A program made the translations under genes and the position numbers. The notes under the pieces were generated by a model, which made no database searches, was not told where the DNA came from, and saw nothing but the letters and a program-made list of their open reading frames with translations. Below are positions 1-64,000 of a DNA stretch of 64,000 bases, piece by piece. Location: the NCBI GenBank assembly GCA_964057225.1, contig OZ059897.1:9734001-9798000 (forward strand), given 5' to 3'. This DNA is from Auanema rhodensis (lineage: Eukaryota > Animalia > Nematoda). Each line of letters begins with the position of its first letter. Positions within the stretch are counted from its first letter, which is position 1.

Positions 1-93
1 AAAATACTGACAAAAACTGAGGAAGAAGAGCTAAAAGTCTTGTGTGAAAGTGAAAAAGAATTACAAAAAAAAAATCAAATTCTTCAGTCTTGA
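1..93 (+). CDS. Possible 3' end of a CDS entering from upstream of the window
   Basis: Frame 1 is open from base 1 to TGA at 91-93: KILTKTEEEELKVLCESEKELQKKNQILQS*. Charged, coiled-coil-like composition; no family recognised. Confidence 0.3.
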   Translation, partial: KILTKTEEEELKVLCESEKELQKKNQILQS

Positions 94-2458
94 CAACGAT
101 TTTCGAGAAATTTCGCTACATTTGCTACTTGATGTTGCTGAATAAGTGTCAAAAAACTGTTCTGTTATCCAAATAATTTGGTAGTAAATATACAAAAAAG
201 GCAAAACAATCTACGAAATCTTTAATTCAAAATATTTCCAACAAATCTCCTCCTCTCACTTTCAAATCATCATCCTCATCAGTTACTCTCTCACAGATAT
301 TCTATTCTATACTTCCACAGATATTTCTTTTGTCGGTAAAGTTGTAAAATTTACTCAGTATGTTGAGAATGAATGAGAATAAGTGGACGTTACGCTAAAC
401 AAATCAGATGTCAGATGGTTGATTATTGGTGGATTAATCCGTTTTGTATTTGATTTTCCAATAACGATTTACTTCTCAGGAATGCAGGAATTTTTCTTTA
501 TTTTTTGCGTTCAAAGACCTCTGACTGACAATGAGCACTTTGAAAATTTTCTCTTCCCTCTTGATTTCACGCATTCTTCTTTCACTCGAATTCTATAATG
601 TATCTAGTTCGATCGTTATTATTCTACGTTTTTCTCTCTCTCCCTATCTCTATTAGTCCCTCGTTCTCTCTATTTCTCTTCCTCCTCTCTACCTCCCTCT
701 TAGCCTCTCTTTTCCTCTTTTTAAATCGTTCTAATTCTCTTTAAATCCTTCTTCACATGGGTGCTTTCTTATCTAATTTATTAAACGCAATTCCTAGTGT
801 TCGCACGTATTTTCTAAATATTGTATACATAATACGATTGAAGTACGAAATTGAAAAGATCTGTCTGTATGAGAGGGGAGGGTTGGAGGGAGGGGGGCTT
901 GTGTACCATAGAGCCACTTGAAACGTACATTATCGTCAACTACGGACGATGCTGATGACGACGACGACGACTATGTACGACGATGAAGAACGACAGTCTT
1001 CGATAATATACAACATACAAGATTTTGATTTCTTTAATATTATATTTCCTTAAACTATATATATATATCCACATGTCATTTCTTAGACAACTTATCCATT
1101 TAATCCCAAGACATGTCCATATGTATCTCATTGCTTCAACTTAGTTTCTCTCATCTATTGACGTCATCTGATTCATTTTCATATCCAAAAGCAAACATCT
1201 GTCTACACAGGCTCCATATGTACATATGTATGTTCATCCATATATCCAAAATACAATGGGATTTATGCTTTTTTTAAAGTTTTTGTTGTAAAAATTAAAT
1301 TTCTCATTAAAATTTCCTATCGATTAGCTGAAAAACTGTTTTTCACTCTCTTTCTCGTTCTCTTCATTCTCTTCTTTCTTTCTTTTTTTCCTTTTTATAA
1401 GTCAATAAGAATTAAAAAAACTTTTTTTGTGCTCTATTGAGTCCTGTCACAGTGATGATAGTGATGAACCTTTCCTCATTTTCTTAATGTCAAAGATTGG
1501 TTAAACAATGTGTTTTTCTCCTCCCTCAACCTCATAAGCATATGTCCTTTGGGTCCTCTATTTCCTCATGCTTGTTTTCGTTTTTTCTTTTTCACAAAAA
1601 AAAAGAAGAAAAAAAAGGGAGAAAGAAGCAGTAACGATGAAGATAGATGGCATCACTTATCTTAAGCTTGAAGCAAGGTCCCGCTGTTTTTCACGTCGAC
1701 TTGTCATTCTATTCCTTTTTTTTTTGATTATTTTTCCATTTTTATGTGGAACAGAAGGGATTTCTCCTTAAAGATTGTGTTGTTTTCAATGGAAACCTAA
1801 GCAAATTTCGTTTATGATTGCTTGTTTTGTGTATTCGTCTCATTTAAAACATTGAATAAGATTACAAAACCTATTTCGAAACTCTTTGTGATGATTTTTT
1901 TTGGAAAATTTCTAGTTTTCATGTTTGCTCCATACGTTTATCATCATGATGTGTAGTGATTCTCTCACAGTTCCATCCCACCAACAAGTCTCATACGTGA
2001 TTCATCCTGTTCATTTCATTCGTTTATTGCGTACTGAGCGGTTGCTTATGCCTATTCTGTGCTTTCTCATCAACTGTCTTGTACTATTGTCTATATTTTC
2101 TTCAGAAATACCTGAAAATTACAAAAATTGATGAACCGTTGTACCAAATTAGACACCTAAAGCTTTAAAACTTCCTCTTGAAGTTTTTTCCCCAACAAAT
2201 TTTTTCATCTGTTACTCATTCCCTCCCCCTCTTCACATGTGTTATTTTCCAACCATTTCGAAGCTGTTTGTCAAGTCATGAGGCACAGACACCTGATGAC
2301 ATTTCAAACTTATTCATATTTTTCTCCCATTTTTTCAAAAAAATTTTCCTTTTTTTGAAATTAATTTTTGTTTTTTACTATTCGAAAACGTTCTAATAAC
2401 TGTTTCAGAATGAAGGATGTACGTAACAAATTTCAGTAAATAATACGGATTGAGTTAG

Positions 2459-2493
2459 TGTGTGCTGTGTGCTGTGTGCTGTGTGCTGTGTGC
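2459..2493. repeat. (TGTGTGC)5 perfect heptamer tandem repeat
   Basis: Five exact copies read directly from the sequence. Confidence 0.9.
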
Positions 2494-5400
2494 AAATTCC
2501 TTTTATTTCAGATTTTAGATACTTTTATTATATGTTTTTCACCATTTTTTGTAAACTATAAGATATTTCTTGAATCTGAATAAAGAAAAATTCTCGAATT
2601 TTCCTTTATCTTTTCTAAGAATTGTTTTCTTCGCAAAGCTTAAAGCTTAATACCACAGAATGAACAGATAGAATGTGTTAGTTGGGTTGTATGTGATGAT
2701 GACAATGATGATATTGATGATGATGATTGGTAGGAGCAAAACAACGTTCATGACCTGGTCAGAAGCAAAAAGCTCAAGAGTTTCTACTCAATCCTCAATA
2801 CTCAATATCTTCTCATAAACAAACACATCTTCCAGCAAAAAAAGTCTTTTTTCTTTTCTCTTTCTCAGCAAAAAAAAAACTGAGATGAAGCAGTAGCAGC
2901 AGCAACAGCAGCAGCAGCAGTAGCATCAGTAGTAGCATCGCAGGATCAACAGTAGCAGTGGAAACAGCACATACCTCTGAGAAGAATGTTGAATATGGTA
3001 AATACAAAGAACAATTGTCTCGATGGGAAAAGACTGAACAAATGAAAAAAAAAAGATTTTTTGATATGAATCATAGCTAATGGATTAGTTATTTCATAAT
3101 TCTATTTTCATATGTTGGTCTTCTTATGTATTTACCTTATTCTCTATTTTGACCTCAACTATCTGAAGAAGAAGTAGAAACAGAAGATATGTATGTAAAG
3201 CAGAAATATTTTCCACTCTTAAATCATTGTTATCTTTAGAAATAGATCAATATCAATAAAGATATTGTGCTTTTTTTAAAAGAAAAAAATAGAATTTTTT
3301 TACAATCAGGTGTTTGCTCTTTCTATTTTTCTCATCTTCGAACTTTGAGAAAAGAATACTTGAAATACTCGGAATATGTAATGAATATAGTGTCAGTTTG
3401 ATGTTCTAACTGAAAAGCTTCCTATTCTAATCATTGAAAAATTTAGTTTATTAAACTTTAAAACTTTACCAACTTTATCTTTATTTTAATATTTCAGTGA
3501 AATGAGTTGATTTCTTATCAAACTTTATATCTTGTTACTACTTATCATGAGATGAGGAAGAAATATGAATCACATTGTCATATAAGCTTCGATAGTCAAA
3601 ACCAAAACGATCATTCTTATCGGAATGTCAGAAACTTTCTGATATTATCACTTGCAGAATCCAAGAACAACTGTTCTTTATATCAAACAATGGTTTTTTC
3701 ACACTAACAAGCATTACATGTGAACTGCATTTCTTTTCAATGTGAAATTCAACGGAATTCCCCCCAAAATTTTTAAGAGTTTCAAAACATATCTAAGCTA
3801 TTACGCAATCATCTGGAAAAGCCTCAAGCGTTCAACCAGGCAGTTCAAATTGTAATCGAAATAGCAATAACTCTAACTGAGCCACCTCGAATTTGATCCT
3901 AAAATATGAGATATCTTGTTGGTTTTAATGGATTTAAGTGGACTTTTATGAGCTTTCTTTCATCAAATAACTATTTGAGATCTTTGATTCTTTGATATTC
4001 TTCATAGTTTCATGTATATGAAGCTTGAATTCAGTTCAGATTCTGCAGCTTATCATCATTATCTTTTCATTGTTTGACTTCCTTCTGTCATCGTTATTCC
4101 TCAAAGATTTCATTGTCACAAACGTTTTTACCATTTTCTTACTAATCACTTTGATAATAATTTCCAAAGTATATATGTATATAAAGTGTCATTATTCTCA
4201 TTTCATATAATTATATTTCTTCTAGAATCTTCGGATATTCCTTTAAATTCCTTAAATTCTTTGTAATTTTTCTTTTCATCACCTTATTTTCTAATCACGT
4301 GCGTATTGTCACACATATAACCACTGTCATCCGATTCTTTAGTCTTTTCTCACTAAGTTCAAATCATTAAAAGATTAATACGAAAAAAACTAGTTCAAAA
4401 CCTATTATTCATTCGAAAAAAAAAAGTTTTAAGTTTATTATGATTAAGCTTCAAGCATTATTCATGTTTCATATTAATAAAACATAATATTTTCTTCTAA
4501 ATATTCATTGATATTTCATATATTCTCTCTTTACAAATTCAGTTCTCATATGATTCTCGCCCCTCCCGCTTACTCCTCTCTCCGTTCCACCAACACATTC
4601 CCTTCCCATCCCCATTCGACCCCCCCCCCCCTTTTTTCCTCCTCTGTTAGGAATCAAATGAAACTACTACAGCCTCTTTTTCAATTCAAAACTCATTTAT
4701 ACTCCTATGTACTCACTCACTCACTCACACATACAACTCATGTACATCACATGTCAACCTCACCCACGCTTACGGTTTTCTCCGTGTATATACACATGAT
4801 CCATTCAAGAGTTGGATCTTCACTTCTTGATCATCTTCTTTACGAAGAATACTGTTAGTCTTTCAGTCTGCTTATCGTTATAGGACCATCTATACTGATC
4901 ACAAATCAAATATTTCAATCTTCAAAATCCTTTTTATCTATTTTGTTATTTTTCTTTGAATAAAGAAAAAAACATTAAAATTGCTAAAATATGAAATCGA
5001 ATGATTTAAACATTTCTTATATTTTCCTGTCCAAAATATTATTTCCGTTTAATTTTAAAGAAACATTCTAAAAATCATCTATCTAATCGTTAAATCAATA
5101 TTCTATATATACATAGCTACATTATTTTTTTAAATTTTATTTTAAAAATTTATGTTAAAAAACAATATTAATCAAATTATTGTAATAAAAAAATACATTT
5201 TGATTATCATCAAAGTATTATTAATTACATTTATTTCATCATTTAATTAAGTTTGTTAATAGTTTTGGGTACAATTGAACTCTAATTGAACTGAAATATG
5301 GTTAATTATGACCAAACTTCAGGTTAGCATACGAAAACTATATAAACCTGTTGTATAATAGTTTATTTAATGACCAATTAAGTTTACAAAGTTTATAAAT

Positions 5401-6173
5401 AAAACTAATTGAATGGTCATTCAATTTTAATTAATTTCAAAAATGAGAGAAGAGAAAACAAGATTTTCTTGAAAAAAAAAAAGAATTATAACTTCAAATC
5501 CGCTTCTTCTCGTACCCAAAACTAATTTATTGTTTATTTCAAACAAGCCAATACAACCATTCTATAGGAAGTCAACGCAAGAAATGGCATTTAATACACG
5601 TGAAATTCACGTAATTCTATTATTTCCACGTGTCATTAATGTGAATAACATTTGTTTTTCCTTGTATACTAAATGAATGAATTGAGTTTTTATAATTTTA
5701 CTTTTTAAAATATTAATTGAAATTAATATTAAATGATTAGTATTAATATTAATATTAATATTAATATGAATAGAGTTACATATCATGAATAGATGTTCCG
5801 TTTTTGATTTTTTTTTCAAATTGTCTTCTTCAGATATTTACAGTCTACTGCTAATAACACCAATAATCATAAGTGAAACATTTAAAAAATAATCCGTTAC
5901 TTCCAACTTCCTACCCCGTAAACTTCATTTTTTTGCAGAAAAAAGATCAAAAAGTTAATTATTTCCTGAAAAAAAAGGCGGAGTTTTGAGTTAAATAATT
6001 TTGTTATAAAGAGATGGAAACATGTAGTTTTTAGTTAAGATTATTCAGTTGTGAGTACGAGTGCGTGTGATGCTTTTTAGTAATAAAAATGGTAGTTTGA
6101 TGTGTGAGATGTTTTCCTTCATGATGATGACATACATTGAACTGTTTTAAATAAACGAGAGATGTATGATGAC

Positions 6174-6266
<93 letters not shown>

Positions 6267-6267
6267 T
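6174..6267. repeat. (AG)n microsatellite, interrupted by AAAG
   Basis: Direct reading. Confidence 0.9.
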
Positions 6268-9200
6268 AGTTAAAAGTATTCGTTGTGTGTGGGGGTATTG
6301 GGTGGAGAGTTCTAAAACATCATTTTGGGAAAAAAAGTAGCGTTTATCTCCTAATATTTTTATCAATCATTCTTCAACAAACTATCTGTATTTCCGGCCA
6401 ATTTTTCAATTTGATAGCATCATGTGTGGTGTAGTAGCTATGTAATTGTTTTATAGTCTTTTAATGAAAATAACTAAAAATAAGCTTTGAACGTGATCAT
6501 CGTCTTCGGTATTCTTACTCATATAGACACACTGAACGTCATTTGACCGTCACAGTCATCAGTTTCTTGAATAGACTGTTCTCTCTCTCTCCCTCTCTCT
6601 CTTTCTTTCTCTCTCTCTCTCTGTGTTCTTATCTCTCTAGGTTCTGCTTCATATTTTCTTCTTTCCATTCATTGCAATCATCATCATCTTTAACTTTTCC
6701 TTCTGACGTCTATATTTGCCGTCTTTATGCTTTTCCCTATCAATCAGCTGCTGTGTTGGTAGTTGTAGTTGCCATAATAGCCATCGCCATCGAACTATAT
6801 TTCAATCTAGACATGCACTTGTAATCATTTAATTTTCCATATTATTTGATAAAAATGCTCAAAAACTTCCTTTTCAACCTTGTCAAAATTTTTCAAATTC
6901 ACTGTTTCATAACTGAATATCATTCATAAATACAATTACTTTTCTTTATATCCAACTCGTTTTTCTGTGTTTAACGTAATATCCACTATCATCATCATCA
7001 TCACAAAGCCAAATCATGTTAGTTCCATTCACTTCCCCCCCCCCATGCATGTGGTGTCTGGTCTGTGCTTCTTCACTTAGGTTCAAATGTACCTGAACAT
7101 TTGTATATAACTCTAATACTCTCTTATTTTGATCTGCACTCTTGCTACCCCCCCCTCTCTTTCTATTACTATCAGTCTCTCTCTCTCTATCTCTCTCCAC
7201 TCTCGTTTTTTAGTTCTTTTTTTTTCAAATTTCTGAATATTATCTCTAATATGTACTATTTCCCATATATAGTCATTATATTCGTTTATAAAGTATTTCA
7301 AACATTCGATGAATTACAGTGAAAATTTGATATTTTCTTGTGAAATTCTGTCATCATCAGTCATAACCTCTGTTCGGTTTCAACAACACTTCTTCACTAG
7401 ACAGAAAGACAGACAGACTGATAGATAGAACTAAGAGAAAACATGTTCTTTCATGATGTTCTTTATTCATTTTCTATTTGTCTATATTCATTCAAAATCA
7501 GTTCCAATATCTATACAATACTTTATGTCTAAAGATCATGTACAAATTAACTTTTAAAACTTTAAACTTAAAGCATTATGATGATTTAAAGCATTTTCTT
7601 TAATTTTTGATTAAAACATTTAATAATTTATTCATTTAATAACAAATATTTGTATTTTAATAGATTATAAACCAAAATGTATCTGTTTTTCCATTGTTTT
7701 CCTTCTTTAAACATACACAAAAAATAGAAGAAGCATTGTTTTTGTCTCTAATTTGGTGATCTCATGATTGTGTATGTGACATTCGTCTCACATTTCTCTT
7801 TTTAACCTTTTCTCTCTTGCTTTATGCCTAATCACACTTTTGACCTTTTATTCGCCTTAATACTGAAGCTTGAGTTCAGAAAACAAAAAACTTTTTTTGA
7901 ACAACTGTTAATGATATTCCTTAGAGTTTTCCACTTTATTTCATCATCTTATCTGCCCTCCCCCTCTACTTCTTCCTCATTCCTCTTTAACATCACAATT
8001 GTTTCTTCTTTCTCCGTATAATATTCTCTAAATTTTACGAAAAAATGAGATGTTTTGATCCATTTTAAGTAAAAATACGGTATTTCAATGATATTTTCTA
8101 ATATTTCTTGTAAAAAAAAATGATTTTTTTGCTTTTTAGCTTATATTTTCATTTACTTTATCTTCATTAAACATTAGATTTGATGATGTGTTATAGATTT
8201 CCAATTAAAAAAACTTTTCTTCAACGAAAAAAAATTAAAAAAAAGATCATTTTTAACCATTTTCATTAATCGATTTGTCATTTACTTTTCACACCCATTG
8301 TCACCCTTCGTCTATATCTTCATCACCATCATAGTCGTCGTCGTCATCGTCGTCGTCGTCGTTCTTCTTCTTCTTCAAATCGATTGATATGATGATTGTC
8401 ATTTAAGAAATCTAACGATATGATAAATGAAGAAACGGCCTTTTAAAACTTCATCCTTATTCAATTTCCTTCTTTTTTTTTAATTTTTTGGCTTTTTTAA
8501 AGAAAAGTTTAAGCAAAAACTTCATTAGTTGAGTTTTGATTTCAAATGATTTCTCTTGATAAATCCAAAATGTTCAAGTCAGATCAACAAGTACAAAGGA
8601 CATATGTGAATAGAAAGATCAAACGAATATTTTTGTACTTTACAAGAATATATATTTTTCTCTTTCTCTGTCTCTTACCCTCTCTCCCTCCCTATCCTCC
8701 CTATCCTCCCTCCTTCCGTCCCTCTTTCCCTGTCTGTATCTTATTTCTCATAATATCCAATGTATGAACATTGAATATAGTTTATAATATAAATAATATA
8801 ATATATATATAACAGGTAATTCTTATTATTCTTCTAATATTTATATAAAATATTTACAGATTTATATTCTTTTCTTCTCTCTTTTTTTGTATTTTTTCTC
8901 TGTTTTTTTCACAATTTGAATAAAATGTCGACTTTGTTTTGAAGAATGTCGTAGTAGAATTCTACGAATAATTGGCTTATCATCATCATTATCATCATCA
9001 TCAGCAGCAGCATTAACATCATCTACAATCAAAAATATATTATTTCCTTCTTTTCTTAGGATTTAATACTTTTCAGGAAAATGACTTTCTTCAGAATATT
9101 TCAGTGAATATGCTCACAGATTACAAGACAATATGTCTTCCGTTATTACAATCAAATCTTGTTTTACTTTATGGAAGTTGAATCACAAAAGTTGACAAAA

Positions 9201-9991
9201 AAAATTGTTGAAAAGACAAAGATCCAGTAAAAAAGTTGAAATTGTTTGGTTACAGAGGACTGGACGAATGATACAAAACCATTCATCACTTGAACTTATC
9301 TATATTAGTTTTGGTACAAATGTTTATAATCAAATATTTTCTTCTTTAGCACTTTCCCTCAGATATTTTATCGATTATTAAAGTTTTTTTTTTCTTTTTA
9401 TAAGGTCATTGCTCTAATGATCTCTATCAATCTATCTACTAATATGAAACCCAATTTCGACCCAACATACAGCCAAGCAAGTTCATTAGTTCCATTTTGT
9501 TTCTCTCTTATCCTCTACCGCACACACCGTGTCGAACATGAAGCAGCCTGCAGTGGGTGTATCTACAGCACCACCAGTTGAAACCTGATTTATGCTCAGA
9601 ATAGTTCCTTTCGAACAAGGCGGCTGTGGGCGTTACTCAGTACAACTATTGTTTCAACTCAGTCTCTCTTTCGTTGCCATCTTGTTTTAATCATTCTTCG
9701 TTTTTTTTTATTTCGCTCCATCAAAGTAATTATCATGATAATGATGAGTCAAATATCATTTCTTATCAATATTTTATCATTTTCTGTCTATATAATCTGT
9801 CTAAATTCAACTTTTCTTATCCAATTGACCACTTTCTCTTTGCCACTTTCTCTCTTTCGACTTTTAAAAATTATATATTTCTTGTCGTCAATTAATCTTC
9901 TAATTATTTCTTCTTTTTCTATTTTTCTTCTAATTATTTCATCTTATTTTCAGATATTTTCTATTTTGTTTTCAATTTTTTTCAACAAGTT

Positions 9992-12198
9992 ATGGTTCTA
10001 AACGTTAAAAGAATCTGCTCAACTGATGAGGCAGGTGATTTGGCGAAATGCGGTGGAGTTGTGGTTAAGCCTTTCCGTTATCAGGTTAGTATTACTACTA
10101 TCTTCAACGATTTTTAATAGATTATTATCTTTACCTATGCTTAATTTTGTACAAAAAAATTGTTTTATATGATATGATGATGCCCTTGATGTATTTTCTT
10201 AATTATGCTAACTATGCTGATACATATATATATATAAAATATTCCCATTTCATATGCTGATTTACTTGGTTTTATCATATTTAAGCTTTATCTCCTTTTG
10301 TTCTTTTTTTTTCTTTTCGTAAAAAAGTTTTAAAGACAAATGAAAGCTTATCAACTTAGTTACACGTGTGTAGCCAAATTTGCAACGCTTCTATGTAGCC
10401 AATGCAATAATTCGAATTAAATTCTTTTATTTGAAATGAAATGATTTTAAAAATAAAGAAATGAGGTCAATGAGTATTGAATTTGTATAAAATTTGAAAG
10501 AAATTCAAATACAAAGTTGAATTAGAGTGAATAAAACTGCTCATAACAACTTGAAAAACACTTGTTTCAACTGCAATTCTCAAGACAATTTGCTATATTC
10601 AGGTAGCTGGACATACACCCTTCTGTATGCTACCTAATGGTCATCTGTTGAAGCCATGTGATGAGCGTGAGCTACTTTTCTATAGGATGATGCCATCTTC
10701 ACTTCTTCCAGTTACTCCAGCTTGTTGCTCAACAATTCAGGTAAATTTCGATGTTAAAGCATTACTTAATTAGAATATTTTTTTCACGTAAAAAATGTTC
10801 ACGTTGACGTAATAATTTAAAATCATTCCAAACCAAAAAAGATGTGTTGAACGGTTGTTCTTTCATCTCTCTCTCTATCTCTCTCTATCTCCGTCTCTTT
10901 GTCTCTTATTTCACTTTTTTTCTTTTATTAGTTGTTTACTTTTTAAAACAAAAAGTTTTATTTTCCTATTTTAGGGTTCAGGGTTCGAATTTTCATCACA
11001 GCCTTGCTCACTGTGTTTAAAAGAATGTGATGAGAATGTCGTCATTCCAAAAGCCACACATTCTCCAACAACTCAGAAAAAAAGAAAGTTATCCAGGTAC
11101 ATATTACTTATTCTTTACAAATAGACCAAAAAAAAAAGAAGCAGAAAATGCTCAAGAAGGAGTCAAAAATCATTTTTCGACCCAAAAATTGCTAAGAAAG
11201 TTCCAAAAATTCATCGTTTTTTTTTGCAAAAAGAAAGGGAACGATGAAATACAAATTACTGAAGAATCTTGTTGCAATTTATTTTATTTTCTTCAAAATA
11301 AATTTCATTGCCATGAATGCTATGAATGTTCTTGTTGTTCAAATATAATTTTCATGTATAATTGACTTTTGTAGTTTGAATTCAATTCAGTAGTAACTTA
11401 ATGTTTTTTCAATCTCTGATTCTCTTTTTTTTTTAAAAAAAGAAAGAAAAAATGTTTTTAACCCACGCTGTTCTTGATAACGTTTGTGTTCTTTTCAGAA
11501 ATTTTCTTGTTCTTAATGATCTCACACGTGATTTCGTTAGGCCCTGTGTTTTGGATTTAAAACTTGGCACTCGACAGCATGGCGATGGAGCATCAGCAGC
11601 TAAAGCTGCTTCACAGATCGAAAAATGCTTTAAAACAACTTCTGCAAGAATGGGAATACGCTTATGTGGTAACAGCTCATATTTCCTGATGATTGAACTA
11701 AGTCTTTTTGTTTTCAGGAATGTACATATCAGATCCATCCGGTGATGTTATAACTAAGGATAAATATGCTGGTCGCTTACTAACTGACGAAGAACTTAGG
11801 GAAGATATTCAGAATTTTTTTAGTTTTTCAACTGAATCCATTCCAATTGTCTTGGACAAAATTCAAAAAATAAAAGAAGTAAGCCTGCAAAAAGATCTGA
11901 CGAATCTCTTCATTGTGCTCTTGCAGGTTTTACAATCTCTAAGTGGTGTTCGATTATTTGGTTCTTCAATCTTAATCGTCGTCGAAGGTACAGCAACAGC
12001 CATTTACTTGAGCAAGTTTGTATTTTCTCGTTTGTTGCAGGTGATAGCTCATTGCCACCATCAGCTGAATGTCGACTTGTTGACTTCGCCAATGCCACAT
12101 GTCCCGGATTCCTAGGCGATCAGACATACGACGGTGCAGATGAAGGATCACTTAAAGGGTTAAGCATGTTAGAGGATATACTTAACGCAGAGGAATAA
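9992..12198 (+). CDS. IP6K: Inositol polyphosphate kinase, IP6K/Kcs1-like (IPK family), 7 coding exons
   Basis: Exons 9992-10084 (MVLNVKRIC...KPFRYQ), 10603-10740 (VAGHTPF...ERELLFY), 10975-~11096, ~11499-11668 ([15 protein letters not shown], the PxxxDxKxG inositol-binding motif in its IP6K-type form), then KDKYAGR, SSIL (SSLL motif), RLVDFA (IDF motif) and DEGSLKGL, with TAA at 12196-12198. All introns GT-AG and in phase. Confidence 0.9.
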
Positions 12199-12559
12199 TA
12201 TAATATTTATATAGTTTTGATAGTTTATGATACGTATTATACATAGATTATATCATGCAATATGTGATATGGGTTAAGGCAGTTATATATAGTTAGAGAT
12301 ATAGCCGAATTCCCTTCCAAAAAAAGAAACATTTCAATTTATCACTTTAATCTCATTACCTCCAATGATATATTATCAATATTATGCCTTTATATGTATA
12401 TAATTTATATTTATTAGATCATCAAATGTTTAAAATTTCTGAAAACTTTTATCATAATTCAGAAATTTTACTTTAATTTCTCATCAGCATAAATGTAATT
12501 TTTGTTATGATAATGTGATTGATTAAGTGTTTATTGCATTCCTTTTGTTTCTCTTATTT

Positions 12560-12564
<5 letters not shown>

Positions 12565-12602
<38 letters not shown>

Positions 12603-12620
12603 ATCTCTCTCTCTCTCTCT
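12565..12620. repeat. (CT)n microsatellite
   Basis: Direct reading. Confidence 0.9.
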
Positions 12621-13138
12621 TTTTACCCCTCCTACATTGTTACGAGTAATTAAGATTATTTCACTGTTCTTTTCGCTTAAAAAATAACTTTTATTTACAA
12701 AATAAAGTTCATTATGCTTTTCAATCACTACGATAACATACATATATACATATAATATAAGAAAATCAAAGATCAAATATCAAATTCGTTGATTAAAGAT
12801 ACATAAAATCAATTTTCCTCTTAACTGTTTGTTTTTCACAAATTATATATGTAGCTTCGTTAGTTCTATGTTGCGGTTATACTTCATCATACTGTGTCAA
12901 GATGTGTGCGGCTGTGTCATGTTCACGTCATCTGCTGCTTCTCTCTTAGCTCTATGCCCTCTTGCTTTAGAGTTCATCATACATGAAGTATGATGCCGTT
13001 GACCACGATTGTTACTTTGATTCTGTATGAATTAGCAATTATTGAAAGAAATTTATAGAACATACAGGAACTATTTTTCAAGAATAACAACATTTTCATA
13101 CATATAATTAGAATAATAATAATAATAATATAAACTTT

Positions 13139-15342
13139 TCAAGATTTCAATTCATTGCCAGCGAAAGGTTTTGCAATCTTTTCCAAGATATTAGGCATTA
13201 GCTTGTCACGAGGAATATCTTGTGGACTGAAAATGGAAGAAAAACATTAAATAAATATATATTTAATCTATATTTAAACCTGATATCAAATGTATCTAAT
13301 GAGAATAAAACAAGAGGATCTGATTGTTTATTAGTTGAAGCATGATGACCACACACTTTCAATCGATGTTCGAGATCAAGAAGTTGGCATTTTCTGCAAT
13401 TTCGATAGATAAATGAGGCATTTTACAGTTTTTTATTTTTATTTACCCGCAGGATAACTTGCAATTCTCATGCATAAACTCTGAACTAAGTTCACATTCA
13501 TTCTTTGAAGCCCAATATTTACACGAAGGATGAATATCCTTACAATCTACAAAAAAGAAATTAAATAAGGAAAGAAAGAAGTGAGAAAGAGAGGGAAACG
13601 CAATGAATACCTGGGCCATTCCAGAATGAATCACGAATACTATTCTGACAACTATTACATGATGGAGCACATGATGATTTCATATAAGTCATGTGTGTCT
13701 TTGAAGTACAATATGATTTCTGAGCCCATGCTTCACAACAATAATGATAATTGAAACCTTGAAAACGACAAGATCTTTGAGTTTAAGAATATGATATTTC
13801 AATGAAACGTACATGTAACTTTATTAGGTGTAGTAGGTCTTGATGTTGTTGTTGTTGTTGTTTTGGTGCTCATTGAAGTTCTCGTTGTTGTTGTTGTTGT
13901 AGTTGAATTATCATCTAATGGAACTAAGAACATACAAATTAATAAATAAACAAAAGAAAAATACTCACAAATACATTGATGATGTCTAGTCATATGGCAT
14001 AAATTACATTTTTTACGACAATTCTCATACATCCAAGGTGTTGTACATCCGGTTGAAGCATAATTCTGATCACAATTGTTTGCACGATCAACACATTCTT
14101 CTGAATTTTGAAACTTCATTTTGAAGTAAAATATCATTTTTACCTTTAGTTACATCAAATAATGGTTTACATGATTTACATGAAGCACTACAGTAAACAT
14201 TCATATATAATGGATTCTTTTCACATTCACCATAGTTTGCCCAACCTTCACAACAATGATGTTCATTCAAGCAAAGCTGAAATTTTTAATTTTTAGAAAT
14301 AGAATTCAATTCAATTCTACCTCTTCTGATGGTTTTTCTGTTGTGGTTGGTCTTGTAGGTGTAGGAGGATTTGTTCGTCTGGTCGTTGTTGTTGTAGGTC
14401 GAACAGTTGATACTGTAGATGGTCTAGTAGGAGATGTAGTACTACTAGTAGTAGTATGAGAAGTTGTTGGAGTTACACTTGGAGGTGTTGTATGTGGTAA
14501 TGTTGTACGGAGAGTTGTAGATGATTGGAATCCGGTGGTCGTTGGACCTGTTGTAGTAGATGGTTCCTTAAAAAAATGAAAAATAAGATTTTCATTCAGC
14601 AAATGTGATTTGACAAACAGTATGAGCACAACGATTGTTAATACAGATGCCTTCATAACATGGAAATTCTCCTGAAAAAAAGTATTTACCGTTAACTATA
14701 CTAACCAATACTGTGTTATGAAACCTTTATTAAATCCAGTGCAATCGCCACCAAGACGAATTCTGGAAGCACATCTAGCTTCTCCATGGGATAAATCACA
14801 AAATAAAAATCTGAAAAACTATAACTTTGCAAAAGGCAAGTTGTTGTAGTTGTTTATGAACCTTGATGCACAATCAGGATTCCAGACTGTACAACTTGGA
14901 CGAGCTTGGAAATCGGCTAATTCTGAAGAACAAATCAGATTTTCAGTTGTTATAATCAGTTTTTGAAATGAAAAATAAAGAAATATTACCAGCATATTTA
15001 TTGGAAAGACCATCAATGTTGGTTAATGGCTCAAATGGCTGCATGATCGAAATTCCGAAATGAGACATACTATTGCATGCAAGATTATCTTCAGGATATT
15101 GAGATTCCCTTTCAGTAGCATTCTAAAGTTTTAAGAAATTTTATGAAATAAGAATTAAAGTAATTTTAAACAATTTTTTAAAACTTAAAACTTAAGTTTT
15201 TAAAGTTTTTAAAGAGATTTCATTGCAATGAAATAAAGTTAATCTTATTAAATGGCTAACTAAAACTTATTTTTTATTTCAAAATAAATTTTAAGACTTT
15301 ACCAAATAACATATTTGTCGAAATCGTTATAAGGTTAAAAGT

Positions 15343-15398
<56 letters not shown>

Positions 15399-16880
15399 TG
15401 GCTAGTATTTCATGTTTCAAGTTATCACACAAAACATTTTTATCGAAAAGAATGTCAGAAGTCAGTATGATAACAGATCATTTGGTATACCTGCTTAGAT
15501 TGTCTCCAATTTTCCCAAACTAAATCAATAAAACAATGATGTAAAAAGAAGATTGGATCATTCGTTGAATTGGTGGAGATAAGCATATCACCTGAAACTT
15601 ATGTTTGTAAATCTTAAATTGTTCTCTTTGATCATACCGCCCACGTAAACATGTGGATTTCCATGTGTATATTCTAAAGCATTCCATGAAGCTGTTTTTG
15701 GACAACCCTATAAGGAATTGAGAATATGACAAGAATTCTGAACAAGTAATGAATACTGTTCGAGCAGCTGTTGAAGCCAAAACATCATTTATGTTGTTGA
15801 AACCCATAAAAGATTTTATATGATCCTCATTCATAAGAGCTGCTTGTTCACCTAGACGACGACTCACATATCGACTATTCTAAATATGGAATTTTTAGTT
15901 TAAATCGTTGAAAACGAAAATTTCCAATTTTCTTTTTTCTTTTTCAGATTTTTCTTTTACTTTTTTTTTTTTCAAAAGCGTAACTCACATCATCAATAGT
16001 CCATCTTGCAAATGAACCACTTAATAAAGAATTATCTATACTTGGATAACCCATTAGCTCTTCACCCCATAGAATAGAATCTAATGGATTTGGAATATTA
16101 TTATCTAATGTTGAATCCCAATAAGGTAATGATACTGTTGGATCAACTTTTCGTAAAGCAAATTCCATTCTGAAAATTCGAATTTCCAAAAAAGTTCTAT
16201 AACAAGTTTGACCTTTTGATGAATTCTCGATGCCATGGTAGAAATGCTGGTCCAGAATGAGCTCCAGCCGATATCTGATAGTCAGCATGGATTAGTGAAA
16301 GCTCACTGTATGATCCATCACGTTTCATTTTCCATGTTGCAGCATGATAGCTTCAATAAGTTGGTTCTCGATTTCAACTTTTTAAGTCTAAGACTTACTT
16401 AGATCTTTCCTGATCAGTCATTTGTCGATATTCCTTTCTCAAAGGTTTGCCCATCATTTGGCCATTTGGAAGTTTACACCATTTATCAACCATAGAACCT
16501 TTATAAATTATATAATTTATAAAGATTATATATGTTTGTTTTCTTTTACCATTGAGAAATGAACAGAAACAGGCAAAATCCATACAATCATACATCCTTG
16601 GTGGTAACGATGGAGATGGAAAGTTTGAGCCCGATGGATGAGTGGATTCTACTGTACTAAGTGGACGTAGATTAGGCGGAACAGTCTAATAAAATCAAGA
16701 ATATCAATAAAAATGTTTCAAAAACAAATTACTTACTCTAGAATCTTTATCCCATTTTTCAATTTGACGACAAATTTCTCTGCGACCTTCATCTGGAGCA
16801 TCAGCACATCGATTTTGAGCACATACCGTTGAAACAAGGAAAAGAAAACATATGAATATCATATGATGATGGTAATACAT
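13139..16880 (-). CDS. tyr: Secreted tyrosinase (nematode tyr family) with Thr-rich linkers and four ShK domains
   Basis: Signal peptide MYYHHHMIFICFLFLVSTVCAQ; LRKEYRQMTDQER; CuA histidines in IHADY, AHSGPAFLPWHREF; LPYWDSTLD; CuB histidines in THGNPHVYVGG and NDPIFFLHHCF. A Thr/Pro-rich stretch at ~14330-14570 is followed by ShK motifs CLNEHHCCEGWA..CSASCKSC, CVDRANNC..CRKKCNLC, CFNYHYCCEAWA..CAPSCNSC and CKDIHPSCKYWA..CKLSCGKC. Stop TGA at 13141-13139. Confidence 0.93.
15346..15395. repeat. (AG)n microsatellite in a tyrosinase intron
   Basis: Direct reading. Confidence 0.9.
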
Positions 16881-17067
16881 AGAAGCGTTATGTGGTATAG
16901 TTGATTTCTTCTATACTAAGTGATCTTCTGATTTGAAAAAAGTTTTTGAAAAAGATGGGTTGGTAAACATAAAGTAAACTCCTCTCTCGCTTCTTTCTCT
17001 CCTTTCTTTTCTCAAATCTTATTCCTTTATTTTCATTTTTGTCATAGTTTTCTCTCTCACAGTAGAA

Positions 17068-17070
<3 letters not shown>

Positions 17071-17144
<74 letters not shown>
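17071..17144. repeat. (CT)n microsatellite ~190 bp upstream of the tyrosinase ATG
   Basis: Direct reading. Confidence 0.9.
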
Positions 17145-19582
17145 ATTCTCTTTTCATGTAATACTTTATAACACAGACAGTCTATCAAGGTTTCTTTAAG
17201 TTAAATGTACCGATTACAACGAACAGAACTGTCATTGCAGTGTCTGTAATAACAGTTTCTCTAATCAGTTTTCTATGTATGTGAGAAAAACGAATTTGTA
17301 ACCAAATACGGATACTATAGTTAATGAACTAACTCTATATATTTGATTTTTTGAACTGAAATTGTAATAAAATTTCAAATACTTAAGCATATAAGTAATA
17401 AAATAAATCAGAAAAGCCACTGATTCATAAAGATATATGAAAATATTTATAATACTATAGTATATTACTTTAATTTCAATTTAGTTTTATATTCTTTAAC
17501 TATATATAAACACATAAACATAACTATAAAGCTATTAATCTTTATTCTAATTATATTATATAGATAGATATAGATATATATGTATTATAGAAGCATATTA
17601 ATTATATTTTTGTTGATCATAAATGGTTACAATTATTATTATAATTAAGATTAAATAACATACTATATAGACAGATATATAGCTAGCTAGATAGCTAGAT
17701 AAATAGTTTAATTTTCATACATATTATTATAATTATATATATATATAGTTATAGTTATATATTTTATTCTTAACATATAATTTTAAAAATCATATATTAA
17801 TATTTGCATATACATATATGAATTACGTGAGAGATACACGTGTATACGTGTGTACGTGTGTTTCACCTGTCATTTAATATGTAGACGAGGCTATATGTAT
17901 AATCCATAGCATATGGATAGGTTTATTTTCTTTTAGTCAGATACATGATTATCGGTTGTATATTCATTCTTAGCTAAATAGATCATTGTATAAATTTTTA
18001 AAATATTTATTTGTATGTTTACATAGATATGTGATAGATACATGTATGTTACATAGCTATTGTATATAATATCTTTAATATAATTTTGAAGAAATCATAA
18101 ATTTAATTTATAATTATAGTCATTGTGCTTGCTTTCAATGATCTCATATATATATAATATAAGAGATACATATGTATATACGTAGATAGATCTATAAATT
18201 ATAATTTCCACCCCCCTTTCCTCTACCTCCTCACCCTTCCCCCCCCCCTTTTTACTATATTATCTAACCTATTATAAACTATATATATACTATAGAACCA
18301 GATAAGGTATTATTGATTGTCTCTGTTTCTCTTATCACCTGGATGAAATGTGCATGCTCTATGCTTGGTTAAATAGATATAGCTTCTATGCATACACCGG
18401 CCGGCAATACCACACCGCACCGGCAGGCTTCCATCTCTATGAGCGACGGCATCGATCTATGTTCCATGCTCGGTTTAGCAAGTTTTTACATTCACTTAAC
18501 TATTCTAATTATATTGTTTGAATAAATAATAAGCAGATTAATTAATAATCAGCGATTTTTATTATATTATCTTATTATGTTATCTCATTAACTATATGAA
18601 CTTTTATATTCAAATTTGAAAATTATTCAGCTGTTGCTACAGTTTCAGAAAAAGTGCTGTTTCAAGCTTTTGTCCTATTGATATAACTTATATTTAATAC
18701 AATTTATTATTATTATTTCATATTTTAACTATTATATAATATTTACATAACCTTATACTCTTATTCTCCCATATTTCCAAAATAGGATGACAAAACTGAA
18801 GAAAAAAAGCAAATCTTTTTTTTTATTTTGAACCAAGAAATGTCATAAAGTTTTTACAAGTATCTTTTTTTTTGAAATTGAGGAAACGATGCAGAGATGT
18901 ACGCCCTGAAGCCGGTTCTAACATCTGAGACCAATATGTTGAATTCAATAAAATTTGCAATAACAGTATCTAACTCAACCTTTTCTTTTTATAAAGTTAG
19001 TTAAAAACTATTAAATTATATTCTATGATATTCTCATTTTATGAATTTTTAACATTTTTTTTTTATTTTAAAGGTATTTTGAGAATTATTTGTTACGTTT
19101 TTAGCGAATATTCACGAGTAAACATAACAATTCTTTCTCATCAAAAGTCTTCTGACTGTTTGCGAATTCAACTTCTCATCTGCTCTCCATGCGCCGCTCA
19201 TTTTCATCGCTTTTTCATCTTTTTTTTTTTAAAAAAAATTCAAATGATATACAGAGAAATAATATATATATATATATACTATATACTATATCTTATCATC
19301 TTATAATTATATTTAAATATTATTATATTACTTATATATTAAATTATTTTTATGATTAAATGAATATTGAAACGAATGAAAGTTCAATGAAGAAATATTT
19401 CATTCATTCAGTCATTCATTCAGAACAAATCTTCTTATACAGACCATTTCATAATCTGTACAAAGTAGGAAATCGTCATGATTGAACAGAGAATATCGAT
19501 TTCTAGCATTGAACTGTGTGGTAAACGAACTATCTTGCTTATGTTACTTCTCATGTTACTTTGATTTCTTCATTTACTTGTT

Positions 19583-19585
<3 letters not shown>

Positions 19586-19632
<47 letters not shown>

Positions 19633-19652
19633 GCTCTCTCTTTCTCTCTCTC
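19586..19652. repeat. (CT)n microsatellite just upstream of the PGAP4-like gene
   Basis: Direct reading. Confidence 0.9.
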
Positions 19653-19744
19653 TGTAATTTATGCTTTTGAAGTTCAATGTGAAGATATTCTCTTTCTAAA
19701 TTAACATATTTTCTTTGTAGCACACGGGTCCCTGCTTGATTTTA

Positions 19745-21207
19745 ATGAGGATTAAAACTATATTGTCACATCATGGAAAATCTATTATTATATTTATATT
19801 ATATATAATTAAAATACATTTAACTATCAAAGCACTACGTCATTTAACACCAACTATATCAGGAGATTGGAGATATTTTCCTGAAAACTACAGTATTGCT
19901 ATAGATGACACAGTTAATACAGCCAGATATGAAGAAGCTTCAAAATATATTTTAGATTATAAGCCTAAGGTAAGTTTTTCTTATTTCAACTTAATCATAT
20001 GTAATAACTATCGTATCATATTTGAAGCCAATTGATGACGATGTTGAATTACGAATCATGGCATCAGATAGGCCAATGCATTACTTAACTCAGGTTAACT
20101 ATACCATATAAATTATAATTATTTGATTTTTTGTTATAGGTTATAGGATATTTTATTCATAATTATTCGAATAGTACAACAATTCCTAAAATAACAATTT
20201 GTAATGCTGGAACATTTTTAATGGAAGAATTAAAAGAATTTAATAATAAATTCTTAATTTATAATATTTCATGTAAATTAATATAAATTATAATATAAAA
20301 TTAATATAATTATATTATAGATCTATCAGTTGATAATAAAAAAGATGATTATTTATATACATTTAATAAAGAATCATCAGATTATTGGAAATGTATTAAT
20401 ATTACTACATCAGCTAGGTATTTCATTTATTTATTATATATTATATATTATATCTTATATAATATTATAGATATATGCTTGTATTTGAAGATGATGCTTT
20501 AGTTATACCACAATTTCCAAAATATTTAAAATCACTTGTTAGACAATTTGATGAAAGAACTTATATTGATTATGCAAAGCTTTATCATCCAACAGCACTT
20601 CGTAAATTGCCATCTCTTCCAATAGTATGTTATATCTCTTCTATCTATATGTATATCATTTTCATTTTAGGCTATAGGTATATCATTATTCTTCTCTATA
20701 TTCCTATATTGGTACTTATTGGGTGGCAAATATTTTATTTTATTCGTAATATCCTTTATATTCATATATGCTGATATACATTCATATGGTTATCAGGTAA
20801 TCATTTATTCTTTTAATTATATAAATTATTCACATACTTTAAATCTTTTTCTAATTCATTATTTGATATATTATCCTTTTTCTTTTTTTTTTCAGTTCAT
20901 TGCTGATGTACGTTATCATATAACTAACCAGGTCTATCTATCTATGCCTGAATCATGTTGTATGCCAGCTGTATTATATCGTAGTTCATCTGTACCATCA
21001 TTATCAAATGAATTATATACTATTCCATTAGTTAATGGAAAAGCTAAAGATCATTTGTTGGATGAATCATCATTATATGGTTTAACATCCGATACAAATC
21101 TCATATCTCATATAGGAGCACTTAGTTCAATCAGACATTCACTTGTACGATTATCACCAAGTGTCTCGAAACATCCAGTTCTAACCTGGTCTCAATACTT
21201 CTGGTAG
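19745..21207 (+). CDS. PGAP4: PGAP4/TMEM246-like protein (GPI-GalNAc transferase family, GT-A fold with inserted TM hairpin)
   Basis: The spliced product has an N-terminal hydrophobic segment, then HYLTQ|VIG, FNKESSDYWKC, LVFEDDA (DxD-like), YAKLYHP, two hydrophobic segments, CCMPAVLY, KAKDHLL and NLISHIG. This is the motif order I recall for PGAP4 (YLxQV, KExxDYxxC, EDDA, KLYHP, CCTPA, KD, NLVxHIG). Confidence 0.75.
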
Positions 21208-21779
21208 CTGCTAGCATACATTCCAAAATCTATTTTTATATTTTGTTTTTTTTATGATGTCATACGCATAGTATATGTTATCAGATCATTATTGTTATAT
21301 TATATAAGCCGGTTCCTTTTTTTAAAAATATGTTTCAATCAATATTATCTTCTTTTTTTTTTTAAAAAAAAGATAGAAAGATAATCAAAAGTATTTGGTT
21401 TATTATGTGATTTCAATTGACCCTGTGCCATATTCATCCAAAATATCATTTGCATGTTATATTGTTATATTTATTTTTACAAAAAAAAACAAATGTTATG
21501 TTTTATATTTTTATTATAATTATTATTATTATTAATTAAATTAATAATTGACATATTTCTTTTAATTGTTGTTTTCTAATTCATTTAGAAAACATATATT
21601 CTATCACCGTGGTAATAGTTTCAAACAAACTCAAACATTCTTTCTTCTTAGTCTAGTTCTCTCTTGTGTTTTGGCAAATAAATATAAAACTCTGTGAAGT
21701 TGTCAACCAAGTTGAACTTTGAAAATTATAAATTTGAATAGAAATTATAAAACAAAAATAAAACAGTTGTTGTGTTGTA

Positions 21780-23804
21780 TTAAGGACAAATTTCCTTTTG
21801 ACATTGATTCTGACACGGTGCCATACATTGACGAGAATTTGCAGAATTGGTACATTGATCTGAGCATCTTTGTTGACAGAAGGTTGAGCATTCATCCAGA
21901 TTTAAGCTTGAATTTATTTATTTTTTGGTCCCGAATGGATGAAAAAAACCTTTTAACAGCAGCTGATGATTGTGTTGTATCCATAACAGATATATTAATT
22001 TTTGGTGTAGATAATGTATCATCATTTGCTACTGTTCCAAATAATTGAGCAGAATTCTTTTGAACCTGAATGAGACAAAGGAAATACGCATTGCAGCTGT
22101 ACAAGCGATACCTGCTCGGAAGTGCAAGCTGAATCGCATTGAGGTGTACATAGATCAACGCAAGCATTTGGTTGAGCCTTTTGACTGATACAAGCCAATT
22201 GACATACCGATTGACATTCAGATGAACAACTAAACAGTTCATATTATATGATATGGTTAGAGCAATAGAGAGCATGAAGAAATAAGGACAACAAACCGTT
22301 GTTTAGGATCTAATCGAACCGGATACGATGAGACATCACGATTGCTTGTTTGAGTTGGTTGGGATGGAGCACAAACCTGACAAAGACATTTTGAATAAAA
22401 TAAAAAACCCAAACAAATGGAAAAACCTCTTGACACGTATGAACACAACTGGTGGGACAGCCTTCCTTTGGCTGAGGATTTCTTTGTGGGCATGATTGCT
22501 TGCATCCAACATTACAATCTGCTAAGCATTGACTAGACATGAACTGTCCATTAACCAGCTGAGGAGGTTCAGATGGATTACGATAATCAGTAGATATCTT
22601 TAATATTTTAGTTTTGAATCATAGAAACATCTAGAGATACCCGAATATTGACCTTAAGTTGGTCATTTGAGGATGGAATTGGAATTTGCACGCTCTGATA
22701 AGTTGATGGCGAATTTTGAGAAAGTTGACTGGAAGATGGAGGCAATGATATTGGTGATGCAACAGCCTGTGGGGGAGTGGCTGGCGCTGCTTGAGGAGAT
22801 GAAGGACATAGTCCATTGCAAGTGGTATTACATGATCGTGAACAATCATTCTTTAAGAAACGTTTTAGTAAATTCGGAAGTATACATCTGAACTACCTTA
22901 GTTATACTTGGCGAACAAGAAGCTTGGCATGACGTTCGACATACGGGCATGCACTTAGCTGATGAAGCATCCAAAACTTCCAAATTTATCTATTAAATAT
23001 CACTAACTGATTTATTTGATATTAAAGCTACCTTTAAAGGAGCTTTCGTTGTTGTTGTTGTTGTTGTCACGGGATTTGCTGCTCTATCACAAACACGCTG
23101 ACACGAATTTTGACATGGTGAATTACATTGAGAATTTGAGAACTGTTGTTGAATACATGCAGATGAACACTTAAATTTTTCTTATGTTACTTGCGTATGT
23201 ATTGAAAATTTAGATAAACCTGCTTAGAACAATCAGATACACAATTTGATCCGATACTCGGAGTTATAATTAGCGATTTAGGCTTTGGCGTTGTGCCAAC
23301 GTTTATAACAATCGGATTGAAGTTTCTAAAGTTTTGAATTCAGATACTTGAGATGCTTTGATACACTTGCAAACCTTGCTGTTGAACATGCTGATCCGCA
23401 TGTATTAGCGCACGTTCTTTGACAAGAATAGGCCGGAAGCCCTTGGAAAGTGCAAGAAGACACACAACGCTGTTGGCAAGCAACAGGACAAGACGATTGA
23501 ATTGGAGACGAAGCACAACTGCAGGGACTGCAAGAAAACGAAGAAACAACTAATAGGGACGATAACAATCTAGGTATACTTGAATGGTGAACATCCACAA
23601 GTCTGTTGAATACCAAAACGTTGACAAGAACATGTCAAAGGTTGCTGTCTAGCACAGCCACATTGACGTTTAGTTCGAACTTTTGGACTATTACTGTCAA
23701 AAGACTGAAAATAGAATTTCGAAAAAAACACACTGATATCAAACAAATCTTACATGTACTACTGATAAAATAATAAGAAATGAGAAGCAGAGTATTGGAC
23801 GCAT
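21780..23804 (-). CDS. Secreted cysteine-rich repeat protein (C-x3-C-x3-C, C_tripleX / PQN-ABU-like)
   Basis: A TTTCAG acceptor lies 6 nt before ATG 23804. Signal exon MRPILCFSFLIILSVVH; furin-type site RTKR then QCGCARQ; repeated units such as CPVACQQRCVSSC, CLADCNVGCKQSC and CSTFCQQRCSDQC, separated by Pro/Thr/Ser linkers. Ends CQNQCQKEICP* (TAA 21782-21780). GT-AG introns are in phase where I traced them. Confidence 0.8.
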
Positions 23805-25003
23805 ATTCTTCTGAAATTACAAATTTGAAATCAATCATAGACATGAACTACTAACTTGATGAGAAAGTTATACGAAATGATTTTAGGACTAAAGATGAGT
23901 ATAAGAGAAAACTGTAGATTTCAAAGCTGATGATGATATGAATGAACGCTTCAATTGCCTCCCCTGAGGGCAGAGCATTGACCGTCGAAAAACCGTAAAT
24001 CAAATATAAACAGAATTGAGGAGAAGCCACTAGATGATCCGTTTTTTCGGCTCCCATCTCTAATCTATCTCTTTGAACTTGATTTCATTGCTTTTCTTAT
24101 TCACACCTTTAATCAAAACGAAGTTCAAAACAAAGAAAAGGGTTGGAGGGTAGTTGAGGTCAGCTTCAGCTCCGGATTCAACCAGTTTCTGGTGTTTTCA
24201 ACCTGATTATTTCATATCAGACTCTTAATAGAATCTTAATGATTTCAATGATCAAAATAAATAATTGCATCCAATCGGCACGTTTTCCAAAATTCTTCCA
24301 AACTTTCATGGAGAACAAGTGCTAACACTTCAAGTTTCAAGTTTCTCTTTCATCTTTATTACAAATTTCATTTTTCTTCAATTATTAAAACTTAATCAAG
24401 CTTTAAGCTAACGAAGCAAGTTTCATTTAGTCAGCATATGCCGCTAGCATCAGATAAAATAGCTAAATTAGCGAATTTCTTAAAAAAATATTTAAATATA
24501 TATTAAAATATTGGAATAGTTTAATTTAATCAAAAATCTGGTATGAAATGGTATGAATTGAGAAAAAAAAACTTTTAACTTTCTTCAAATAATATTATAA
24601 AACTTGAATTAAAATAAATTAAAAAAGTTATTATAAATATTTTTAGAAACACAACATACACAACCGCTCTTCATTTTCTATTATTTTAAAAGATTTTTGA
24701 TAATTTATTATGCTAATTATGCATAATATTGATTGAATTTCATTATATTTCCAAAATAAATTTGATTGTATTCAATCAATATTATAAATAAATAATTAAC
24801 ATTTTTTTTATAAACAAATAAACAAATAAAATATTGATATAACAACAAAAATTTATTTAGCTCCAGCAATAAAATACAAAATATAAATGAATTTAGCAAA
24901 TATACAATACCATACAATCATATCTTTTGTACTTCCTTCATCATCATCTGTATGATTATAATAATTTATATAATTTCTATCAATTGCTGTTGGCCGTAAT
25001 CTT

Positions 25004-27423
25004 CTAGATCTTCTCGTCAGGTTCGACCTCATCCCGAAGTCTGCCGGACGGATTGTTGGCATATCCACCGACCAATTCAACATTGTATCCCTGATTTGTG
25101 GTGACCATCTTGACACCGTGAGCCTGATTCCTCTGTCTCTCAGCTCCACGCTGGAATTCGGCAACACCAGCTCTGAATTCAGCCATTCGTCTTTCAAATT
25201 CCTGAGCCGATGGTCGGGAGAAGCTAGACAGCTGTTCTGGTGAATATCCTGCAGGCTTGACCTAGATTGAATATTGCAATAATATTAGAGGCAGAAACAG
25301 AAAATACCTCCTCGGGAGTCGGTCGGTAGAGGGTTTCAGACTCGTCACCGCTGACATCTATAGCAACCCGTGGACGATGAGCAGAAGCGGAATAAACCCG
25401 TAGTGGAGGCTGTGAATTTTGGAAATCAACTGCTACCGATGTTGCAGGTATATGGACTGAAACAGCAAAATTTGACTAGACGAAACATTGAATTCAAAAG
25501 ATATTCGATTTCATAGAAGTTTATTGACCTGGAGTGTGAGCTATTTGAATAGGGGCTGCTTTCTGGCGGTACGGCTGTTGAGCGGCAGGTGATGGCTGGT
25601 AAGTTTCTTTTGTATTTGTAGAATAAGATGATGCCTGATAGTTGGATTCCTGATTTTCGACTTTAGAGTCGTATGGGAGATCTTCCTGTAATTTCTTTGA
25701 TTTGAAACTTGTAAACATGTGTTAAATAAACCTCGGTATATGACGAGCTTGGTGATACTTCAACTTCTACTGGCTCAGCAGCAGGAGCTGACTTAGGTGC
25801 GGGACTGGGATGGTAGTCCGAAACTGGGGCACAATGAGAGCAAGTACCTACAAGTAAACACATAGTCATACAATGCTTCAGAGAAACGTCTGATTTATAC
25901 CTTGATTACCACGATGTCCTTTCGGTCCTGGTGGTCCTGGTGGTCCTTTTACTCCTTTTGCTCCCCGTTCGCCTTCAATTCCAACTGGTCCTGAAACTCC
26001 AGCGATACCTGGACTACCGTCTCTGAAAGAGAATGAGCGATTAGAAAATCTTTAAAGACTACATTGAATGAATGAATATAAGAATGCTCAAAGTCAAAAA
26101 GGTTTTTTTCAATAGTTACAAACAACTTCAAAGCAAACACATAGTTCGTTCTGATGGCATAAGTCAATACGAAGTTGTTCGATTCAAACATATGTATGTT
26201 TCCTATTTGATCCAAGTAAAAATGAAACAAAAAGTGATTGAAGTTGACTAAAAGTAAATGGGAGGAGTGTATTTGTTTCTTCTTTGCCTTCATTTCAAAT
26301 ATTGTTACTGTTGTTTTGATCTAATGAAATTATGTCGAATTTCTACTTGAAATGAAATTAATCATTTTTCAATCTTCAAGACAATTTCGCTGATTTAGTG
26401 AATTTTATGGTCAAAACCAGTCGATAGCATTGAAGAGAAACAGTTTTTTGGCTGATACCATTACTTGTTTATACAAATTATGTGAATAGTCAAGGAAAAC
26501 AGACTGAAGTTGTTATTTTTTCTTGGAATGTAAACGAATTCTCAAAGAATAGATTGATCAAAGTCACTTTTAAAAGCAATATGCTATAGTAAATCACTGT
26601 AGAAAATGAAAAATATAACTGAAATCATAGCAAACAGTTGGTAAAAAAATATTTTAATGTCAATATCAAGCCATAAATAGGGATTCTAGCTATAAATTTG
26701 AAGTGGTCCAGGATGACAAGGGGGGGGGGTGGATGTTGTTCTGTAGAAATGGAAAAGTAGAAAAAAGCCATTTGGAATGAGCTGTGATTGGAAATGATGA
26801 TAGATTTGTAATGTATAGTTGGGAATTGAATGAGAAATTCAAAAGACAAAAGCTACGATGATGCTTATTTGCAAACGAATAGAAGAAAGAAGCAGACTTT
26901 GGTTGAGAGAATAGTATGGAGAGATGAGAGAATAACAGATAGAGAGGATGAGGAGAGCAGGAGAGAAGAACTGTTTGAAAATGACAGAAGTGGAAAGAGC
27001 TGTTGAGAGTGGACATAATTCGTTATGTCTAGAAAGAATAAAAAACGGAAAAAGAAATGAAGATGGACGAAAACATGATGATAGATAAGGGTATGATAGA
27101 GAGGGACAAAGAATGAGCATATTATATAGAGAGAGAAATAGAGAGAGAGGGAGAGAGAGATGTGACTTAATCTGGAACAGCGTGAGAGCTGGAGCAGTTT
27201 TCCATAAAAAATTGAGAATGTTTAGATTTTGAGTACGAAGAGATGATGATGATGAAGAAGAAGAAACAGAAGAAGATGCGTCAGGACCAGGAGCAAAAGC
27301 ATAAGAGGATGAAAATTATATAAAACTAGATAAAGGAGAGAATGGAATAGTTTCATGTTTAAATCTTATGTTCTTTGATACATTAAAGAGACTGTTATCA
27401 ATAGAAGAAGACAAATACACAAG

Positions 27424-27507
<84 letters not shown>

Positions 27508-27972
27508 TAAGAGAGTAATAGAAGAAGAAAAAAAAGAAAATCTTGTCAGGAAAAGTATTATTTATCTTATTGAAAATAATTATGTTTGTATAGTTAAAAA
27601 AGAAATAAATGTATTAATAGAGAGAATGAAATGAAAATGATAATGAAAACTATAAGAGAGAGAGAGAAAGAGGAGAAAAGAAAAGTGAAAAATAGAAATA
27701 AATGGTGTAAAAGTATATCAAAACCATATATAGTTGGTTGTTTATTCGTCTTTTTACTGTTACGAGTGTATCAGAAAAGGTTGAACGCATAGTATTCATA
27801 AACTCAATAGATAAAAAGATATTTCATTATCAACTTTATATGTATTTACTATAGTCAAATCATGATTTTTTATATTTTTTGATTGATCTTGAACTCATAA
27901 TAAAAATCAAAAAAAAAGAACAATGAGGTAATGGAAAAATAAAATAAAAACATATAAAATAGAAAAAGAGAA

Positions 27973-28026
<54 letters not shown>

Positions 28027-29120
28027 TGAGAGAGAGAGATGAGCAAATGCAACCGTTCACCGTTTATGACATTCAACAAATGATACTACTTCAGCTGCTA
28101 TATCAGTTTTCCCACATTATAATAACATAATATGCTAATGGACTATAAGAAGCTGAAGTAAGCTTTGAAAGATGATGATGATGGTGATGATGATGGTGAT
28201 GATGATGATGATGATGACGATGACGAGGATGTTGAAGAGATAGAAGAATACTGAATGCTATTTTAAACAAAGAATAGTAAATAGAATACATATATAGTTA
28301 AGCTGACTAGGATAAGAAATAAGTTTAGTAGTAGTTTGCTTGTTTTCGATTAACGATTGAACCTGTTATGCTTGCATTTCATAGTCTGAACTAGACACAC
28401 AGCCGGCGTTCATCTGGCAACATACAGCCCTGACTGTGGCAAAAAAAACCGGTGTGAATTTCCTTGTTAATCAAGGTCAAAACAAAGAAAGAAGAGTTTA
28501 AAAAGATTTGAAAAATGAGACTAAAGAGCATTAAATATAAAAAAGATAAATGAATAAATGAATATTTCAATAACAAACAATATTTTTATCAAGTTTTCAA
28601 TTGATAGAAATAGCCCAATACAGAAAAAATAGAACATACATTCGTTCCTATACTAACGGTTATTGAAGAGCACAGTAAGGCATATTTCAATATAAATATT
28701 TTCTATTTTATTTTGATGAATTTTGATATAGTTAAGCTATAGTTAAGTATAACAAACTATATGAATATGTATATTGACAAAGTTGGTAAAGTTGGTAAAG
28801 TTGATAAAATAGGTTAGAATATGTAGAAAAATAAAATACAAAGAACAAACTATAATAAATTGATTAAAATCAATTATCAGCTTGTAAACAAACGAAATAT
28901 ATATAGAGAGATAATATAAGTCGGTTATGAAGATTACTTTTGGTAGGAATCGTATCAGCTGATATCAATAGTAAAGCATTTCTAAATAAGATTTGAAGAA
29001 GTAATTGATCACAACTTTGATTCAAATAGGCAAATACCAATAGTTGGTGATGGAAAGAGTAGGAAAGAGAGAGAGCAAAAGAGAGAGAGAGAGAGAAAGG
29101 AGTGGAGGGAAGAGTGAGAT

Positions 29121-29184
<64 letters not shown>

Positions 29185-30653
29185 GATAATAAAATTTTTT
29201 TTGGTAAAGATCCTAAATCCAACGATTTTAGAGATCAAATAGAGCAAAATGAGTGTTTCTTCATAAAAACAAAAAGTAATAAGATCAGTAATGTTATTAT
29301 TACTTTCAATTTTTGTTTTATTTTTGAAAAATTAGATGACAGCTGTCGCTAATTCAGAGTAAATTATCAAAAGAAACAGGTTTAAAGAGCAAGATTGATA
29401 CGATTTAACTCTAATATTTGTTGTAAAAAGAGAAAACGATATGAAGAAATAAGTTTTAAGTTTTCAAATTTTGTTTTCATCTATCTTGTCTTTTTAGTTT
29501 ATTTTCTTTATTATATAAGATCTTGATGATAGATAGATTTCAAACAAGATCTCAATGATTTTCTTCTTTTCACTAGCGTTCCTCTTCTTTTGTTTTTCTT
29601 TCGTTTAAGTGAAACTAAGGTAAAGAGAAGCCATCAAACTTTCTTTTCTTGTTCTTACTTTTTCTGATGTTTTTTCTTTCTTCTCATGTTTTTTTTTAAA
29701 AAAAAAGAAAGAAAAGCAACACATTACTAACCTTCCAGGTGATCCTGCCTTTCCTCTTGGACCGACCTGTCCTGAAATTAGAAACAATCACATAATCATA
29801 TATACTTTGCTATTTTTCAAGTTTTTGCAAAATAAAAAAATGTTATTTCAATACCTGGTCTTCCTGGCGGTCCTGGTGGAGCTCCGTTCAAAACTTTTCC
29901 CATATCTCCTGGTGGTCCTTGATCTCCGAAATCTCCTGGCACACCACGAATACCCATTGGTCCTGGTGGCCCGATGCGTCCTGGAATACCTGGTGTTCCC
30001 GGAATACCAGGGGTACTGAAAACATTAATTTTCGGATGATGATGAATGCAACTGCTAGCTACCCGGCATGTCCACGGAAACCTTTGGGTCCAGGATGTCC
30101 TGGGGGACCTGGAGGAGCTGGAGGGCATTTCTGGCATGGGGGCTCATTAGGCATATTAGGCATGACATATTTTCCAGGAATTCCATTACGTCCATTGGCT
30201 CCCACAAATCCAGGGAATCCTACAAAAAGCGATTAAACAAATCATGAAATTAGAAAATCGACCTGGTTTTCCATCTTCACCCACAGTACCAGGTGCTCCT
30301 GGAGGTCCTTGTTGACAACTACAACCTGCAATTAGAATTATTTGTTAAACGAAGTACTGAAAGTAAAACTCACATTTACCAGACACTGGTCGTCCATAGT
30401 TGTATTGTCTTTTGAATCGAGTTCCTTCTTGAGCAATCTGCTTCCAAATTTCATTACTATCCGTCTAAATGCGATGATTGTTATTGAAAAAACAAGAAGA
30501 ATTAAGAATATTCACTTGACACTTATGAAGTTGAGCTCTCATAATACTATTCATCCATTGAACTCTCATGCAAAATAATGGTAAAACGACCACTATTGTC
30601 ATAAGACAAACGGTTGAAAAAACCGTCGAAACGATAAGTCCCGTACGGGACAT
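25004..30653 (-). CDS. col: Nematode cuticle collagen with long (~225 aa) non-collagenous C-terminal tail
   Basis: N-terminal TM/Col_cuticle_N region [25 protein letters not shown]..., RFKR cleavage site, CSCQQGPPG, Gly-X-Y blocks with a CQKCPP interruption and [13 protein letters not shown]. The Gly-X-Y register is preserved across a 3709-bp intron (29731-26023, GSPG-R|DGSPG). TCSHC follows, then further exons to TAG at 25006-25004. Confidence 0.9.
27428..27507. repeat. (AG)n microsatellite in the large collagen intron
   Basis: Direct reading. Confidence 0.9.
27975..28039. repeat. Compound (AT)n(AG)n microsatellite
   Basis: Direct reading. Confidence 0.9.
28171..28226. repeat. (GAT)n trinucleotide microsatellite, imperfect
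   Basis: Direct reading; it produces the spurious poly-His ORF 28103..28291. Confidence 0.85.
29128..29181. repeat. (AG)n microsatellite
   Basis: Direct reading. Confidence 0.9.
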
Positions 30654-31566
30654 ATTCTTAATGAAAAATATTTTTTAAAAACTTAAAAATTAAAATTAAA
30701 ATGGTTTTAAACGGAAAAATGTAGTAAAACAAGAGAATACGCCAAGAATTAGTTATGCAAATGAAGAAAATCTTAAAGACGAGAATGACCTTGTGTGATG
30801 AGAATGTTGTTGTCAATCTTGTTACTATCTCATATCCTCGCATCTATCCATGTACTTTCTCATCTGTTTCTCTATCGTTATCCTCAATTTACTTTGAATT
30901 TCTCATTGATTATCTGTAGATATGAGGTTATAGTCATTTCCTTATATCAAGATATCTGTTCCATTTTCAACCTAATTCTTCTTTATATGTCAACTATGTC
31001 TGTACACAACTATCTATATATGTATATCTATCTTAACTATATACATATAGTTAAAAAACATATTTTAAAAATTAAATTGTTTTATTCTCATTGATGCCAT
31101 ATCTATTAAAGATAATATTGCCATTTGTTATAAGAAATACACACAGAAAAACAAAGAATGAGACAATCAAGAGCAAAAGAAATTATATACTATACATAGA
31201 AATTAAGTTATAATATACGATATTCAAGATTATAAATATAAAATATAATATGTATGTAGTTAGTAAAGTTCAAAAATTAAAGTTATATGTATACCTATCA
31301 ATATGATATACTTTTTTCTCTTATAATTACCATTAGAAGGAAAGATCATTATGTAAATTGCACAAAATTATGTGAAGCACAAGAACTATAATGATTAATA
31401 ATGATTTGTAATCAACTTTTTTAGAACAACAAATCCAAAAACATATAATTTTTTTGGATCAAAAAACGATATGTATGTTTTAATAAAGAATAAATAAGCT
31501 AATTAGAGTTTCTAATAATGATGCTTAAAAATATTTGTTTCCGTTTGCCTTTTTCTTTTTTCTCTT

Positions 31567-34500
31567 TTACCATACTGAACAACGATTTGATGGATTCATC
31601 GCTGTACCAGCTGCACATTTGAAAGCAGCAGCAAATTCTGGTTGATTTTGAAGAACAATATTTACTCTGAAAAACAATAAAAATATAAATATGCTAATTA
31701 GAATAATGTATATAGGTTGTTGTTGTTGTTGTTTGCTAATTTACATATAACACTGCTACTGGTTTTCACGTGAACAGAGCACAATTCGTGAGCAGTTCAT
31801 TTTTTTCATTTTAATTTTCATTTTTTATGCGAACGGTTGCTATTTCTTTTCTTTTTTTTCTTATTTAAGTACTTCAAACTATACCTGTATCTTCCTGGAG
31901 AATGAGGATCCGTAAGAATCTGACGAATTGAGGATTCAGGAGTCATATGACCACACCAAGTCTAAATTTAAATATTTTTAGAATGATACGATAAGCATTC
32001 GACATACTTGTGAATATCCAATGAAAAACATCTGATCATTATCGAATTGCTCGAGTCCTGGAATACGTTCTTCGGCTCCATTTCTCTCCAAATATCTTTT
32101 GTAAGCCTAATAACAAATGAGTTAATTATGAAATTTCATACAGAAATACTTTGTAAGCTTCTTTGATTCCTCCATTATCAGCAATATTTTCTCCTTGAGT
32201 AAGCTTGCCATTGATTTTCAATCCAGTATTTGGTACTTCAATTGATCCATATTGTTCGACAATACACTTGGCTCTTTCGTCAAAACGTTCAGAAGTACTA
32301 GAATCCCACCAATCACGAAGATTTCCAATATCATCAAATTGACGTCCTGAATTAGTATGTAGAAATTGTTTTAATGAATAAATTGTAATACCTTGATCGT
32401 CAAATCCGTGAGTGATTTCATGTCCAATAACAGCTCCAATTCCTCCGTAGTTCAAGGCTTTTGGATAAGTATGATGGAAGAATGGAACTTGAAGAATAGC
32501 AGCAGGGAACACTAGATGATAAGCAATTAAGTTTTCAATTAATTCATCATAATACTTACTGATGGCATTCTTAATGCTGGAATAGAAAGCATTAACAGTA
32601 GCAGGGTTAGCTCCGAACTCAGTGCGATCAACTGGTTCCAAAAGTCGTTTGTATTGGAAGTTACTGGCATAACGAATTTGCTTGTTAAGCATCTGACTGT
32701 ATGAATCAGTTGGCTCTATTTGAAGCTGAAATTAGTTGAAATGTAAATTTAAAAAAGTACGAAGTAACATACATCCTTGTACCAGTCATCAAGTTTTTCA
32801 TCGTCAAGAATGAAATCTGGGAATCCAATTTGTTTAATAACCTCTTCAGCTTTTTTCTTGGCGAACTACAAATATTTCATCATTTTTCCCCCAAACAATA
32901 TTTTATAATGAAAACCTCTTTAGTATTTTTGTCCATCCATTCATTCTCAACTAACATGTTATGGAAAGCTTCTTGTAAGTCACCGATCATGCTCAATGTT
33001 GTATTTTTGGATTCCTAAACGAAAACGAAATGATTTCCTCCTTTAAACTATCTCATTACCTTATCGAAGTGACCTCTGACGTACATGGAACCCGAAGCAA
33101 ACATCATCTTTCCGTTTGTGCTAGAAACACAATCCTTCCATCTTGGAGCTTTTTCCTTACGTCCATACATATCACGAGCGAAATCCTTCAAAATGATCTC
33201 ATTATACATGGTCAAATTTTAAAAAATTCAAAACCTGAGCAATATCTTCATATTTTGATCCTATTTGCATACTCCATGAAGATGTATATCTCATCAAAAC
33301 GTAGTTAGTAATAATTCTTGGATCAGTAGATTGAAGTAATTCAGCAAGTCTTCAAAATAATTTTGTTTTAACTATATCATATAGCATAATATCTTCAAAC
33401 CTTCTGAAGTAATCAATTTCAGTTATAACAATTTCTGGATTTGTATCAAGATATTCATGAGTTTCAAATGGCATAACAGCACGGAAATATCTGTTCCAAT
33501 CCAACTGAAAGTTTTATTTCCATATAGTTAGATAGATCAAAATGTTCATTTACCAATGGGAACAGCTCGTTCAGATCAGAGAGCCGTCTTAAGTTGTAAA
33601 GTGCTGAGAAGTTACGACGTTCATCTTCAGGAACCTTTGAAGAAAAATAAAAAGTTGATACAATTGCTCAGATCAACTTACAGTAATATTAGCAAACTTT
33701 GTTTCAAATTGTAATAATTCCTCAACTTCAAGTTCAATTTTAGTTTCATTAACAGCCAGACCATTATCAGCAGTTAACAATTTAGTTTTATTAACTAATA
33801 ATGTTCGATATGCTTGAATTTGCTTAGTATATTTATCTTGATTAAGATAATAATCACGAGTAGAACTACCAAGTCCAAGACTTGATTGATCAAACTGAAA
33901 AGAAAAAAAAGTTTTTTTTTTTAATTTTTAGTTAACTTCATCATAATTAGCATATTTCATAAGTTTTTTTATTTCATTTTATGTTGTTATGACGTTGATA
34001 ATCGGTTGAATTCGCACGACATGCTTATTCAAACTTTGATCCCACCCACCTACCCAATTCTCTCAGCCCAATTTCGGCACCCCTCCCCTACCTCGTATTC
34101 CTTCAGAATTGTCTTAAAACATTTTTAGATCCTGTTTTTTTAAAAATAATATTATATAATAGCCTATTCTTATGAGAAGAAATATATATATTTTTAATAA
34201 AATTACATTTTGAACTCGTGAATAGACGGAAAAAGGCAGAATATTTTGATTTTATTTGAAAAAATGATAAAGAAAAGAGTAATATAGATTTATAACTCTC
34301 TCATTTTCTTTCTCTCTCTCAATATGCCCTTTTCTTTCTCTACAACTCAAATATAAACACATAGTTCAATGAAATGTAACAGTAGCATTCAAATTCAGAG
34401 ACAGGATTTTATTTATTTATTTTTATTTTAAAAAAAAAATTGAAATACCTGAATAAGACGTCTAGTCACATTCTTAATATCAGTTCCTACATATATATCA

Positions 34501-35221
34501 ATGAATACATCAGTACCTTAATGAATATATTTTTTTATAAAAAAATTAATGAAAATTCAATAGAAACCTCGAGAGCCGGCAATATGGATAAGTAGGTCAG
34601 TTAAATCAAAATGAGATTCTTCCCATAGTTGTGTATGTAACATTGGCCAATAGTTCATTGTCTAAAAAGAAAAATATGTGATTTCAACTGAATCAGAACG
34701 GTTGATGATCGTACAACAAGAGATTCTAAAAGCTCGGATGCTCCAACTTCATTCAGTTTACTCTCATCCATGCATCCTTTATAGATTGATCTTAGCATAT
34801 CAATAGCTTTTGATGCTGGCTTCTTATCAGATTCATATAAATCTTAAAAAGAAAAAGAAAATAATTTAATAGTTCAAATTATAAAAAATTACCTCTCATT
34901 TCCATTTGAATTTTTTCTCTAAGTTTTTGAAAATTTCCATATGAAGTTAAGTCTTTAGGAATAGGATTGTTAGAAACCCATTGACCACAAGCAAATTCAA
35001 AGAAATCATCGCATGGGTCAGCCTTTAAACAAAATTTAATTAAAAACATTATAAACATGTTTTATAATTACTGTAAGGTTTAGAGCATGTTTTAAATGCT
35101 TTGAAGCTTCTGTATATCCAGGAGAATCTCCTGTTGGATGTATATCATTAGCCAAAATCGGCATAAACGGAACCGCTATTGTGAAAGGCAACGTAAATAA
35201 TATTACCCCAATGTTCTTCAT
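31567..35221 (-). CDS. nep: Neprilysin-family (M13) zinc metallopeptidase
   Basis: ADPCDDFFEFACGQW N-terminal motif, VNAFY, LNYGGIGAVIGHEITHGFDDQG (HExxH), GENIADNGG (third Zn ligand), TDPHSPGRYR, and C-terminal MNPSNRCSVW* (TAA 31569-31567). Confidence 0.96.
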
Positions 35222-38200
35222 CTCTAAGAAAAAAAAAATAATTTAGGTTTAAAGGAAAAGGAAACAAAATTGTGAGAAAGTGAAAAGTAAAAGAGTTGAA
35301 AGTAAATTGAAGACGAAGAAACAAAAAGAAAAACATACATATATCTGTTTTTGAAAGATATAATTCATAGATGTACATATATGTAGATGTATATGTCTTA
35401 TATAGTAAATAAAAAGAAAAAAAAACTAAGAAAAATATACTGAATATAAGAAAAAGAAGAAGAAAACGAATAGTAATAGAAGGAGAAGAAGATGAAGGAA
35501 AAGAAACAACGTTGTCTTCTTATATATTCTGATATTCTAAACAAACATGCTCATAAAAGTAAGTAAAAAAAAAGTTAAAAGTGAATACATTTGATGGAAT
35601 AAAATAGACAATGAACTATATTATTTAAACAAAATATGGAGAAAAATGAGATAGTAAACCTTATATATAAACATACAAAAGAATGAAAAAGTGGAACAGA
35701 ATATGAATGAAAGGAAACAACTTTTTCTATTCATCTCGATCTTTTTTATCATTTTCAATGATCTTTGTAAATATTATTCTTATTTATTTTATATTATAAA
35801 ACAATATAATATAATAGGTCATGATATATAACGATAACATAGCTATCATTATCGTTTCAGCTAACTATTCTACCTCAATCGACAACACACAACATACATA
35901 CAAACATTCAATACACGCTTACAACAAGCATGACGATTATACAAGTCAAGACAAGAAAAAAATCTAAGGAAAACCCACTATAAACCCTCCATTCCCCCCC
36001 CTCCTCTTCCACTCCCTTCTTCTTCATCTCTCTCTCTCTCTACAGCATTTTATTGCTCTACTACTCCGCCTCCAACCCCCCCCCCCCTCTGATGCACATC
36101 ATTCTCGATGATGTTCAGCTTCTTCTTCATCTTCTTCTTAAAACTGTTTTTTGCAATTTTGTTATTTCTTTCTATTTCACTCTTAATTAGAAATAATATA
36201 TTTTATTCTAAAAACAATTCATTTCATCTTAATGCGAAAGCGAATTGGAAAAATAGAAAAATATTTTAGCACAATATGAGAAAATCAAAAATTTATTATT
36301 TGATGGTTAATCAGTTAAAGAATTTCTCATGAAACATACAATACAAATCTTATACTCTCCTTTCCATTCTCTCTCTCTCTCTCTCTATCTCTTCCTCTTT
36401 ATAAGATATCCACTTCACAGAGAGAAGATCACGTAAGGAAATGAAAACAAACAACGGAATTAAGTGCTATTCTTTCCGTTTTGTAACTGATAATAACGAA
36501 GAAATAAAGAGAAAAAGACTGAATTTATCAAAAAAATTTACGAGAAAGACAAGTAAGTAGTCAAATCTGAAGCTGAAGTCATGATAGGTCACACAGAATT
36601 CAGTTGCTCAACTGTTCTTATAAGCAACTAATCAACTATTTTAAGGAAAATTTTATCTTAAGCATACAGATGGTTGGCATACAACCACAACAAGGTTAAA
36701 TGTACTTTTCTTGTTAAATACCATTAGAAGCTTAACAATGTGAAGAACGAAAAGCTGGAAAGGTGAAATAGCTCCAAAATGCAGTAAACTGAGTTCCTTG
36801 ACCAACAAGTTTTTCACTTTTTTAGTACCGAAAATCATTGAACAAATAATATTTTCATTGAAAATATATAAAAATAGTACAAAAGAGAATAAGAGTAGTA
36901 AAGTAGTTTTGAAGTACAACACAGTTCAACCTTGCTATTATCAAATAACCTTTCGACATAACTATAACTATGTATGATAAATAAAAACTAAAGAGCAAAG
37001 AGAGAGAGAGAGAGAAATGAAGAGAAAAAGAGTGAAAGAGAGAAAAAAATGAAGGGAGTGGCAAGAAGACAAGAACAAAAAGAGATAATTGAAAAATAAA
37101 AAACATATAAATGTAACACAAAGACAATACTATATAAAGGCTTAAATTTGGTATAGAAACCATAATACTACGATGATGATGCTGAATGATGAAACGAAAA
37201 ACGGCAACCGAGTCTTCTCCCCACACGGATTCACACATCCATGAAGGCAATTCTGGCAATTGCCAGCCCTTAAACCTCCTTCTACTGGTAGATCCGAGTG
37301 GTGTGGCCATTTGCTCAACATCGACGTCGTCATCATCATCATCAGCATCATGAGAAGAATGAGTTTCATGAGAAACAAAAAGAAGAAGAAACAGAATAAG
37401 GGGAATAAGAAAAGTAATTTTGCTCTTATAAACTATTTTAAAATTAAAATAAAAAAAAGAACAGAAAAATGCTCATTGATGTATAAGATTATAAGAAAAG
37501 ATTAAACAAAGCAGGATTTTCTAATTTTTTTGTCCAACAAATAAAAATTAGAAGTAATTAATTAATGTTTTAAAGAAAAAAAATTGGATAAAATACAAGG
37601 ACAAGTCACATAAAACGATTATAATCTGTTTAACATTCGATGTTTATCTACAGTAAGAAAATCCATTTTTATGCAAGATTTTGAAGGAATTTCATTGTAA
37701 AGGCATAATAGAATAAGCTTTTTCATAAAATATTCAGATTATAACTAGAGAATTGAGTAGTTTTTACTACTTAATTACATGAAACATACATGAGCAAAGT
37801 TGACAAATATTGATATTATATTGCTATTATCAGGGTTTAGATATAGAGGTCAGGCATCTGCTGTACCAGACAACGGTAAATGAAGTCTGGAGAAGTCAAG
37901 TCACAGACCTAGACCTCTTTTGTAGTGCCAGAGGCGATTAGGGTCAACATGATTTTCAGATGTGTGTTCGCTGCTCTCATTCTTTCTTATATGTTTGCTC
38001 ATCGTCTCAGACATTCATTTCTATCCCACAACTCATCCCTCTCCAGCTCTTCCTCTCTCTCTCTGTCTCTTTATATCTTTTCATCTCCTCATTTCTCCAT
38101 ATCTCTATCTAATTCCTTTGCTCTCTTTCTGATTGTAGCATAAGTTGTTTCGTGTCCATCTTGACCACTACACTTCTCCTTTTTGTTCAAATTTTCCTCC

Positions 38201-39427
38201 ATCCCTCTCAATTTTACTCTAGCGATTCCGATCTCTCTCGTTCGGAATAAGCACATTTTGATTTGAAATTTGCTATTCTGCAGAAGTCAGCCCATTTACG
38301 GTGCTCTCATTTTTTGATTTAAATTTAAGAAGTTTAACTGAAAAACAGACGCACCCACCTACCTCAGATCACACAAGCACTACTGAAGCAAATCAGAAAA
38401 GAAGCTTTGCATTGTCTTTTGAGATCATTAGCTTAAACATAAGAAGAACAAGTGGATGGTTAAGCGAGAGATAAAAAAAGAAAATCACGATCAGTACTAT
38501 TGAAGCAAAATAGAAAAACGAACACAAATGTCCCAAAAATGGTTGTTTGACATTCAACTTCAAGAATTTCTATTTTTCTTTTCAATCTAATTTCATAAAG
38601 TTCAAAACTGCTTCTAGTGTGTGTCTGTGTGTCGTACTCTCTTAATATCTCTTTCTTTCCCTTTCATACTACCTTACAACACACAAAAAGAAAAACATGA
38701 AAACTTCCAATTTGAAAGTTCTGGGTATCAAAATTTTTCTTTCCAATTTCAATTTCTTAATCTAAGATCCATCTTTGGAACAAGTACAAAAGATGAGCGA
38801 TATAAACGGTAGATAAGAAAAGAAAATTATTTTTCAATGTAAAAAAACCAAACAAATCGTTGAATTACTATAGAAATATTAAAAAAATCAATAAATAATA
38901 CAAAAAAACAATATTTGTAACTCTTTTATGGTAAGTAGGCAACCTGCAACTGCTCTGCTCAAAAATACATGAGAAAATGAGTTTATTTCACGTGTATTTC
39001 ACGTGAAAAAAAAAGAAAGTAAATCCAAAGTAATAGCACATAAGTCATTGATTGTACGAAAATTCATAATAATTTTTTTTTTTTCAAAAAAAGAAAAGAA
39101 ATAAAATAATAGTTAGTTAGGATATATCTATTTATAAATAAATATAAATTGATGATATGAATGATAATAGTAAAAGTAATGTTATCATTTGACCTTTGTA
39201 TTTTTTGCGTTTTGTGCTATTTTCTTCTGTATTGCTACTTTATCAGAATTCTTATCACATTTTCTGCTATTGCCTGCTATTTATTGCTGAATATCTGAAA
39301 TTTTGATTCATTTATATCTTTTTTCTAAAAATTCATTTATCAGTATGTGCTGAGTTTTATATGATATAGTTAGCATTTCGATTTCTTCTTCTTATTAATT
39401 ATATTTTTTAATTTTTAATTTTAAGTA

Positions 39428-42400
39428 ATGGAATCGTTAAAATCAAAAGCGATACGATGGCTAGAGGATAATCGCGGATTGGTTATTGTAGCTTTCTGTC
39501 TGCCAGCCAGTTTTGTAAGTTCTAAATACAATTTTCATTTTTCTTAATTTTAAAAAATTGTTGATTTGCAAAAGAAAATGTCTTTGATTTTTAGATTTTC
39601 GACTGTTTTATTCAATTCCGTATATGGCTTAATCGTACATTCTTCCAAACACATTTAAGTCATAAAGAAAAAGTTAAAGAAATACAAGATCGGGTAAGAA
39701 TATTAATTATTCTAATTATATATTAAAAATAAATAAATAATCTATTTTAAGGTCAAAGAATGGCAACAATTACCAACAAAGGATAAAAAGCTTCTTTGTA
39801 CTGCAAGGCCGAATTGGCTCAGCTTATCAACAACATTTTTCGATAAGGTAAAAGAGAGAGAGAAAAAAAAAGAATTTATGAGTTAGAAAAGATCAAAATG
39901 AACCAAAATTTAGCTTTATATGGAAAATTTGAAACAATTCTGAAAAACACGTTTTTTCCAGTTATAACTATTGAATCGGTTGAATTACAACAAGTTTTTG
40001 ACTGTTTGAACTAGTACGAAAAGTAAACCAGTTGACTTGAAAAAACGTGATTTTTGCTTGAATTTTCTGAGAAAGTGGTTGAATTACCTGGAAAAAGCAT
40101 GAACATCAAGCAAGGTAATTTCAAAAAAAAATGTAATTTTGAGCTATTACAAGTTTGTAAACGATGTTTGACAATACATTCTCATTGATGTGAAAATGTT
40201 TGAAATATAGAACCGTAGGCGATATGTATAGATGGAAACGAGGGGACAATGATTTCCGTATAAGATGAAACGAACAACTTAAGACGAAGGGGAGATTCAT
40301 ATCGTAGTCTAGTAACATATACCGAGGCTTTCATGACGAAAACTCACTAAAAATAGAAAAAAGTTCAATAAATTGGTGAGCATAAATCAGTTTGTCTACT
40401 ATATAGGATACAATATAATTTAGATTGAGCAGTTTTTATCTCTTTTTCATTATTTTTCAGACTAAATGCCATCAAATTCCAATTGACTTGCATGATGTTT
40501 TGAGTCTAGATGAAGCTAATCTCACTGTAACTGTTGAACCTAATGTCACAGTTCATGAAATCTGTCAATATCTTGTTCCCAAGTAAATGATTTGTTTTTC
40601 TAATAATAAAGCTAATTCTCAAATTCTTTAGGGGTTATACCTTAGCTGTTACATTAGAATTTGGTGATGCAACTTTAGGAGGATTAGCGTTTGGTGTTGG
40701 AATGACCACATATTCTCATAAGGTTTTATAATCAAGTTTAATAAGTTTTGAATAAAAATAAAAATATAGGTTGGATTGTATCAAGAAGCTATTGAAGAAT
40801 ATGAAATAGTTACATCAACAGGAGAATCAATTATGGTGAATAAGGAGAACGAACATAAAGAATTATATTATTGTTTACCATGGTTATCATATTCAATAAT
40901 CATTTCAACAATATTTATATTTGTATTTAGGTCACATGGAACTCTTGGCTTTCTAGTTGGCTTGAAGTTAAAAATTATAAAAGTTAAGCCATATATTAAA
41001 ATGGAATATATTCCTGTAAGTAATAATTATCATAATTATAATAATTATTTTTAAGTGTCATAGTCAAAAAGAATATTGTGATAAGTTGATGGATTTATCA
41101 GGAGCATTAGATAAGGCAAAATAACTAAAATTTATTGAATCATTTAAAATTCTTTTTTTTGTAGGATAAAACGGTTCCAGATTACCTTGAGGCTACTATC
41201 TATGATAAAGATAAAGCTGTTATTATGGTCGGAAATTTTGTTGAAGTTGATAGCATTGAAAAATGGTTAAAAGTATACTGAAGACAGGATGTTGAAGTTT
41301 GAAATACTTCTTGTATTTAAGGTCAATGATGTTTGTCGTTGGTGGAAACCATGGTTCTATAAGCATGTTGAGACAAAATATGAAGAGGGTAATTATATTC
41401 AAGTTTATATTGAAGTTTGATCTCATGTTACAGGTGGTTATGAATACATTCCCTTGAAATCTTACTTACTTCGGCACAATCGTGCCATATTCTGGGTACT
41501 TGAAAGCATGATTCCATTTGGAAATCACCCAGTTTTTAGGTAATAGTTATGATTTATATTATCAATCTGATAATACATTCAGAGCTATAATGGGATGGTT
41601 ATGTCCTCCTAAGCCAGCTTTCTTGAAGTTCACAACAACTCAAGCTATTAGAGAAATGACTTTTGCTAAGCAGGTTGCTACTATACAAACAGTTGTTTTT
41701 ATCATTTTTCATCAAAATGTTTCAGGTTTTCCAAGATATTGTCATGCCCTTAGATACATTAGCTGATCAAGTTAACACTGCTGTTAAGCTGTTTGACACC
41801 TATCCTCTTCTAGTCTATCCTTGCCGTGTTTATGATCATCAGATGGGACCTCAAGGACAATTACGGTGAGAAATCGTTAAATGTTCAAAGAATCTTTTAA
41901 CTTCATTAACAAATTTGGTTAAAAATTAATTTTGGTATGTAATATGAAAATTCATTTGTTAGACAAATTTTACGTGAAGTGCACGTAATTTCCACGTGAG
42001 TTTCACGTTGATATGCTTTCTACACGCTCACATTACGCAAAATATGTTATAAGAATAGTTGCATTCTTTTATTCGCATCCCTTTTTCCGAATATGATGTG
42101 TTGTTTCAGGGCACCACCTTCAAGTCGTCTTGTGCCCGGAACAAATTATTCAATGTTCAATGATCTTGGAGTCTATGGTACTCCAGGTCCTGTAAAAAGA
42201 AGAGAAGATTATAATCCAACATATGCTATGAGAGCAATGGAAAAGTAAAGAATTTCTTTTCATTTTTCATTCAAAAAAGTAACAAATTTCAGATTCACTC
42301 GTGATGTTGGCGGATATTCCTTCTTATATGCTGATATCTTCATGAATGAAGATGAATTCAATGTTATGTTTGATATGACTCTATATGAAAAGGTGATTTT

Positions 42401-42560
42401 TCTCAAAGTTTTTTTATGATTTGAATAAGTGTTTTTCTTGTTTTAGGTTCGAGAGAAATATGCATGCAAAGACGCTTTTCCCCGTTTATATGATAAGGTT
42501 AAGCCTGAAATAGATGTTATAGCTATTGGAGAGCAATATGCTAAAAAGAAAGACGAATAA
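39428..42560 (+). CDS. dhcr-24: Delta(24)-sterol reductase (DHCR24/DWF1 family FAD oxidoreductase)
   Basis: [29 protein letters not shown]..., [93 protein letters not shown] and AFPRLYDKV; stop TAA 42558-42560. One intron needs a GC donor (41116). Confidence 0.95.
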
Positions 42561-42744
42561 TGATTGATGACAAATTATTTAATTTTTTTTCCAAATAAAT
42601 ATCAAACAAATAGTTAAAAACGTTTATTGGGGAGACAGAAAGATTGTTGATTATTCAATTTTATAATACAATTTCATATTTATAGGTCTTGTTTTTGTAA
42701 TTATAATGTACAGTTTGAAGAAATCAATAGTGAGTCTTCTGAAT

Positions 42745-44072
42745 TCAATCAGTGTTGTTATCAGTGTCCTTGAAGAATCGACGCATCTTCACGAAGTTCT
42801 GGAAAAATTATCATACAAGTAAACATATTTTGAGAAAATATCTGAGACGCATATGAACAAACCTTTGGAGTTGTAGTGAATCGGAAGTTTGTATGAGCTG
42901 GAATAAGAATGAGATCACCATTTTCACATAGAATACGAACCCAATGGCCGTCCTGAAAATAATTGAAAAGTAAGCTGAGAGGAAATCATTAAATTCTTAG
43001 GATATTCAGTGATAATGAAATTTCAAAAAAGGAAAAGATATGAGATGATAAAGAGAAATTGAAATGATGTAATGTTTTGATAAAAATATTTTAGGAAAAT
43101 TAGATTTTTCGTATCTTTTCTTTCTTCTTTTCATCTATCTGTCTAACTAAAGATCATGTGGCAAGACCATTCCCCCTTCTCACAAGATACTTTATGATGT
43201 CAGATTGACAACAAAAATAAGAAAAAGATAAACTAAACTAGCGATGACGTAAGTTCTTTTTTTTTTTTTTTTTTTTTGAAAATTTCCTTTAAGTTAAAGA
43301 GAACCTGTTTTACCACCACAACATGGATATATCAAGAAAACTTGAGAATTCAAAATTTGAAGTTTTAACCATTAGCTTTAAAACTTTTTTTCTGCCGAAA
43401 GTAGTACGTCAGATAGTAAAACTTTGGGAAATTCGACGAAAAAGTTGGTTGGAATATTAAGGAATAAACTAAAAACATGTTTACTTACCTTATCTTCGAC
43501 ATCATAATAAGCACAACCATCAATAATCATACGAGCTTGATCCTCAGCGATGCAGGACTCTTCAAAGAGCTCCTCAATCTGATGATGGTAAGATCAGTTA
43601 GCATTGGATGAGAAAGACGAAGTTACCTTGTCTTGGAAGTTGGCCGTAGTTTCAGCATCAAGAGTGAATATATCTTCTCTCTTGAATGATCTTTCCTTTT
43701 TCAACAAAGTCAAACGCTTAGATAAACCAACTTGATCAGTAATATCTAACTGAAAAAAGTTTTTATGAGATGATGTAAGACTAATTCGTTGAATTTCTTT
43801 GAGCATTTTTGATTTCTGATCCATTAAAGCAATTGTGGTCGTCATCGCCGCAAGTCTTTCTAACCGTTTTCATAGACCGAAGTTTGCATTTTTCTTCTTT
43901 AGTCTAATCGTTTGCCTAACTTCTATGAGAGAAGAATTTGACTGACCTTCCAGTACAGAGTACCAGTTCTCTTGGCAAGCTCATCAGGGTTAATCATTTT
44001 TGGTGGGAAAAGATGGTGTGGAAGTCTTGGATCTCCACATGGGTAAGGCTCCATTTGCCAGATTTGTACCAT
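42745..44072 (-). CDS. Acireductone dioxygenase (ARD/ADI1) family cupin, predicted catalytically inactive
   Basis: Five exons: [42 protein letters not shown]|LDITDQ...ANFQDK|[30 protein letters not shown]|[30 protein letters not shown]|[20 protein letters not shown] hallmarks ([18 protein letters not shown], xRFT) are present, but the metal ligands are replaced. Confidence 0.9.
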
Positions 44073-47000
44073 TTTTATATCTGAAAAGCAATGGAATTAC
44101 TTGACGATCAAAAAAAATGATAAAGAAGTAGCAAGAAACGACACAAATGGATTTGCATTGATGTAATTGAACTAATAAATTGAAGAGAAAAAGACTAAAA
44201 AGAGAACTTATAGCCAATCGTACAATGATACAACAGGCTTCTACAACAGTTTTTATTTTTCATTAAAACAGTTACAATTACAGCAATTAGAAGATGGGGT
44301 GAGACTTATTCATTAATTCATATTTGTATATTTTTGCTTATTCACCTTCTCTAATACGTAGATTTGAAAAAAAAACGAAAAGAAATTCAGATCGACAGTT
44401 AGAGTGGATATTACACGAATAAGATGGCATAACACTCAACATTGATGAGAACACATCAAGCCCATTTATGGTAGCAGATAGACCTGTAGAAACAGAAAGT
44501 CTGATGCCAAAAAGGGGGTGTATTGAATGGGAGGGGAAATAAGAGAAACATCTGAGAAAGAGAAAGAGACTGTTGAGAAGGTCAACTAACTAGCTACGAG
44601 AATTATCTTTTTTTTTCTTCTAATTTCTCTTATCATCTACTTGTTCAAAAGAAATCTATCACTGATCATGAGAGAAGCAAACAAGAGGGGTTGAAAGCAT
44701 GACACTGTGTTTCAATCAGCCTATCCCATCCTCATCTAAGCACTCAACTCTTCAACTTTAACCGATAACACCATTTCATCCACTACCTTTGCCTCTGAAA
44801 AAGAGACCGCAATTGGCTAAACGTGTTCCTATTCGTTTCTTTGAATCAAACAAATCGAAATATATAGTCGTAACGATTGGCAGCAACTTTTCCTCTATCT
44901 AGTTTATTTTGTTCAATAGACTCTCTACAAGCTATTTGAAGTTCATTGCTTATTTTAGTCTGTTCAGCCAATAAAACTCTGTTTCTAGAGAAAAGCTGGG
45001 CTAAATCGCTTAAATCTCTTTAGCTTTAAATTCGACATTCCTGTCACAATACTCTGTTATTTGATGTGATAACACCTAAAAACTCAAAGTTCGAATACTT
45101 GACTTCATCCTATTTCGCCTAATTCATCTTTTTCACTCACGCTCAATTTGTAAAACTCATGGAAATTGTTATTTCCGGTAATCAAAAAACAATTTTAAAA
45201 TAGAACCTATTTTCTAATTTTTTTTAACATGTAACTGAAGGACACTGAAATGTAAACATCTATAAAACTATCAAAGAAGGACAAAACATTTCAAGCTTGT
45301 TTTCTCATCATCTTTTTTTTCTTTATAATATAACTCAAATCAGTTTTCAATTCATCTTTAGAAAACTGTCATTAAATTACTTGAAAAAAAACTTCGAACA
45401 ATGATAAACTTTACGAAAGAACGATAGAAAAAAACTGTTTCTACTGTAATTATCTATTGTAAGCTTAGCATCTTGTACAAGAGCTGAAAATCATTTCTGT
45501 ACAATCATGTAATACTCAAAAACAACCTAATTACAGTGTTTTATAATATCAATTTACCAACAAAACAAGAAATAGAGCAAGTACTTAGCTGTTTCAAAAA
45601 AAATGCATAATTAAAGCTAAAAATGTGTATTGGGATTATAAATTGATTTTTTTAACCTAAAATTTATCTTTTGAATATATAATTTTAATGTTTTTTTTGC
45701 CTATTGCTTGAAAAATTTATGTTTTCCATTTTGCTTTATGGGATTGTTACTTTTACGATTATATATTTGTCTATATCTTGTTTTGTTTATATAATTTTGA
45801 AACAAAACTATTTCTATTTATATAAACAACTGATAAAATATATCTTGGATCGTTTCCTTCAAAATTGCATTGACTAATTGATCAAAAAACGATTTTTTTC
45901 AATGAAAATCAAAAGAAGGAGAGACAGAGAGAAAGAAAGAAAGGTGAAAGACAAATACAAAAAGTAATTTTAATAGACATAGTGATGATTGAATTTAAAG
46001 TATAAAGATTCTTATGTTCAAACATGAAGTTTAATATTGCATGTTGAAAAACTGAAAAACGGTTTGATTTATGTGGGACATATGTATATGCAACCGTTCT
46101 GCCATCAAAATCGAATTAAAATAAGATTTTTCACATGTGTGGTGAGTAATTACTGTTAAACGCGGTCGGCTTGAACGAAATCAAAGTAAATAGAAAACAA
46201 GAACAAAATAAATGAAAACAGTTAGAATGTAATAGAAAGTTATGAGAAGCTGTTATGAATGAGACTGTTAGCTTCATTGCCTTTTATAGGAAATTTCAAT
46301 TGTTTGAGTAGCCACAATTGACAACGGTCTTTGGGTTCCATGACTTACGATTAAAAACATGTTTAGATACCAAGAAGCTATGCCAAACGGACGTATGATA
46401 ACAACTTTCACAAACGAGTAGTAGAAAATTTGCAGAAGAAATAACGAAGGTATAAGGTAATTAGAGAAAAAAAGTTCTGAAAGATACGTGGAACAAACAA
46501 AAGAATAAAGTTATAATTTATAATTTATAAACAATGATGCTGCAAGTTAGTTGATCATATAAATTGATTCAAAAGCTATTATTCATAACTTTGCACATTT
46601 TTTCAAAATGTCTTCAGTTCTATCACAGTTCCCCGGCTGCACTATCCGGTTCTTTTTATATTATGAATTAGCGGCAATTTTATAAGTGTTTTCTCGGTAA
46701 AAAAATGTTTATGATGGTTCTTACTGACACTTATTCTATGTGAATCCACTTAAAATTCATTTATTTACAACAAAAAATATAGTCCCACACAGATTGATTC
46801 AGGTTGATTTGCAATTTTGACCACAATATACATGTAAGGAGTGAACACCGCATCAGGAATCGCGATCGTATCGACATATCCCTCAGGAATGAGAAGGAAG
46901 GGAATTTTGGTTCTAGGGTCAATTCAACAGTACAATTTTGAATAATTTGTGGGATGCCAAAACAAACTAATTACAACAGATAAAAACGTCCCAAGAAGTA

Positions 47001-47074
47001 GTAGTCAACACTACATTCTAAACTAAGGGCAATATACAGATATAAACAATCAACAAGAATTAAGTTATTTCAAA

Positions 47075-48647
47075 TTATTCGGATGTCTTTTTCTCTTCAT
47101 GAATTGACACCTGAAAACAAAGAAACTAAACTTTGATACATTTAATAGACTACTTACCTGGTCATACGCAGGAGGAGGTACTCCAGAGGGCTTACTGTTT
47201 TCAACCCATTCCTCAGGAGCCTTTTTAACTGGGCATGGTGGAGCGTTTCCTTGAACACGACCGAAAACTGGGAAGAATTGATCGCCCTAAACAATGTAGG
47301 ATTAACCAAATTTCTGAGCTAAATCTCGTAAACAAACCCTCATTCTGCGATAGTTGTTGTTTTTGAAGTTGTGAAGGAAAAGCAATCCAGCAAAGATTGT
47401 GGTCAATAAAGCAGCTGCCCCAACTCCAATCAGAACCCAGTGAAGAGTAGCTAACCATCTGCGAGGGTGATCACTACCTCTGATCTCGAGAACTATAATA
47501 TTTGAATGAATTCGGATCAAGAAATTAAAACTCTAGAAAAGATAAAAAGGTTTCACTTACAGAGTTGTCTTCCATCTGTAAAGTCACTGCTGACTGGCTT
47601 GCTGAGGATAATTGGTGATCCATCTTCAGCAATATTATCAACAGGAGAATCTGTAATAAAATGTAAACTAAAATCAGCAATATAAAGAATAAAGTACTTC
47701 CGAAAGCAAAGGGATTGTGATTCTGTGGTCTGCTGATCTGAATGTTCTCCTTTCCTTCCATTTCTGCCTTGATCCGCTTCAAGAAATCATTAGCAAAGGC
47801 TTGCATGACCTTATCAAAATGATCCATACTGTTGAATCTTTCTGCACTGAAAATACAAACTTGTTATGGTAAATCGGTTAAACACTTACGCTACAACAGA
47901 ATCATCATCTCTGCTGTCTTCAGATGCATCTTCTTGACTAGCTGGCGCTTTAAGGGCAAGAAGATTTCCGTTGACATCGGAAGGACGAAGAATATCCAAG
48001 AATGTTGATGGAATAGTTCCTTCTTGCTTTACTACCTAAATTCAAAAAATATTTAGACTCACAAATAAAAATAATAAACCTTCCACTGTGGCCGTCCTTT
48101 TCCAGAATAGTCCATTGTCATCTGAAAAAAACGATTGAAGCTATGCCTATAAATGATTGAAAAGGATTAAATCCCTATAGCTATCTTTGCTTTTATCATA
48201 AAAATGTGGAAAACAAAACGAGAAGACCACCATGATTATGAACCAAAAAAAGATAAAAATGATAAAAACCATATTTAGCACATTATTATAGAATTAGTGA
48301 ATTAACTCACGAAAACGCTAGTTGACATTGGAAGAGAGCAAGCATAACGGCAAGCTGCATCCTCATCAGTAGAATTTTCAAATTTGGTATCACACTTAGA
48401 ACGGCAATCAAAGAAAGCCTTGAAGCCATCACTTATGGATCCGCGAGACTCACAACCAAAGTTACAAGCTTCCTTAAATAGAAACAGAATTGTTTAGAAA
48501 ATGAATAAGTGGAGACACTTGAAGTGAAAAAGAACCAACCAAAGGGATCTTGGCTTCTTCATATTTGACTGAGCATCTCGACTTACAGGTCGATACGTCA
48601 CCAGCAATCGCTATACCAATAAGAACAAAAAGTATAATAACCCTCAT
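47075..48647 (-). CDS. Type I membrane protein with Cys-rich ectodomain and cytoplasmic PPxY motif, TMEM59/BSMAP-like
   Basis: Signal peptide MRVIILFVLIGIAIAG; Cys pattern CKSRC..EACNFGC..CRSKC..AACRYAC; TM segment WVLIGVGAAALLTTIFAGLLFL; tail ...GVPPPAYDQ|VSIHEEKKTSE*. The gene model is solid (8 in-phase GT-AG introns). The TMEM59 assignment rests on Cys spacing and topology only. Confidence 0.7.
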
Positions 48648-50292
48648 TCTAGAATAAAAATTGGAATAATTGGTTAAAAATGTAGAATTTTAAACAAAAT
48701 TGAGAAAAATAAATCTGAAAGACAATTTCACTAAGCAAATAAACAGAGTGAACTGGACATTTAAAATGAAATACAAATGAAAATCCATCCGGCATACAAT
48801 AGAAAAATCTTGTTCAATGTTGAAGATGAGCAAAAATACGAAGAGCCTCCTCATACACACATACCAATTCAATAACGATATCTAGAACTGGGAAAAGGAA
48901 AATTCAGTCTTCTTATTGCTGACAGGCGAGAAATCGAAAATGACCACAACATGACAGCTTAGAAAAGTTAAAGCATTTCCCCATATTCCACGTAAAATGA
49001 ATAGAAGAGGTGAATGACAGTAAGTAAAATGGAAAAGAAGCAAACATATGGGGATGATGAAGAGATGTAAAAGCGGAGCGAGAACGAATGAGCGGACTCG
49101 ATCAATCGGGCACACACACACATACACACATACAAGAGAAAAAGAGAGAGAGGGAGTGACATACACACACACAACACTTCGCGAGCGGCCCTGGCTGTCT
49201 CTCGGTCAACTAACATTAGCGGATATGGGACACACGAAGATAGACAGAAAGAGAATAGCACGAAAACGATCTAAAGATTTTCTAACTATGTATGTGTCTG
49301 AGAGAGAAGAAGGAAAGAAGAAGAAAGAGAAGAGGAAATAAAGAGAGAATGGGAGTAATAGAAGAATAGAGAGACATTGGATACAGACGGAGAAAAGCAA
49401 AGAGAAGCAAAACAGTCAAAACTATCATAAAGATTAAATTTGAATTATGAATACATGACTGATCCCAACATCTGGTAAGTAGTACCAGGATGTATGACTA
49501 CATTCTGAACACTTGTTTCCATGAGGCTTAGTAATTGGTGGCTAGCACACATGCTGAGATCTCTCATGGACGACTATTGTCGTTCATTATCTAGAATATC
49601 AATAATGCAGAACAAACTCGGAACTTAAAAGGGGTTTAATAGAGATGAATTAACTGATAATAGCGTATAAATAACAGATAAACACGGAATTATCGATGTT
49701 TTTGGATAAATTTCTCACTTTCTGTAAGAATTTCAAATATAGGTGTCATTTGATAATCCTTACCATCGCTTACAACGCAAACTTCATATCAGTTCGATAC
49801 TTTGAATGCAATATTTGTATTCTTCAAGCCTGTCTGTCTCACCTATAACAGTTGCGTATTAGAGAAGTTAGTTCTTTACTTTTCGCAAGAAAGTGCCATC
49901 TAACGATAATCGAAACTGTAGAATACACTGTATCTAACGATTTCCTTCACTTATTCACCCATTTAACTTCTTTTCTGAAAAATGGCTGGCATCTATGATA
50001 CATTTTGCTACATTAACAATTCCAAAATACAATTTTTGGATGAATGAGTGAAAAGACCCAACAGAAACAAACCTTTGCTCTCTGTCAGACTTAAAAAGTG
50101 GTAACAAGGCCAAAAATTACTCATGAAAGGAAACATAGACAGCAATATTTAAAATGAATAAATACATAGAAATTTATATAAAAAACTGTTGAGATGTGTC
50201 ATATAGAAAGAATATGAAAATTAATATAAAAAATAACAAAAACTAATATTTATCTCTAACTTTCGTTTCTATCTCTATTCAAAGTACTATAA

Positions 50293-51981
50293 CTATGGTT
50301 TGAAAACTAAACTATCAATATTTTCTATTGCTTGCTTTGGACTATCTTTAAATAGTAAAAAGTGGCCCTGCAAAGTTGCGGGAGAAATCTCGATATTGAA
50401 TTTTTGAATTTTCGCCAGAAGATCTTCAGTTAGCTGTTCTGTAGCTTCATTACTATAGAACTTTGTAAACATCTACAAAAACAGAGTATAACATTGACAA
50501 TAAGCACGTCACTAACCCTTCTAATCATTATTTCAGAAAGATTTCCAAAATATTTTTTGACATCAATTCTGCCCGGTCTGATTAGGGCCTTGTCAAGCTT
50601 GTCGATGTAATTAGTTGTCATAAAGATAACTCTCTCTTCCGCGCTTCCTACGCCATCTATGGCATTAAGTAGACCCGATAAGGTTACTCTAACAACAATT
50701 AAAACATATAAACAAACTATTTTGGAATTTTTAAAACCTAGCTAATCCTTGATAAGCAGGATGATTGTTCATGGGATCATCTCGACTAGAAAATGCAGCA
50801 TCTATATCTTCTAAAATTATTATACTATTTGGAGGAGCAGTATTTATTAAATGATTTAGTCTAAATAAATCAATTTAAATCAGTTTCATAAGAATATCTA
50901 ACCTATCATCATCCAAGGTTCTTTCACTAAGTGATAGCATACATACACTGTATCCGAAATGACTAGCAAGAGCAGATATAAAACTACTTTTCCCCGTACC
51001 CGGTGGACCATAGAAAAGATAACCTCTTCGATAGGGAACACCTCTATCTGCATACCTTAATAATTGTTTTCGTCTGAACACACGCTATTGAATGTGTACC
51101 ATGAAGCGGAATCAAAGAATTGCTTCAAATCCGACAAAAGTTCTTCGGCAATATTTGAATCTAAGACTACAGAATCAACCTCTCTTTTTCGTCGTGGCAT
51201 TCCAAACCGAACCCATTGCGGACCAATTGCTTGATATATTACTAATCCCGTTTGAGCCTTTAAAACAGCATTCATATACGTCAAAAAATGAAGTACCAAC
51301 ATGGGAAACTCCCTCAAGCGTAGCATTTTTTAGCATATCTTGTAAAAACTTCGGATCCGTTCCCAAAGTTGACAAAGTAACTGTTTCAAATGGTGTCCGA
51401 TTTCCACCGGCTTGTTGCACAGTATGCTTTTCACGTTGTCTTTCCACTTTAATCCATCTTTAAAATTTATCAGATATAAGTAAGGGGAATATGTATTACC
51501 TATAACTATGAACAAAAAAATGTTGACCATGTCCGGGAAGATAAGACACATTTACGGCAGTTTTTCCACTCTCCGTTTGACTTATATTAGTTGACACAGA
51601 TAACTTGCGCGTTTGGGAAGCGCTTTTTCGATTTACAAAGTCAAGAAGCCATTGATACGATCTATAGAAGAGCAAACTTAGAGAAACCTATTGATTTCTT
51701 ACGGATCTTGATTATTAATTTCAAGTGAAATGATGAATTTCCTTCGGAAAACGGTATTAGCTATGATAGAAAACTTCTTCAAGACCCCCATGGCCAAGCC
51801 TATCAAATTTAACAGTATATTTATTTTCCTTGGGATGCCTACCCATTCCAGCTAACCCAGCTCCAGCATTGAAATAAGGGTTGCTAGTGAGACTATCAGA
51901 TAATTTATCAAAAAAAGAATTACTAGAAGAGGGAACAGCTAGTGCATCATTTACAATATTTCTAGGTTTAGTATCTACCAT
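50293..51981 (-). CDS. bcs-1: Mitochondrial chaperone BCS1 (AAA ATPase; Rieske Fe-S protein insertion into complex III)
   Basis: [47 protein letters not shown] (Walker A), ILEDIDAAF (Walker B), [42 protein letters not shown]; TAG at 50295-50293. Confidence 0.97.
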
Positions 51982-52235
51982 TTTGCAAGCTCCTAAAAAA
52001 TTTACTAAGCTATATTAGTAAAAATATACCCACCTTCTTTTCAGCTTACAACAAAATTTGTTACGTGAGGTTAAAAATGCAAACGAAAATTTTTTCAAAA
52101 TTTAATAGTATTTTTGTTGCGACGATAGTTTTTCAAGTTTTTAAACGAAATCTTGTATATCTTTTAATTTTGTATATTGGATGACTTAGTTATATTTTCA
52201 TTGATTTCTATTTCCGGTAGTTGGTATCTAACTGA

Positions 52236-52601
52236 ATGTCATCTGTTATTAACCGCTCGGTGTGGTTGAAATTATATAAAGAACTGCAATCCGAAGCTAA
52301 GAGAGTATGCTCTTTCTTATATGAAAAATGAGTAACGTCAGTTTTAGCTTCCACAATACAACTATCGTCTTTTTGCTCAACGTCGCATAAGAGATCACTT
52401 CGAGAAAAATCGTCAGGTAACCGACCCAGCTGTTCTTCAATCTTTGTTAGAGGTATATCTTAAATCTTATACCAGTTACTGATATCAGTATAGAAAGGAA
52501 AGGAAAGCCTGAATACTCTTCGCAGACAAGCCACGATCGGTCATTTGTTCCCCCATCAGCAAACTATTGTTGAATCTAAAATTTCTTTATCATCCCATTA
52601 A
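52236..52601 (+). CDS. LYRM4: LYR-motif protein 4 / ISD11 (NFS1 partner in Fe-S cluster assembly), 93 aa, 3 exons; absent from the ORF track
   Basis: Exons 52236-52304, 52348-52452 and 52494-52601 give MSSVINRSVWLKLYKELQSEAKR|LPQYNYRLFAQRRIRDHFEKNRQVTDPAVLQSLLE|KGKESLNTLRRQATIGHLFPHQQTIVESKISLSSH*. LYK (LYR variant), YNYRxxAxRRIRDxF and LRRQxxIGxL are the ISD11 signatures. Confidence 0.9.
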
Positions 52602-52612
52602 ATCTGCTCAAA

Positions 52613-53855
52613 ATGAGGGAGTGCTCGAAGTGTAAGTCGAGTGAATACACTAATAAAAATCTAGTTATGATGATCAATGAGTGTGGTCATCCTTTGTGCA
52701 AGTAAGTATTTACATTAAATGCGAGAATTAAATTATATTAATTTAGAAATTGTGTAGATAATCTTTTTGCCCGTAACGCAGGCCCATGCCATATGTGTGG
52801 GAGAACTTTAAAAAAAAATAATTTTTGGGAACAGATTTTCGACGATCCTATAATTGAAAAAGAAAACCATATTCGTAAACGCCTGAAAAAGGTACTCTAT
52901 TCTTTTCTCGTTTGGTTTTCTCATTGTTGATTATTATTTTAGATTTACAACCTGAAGCTAGAAGACTTCCCTTCTCTTCGTGACTTCAATGATTATTTGG
53001 AAAGGTAAGTTAGTTTTATTTTTCAAAAGAATACATTCATTTCAGGTTTGAACATATTGTTTTTAATTTGACTGAAGAGATTGATGTTGAACAAACTGAA
53101 GCAGAAGTTAATGCCTTCCGTGAGGGAAACTCTGAGCTCATTGAAAGAAATAGAAGAAAGTTTGTTTAGTATTTACAGAATTTCACTCTATCCATATATT
53201 CAGGAATGATGGTGATACTCTGTGGGTTTTGGAAAATCTTAAAGAAGAACGAGATATGAAAAACCGCATGTCTACTGTTCATCAACAAGAAAACGTTTAT
53301 AAAAATACTTTTTTTTTAGTATTAAATGTCCGGTTTCAGAAAGAAGTTGAGCTTACTGCTGTTCGTGATACTAAGGCTATTATCGACGAGATCAAAGATT
53401 CTGATGTGCCTGCTGAAGTTATTCTTGATCGAGAAAGAAAACGTCAGATTGAAATTGATATGGAAGAAAAGGAGAAAGCCGCTGATCGCAAGCGTAGACA
53501 GAAAGGTAGTATTGTTATATATCTCGATCAACCGTATCTCTCATCTTTTCCAGAAGCTCAAAGTCACAGAAGACCTGCCGAATTATCATTTGGACATCAA
53601 GCTCAGAGAGTTCCCGGTCGATCCTACGAATATTGTCCTATACGTCTTGTATACAACGGTCCTCCACTCATTCATCGCGATATACTAGAATCTAAGGGAT
53701 ATCTTTCTCATATCAAAGCACCCAGCAAAGTTAGTTTCAGCGTTGTTAAAATATTTATTATGAATTTGTAGCATCGTCTTGCTGGTGGTTACACAGCTCA
53801 TATGGGCCTAGAACGAGCACTTTTCGAGAGCAGAGTAGATCTTTTATCTTTTTAG
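52613..53855 (+). CDS. mnat-1: CDK-activating kinase assembly factor MAT1 (TFIIH/CAK)
   Basis: N-terminal C3HC4 RING MRECSKCK...NECGHPLCK|NCVDNLF...GPCHMCGRTL, then FDDPIIEKENHIRKR, DFPSLRDFNDYLE, and C-terminal LAGGYT...RALFES; TAG 53853-53855. Confidence 0.96.
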
Positions 53856-53969
53856 ATGTTAACCTTTTTCATAAATATTTTCCCGTATTTTGTTATTTTA
53901 TCATACATGTTTTGAGCAATGCGATATTTCAACCTATTGTCGAATATGAAACTCACTTTGTTCATATAG
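53856..53969 (+). promoter_or_regulatory. Operon-type intercistronic region (variant poly(A) signal CATAAA, U-rich tract, candidate trans-splice acceptor ending at 53969)
   Basis: Same-strand genes with the MAT1 stop and the transportin-SR ATG 138 nt apart; CATAAA at ~53870; T-rich tract; ttgttcatatAG acceptor. This fits the ~100-nt spacing of SL2-type nematode operons. Confidence 0.6.
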
Positions 53970-53993
53970 GCTCCACGGGTTCATGATAGAGTG

Positions 53994-56900
53994 ATGTCTG
54001 ACATAGAAGAAGCTTATAAGTATATAGAAATATTTTACAATGGTAATGACCCATCAGGACGAACTGAAGGTCAGCGATGGTTAACCGAATTTTCCAATTC
54101 CGTAAGCTCTTTTATAATTAGCAGATTGGGACCGTCATATTATTTTAGCTTCAAGCATGGACAATATGTGATCGTATTTTACATGATAGAAAGAGTAATC
54201 TGCATTGTTGGGTTGCTGCCCAAACAATTCGACAGAAAATTCTGAAATCACTTAAGGAAATTCCAGAAGAAAGTTTCTTGTCTCTTAGAGAATCATTAAT
54301 TAATCATATTGGGTGAATAGTGTTTATGTTTACAAATTGGAACTCTAGCTTTCAGTTATTTCCATTCGGCCACTGGTAGTGATCAAATTGAATCCATTGT
54401 TACCCAACTTTGTCTGGCTATTGCTGATTTGTACATTCAAGTTCCATCCTGGAATAATTGGATAGTTGAATTTCTTCAAAGGTTTGTATAGCTTATATCC
54501 CGGTTTTTGAATGTACTTTATAGATGCAATAACTTCGAAGGGGATCAAACAAAAATGATGTTAACGTTGCTTAAAGTTTTTCCAGAAGAAGTTCAAGAAA
54601 TAAGAGTGGGTGATAATCGAAGAAAAGTTATACAGGACGAACTAGCGAGCAGTGCTCCTCATGTTATTGAATATTTGGTGATATTATTTATTTGTTTGCT
54701 GTTTTAACCTATGTTTGTGTAGACTACTTTACTCAGCCATAATCCAAATCAGGATACATTTAAAAGAATATATAGCTGCTTAGGAGCCTACCTGGGTAAC
54801 CCCGCTATGTCGACTGATACATTCGTCAACAGTCCTTTGCTTCAAACAGCTTTTGTCATTATAGTGAGTTTATTGATCATTATTCTATTATATTGTTTCG
54901 AAAAATTTAAGGCTATGCCTAATGTCAGTACCACATTACACGACACGGTCACAGAATGTATTGTACAAGCAACTTTGTTAGCTGATAACTATTGTGATCA
55001 TTTGGCATTAGCACATTCTCTTCAAAAATCAATCTTCAGTTTAGCTGAACCTTTCAATGTAGCCGTAAGCTTAGAAGAATTTGGAAAGTAATATTTTTGT
55101 TTTTTTTATATCATTTAGTTTATATGTTTAAGATTGCAAAATTTTGCCCGTTTATTCTGTGAATTAACGGAAACTTTATTGGAAAAAATTGTAAACGAAA
55201 CATCTGATAATATAGATGATTTGGGCAGTTTACATTCTTTAGATTTATTATTGTTATTAGCTGGTCATCATGATTATGCGGTATTATCATTTATAATATA
55301 TAGCATTCATGTTAATTAATTTAGCTTATTGAACGAACATTTAACGTTTGGTATAGGATATCAGAAGCCTTATTCATGATTGAAGATGATTGCCATATTG
55401 GTAAATTCCGTCCATATATCAATAGGTATCTGACAAGTATTATATTGCATTACATGTCTCTATTATTAGATATATTTCTACCTTGTACCGTCACTCGAGA
55501 TTTGATACCGATGAGGAAGGGTTACCAGATGAAAATTCTGATTTTATGGAGTTTCGAGCAAAAGTATTTTTCCTTTTTTTTTATGTGTTGATTATAACTT
55601 TTTCTAGGTATCGGAAACACTGAAGGATGTTGTCTATATTGTTGGAACAGATACGGCTGTTCGTAATGTATGCTTGTTTCATAACATTGAATTTGCTTCA
55701 TGAAATAATTGTAGATGTGTGATATTCTGACATCTTGTTCAAATGGAACTTGGGATGAAATGGAATCAGCCCTCTTCTTGATTAGCAGCGTAGTTCATAA
55801 TCTTGTTCCGTAAGATATTTAAGAGTATATGCTATTTAACATATTATTTCAGGGAAGAGGATTCAGTTCTTCCTCAACTGATGACTTCGATAACGAATCT
55901 ACCATCTAATTCCCATCCTATTCTATTTGCTACTTCTATTAAGTTATTGGGCGCTTGCAATGAATGGCTTAGTAAGCATTCAGAGTACGTGGGTAAGTTG
56001 CATGTTAGCTGATTGGTTTAATTTATATGTTAAAATATCCTAAATTCAGTTGTTTTATAGCGCTACTGTAATTTGTATTTTTATAGAAGTTGTTGTCAAT
56101 TGGCTGGGCTCACTGATAAATAATCCATTATTTGCCCCTATTTGTGCTGAAGCTATCTATGAGGTTTTCGAGTTTATTTTTTGTTATTTAATAATTAATT
56201 TTTTAGATATCTTTAAAATGCCACAAGCAGATGATGGGCCATCTGCCTAGCCTGGTGGCGATTATTCCTGCACTTGAAAGTCATCCATCACATGGAAAGA
56301 AGATTGAAAAAGCTGTGTGTGAACTTTTAAAAAGTAAGTTTTTCTTTTTTATTTGTTTTTATTACGATATTGTAGCTATTTGTATGATTATTCCTAACCT
56401 ACACCCTGATGAAATATCCATGCGAATTGGTGTTATGTGCAAGCCTATTATCGAAAGACTTCTTGGGGTAGACAACTTTATTTGTTCATTTATTTTCAAT
56501 TATTTTAATTTTGTAGATCATTGCGAATTCTAACAATCCTGCCAATAATGAAAATGATAAACGGAACGATTCATGGATTCGTATATCTCAAGATCCAATT
56601 CTGTGGCTGAATCGTATTGCTATTGTTTTCAAAGATGTTCCTCCTTGGCAGGTATTTTAGAGGCTTCTTGTTCACGCTTTATAAATGCTGTTTAGAAACT
56701 CAATAATAATCCTACTATACCTGCCCCGTGGTTGGAAACATCCCATGCTCTATTCGATGTTGTATCTGCAACGCTTAATCATTACAAGCATAAAACTAGA
56801 GTTACTGAATATTGTTGTAGAGCTTTGAGGTAATAACATCAGCATGAATCCTTTAGTATAGTTCCTTCAATAGGTATATTATTCGTTCACTTGGTTTGCA

Positions 56901-57965
56901 ATCACAAGCTTTTATTGGCCGAATGCTAGCACAGGTATATCACGCGGTATTTTGGTTAATTTATCATTCGCTACAGATCCTCGAAATTTATGAAGTTCAA
57001 CCTCACTCTTGTCTACTGTATTTGGCGTCAATTTTAGTTGATGAATATGGAGAATTACCGGAATCTAGAGATGTTCTAATACGAATGCTTGAGGTTTGCT
57101 TCTGAAAGTATATGTATATAATTTTGTCTATTAAAGGTGTTAGCCCAGCAAACTTTTGCCTTCCTAACGAAAGAAAATAACGTGAAATCGATGATGAAAC
57201 ATAATCCTGGATCCATTGATGACTTTTTCCGATTGGCTGATAGGTAACTTTGTATCAGAATGTCATATTAGTTATAAGTAACTTTAAGATTTATTGAAAG
57301 ATGCCCATCTCATCTTTTTGTCAGTCCTGTTGTGGATTCTATCGTTGACTGTGCAGTGGTAGCATTGGAAATCGATCACGACGAGGCTACGGGAACTGTC
57401 ACAAAGTTCATCAGCAACATAATTCGGCAATTAATCTCTGCCAGAAATGTTCGTTTACCGTTCATCATTCTTATTACTTTATGACAAGTATTTTGTTCTA
57501 AGGTTAATTGCTGTTTAATGTTACTTTGGATCTAATTTTAGAGACAATATAGCGACCCTGCTGTAGAAGCTGCTCATCGTCTATTTCATGCAAAGGGATC
57601 CACGATTATGACATCTAGCTTGAATTCCGCCTTATTTCATGTTTCAAGGAATTTAAGAAGGAATATGGCTGAAATAATCTATTGGATTGGCAAATATGAT
57701 CCTGTGGTAAATATTTTTTATCGAAACTCTTATATACAGATTTTTTAGGCTCAAAGGAAATGGTTAGAAGAGGCAACAGCTCAGTTACCGAGAGGAGGAT
57801 TAGCTGCAACAGATGAACAATTGATACAATTCGTTAAAAATGTTACTGCAAAGTATGGTTTTGGTCTTAATGTTTCAAATATTTTTTTTTTGTTTCAGTC
57901 CAACAGAAGGGTCATCCAAGGATGTTCTCAGAAACATTCGCGATTTACTTGAATTATATAATTAA
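53994..57965 (+). CDS. tsr-1: Transportin-SR / transportin-3 (importin-beta family)
   Basis: QRWLTEFSNS|LQAWTICD, AAQTIRQKI, SLRESL, IVTQLCLAIADLYIQVPSW, LKVFPEEV, TFNVWYRISE, FRAK|VSETLKDVVYIVG, WDEMESALF, DPILWLNRIA, EYCCRALR|YIIRSLG, HSCLLYLASILVDEYG and NPGSIDDFFRL; >20 short introns; TAA 57963-57965. Confidence 0.95.
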
Positions 57966-58277
57966 TTTTGTATTAGGATTTTATAAATTTATCCGGTTTC
58001 AAGAGGTCACAGGTTTTGAATTGTTTTGTTTTTAGGATGCTTGTTGTGTTTTGCAGTTTTAAAGCTAATTTGTGTTTAAATGGATCTTAATTTACGGCTA
58101 ATGTATGTATTAACTTAAAAAGTGGTGTTAATTCCGGTTAAGGAATCTATCAGTACAGTTTTTATCTTTTGGCGTGTACCGTACCCCCTAATAAGGTACA
58201 TTTTGTAATTAATACAATGAGAGAGAATTGCTTTGTTGTTATGCTAATTATATAAATTATACAATATTTATTTTTTA

Positions 58278-60165
58278 TTACACAATACACTTGAACCTTT
58301 CAAAGGCTGCTTTTTCCAAAGACTCCCGATCGTCAGGATGAGCGATGTTTATAAGTTCACGGGCTCTTTCTCTCACATTTTTGCCCCAAAGGCTCGCCAC
58401 GCCGTACTCTGTTACCACATAGTTGACGTGCCCTCTAGTTGTCACAACTCCTGCACCCTAAATGAATGATTGGGCCTAGATAGCGAATAACTTTTGATAC
58501 CTGAGAAAGGAATGGTACTATTTTTGATTTGTTTTTGTTCGTCCTGGATGTTAAGGCAATTATAGCTTTTCCTTTGTTATCAGTAGCGATTGAAGATCCA
58601 AAAATGAAATCTACCTGACCACCAAATCCTAAAATAGTAAGTTAAATTATTTTATCTTATTTTATCGAACCTGAGTAAAAATTGGATCCAATCGAATCCG
58701 ATACGATTTGGCCTGTTAAATCAATTTCCAAACAAGAGTTAATACAAGTCATTTTTGAGTTCTGTCTGACGATATCAACGTGATTAGTCCAACCACAAGA
58801 TTCGAAATCTAAAATGTCCATGTTCAGCAATATTTAGCAGAAAACTCACAGAATACTGGATTATTCGTCAATAACTCATAGAATTTTTCAGTTCCGAATG
58901 CAAAGCTCGTTACACACTTAATGAAAATACGGTGATTTCAGAAACAAAGATAGCTTTACCTTTCCAGGTAAAACGGTCTTTTTAGAATTATTAATAACTC
59001 CTGTTGCAATTAAGTCTATCACTCCGTCACTAACAAGCTCAGTATGAATTCCAAGATTTTTGTGATTGTGCATAGCAGCTAATGTTGAATCAGGAATAGC
59101 CCCAATCCCTGAGATACAAATTTTAAAATTCAGAACTAATCATCTATTACCTAATTGTAAAGTGGCGCCATTGTCAACTAAATTTTCAGCAATTATTTCG
59201 CCAATCTTCTTTTCATTCTAAGAGAGATAATTTGATCACTATTTATAAGAGAAAAAACCTTACTTCCGACGGTGGTATGTCATCTTTTTTAGAATATATT
59301 GGTCTATCTGTGTGTACAAAATAATCTATATGAGAGCTATGTATCAATCCAGCTCCGTAAGTAGATGGCATTGTTGGATTGATAATAGCTTCAAATGAAT
59401 AGGACGTAAATCTGATTAGCTTATTCTATTCATACCCACTATTTTTTTCGCAAATGAAGCAGCTGCGAATGAACAATCTACATCTACACCTAGAGTGCAA
59501 AATCCTCTAGCGTCTAGAAATAATTATTACTAAATATATTCTCTTCAAGAGTTTTCATACCTGGAGGACTAACAGAAATAAAGGCTACATCAACAGGAAC
59601 CCGTCCAGACTCAAATAAACGAGGAATATCCGATAGGAAAACAGGTACATAATCAGCGTACCCTTAACATGTAGTCATTAGCAGTATTCTTTAAAAAACA
59701 TTTTAATAGCCTTACCGGCGTTCACAAGTTTTCGTAGATTTCCATCAATGAACAGACAATTAGAACGCATTTTGCCTTAACCAGAAACATTAAATTTAAC
59801 AATGGGCTTGTGTCCATTAACCCCAGAATTTCTCTTGGACCCACGGAATTGGTCCTTGAAGAATTATATGACTTAAACCGATACTGTTCAAGTTTTTCTC
59901 TTCGACATGATCGCACAGGGCGTTCATAAGTTCTGTTGGAGTAGAAGCATGGGAATGAATATAGATATCAGTATCTGACAAATTGATTGTTATGATACAA
60001 CCTTAATTGATTAAACTAACTCGATTTAATGAAAGAAACTGCTTCATGCGCTGAAACAATGCGAGGTAAAGGAGCTCCATTGACAGGATTGGCTAAAAGA
60101 CGACCAACCGATCGTGGAGAAACTGCACTATAAGACCGTTTGATGAAAAACCCAAGTGATGACAT
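58278..60165 (-). CDS. acer-1: Acetyl-CoA hydrolase/CoA-transferase (acetate:succinate CoA-transferase, family I), predicted mitochondrial
   Basis: Basic, Ser-rich N-terminus MSSLGFFIKRSYSAVSPRSVGR; DYVPVFLSDIP; VSPPD..GFCTLG; TLQLGIGAIP; GIHTELVSDG (catalytic Glu region); EIDLTGQIVSDSIG; SGFGGQVDF; GAGVVTTRGHVNYVVTEYG; IAHPDDRE; TAA 58280-58278. Confidence 0.95.
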
Positions 60166-63100
60166 CTAGAAGAGAAGAAGAATAAGCAAGAGCTTATGAA
60201 TGTGAAAAAAAATGAACATATCAAACAACATGAAAACAATTTGATAACTTATCACACAGGGTCCATAGAACCAACCGGTGATTTTGTTGCGAACCGTTAG
60301 ATAAGGAAGCTTATATTCTTAACAAACAATTCATCGCTTCATTAAACGATTAGTTGACTTTTAAAATAAGAAAATACGTTCACAACATTTCAAAATAACG
60401 TGAGCTTAAGTTTTCAAAGAATATAATGACAGCTTTGATGCTATTGGAAAGACTATTAAACAAACTGAAAAACATCAATATCAGCCAAATGGATGCTTTG
60501 TGGTGATATGTATTTGGTCAGTTGTCTCAGGTCATACTACGAAAAGATGAATCAAGATTAAACTTGTTTAATATGAATCATAAATGATATGCGAATTTAA
60601 ATTATGAAAGTAATGATCTTATAATAAAGCTAATGGTTTTAACAACTAATCGAATTGATCGAACTAACTGACCTTTTCTTCCGATACTATTAAACACTGA
60701 CAAAGATGTTGAAAAGAACATTAGACCTACATCACATACGTATTTCGATTACCGAAAAGTCAAAAAGCATATATAATATTTGTTATTTCACCACCGTAAG
60801 TAAATCTGCACTAAATCAAACCAAAGTGGAAATTTTTGTTTACAGATTTTCGTAATGAATGATAAATCAGCAAAGAGAAACAAAATCCTAGCGGTTACAG
60901 ATTTTGAATTTAATAGTCATATTCGGACACAAGATAGTTGTCTACACTACATAAATCATTGAACAGTTTGATCATTCAGAGCAAATTGAAAATATTCAGA
61001 TATCATCGAAAAGTCATATGTACTCAGTCGATAACTCCGTTCACTTCACTTGTTATTCCCAGTTATTCAATCAATAATCTATACTTCATAGTTTACCATT
61101 TGCATATATTCCGTATCTATTCAAGTTTTCTATTGTGCACGTGTGGCGCATGTGTCATCCATGTGATGGGCGTCGTAACATATTGTGAAAGCAAAAGATG
61201 TTTGACCCGGTTGATCTTAAGCTGAAATAGATAAATTTTCTTATGATCCAAATACATATTATAACATGAAAAACATATCTGCTAACTACATTTCTATTAT
61301 GAACTTTTGATTGGTCTTCCATATTTCATTAAGAGAAGTGTTACTACAATGAGAATTAGACAACAATAAAACTGTTGTAAAGCTCCTTTCACAGTGATGT
61401 TTGATTATCTTTTTGTTAAATTGTTTACGAAATATTGAGATAGTGTAAAATACATTTTAACTCCATTCCAGTAGAGAATAAGCATAATATAATATATTGA
61501 AACGATAACTTGATAACCACTTAATATTCTCTATGGAATATATGAAAATTTGTTTATTTATTTATACTATATATATTTTATAAGTTCCATATCTATACTA
61601 TACTATAAGAATTATGGAGCAGAGAATTCAAATCAAAACAAAGTAGTTATTTACTTCGGGATTAAAGGAATGCAACACTCTGTTTGTATACCAAAGTACA
61701 ATTGTATAACATTTTTGTCAAAAAAACTACAACACAATACAATCAGTTTCTTTATTCTTCAGGAATCTTTTGTGCTACATCAACATCTACGTGTTACTAA
61801 CAAACAAGGACACGAGAAAAACCCCTCTGGGCATTGTTTCTATACCTGTGCTTTTTAGTGGAACAAAGAATCTTTGTGATAAAGAAGATCAATGTTACCT
61901 GTTATTTAGCTAATATATCGTTTATACTTTTGGTTTATCACTTAAAACAATAAGTGAGTGGTTCTTTCTTAAAAAATTTTCTTTGAAATATTGAAAAATA
62001 CGGGAAAATCAGAAGAATGTAAACAGATCCGAGGTTTTCATTATCAGAAAACGCTCAATGTTCATGTCCTTTTTCTAATTTTTTTCTCTATTAGGTACAT
62101 GACGCACCCGGGTTGCACCCGTAGGCCTATTACATCGTGATCTCTTCTTATGTCTTATGTCAAAGTTGGAAAATATGACCAGTTATGATTTTTTCAATCA
62201 GTAAATTTGATAATATGATGATGATAAAGAACAAAGTTTTTTAATAGAACAAGGAAGATAAACAATATTTTTATAGTGTTCAACTTTTCACAATAATACC
62301 TTAATTCAACACAAAAAAAGGGAAAATTTTGATCTTTATATATGAATTTGGTCAACGGTAGCATTCAATCAAGCGTGGCGATATTAAGTAGTTACACTAT
62401 CAACACTAGTCTTTTGGGGGGTTGTAGTTTCTGTCATGTTGTGTTCAGTACAAACGTTGAGATTAAGCATTAACTTAATGGCTATTGAAAACTTAAAACT
62501 ACATGATCTTTCACATTATCATTTAGTTTAATATGTGATGTTAAAAAAGTTTGTAATCATTGTCGGAAATAAATGTTTCTAATGTACTTTCGAAATGAAG
62601 CTTCTAAAAATAGTTTTTCTGCAGATATCATTTTTGAAAGACTACTATTCTCTTTTTGATCTTATTAAGGCAGTAGAAATTAGTGGTGATTGCTTGGTCT
62701 TCCGTAGAGGTCATTACATCATCATCGAGGTACCTTTTCAAGTTTATAATCGTCATTCACGTGAATAAGCACGGAAAACAAAAAAATCTTGTTCAATTTT
62801 TTTCGACAGGAAACTAACAAATAATTATGAAAGTTTGTTCAGAAGATATTATATATTGAATAGTTAGAGCCGTTTAATTTTCCTTTTAGTACGCTCAGAC
62901 GCTATCATTAGGAGAAAAGAAATAAGAAATCTCGATTTTTCGGAACAAGGCTACATTTTACTTAACCGTGATTACCCTCAGTTTTTTTTGATTTCTTTGA
63001 ATTCAATTCACGTGATTACATCGTGGGCCAAAATTTCCTTGCAAATCTGGTACCATTAGTGTTCGCTCTACAAAAGCCGGGCTTTCTCTAACATACTCTC

Positions 63101-63217
63101 TGTTCTTGCATCGTCACGGTAGACCCTTCACTACAACAATTTCAGCTCCACCCCATACAACTGCAGCCAATTCTATCAACTGTTTGATCCCAGCTGTGGC
63201 CCCTCCCAAAGAAGTGA

Positions 63218-63226
63218 GTATAAAAG
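63218..63226 (+). promoter_or_regulatory. TATA box (GTATAAAAG) of the small secreted-peptide gene
   Basis: Matches the nematode GTATA(A/T)(A/T)AG TATA consensus ~70 nt upstream of ATG 63293. Confidence 0.65.
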
Positions 63227-63292
63227 GAACTGAGAAATTACATTATTCAAGCAGTACTCTGTCCAATATTTCAAAATTTGTAACTATATAAT

Positions 63293-63583
63293 ATGGCTGT
63301 CATGAAGCTTTTTCTGTTATTTATTATCTTCTCTGTTGTTGCTGCCCGATGGATTCCATATAAACAACTTCAAGCATTGAGAGCAAATCTGGACGATGAC
63401 GATTATGATTCTGACAGGTAAATATTAAACATTTCTAAATTTTTATTCATCTATATTCTTTCCAGTCGAGCTGTTTCGGAAAATGTTGATCTGGACACAG
63501 TTGACCAAGCATCATATGATAGGATGCGTAACGCCCTACACTCCATACACGCCCGAGTTGGGGCTATCGGCTTCTCCAAGTAA
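63293..63583 (+). CDS. 80-aa secreted protein, neuropeptide-precursor-like; absent from the ORF track
   Basis: Exons 63293-63417 and 63466-63583 (ag|GTAAAT...TTCCAG) give MAVMKLFLLFIIFSVVAARWIPYKQLQALRANLDDDDYDSDSRAVSENVDLDTVDQASYDRMRNALHSIHARVGAIGFSK*. Signal peptide, acidic spacer, upstream TATA, and AATAAA at 63674-63679. Confidence 0.8.
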
Positions 63584-64000
63584 CCAATTATGGAAAAGTA
63601 CTATGATCTCTTGAAAATTTGCCAGGGACCTCAAAAGAATCTCAAAAACTGTAGAAAATTTTATGTATATAGCAATAAATATGATTTATTTGAATTTAAC
63701 TTAGAAAGCATGCCGATAATTCAGATAAATTACAATTACAATATATTTCATACAAACTAAAAACACATACAATGCTATAGCAAAGTTATCATAATCATAT
63801 CCTACATGAATATTACAGCAGGTGTTAAGCTGGTAAAGTTTTGGTTATATTTATGCCGTCTCACACGATAAGAGTACTTGGAGATTTTATGAAACAAGGG
63901 AATAGGATTAGAAATGAAATTGAAGCTGATCAAGTAGCAATAACAGAATACATTAGCATCTAGTTGTTGTTTTTAAAAGTAGTTTTGAATCCAGCCAAAC

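What the first reader, a model, noticed from the sequence alone, without database searches (positions are those of the whole stretch)
52236..52700. LYRM4/ISD11 and MAT1 look like a true dicistronic mRNA: 11-nt spacer, ATG-free upstream ORF, weak-then-strong start codons
Seen: the LYRM4 stop (52599-52601) and the MAT1 ATG (52613) are separated by only atctgctcaaa (11 nt), which has no AG and no poly(A) signal. The normal nematode operon route (3' cleavage plus SL2 trans-splicing ~100 nt later) therefore cannot separate them there. The spacer puts the ORFs in different frames, so stop read-through would not give a fusion. The spliced LYRM4 sequence from its ATG to the MAT1 ATG (~290 nt) has no other ATG in any frame; my rough composition estimate expects 4-5, and the 43-nt first intron alone has three. 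LYRM4 starts in a poor context (actgaATG, T at -3) while MAT1 has the preferred caaaATG. Known: internal-AUG depletion and a weak first start characterise leaky-scanning bicistronic mRNAs, and human MIEF1 mRNA carries an LYR-motif microprotein as its upstream ORF. Inference: one mature mRNA makes both an Fe-S assembly factor and a TFIIH/CAK subunit. MAT1 binds the Fe-S helicase XPD, so the coupling could be functional. Alternative: MAT1 mRNA arises by trans-splicing onto the last LYRM4 intron acceptor (52493) or onto ccatcAG at ~52559, which would itself be an unusual mutually exclusive operon.
Basis: partly seen in the sequence, partly recalled or inferred. Interest (0 to 1): 0.85.

Follow-up and report, generated by a model that had tools for sequence, protein, structure and literature searches.

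The report
LYRM4–MAT1 two-protein mRNA in nematodes
In this roundworm a small mitochondrial iron-sulfur assembly protein (LYRM4/ISD11) and the transcription/cell-cycle factor MAT1 sit 11 bases apart on one spliced RNA, and the sequence carries the marks of ribosomes skipping the first start to reach the second; the layout is kept across the phylum and had been noted in passing in C. elegans.

Summary
A 93-aa LYRM4 ORF stops at 52599-52601. An 11-nt spacer with no AG, ATG or poly(A) signal follows, and the MAT1 ATG is at 52613. None of the 293 nt between the two starts holds an ATG.

In four runs of one study, a single fully spliced contig covers both ORFs.

The pair is kept in 11 nematode lineages of clades III-V, with spacers from -4 to 103 nt. 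It is also adjacent in a clade I genome.
- Ten of the 11 have no ATG between the two starts. Shuffles of ten lineages expect about 34.
- All 11 have a pyrimidine at -3 of the LYRM4 start and an A at -3 of the MAT1 start.
- No nematode LYRM4 has an internal Met.
- One foreign contig carries a complete SL1 leader, both ORFs and a 3'UTR.

Best reading: a true dicistronic mRNA translated by leaky scanning. Single-molecule and translation evidence are still missing.

The C. elegans orthologue (F53G2.12/mnat-1) was noted in one sentence in 2015, so this is a new member of a known kind. Earlier unchecked notes of this scan list other tight gene pairs in the same genome.

The parts
52189..52235 (+). 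5'UTR of the dicistronic mRNA. It is ATG-free. Contigs start at 52189 (run X1) or about 52216 (X2-X4). A TATA-like TTATATTT lies at 52190-52197.
52236..52304 (+). LYRM4/ISD11 exon 1. The start codon at 52236 is in a weak context (T at -3).
   Evidence: (joint 52304>52348)
52305..52347 (+). LYRM4 intron 1 (43 nt, GT..AG). It contains three ATGs, unlike the exons.
52348..52452 (+). LYRM4 exon 2
52453..52493 (+). LYRM4 intron 2 (41 nt). Its acceptor at 52493 is the most plausible site for any alternative internal trans-splicing.
52494..52601 (+). LYRM4 exon 3 with stop TAA at 52599-52601. It is continuous with the spacer and MAT1 exon 1, so they form one exon.
52602..52612 (+). Intercistronic spacer ATCTGCTCAAA (11 nt). 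It has no AG, no ATG and no poly(A) signal.
52613..53855 (+). MAT1 (mnat-1 orthologue) coding region, 308 aa. Exons: 52613-52701, 52747-52891, 52943-53004, 53046-53159, 53204-53294, 53340-53505, 53554-53729, 53772-53855. The start is in a strong context (A at -3).
53856..53887 (+). Short 3'UTR with CATAAA at 53870-53875. RNA contigs end at 53882-53887.
53888..53969 (+). Operon-type intercistronic region of about 85 nt. It ends in the acceptor tatAG at 53968-53969, ahead of the TNPO3/IPO13-like gene (ATG 53994). The downstream gene's contigs begin exactly at this AG in two runs.

Best explanation
LYRM4 (ISD11, the partner of the mitochondrial cysteine desulfurase NFS1) and MAT1 (the CDK7/cyclin H assembly factor of CAK/TFIIH) are the two cistrons of one mature, capped mRNA. 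No processing occurs between them.

Proposed mechanism: 40S subunits load at the 5' end. Some start at the LYRM4 AUG, which sits in a poor context with a pyrimidine at -3. The rest scan on through about 290 nt that selection keeps free of any AUG, and they start at the MAT1 AUG, which has an A at -3. The ratio of the two proteins would then be set by how leaky the first start is.

The unit is ancient in nematodes. Here it is also the first 'gene' of a conventional operon whose next member, a TNPO3/IPO13-like importin, appears to be separated by normal 3'-end formation and trans-splicing.

Shown: the anatomy, co-linear spliced RNA contigs, the conservation, the ATG depletion and the start contexts. 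Inferred: that single molecules carry both ORFs, that MAT1 is translated from them, and that leaky scanning is the route.
For: 1. RNA in this species. Each of four runs has one contig of 1270-1294 nt. All two LYRM4 and seven MAT1 introns are removed, and the contig runs unbroken through the spacer. It spans 52189 or about 52216 to 53882-53887.

2. RNA in other species.
- A Logan contig, L018, reads complete SL1, 9 nt, LYRM4, a 24-nt spacer, MAT1 and a 3'UTR.
- C. elegans contig L007 starts with the 3' part of SL1, 14 nt before the LYRM4 AUG, and continues through mnat-1. Nine C. elegans contigs from different runs span both ORFs.
- L002, L017, L020 and L021 also span both ORFs.

3. Shared exon in C. 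elegans. The last 8 nt of the LYRM4 CDS, the 44-nt spacer and the first coding exon of mnat-1 are one exon.

4. ATG depletion.
- Ten of 11 lineages have no ATG from the LYRM4 AUG to the MAT1 AUG. This includes spacers of 100 and 103 nt.
- Dinucleotide shuffles of ten lineages expect 34 in total; two are observed, both in the Onchocerca spacer.
- The MAT1 CDS of the same mRNAs has 1.6-3.3 ATG per 100 nt.
- The depletion covers the first two exons too.

5. Start contexts. The -3 position is C or T at 11 of 11 LYRM4 starts and A at 11 of 11 MAT1 starts.

6. No internal Met. None of the nematode LYRM4 proteins has one. A sample of 72 LYRM4 representatives averages 1.67, and 22% have none.

7. Independence of lineages. 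dS is 1.5 even against the closest relative, and dN/dS is 0.10. The lineages are therefore near-independent at silent sites, and the small ORF is under protein-level selection.

8. Spacer lengths are not conserved modulo 3, so a fusion protein is excluded.

9. There is no Rfam match and no excess RNA structure upstream of MAT1; z runs from -0.5 to +1.6.

10. The same signature (weak ORF1 context and ATG depletion before ORF2) was shown by mutation to mean leaky scanning in green algae (PMC11291117).
Against: - Contigs are assembled from short reads and cannot prove that one molecule carries both ORFs or exclude minor isoforms. The tool itself warns of this.
- All four runs come from one study, and their RNA nature is inferred from the spliced contigs.
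- No ribosome or protein data were examined.
- Given the amino-acid sequence, few out-of-frame ATGs are possible. The synonymous-resampling expectation is only 0-1.5 per gene. Much of the depletion is therefore written into the protein sequence and is partly inherited.
- A 93-codon first cistron followed by seven exon junctions might be expected to trigger mRNA surveillance.
- Internal acceptors exist: 52493 here, and in C. elegans the acceptor of the shared exon plus TTTTCAAG just before the mnat-1 ATG. These could give a separate SL-capped MAT1 mRNA.
- In Soboliphyme baturini the LYRM4 has an internal Met and MAT1 has no ATG at the conserved position.
Confidence: 0.7

Rival explanations
1. 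Two mRNAs from one transcription unit. The dicistronic RNA yields only LYRM4. Most MAT1 comes from a separate monocistronic mRNA, made either by SL trans-splicing onto an internal acceptor (52493 or the AG at 52558-52559) or from an internal promoter.
For: - AG dinucleotides and a genuine cis-acceptor lie upstream of the MAT1 ATG inside the LYRM4 last exon or intron.
- In C. elegans the shared exon starts at a TTTTTCAG acceptor only 52 nt before the mnat-1 ATG, and the spacer ends in TTTTCAAG|ATG.
- De Bruijn contigs drop minor SL-tipped branches, so cannot exclude such forms.
- Exon 3 plus the spacer is also ATG-free, so such an mRNA would be translatable.
Against: - ATG depletion, the absence of Met and the weak first AUG extend over the whole LYRM4 ORF, including exons 1-2. 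Those exons would be absent from such an mRNA and so would be free to carry ATGs.
- C. angaria has an intronless LYRM4 whose stop overlaps the MAT1 start as ATGA.
- The spacers of this species, of Auanema JU1783 and of B. okinawaensis (103 nt) contain no AG at all.
- None of the 20+ contigs inspected shows an SL joined inside LYRM4. SL1 is seen only at the LYRM4 5' end.
Confidence: 0.15
2. Termination-reinitiation. Ribosomes translate LYRM4, terminate, and the 40S subunit stays on the mRNA and restarts at the nearby MAT1 AUG.
For: - Stop and start are very close in several lineages. C. angaria has an overlapping ATGA.
- Onchocerca has two 3-codon mini-ORFs in the spacer that end just before the MAT1 AUG. 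Those would need reinitiation.
- ATG-free spacers suit rescanning.
Against: - By established knowledge of eukaryotic reinitiation, efficiency falls steeply beyond about 30 codons unless a dedicated element such as a calicivirus TURBS is present. LYRM4 is 89-94 codons.
- Reinitiation gives no reason to purge ATGs and Met codons from inside the translated first ORF, or to keep its start weak. Both are conserved.
- Spacers range from -4 to 103 nt.
- No conserved structure was detected.
Confidence: 0.08
3. Internal ribosome entry, or a read-through or frameshift fusion protein.
For: Several public gene models fuse LYR and MAT1 domains into one protein. These are from Onchocerca, Wuchereria, Mesorhabditis spiculigera, C. 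bovis and Soboliphyme.
Against: - The fusions examined bypass a real stop codon with an invented intron.
- Spacer lengths are not conserved modulo 3 and often contain further stops.
- An 11-nt or overlapping spacer leaves no room for an IRES.
- The upstream region is not unusually structured and matches no Rfam family.
Confidence: 0.02

Closest known systems
C. elegans F53G2.12 / mnat-1 (F53G2.7)
   Same: This is the orthologous locus. A 90-aa LYRM4-like ORF lies directly upstream of mnat-1 on the same spliced RNA. It has no internal ATG, a T at -3 of its start and an A at -3 of the mnat-1 start. [quoted passage not shown]
   Different: - The spacer is 44 nt, not 11.
- The last LYRM4 intron lies 8 nt before the stop.
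- No called gene is listed in the 2.5 kb held downstream of mnat-1, so TNPO3-like synteny is not seen there.
- I found no paper on the mechanism, the ATG depletion or the phylum-wide conservation.
Green-algal bicistronic mRNAs translated by leaky scanning (PMC7896298; PMC11291117)
   Same: Two unrelated proteins come from one mature mRNA. ORF1 is small with a weak Kozak-like context, and start codons are depleted before ORF2. The mechanism was demonstrated by mutating the ORF1 context.
   Different: The lineage is different. The algal depletion is partial (median observed/expected about 0.45), whereas here it is essentially complete. Nematodes also have SL2 trans-splicing to resolve polycistrons, and it is not used at this junction.
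Human MIEF1 mRNA with the upstream altMiD51/MIEF1-MP ORF
   Same: A roughly 70-aa LYR-motif mitochondrial matrix protein is encoded upstream of a larger ORF on the same mRNA (PMC11837024).
   Different: It is a different LYR protein, not LYRM4, with a different downstream partner. The origin is independent, and both human products are mitochondrial.
Nematode SL2-type and SL1-type operons
   Same: One promoter serves several genes. The MAT1 to TNPO3-like junction in this window looks like a normal SL2-type junction: CATAAA, a 3' end at 53882-53887, about 85 nt, then an AG acceptor.
   Different: The LYRM4 to MAT1 junction has no poly(A) signal and no acceptor AG, and spliced RNA runs straight through it. 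The two cistrons are not separated into monocistronic mRNAs. (Operon rules are quoted from general knowledge of C. elegans operons, not tested here.)
Animal dicistronic genes such as MOCS2A/MOCS2B and the FlyBase dicistronic set
   Same: Bicistronic mature mRNAs exist in animals, some with overlapping or closely spaced ORFs. They are cited in PMC5817353 and PMC4528330.
   Different: The gene pairs are unrelated. For none of them did I verify a comparably old and complete ATG purge.

Membership tests
Leaky-scanning dicistronic mRNA | Both ORFs lie on one mature, spliced mRNA with no processing site between them. | tested here: met
   A single fully spliced contig spans both ORFs in four runs. 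SL1-led contigs span both ORFs in other species. C. elegans has a shared exon. The spacer lacks AG and AATAAA. Caveat: this is contig-level evidence, not single molecules.
Leaky-scanning dicistronic mRNA | A weak initiation context at ORF1 and a stronger one at ORF2. | tested here: met
   The -3 position is a pyrimidine at 11 of 11 LYRM4 starts and an A at 11 of 11 MAT1 starts.
Leaky-scanning dicistronic mRNA | No AUG in any frame between the ORF1 start and the ORF2 start. | tested here: met
   There are 0 ATGs in 293 nt here. Ten of 11 lineages have none, and shuffles of ten lineages expect about 34. The exception is two mini-ORFs in the Onchocerca spacer.
Leaky-scanning dicistronic mRNA | ORF2 output responds inversely to the strength of the ORF1 start. 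| not testable with these tools
   This needs reporter or genome-edit experiments.
SL2-type nematode operon junction | A poly(A) signal, 3' cleavage, about 100 nt of U-rich spacer, then a trans-splice acceptor before the downstream ORF. | tested here: not met
   For LYRM4 to MAT1: the 11-nt spacer has no AG and no AATAAA, and RNA contigs pass through it. The feature is met for MAT1 to the TNPO3-like gene.
SL1-type operon (adjacent poly(A) and trans-splice sites) | A trans-splice acceptor at the very 5' end of the downstream gene, coinciding with the upstream 3' end. | tested here: not met
   There is no acceptor AG between the LYRM4 stop and the MAT1 ATG here, in Auanema JU1783 or in B. okinawaensis. 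The ORFs overlap in C. angaria.
Termination-reinitiation dicistron | A short upstream ORF or a dedicated tethering element, with stop and start adjacent or overlapping. | tested here: inconclusive
   Stop and start are adjacent, or overlap as ATGA in C. angaria. However, the ORF is 89-94 codons and the spacer reaches 103 nt. No conserved structure was seen. 18S complementarity was not examined.
LYRM4/ISD11 | A Complex1_LYR domain, with LYRM4 as the closest characterised relative over the full length. | tested here: met
   Pfam PF05347 at 4.7e-18. Human LYRM4 chains match at 8e-18 over residues 6-87, and the next family, NDUFA6, only at 3e-3. dN/dS is 0.10.
MAT1/MNAT1 | An N-terminal C3HC4 RING, a MAT1 central domain and a C-terminal CAK anchor. 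| tested here: met
   PF17121 at 2e-8, PF06391 at 1e-45 and PF25811 at 2e-13. Identity to C. elegans MNAT-1 is 56% over the full length.

The most novel reading that the evidence does not exclude
Nematodes are the textbook animals that resolve polycistronic transcripts by SL2 trans-splicing. They may also keep a phylum-wide class of translationally dicistronic mRNAs. In these, a small and often mitochondrial protein would be the ATG-purged first cistron, and leaky scanning would fix its ratio to an unrelated downstream protein. LYRM4-MAT1 would be the oldest and cleanest example. It is adjacent already in clade I and intact in clades III-V, and it might couple Fe-S cluster supply to TFIIH/CAK. 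The other tight pairs noted in this genome would be further members: LYRM1-EEF2KMT, COX14-SMIM4, TMEM242-PIGL and rpb-11-IWR1.
Probability: 0.35. Interest if true: 0.75.

Novelty: new member of a known kind. Interest (0 to 1): 0.55.

Why it matters
It gives a clean, evolutionarily validated animal example of a mature mRNA that encodes two unrelated essential proteins, in the phylum where polycistronic RNAs are thought always to be cut apart.

The signature is unusually complete: no AUG in about 300 nt in ten of eleven lineages, a weak first start and a strong second start in all eleven, and a Met-free first protein. The model can therefore be tested directly by editing F53G2.12/mnat-1 in C. 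elegans.

There is also a practical side. Public annotations mishandle the locus. MAT1 loses its RING in Auanema JU1783 and C. angaria, and LYR-MAT1 fusion proteins are invented in filarial and other species. Recognising the dicistron corrects those gene models.

Whether pairing an Fe-S assembly factor with a TFIIH/CAK subunit has functional meaning is open.

Tried and rejected
- Synonymous-codon resampling null. It showed that, given the protein sequence, only 0-1.5 out-of-frame ATGs per gene are expected. Out-of-frame depletion alone is therefore weak evidence. I rely on the combination of Met-free proteins, ATG-free spacers, codon-order and dinucleotide shuffles, and the MAT1 control.
- Drosophila bcn92 (LYRM4) being bicistronic. 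This was a recollection, and I found no support in the paper library, so I dropped it.
- Search for a paper on the mechanism at mnat-1/F53G2.12. Nothing turned up beyond one sentence in PMC4568590.
- SL sequences at the 5' ends of this species' contigs. None was found, so whether this mRNA is trans-spliced or starts at a TATA-directed site near 52216 is undecided.
- Rfam and folding. No family match and no excess structure.
- Fusion protein. Rejected, because the annotated fusions skip a real stop codon.
- The P. mayeri and O. flexuosa gene models are my own splice models without RNA support. P. mayeri needs a GC-AG intron.
I could not examine reads for internal SL use in C. elegans or add more lineages.
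Full report
**What is in the window.** The + strand at 52236-53855 holds two genes.
- The first gene has three exons: 52236-52304, 52348-52452 and 52494-52601. It encodes 93 aa.
  - Pfam gives Complex1_LYR at 4.7e-18.
  - The best solved relative is human LYRM4/ISD11 at 8e-18 over residues 6-87. The next LYR family, NDUFA6, scores only 3e-3.
- The second gene has eight exons, from 52613 to 53855, and encodes 308 aa with RING + MAT1 (1e-45) + CAK anchor. It is 56% identical to C. elegans MNAT-1.
- The LYRM4 stop is TAA at 52599-52601, the spacer is ATCTGCTCAAA, and the MAT1 ATG is at 52613.
- The spacer has no AG, no ATG and no AATAAA, and the two ORFs are in different frames.
- From the LYRM4 ATG to the MAT1 ATG the spliced RNA is 293 nt with no other ATG. 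The expectation is 4.5 by base composition and 3.6 by dinucleotide shuffle, with P(0)=0.011.
- Intron 1 alone has three ATGs. The 5'UTR from 52189 has none.
- The start contexts are aactgaATGt and ctcaaaATGa.

**RNA evidence in this species.** Four runs of one 2019 study hold about half the sampled words of 52100-54000.
- Laid on 51900-54500, each run gives one contig of 1270-1294 nt.
- In each contig both LYRM4 introns and all seven MAT1 introns are removed at GT..AG joints that match my models.
- Each contig runs uninterrupted through the spacer.
- The contigs start at 52189 (X1) or about 52216 (X2-X4). They end at 53882-53887, which is 7-12 nt after a CATAAA at 53870.
- The spliced joints show that the runs contain RNA.
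- Limits: these are assembled contigs from one study. They show a co-linear spliced form exists. They do not show that every molecule is dicistronic.
- The next gene is a TNPO3/IPO13-like importin, identified by synteny. It is on separate contigs that begin exactly at the AG of tatAG|gctcc (53968-53969) in two runs.
- The gap from the MAT1 3' end to that acceptor is about 85 nt, which is an ordinary operon junction. The locus is thus a dicistron sitting as the first unit of an operon.

**Comparative evidence.** The closest relative is Auanema sp. JU1783, with LYRM4 79% and MAT1 87% identical. LYRM4 lies directly upstream of MAT1 in the following.

| Lineage | Spacer (nt) |
|---|---|
| This window | 11 |
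| Auanema sp. JU1783 | 18 |
| RNA contig L002 (unnamed species) | 35 |
| Caenorhabditis angaria (ATGA overlap, intronless LYRM4) | -4 |
| C. elegans | 44 |
| RNA contig L018 | 24 |
| RNA contig L021 | 32 |
| Metatranscriptome contig L017 | 100 |
| Onchocerca flexuosa | 30 |
| Bursaphelenchus okinawaensis | 103 |
| Pristionchus mayeri (my model, with an intron inside the spacer) | about 36 |

- L020, a truncated contig, shows the LYRM4 C-terminus, a spacer of about 23 nt (hand count) and MAT1.
- Fused LYR+MAT1 gene models in Onchocerca, Wuchereria, Mesorhabditis spiculigera and C. bovis point to the same adjacency. So does a 1193-aa model named MAT1 in Aphelenchoides besseyi that clusters with that species' LYRM4.
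- In the clade I species Soboliphyme baturini, LYRM4 is also followed by MAT1 about 110 nt later.
- The pair is therefore conserved in clades III-V and is adjacent already in clade I.

**The leaky-scanning signature is conserved.**
- Ten of 11 lineages have no ATG between the two starts. Dinucleotide shuffles of ten lineages expect 34 in total.
- The only two ATGs observed are 3-codon mini-ORFs in the Onchocerca spacer.
- The two roughly 100-nt AT-rich spacers are ATG-free as well. The Bursaphelenchus spacer also lacks any AG.
- The MAT1 CDS of the same mRNAs carries 1.6-3.3 ATG per 100 nt.
- All 11 LYRM4 starts have C or T at -3, and all 11 MAT1 starts have A at -3.
- No nematode LYRM4 has an internal Met. 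A sample of 72 LYRM4-family representatives of 78-100 aa averages 1.67, and only 22% have none; some of those are themselves nematode.
- dS between the window and its closest relative is already 1.5, with dN/dS 0.10. The lineages are therefore close to independent at silent sites, and the small ORF is under protein-level constraint.
- Caveat: resampling synonymous codons on the fixed protein sequences gives only 0-1.5 expected out-of-frame ATGs per gene. Most of the avoidance is therefore encoded in the amino-acid sequence. It shows up as Met loss and avoidance of ATG-prone residue pairs, rather than in codon choice.

**Direct support for a capped dicistronic form in other species.**
- Contig L018 begins with the complete SL1 leader joined 9 nt before the LYRM4 AUG. 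It continues through both ORFs to a 3'UTR.
- C. elegans contig L007 begins with CAAGTTTGAG, the 3' part of SL1, 14 nt before the LYRM4 AUG. It continues through mnat-1.
- In C. elegans the last 8 nt of the LYRM4 CDS, the spacer and the first mnat-1 coding exon are a single exon.

**Mechanism and rivals.**
- The conserved weak first start, strong second start and purge of AUGs across the whole first cistron are what leaky scanning requires. In green-algal bicistrons the same features were tied to leaky scanning by mutation (PMC11291117).
- Internal trans-splicing onto 52493, or the equivalent C. elegans acceptor, cannot be excluded as a minor route. It would not explain the constraint on exons 1-2 or on the first AUG context. 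It is also impossible in the intronless, overlapping C. angaria arrangement.
- Termination-reinitiation fits the ATGA overlap and the Onchocerca mini-ORFs. It does not fit a 90-codon first ORF or the AUG purge.
- A fusion is excluded by variable spacer phase and real stop codons.
- An IRES is unlikely, given 11-nt or overlapping spacers, no Rfam hit and no excess structure.

**What is known.**
- Mackowiak et al. 2015 (PMC4568590) state in one sentence that a sORF in the 5'UTR of worm mnat-1 is homologous to mouse Lyrm4 and fly bcn92.
- The C. elegans ORF is now annotated as F53G2.12.
- I found no paper that treats the mechanism, the AUG purge or the phylum-wide conservation.
- A LYR-motif protein as an upstream cistron is also known from human MIEF1 (PMC11837024).
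- Earlier unchecked notes of this scan list other tight pairs in the same genome: rpb-11/IWR1, TMEM242/PIG-L, LYRM1/EEF2KMT and COX14/SMIM4. This hints at a class. I did not test them.

**Verdict.** This is a genuine and very old dicistronic unit, most likely read by leaky scanning. It is an orthologue of a C. elegans locus already noticed, so it counts as a new member of a known kind. The proposed link to the Fe-S helicase XPD remains speculation.

Noticed in passing
window 53856-53996: The MAT1 to TNPO3/IPO13-like junction looks like a standard SL2-type operon junction. CATAAA is at 53870, RNA 3' ends are at 53882-53887, and the acceptor AG is at 53968-53969. The downstream contigs start exactly at that AG in two runs, as expected if different SL variants branch there.
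   Followed up: partly
window 53983-53996: A 3-codon mini-uORF (ATGATAGAGTGA) lies in the 5'UTR of the TNPO3-like gene. Its stop shares a base with the main ATG (TGATG at 53992-53996).
   Followed up: no
L022 3001-3420 (Soboliphyme baturini): In this clade I species LYRM4 ends at a real TAG and has an internal Met at codon 8. The MAT1 reading frame has no ATG before its first RING cysteines. The public model bridges the stop with an atypical intron to give a 406-aa fusion. How MAT1 starts here is unexplained.
   Followed up: partly
L014 2480-2530 (Onchocerca flexuosa): The 30-nt spacer holds two 3-codon mini-ORFs, ATGACTCAGTAA and ATGAAAGTGTAA. The first overlaps the LYRM4 stop and the second ends 1 nt before the MAT1 ATG. 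The public model fuses LYRM4 and MAT1 into 373 aa.
   Followed up: partly
L001 4392-4481; L003 4270-4530: Public annotations of Auanema sp. JU1783 and C. angaria start MAT1 too late (289 and 292 aa) and lose the RING finger. The true ATG sits next to or inside the LYRM4 stop.
   Followed up: yes
L004 2168-2447; L015 2323-2465: Intron positions near the junction differ between lineages. C. elegans has a 280-nt intron 8 nt before the LYRM4 stop. P. mayeri appears to have an intron inside the intercistronic spacer, full of ATGs that splicing would remove, and also a probable GC-AG intron after LYRM4 exon 2. These are my models, with no RNA checked.
   Followed up: partly
L016 2398-2500 (Bursaphelenchus okinawaensis): The 103-nt AT-rich spacer contains neither ATG nor AG and only three G. 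Purging G is apparently how both start codons and splice acceptors are avoided.
   Followed up: no
window 51757-52235: A divergent gene on the - strand starts near 51981, and RNA contigs cover 51900 to about 52010. It shares an intergenic stretch of about 200 bp with the dicistron. A TATA-like TTATATTT at 52190-52197 lies about 25 nt before the 52216 contig starts, and the region 52210-52235 is identical in Auanema JU1783.
   Followed up: no
L019 1-60: A second contig of the L018 species lacks SL1. Instead it carries upstream sequence with two ATGs (CAATGGATAATGG), probably the unspliced outron. Trans-splicing removes these upstream ATGs.
   Followed up: no
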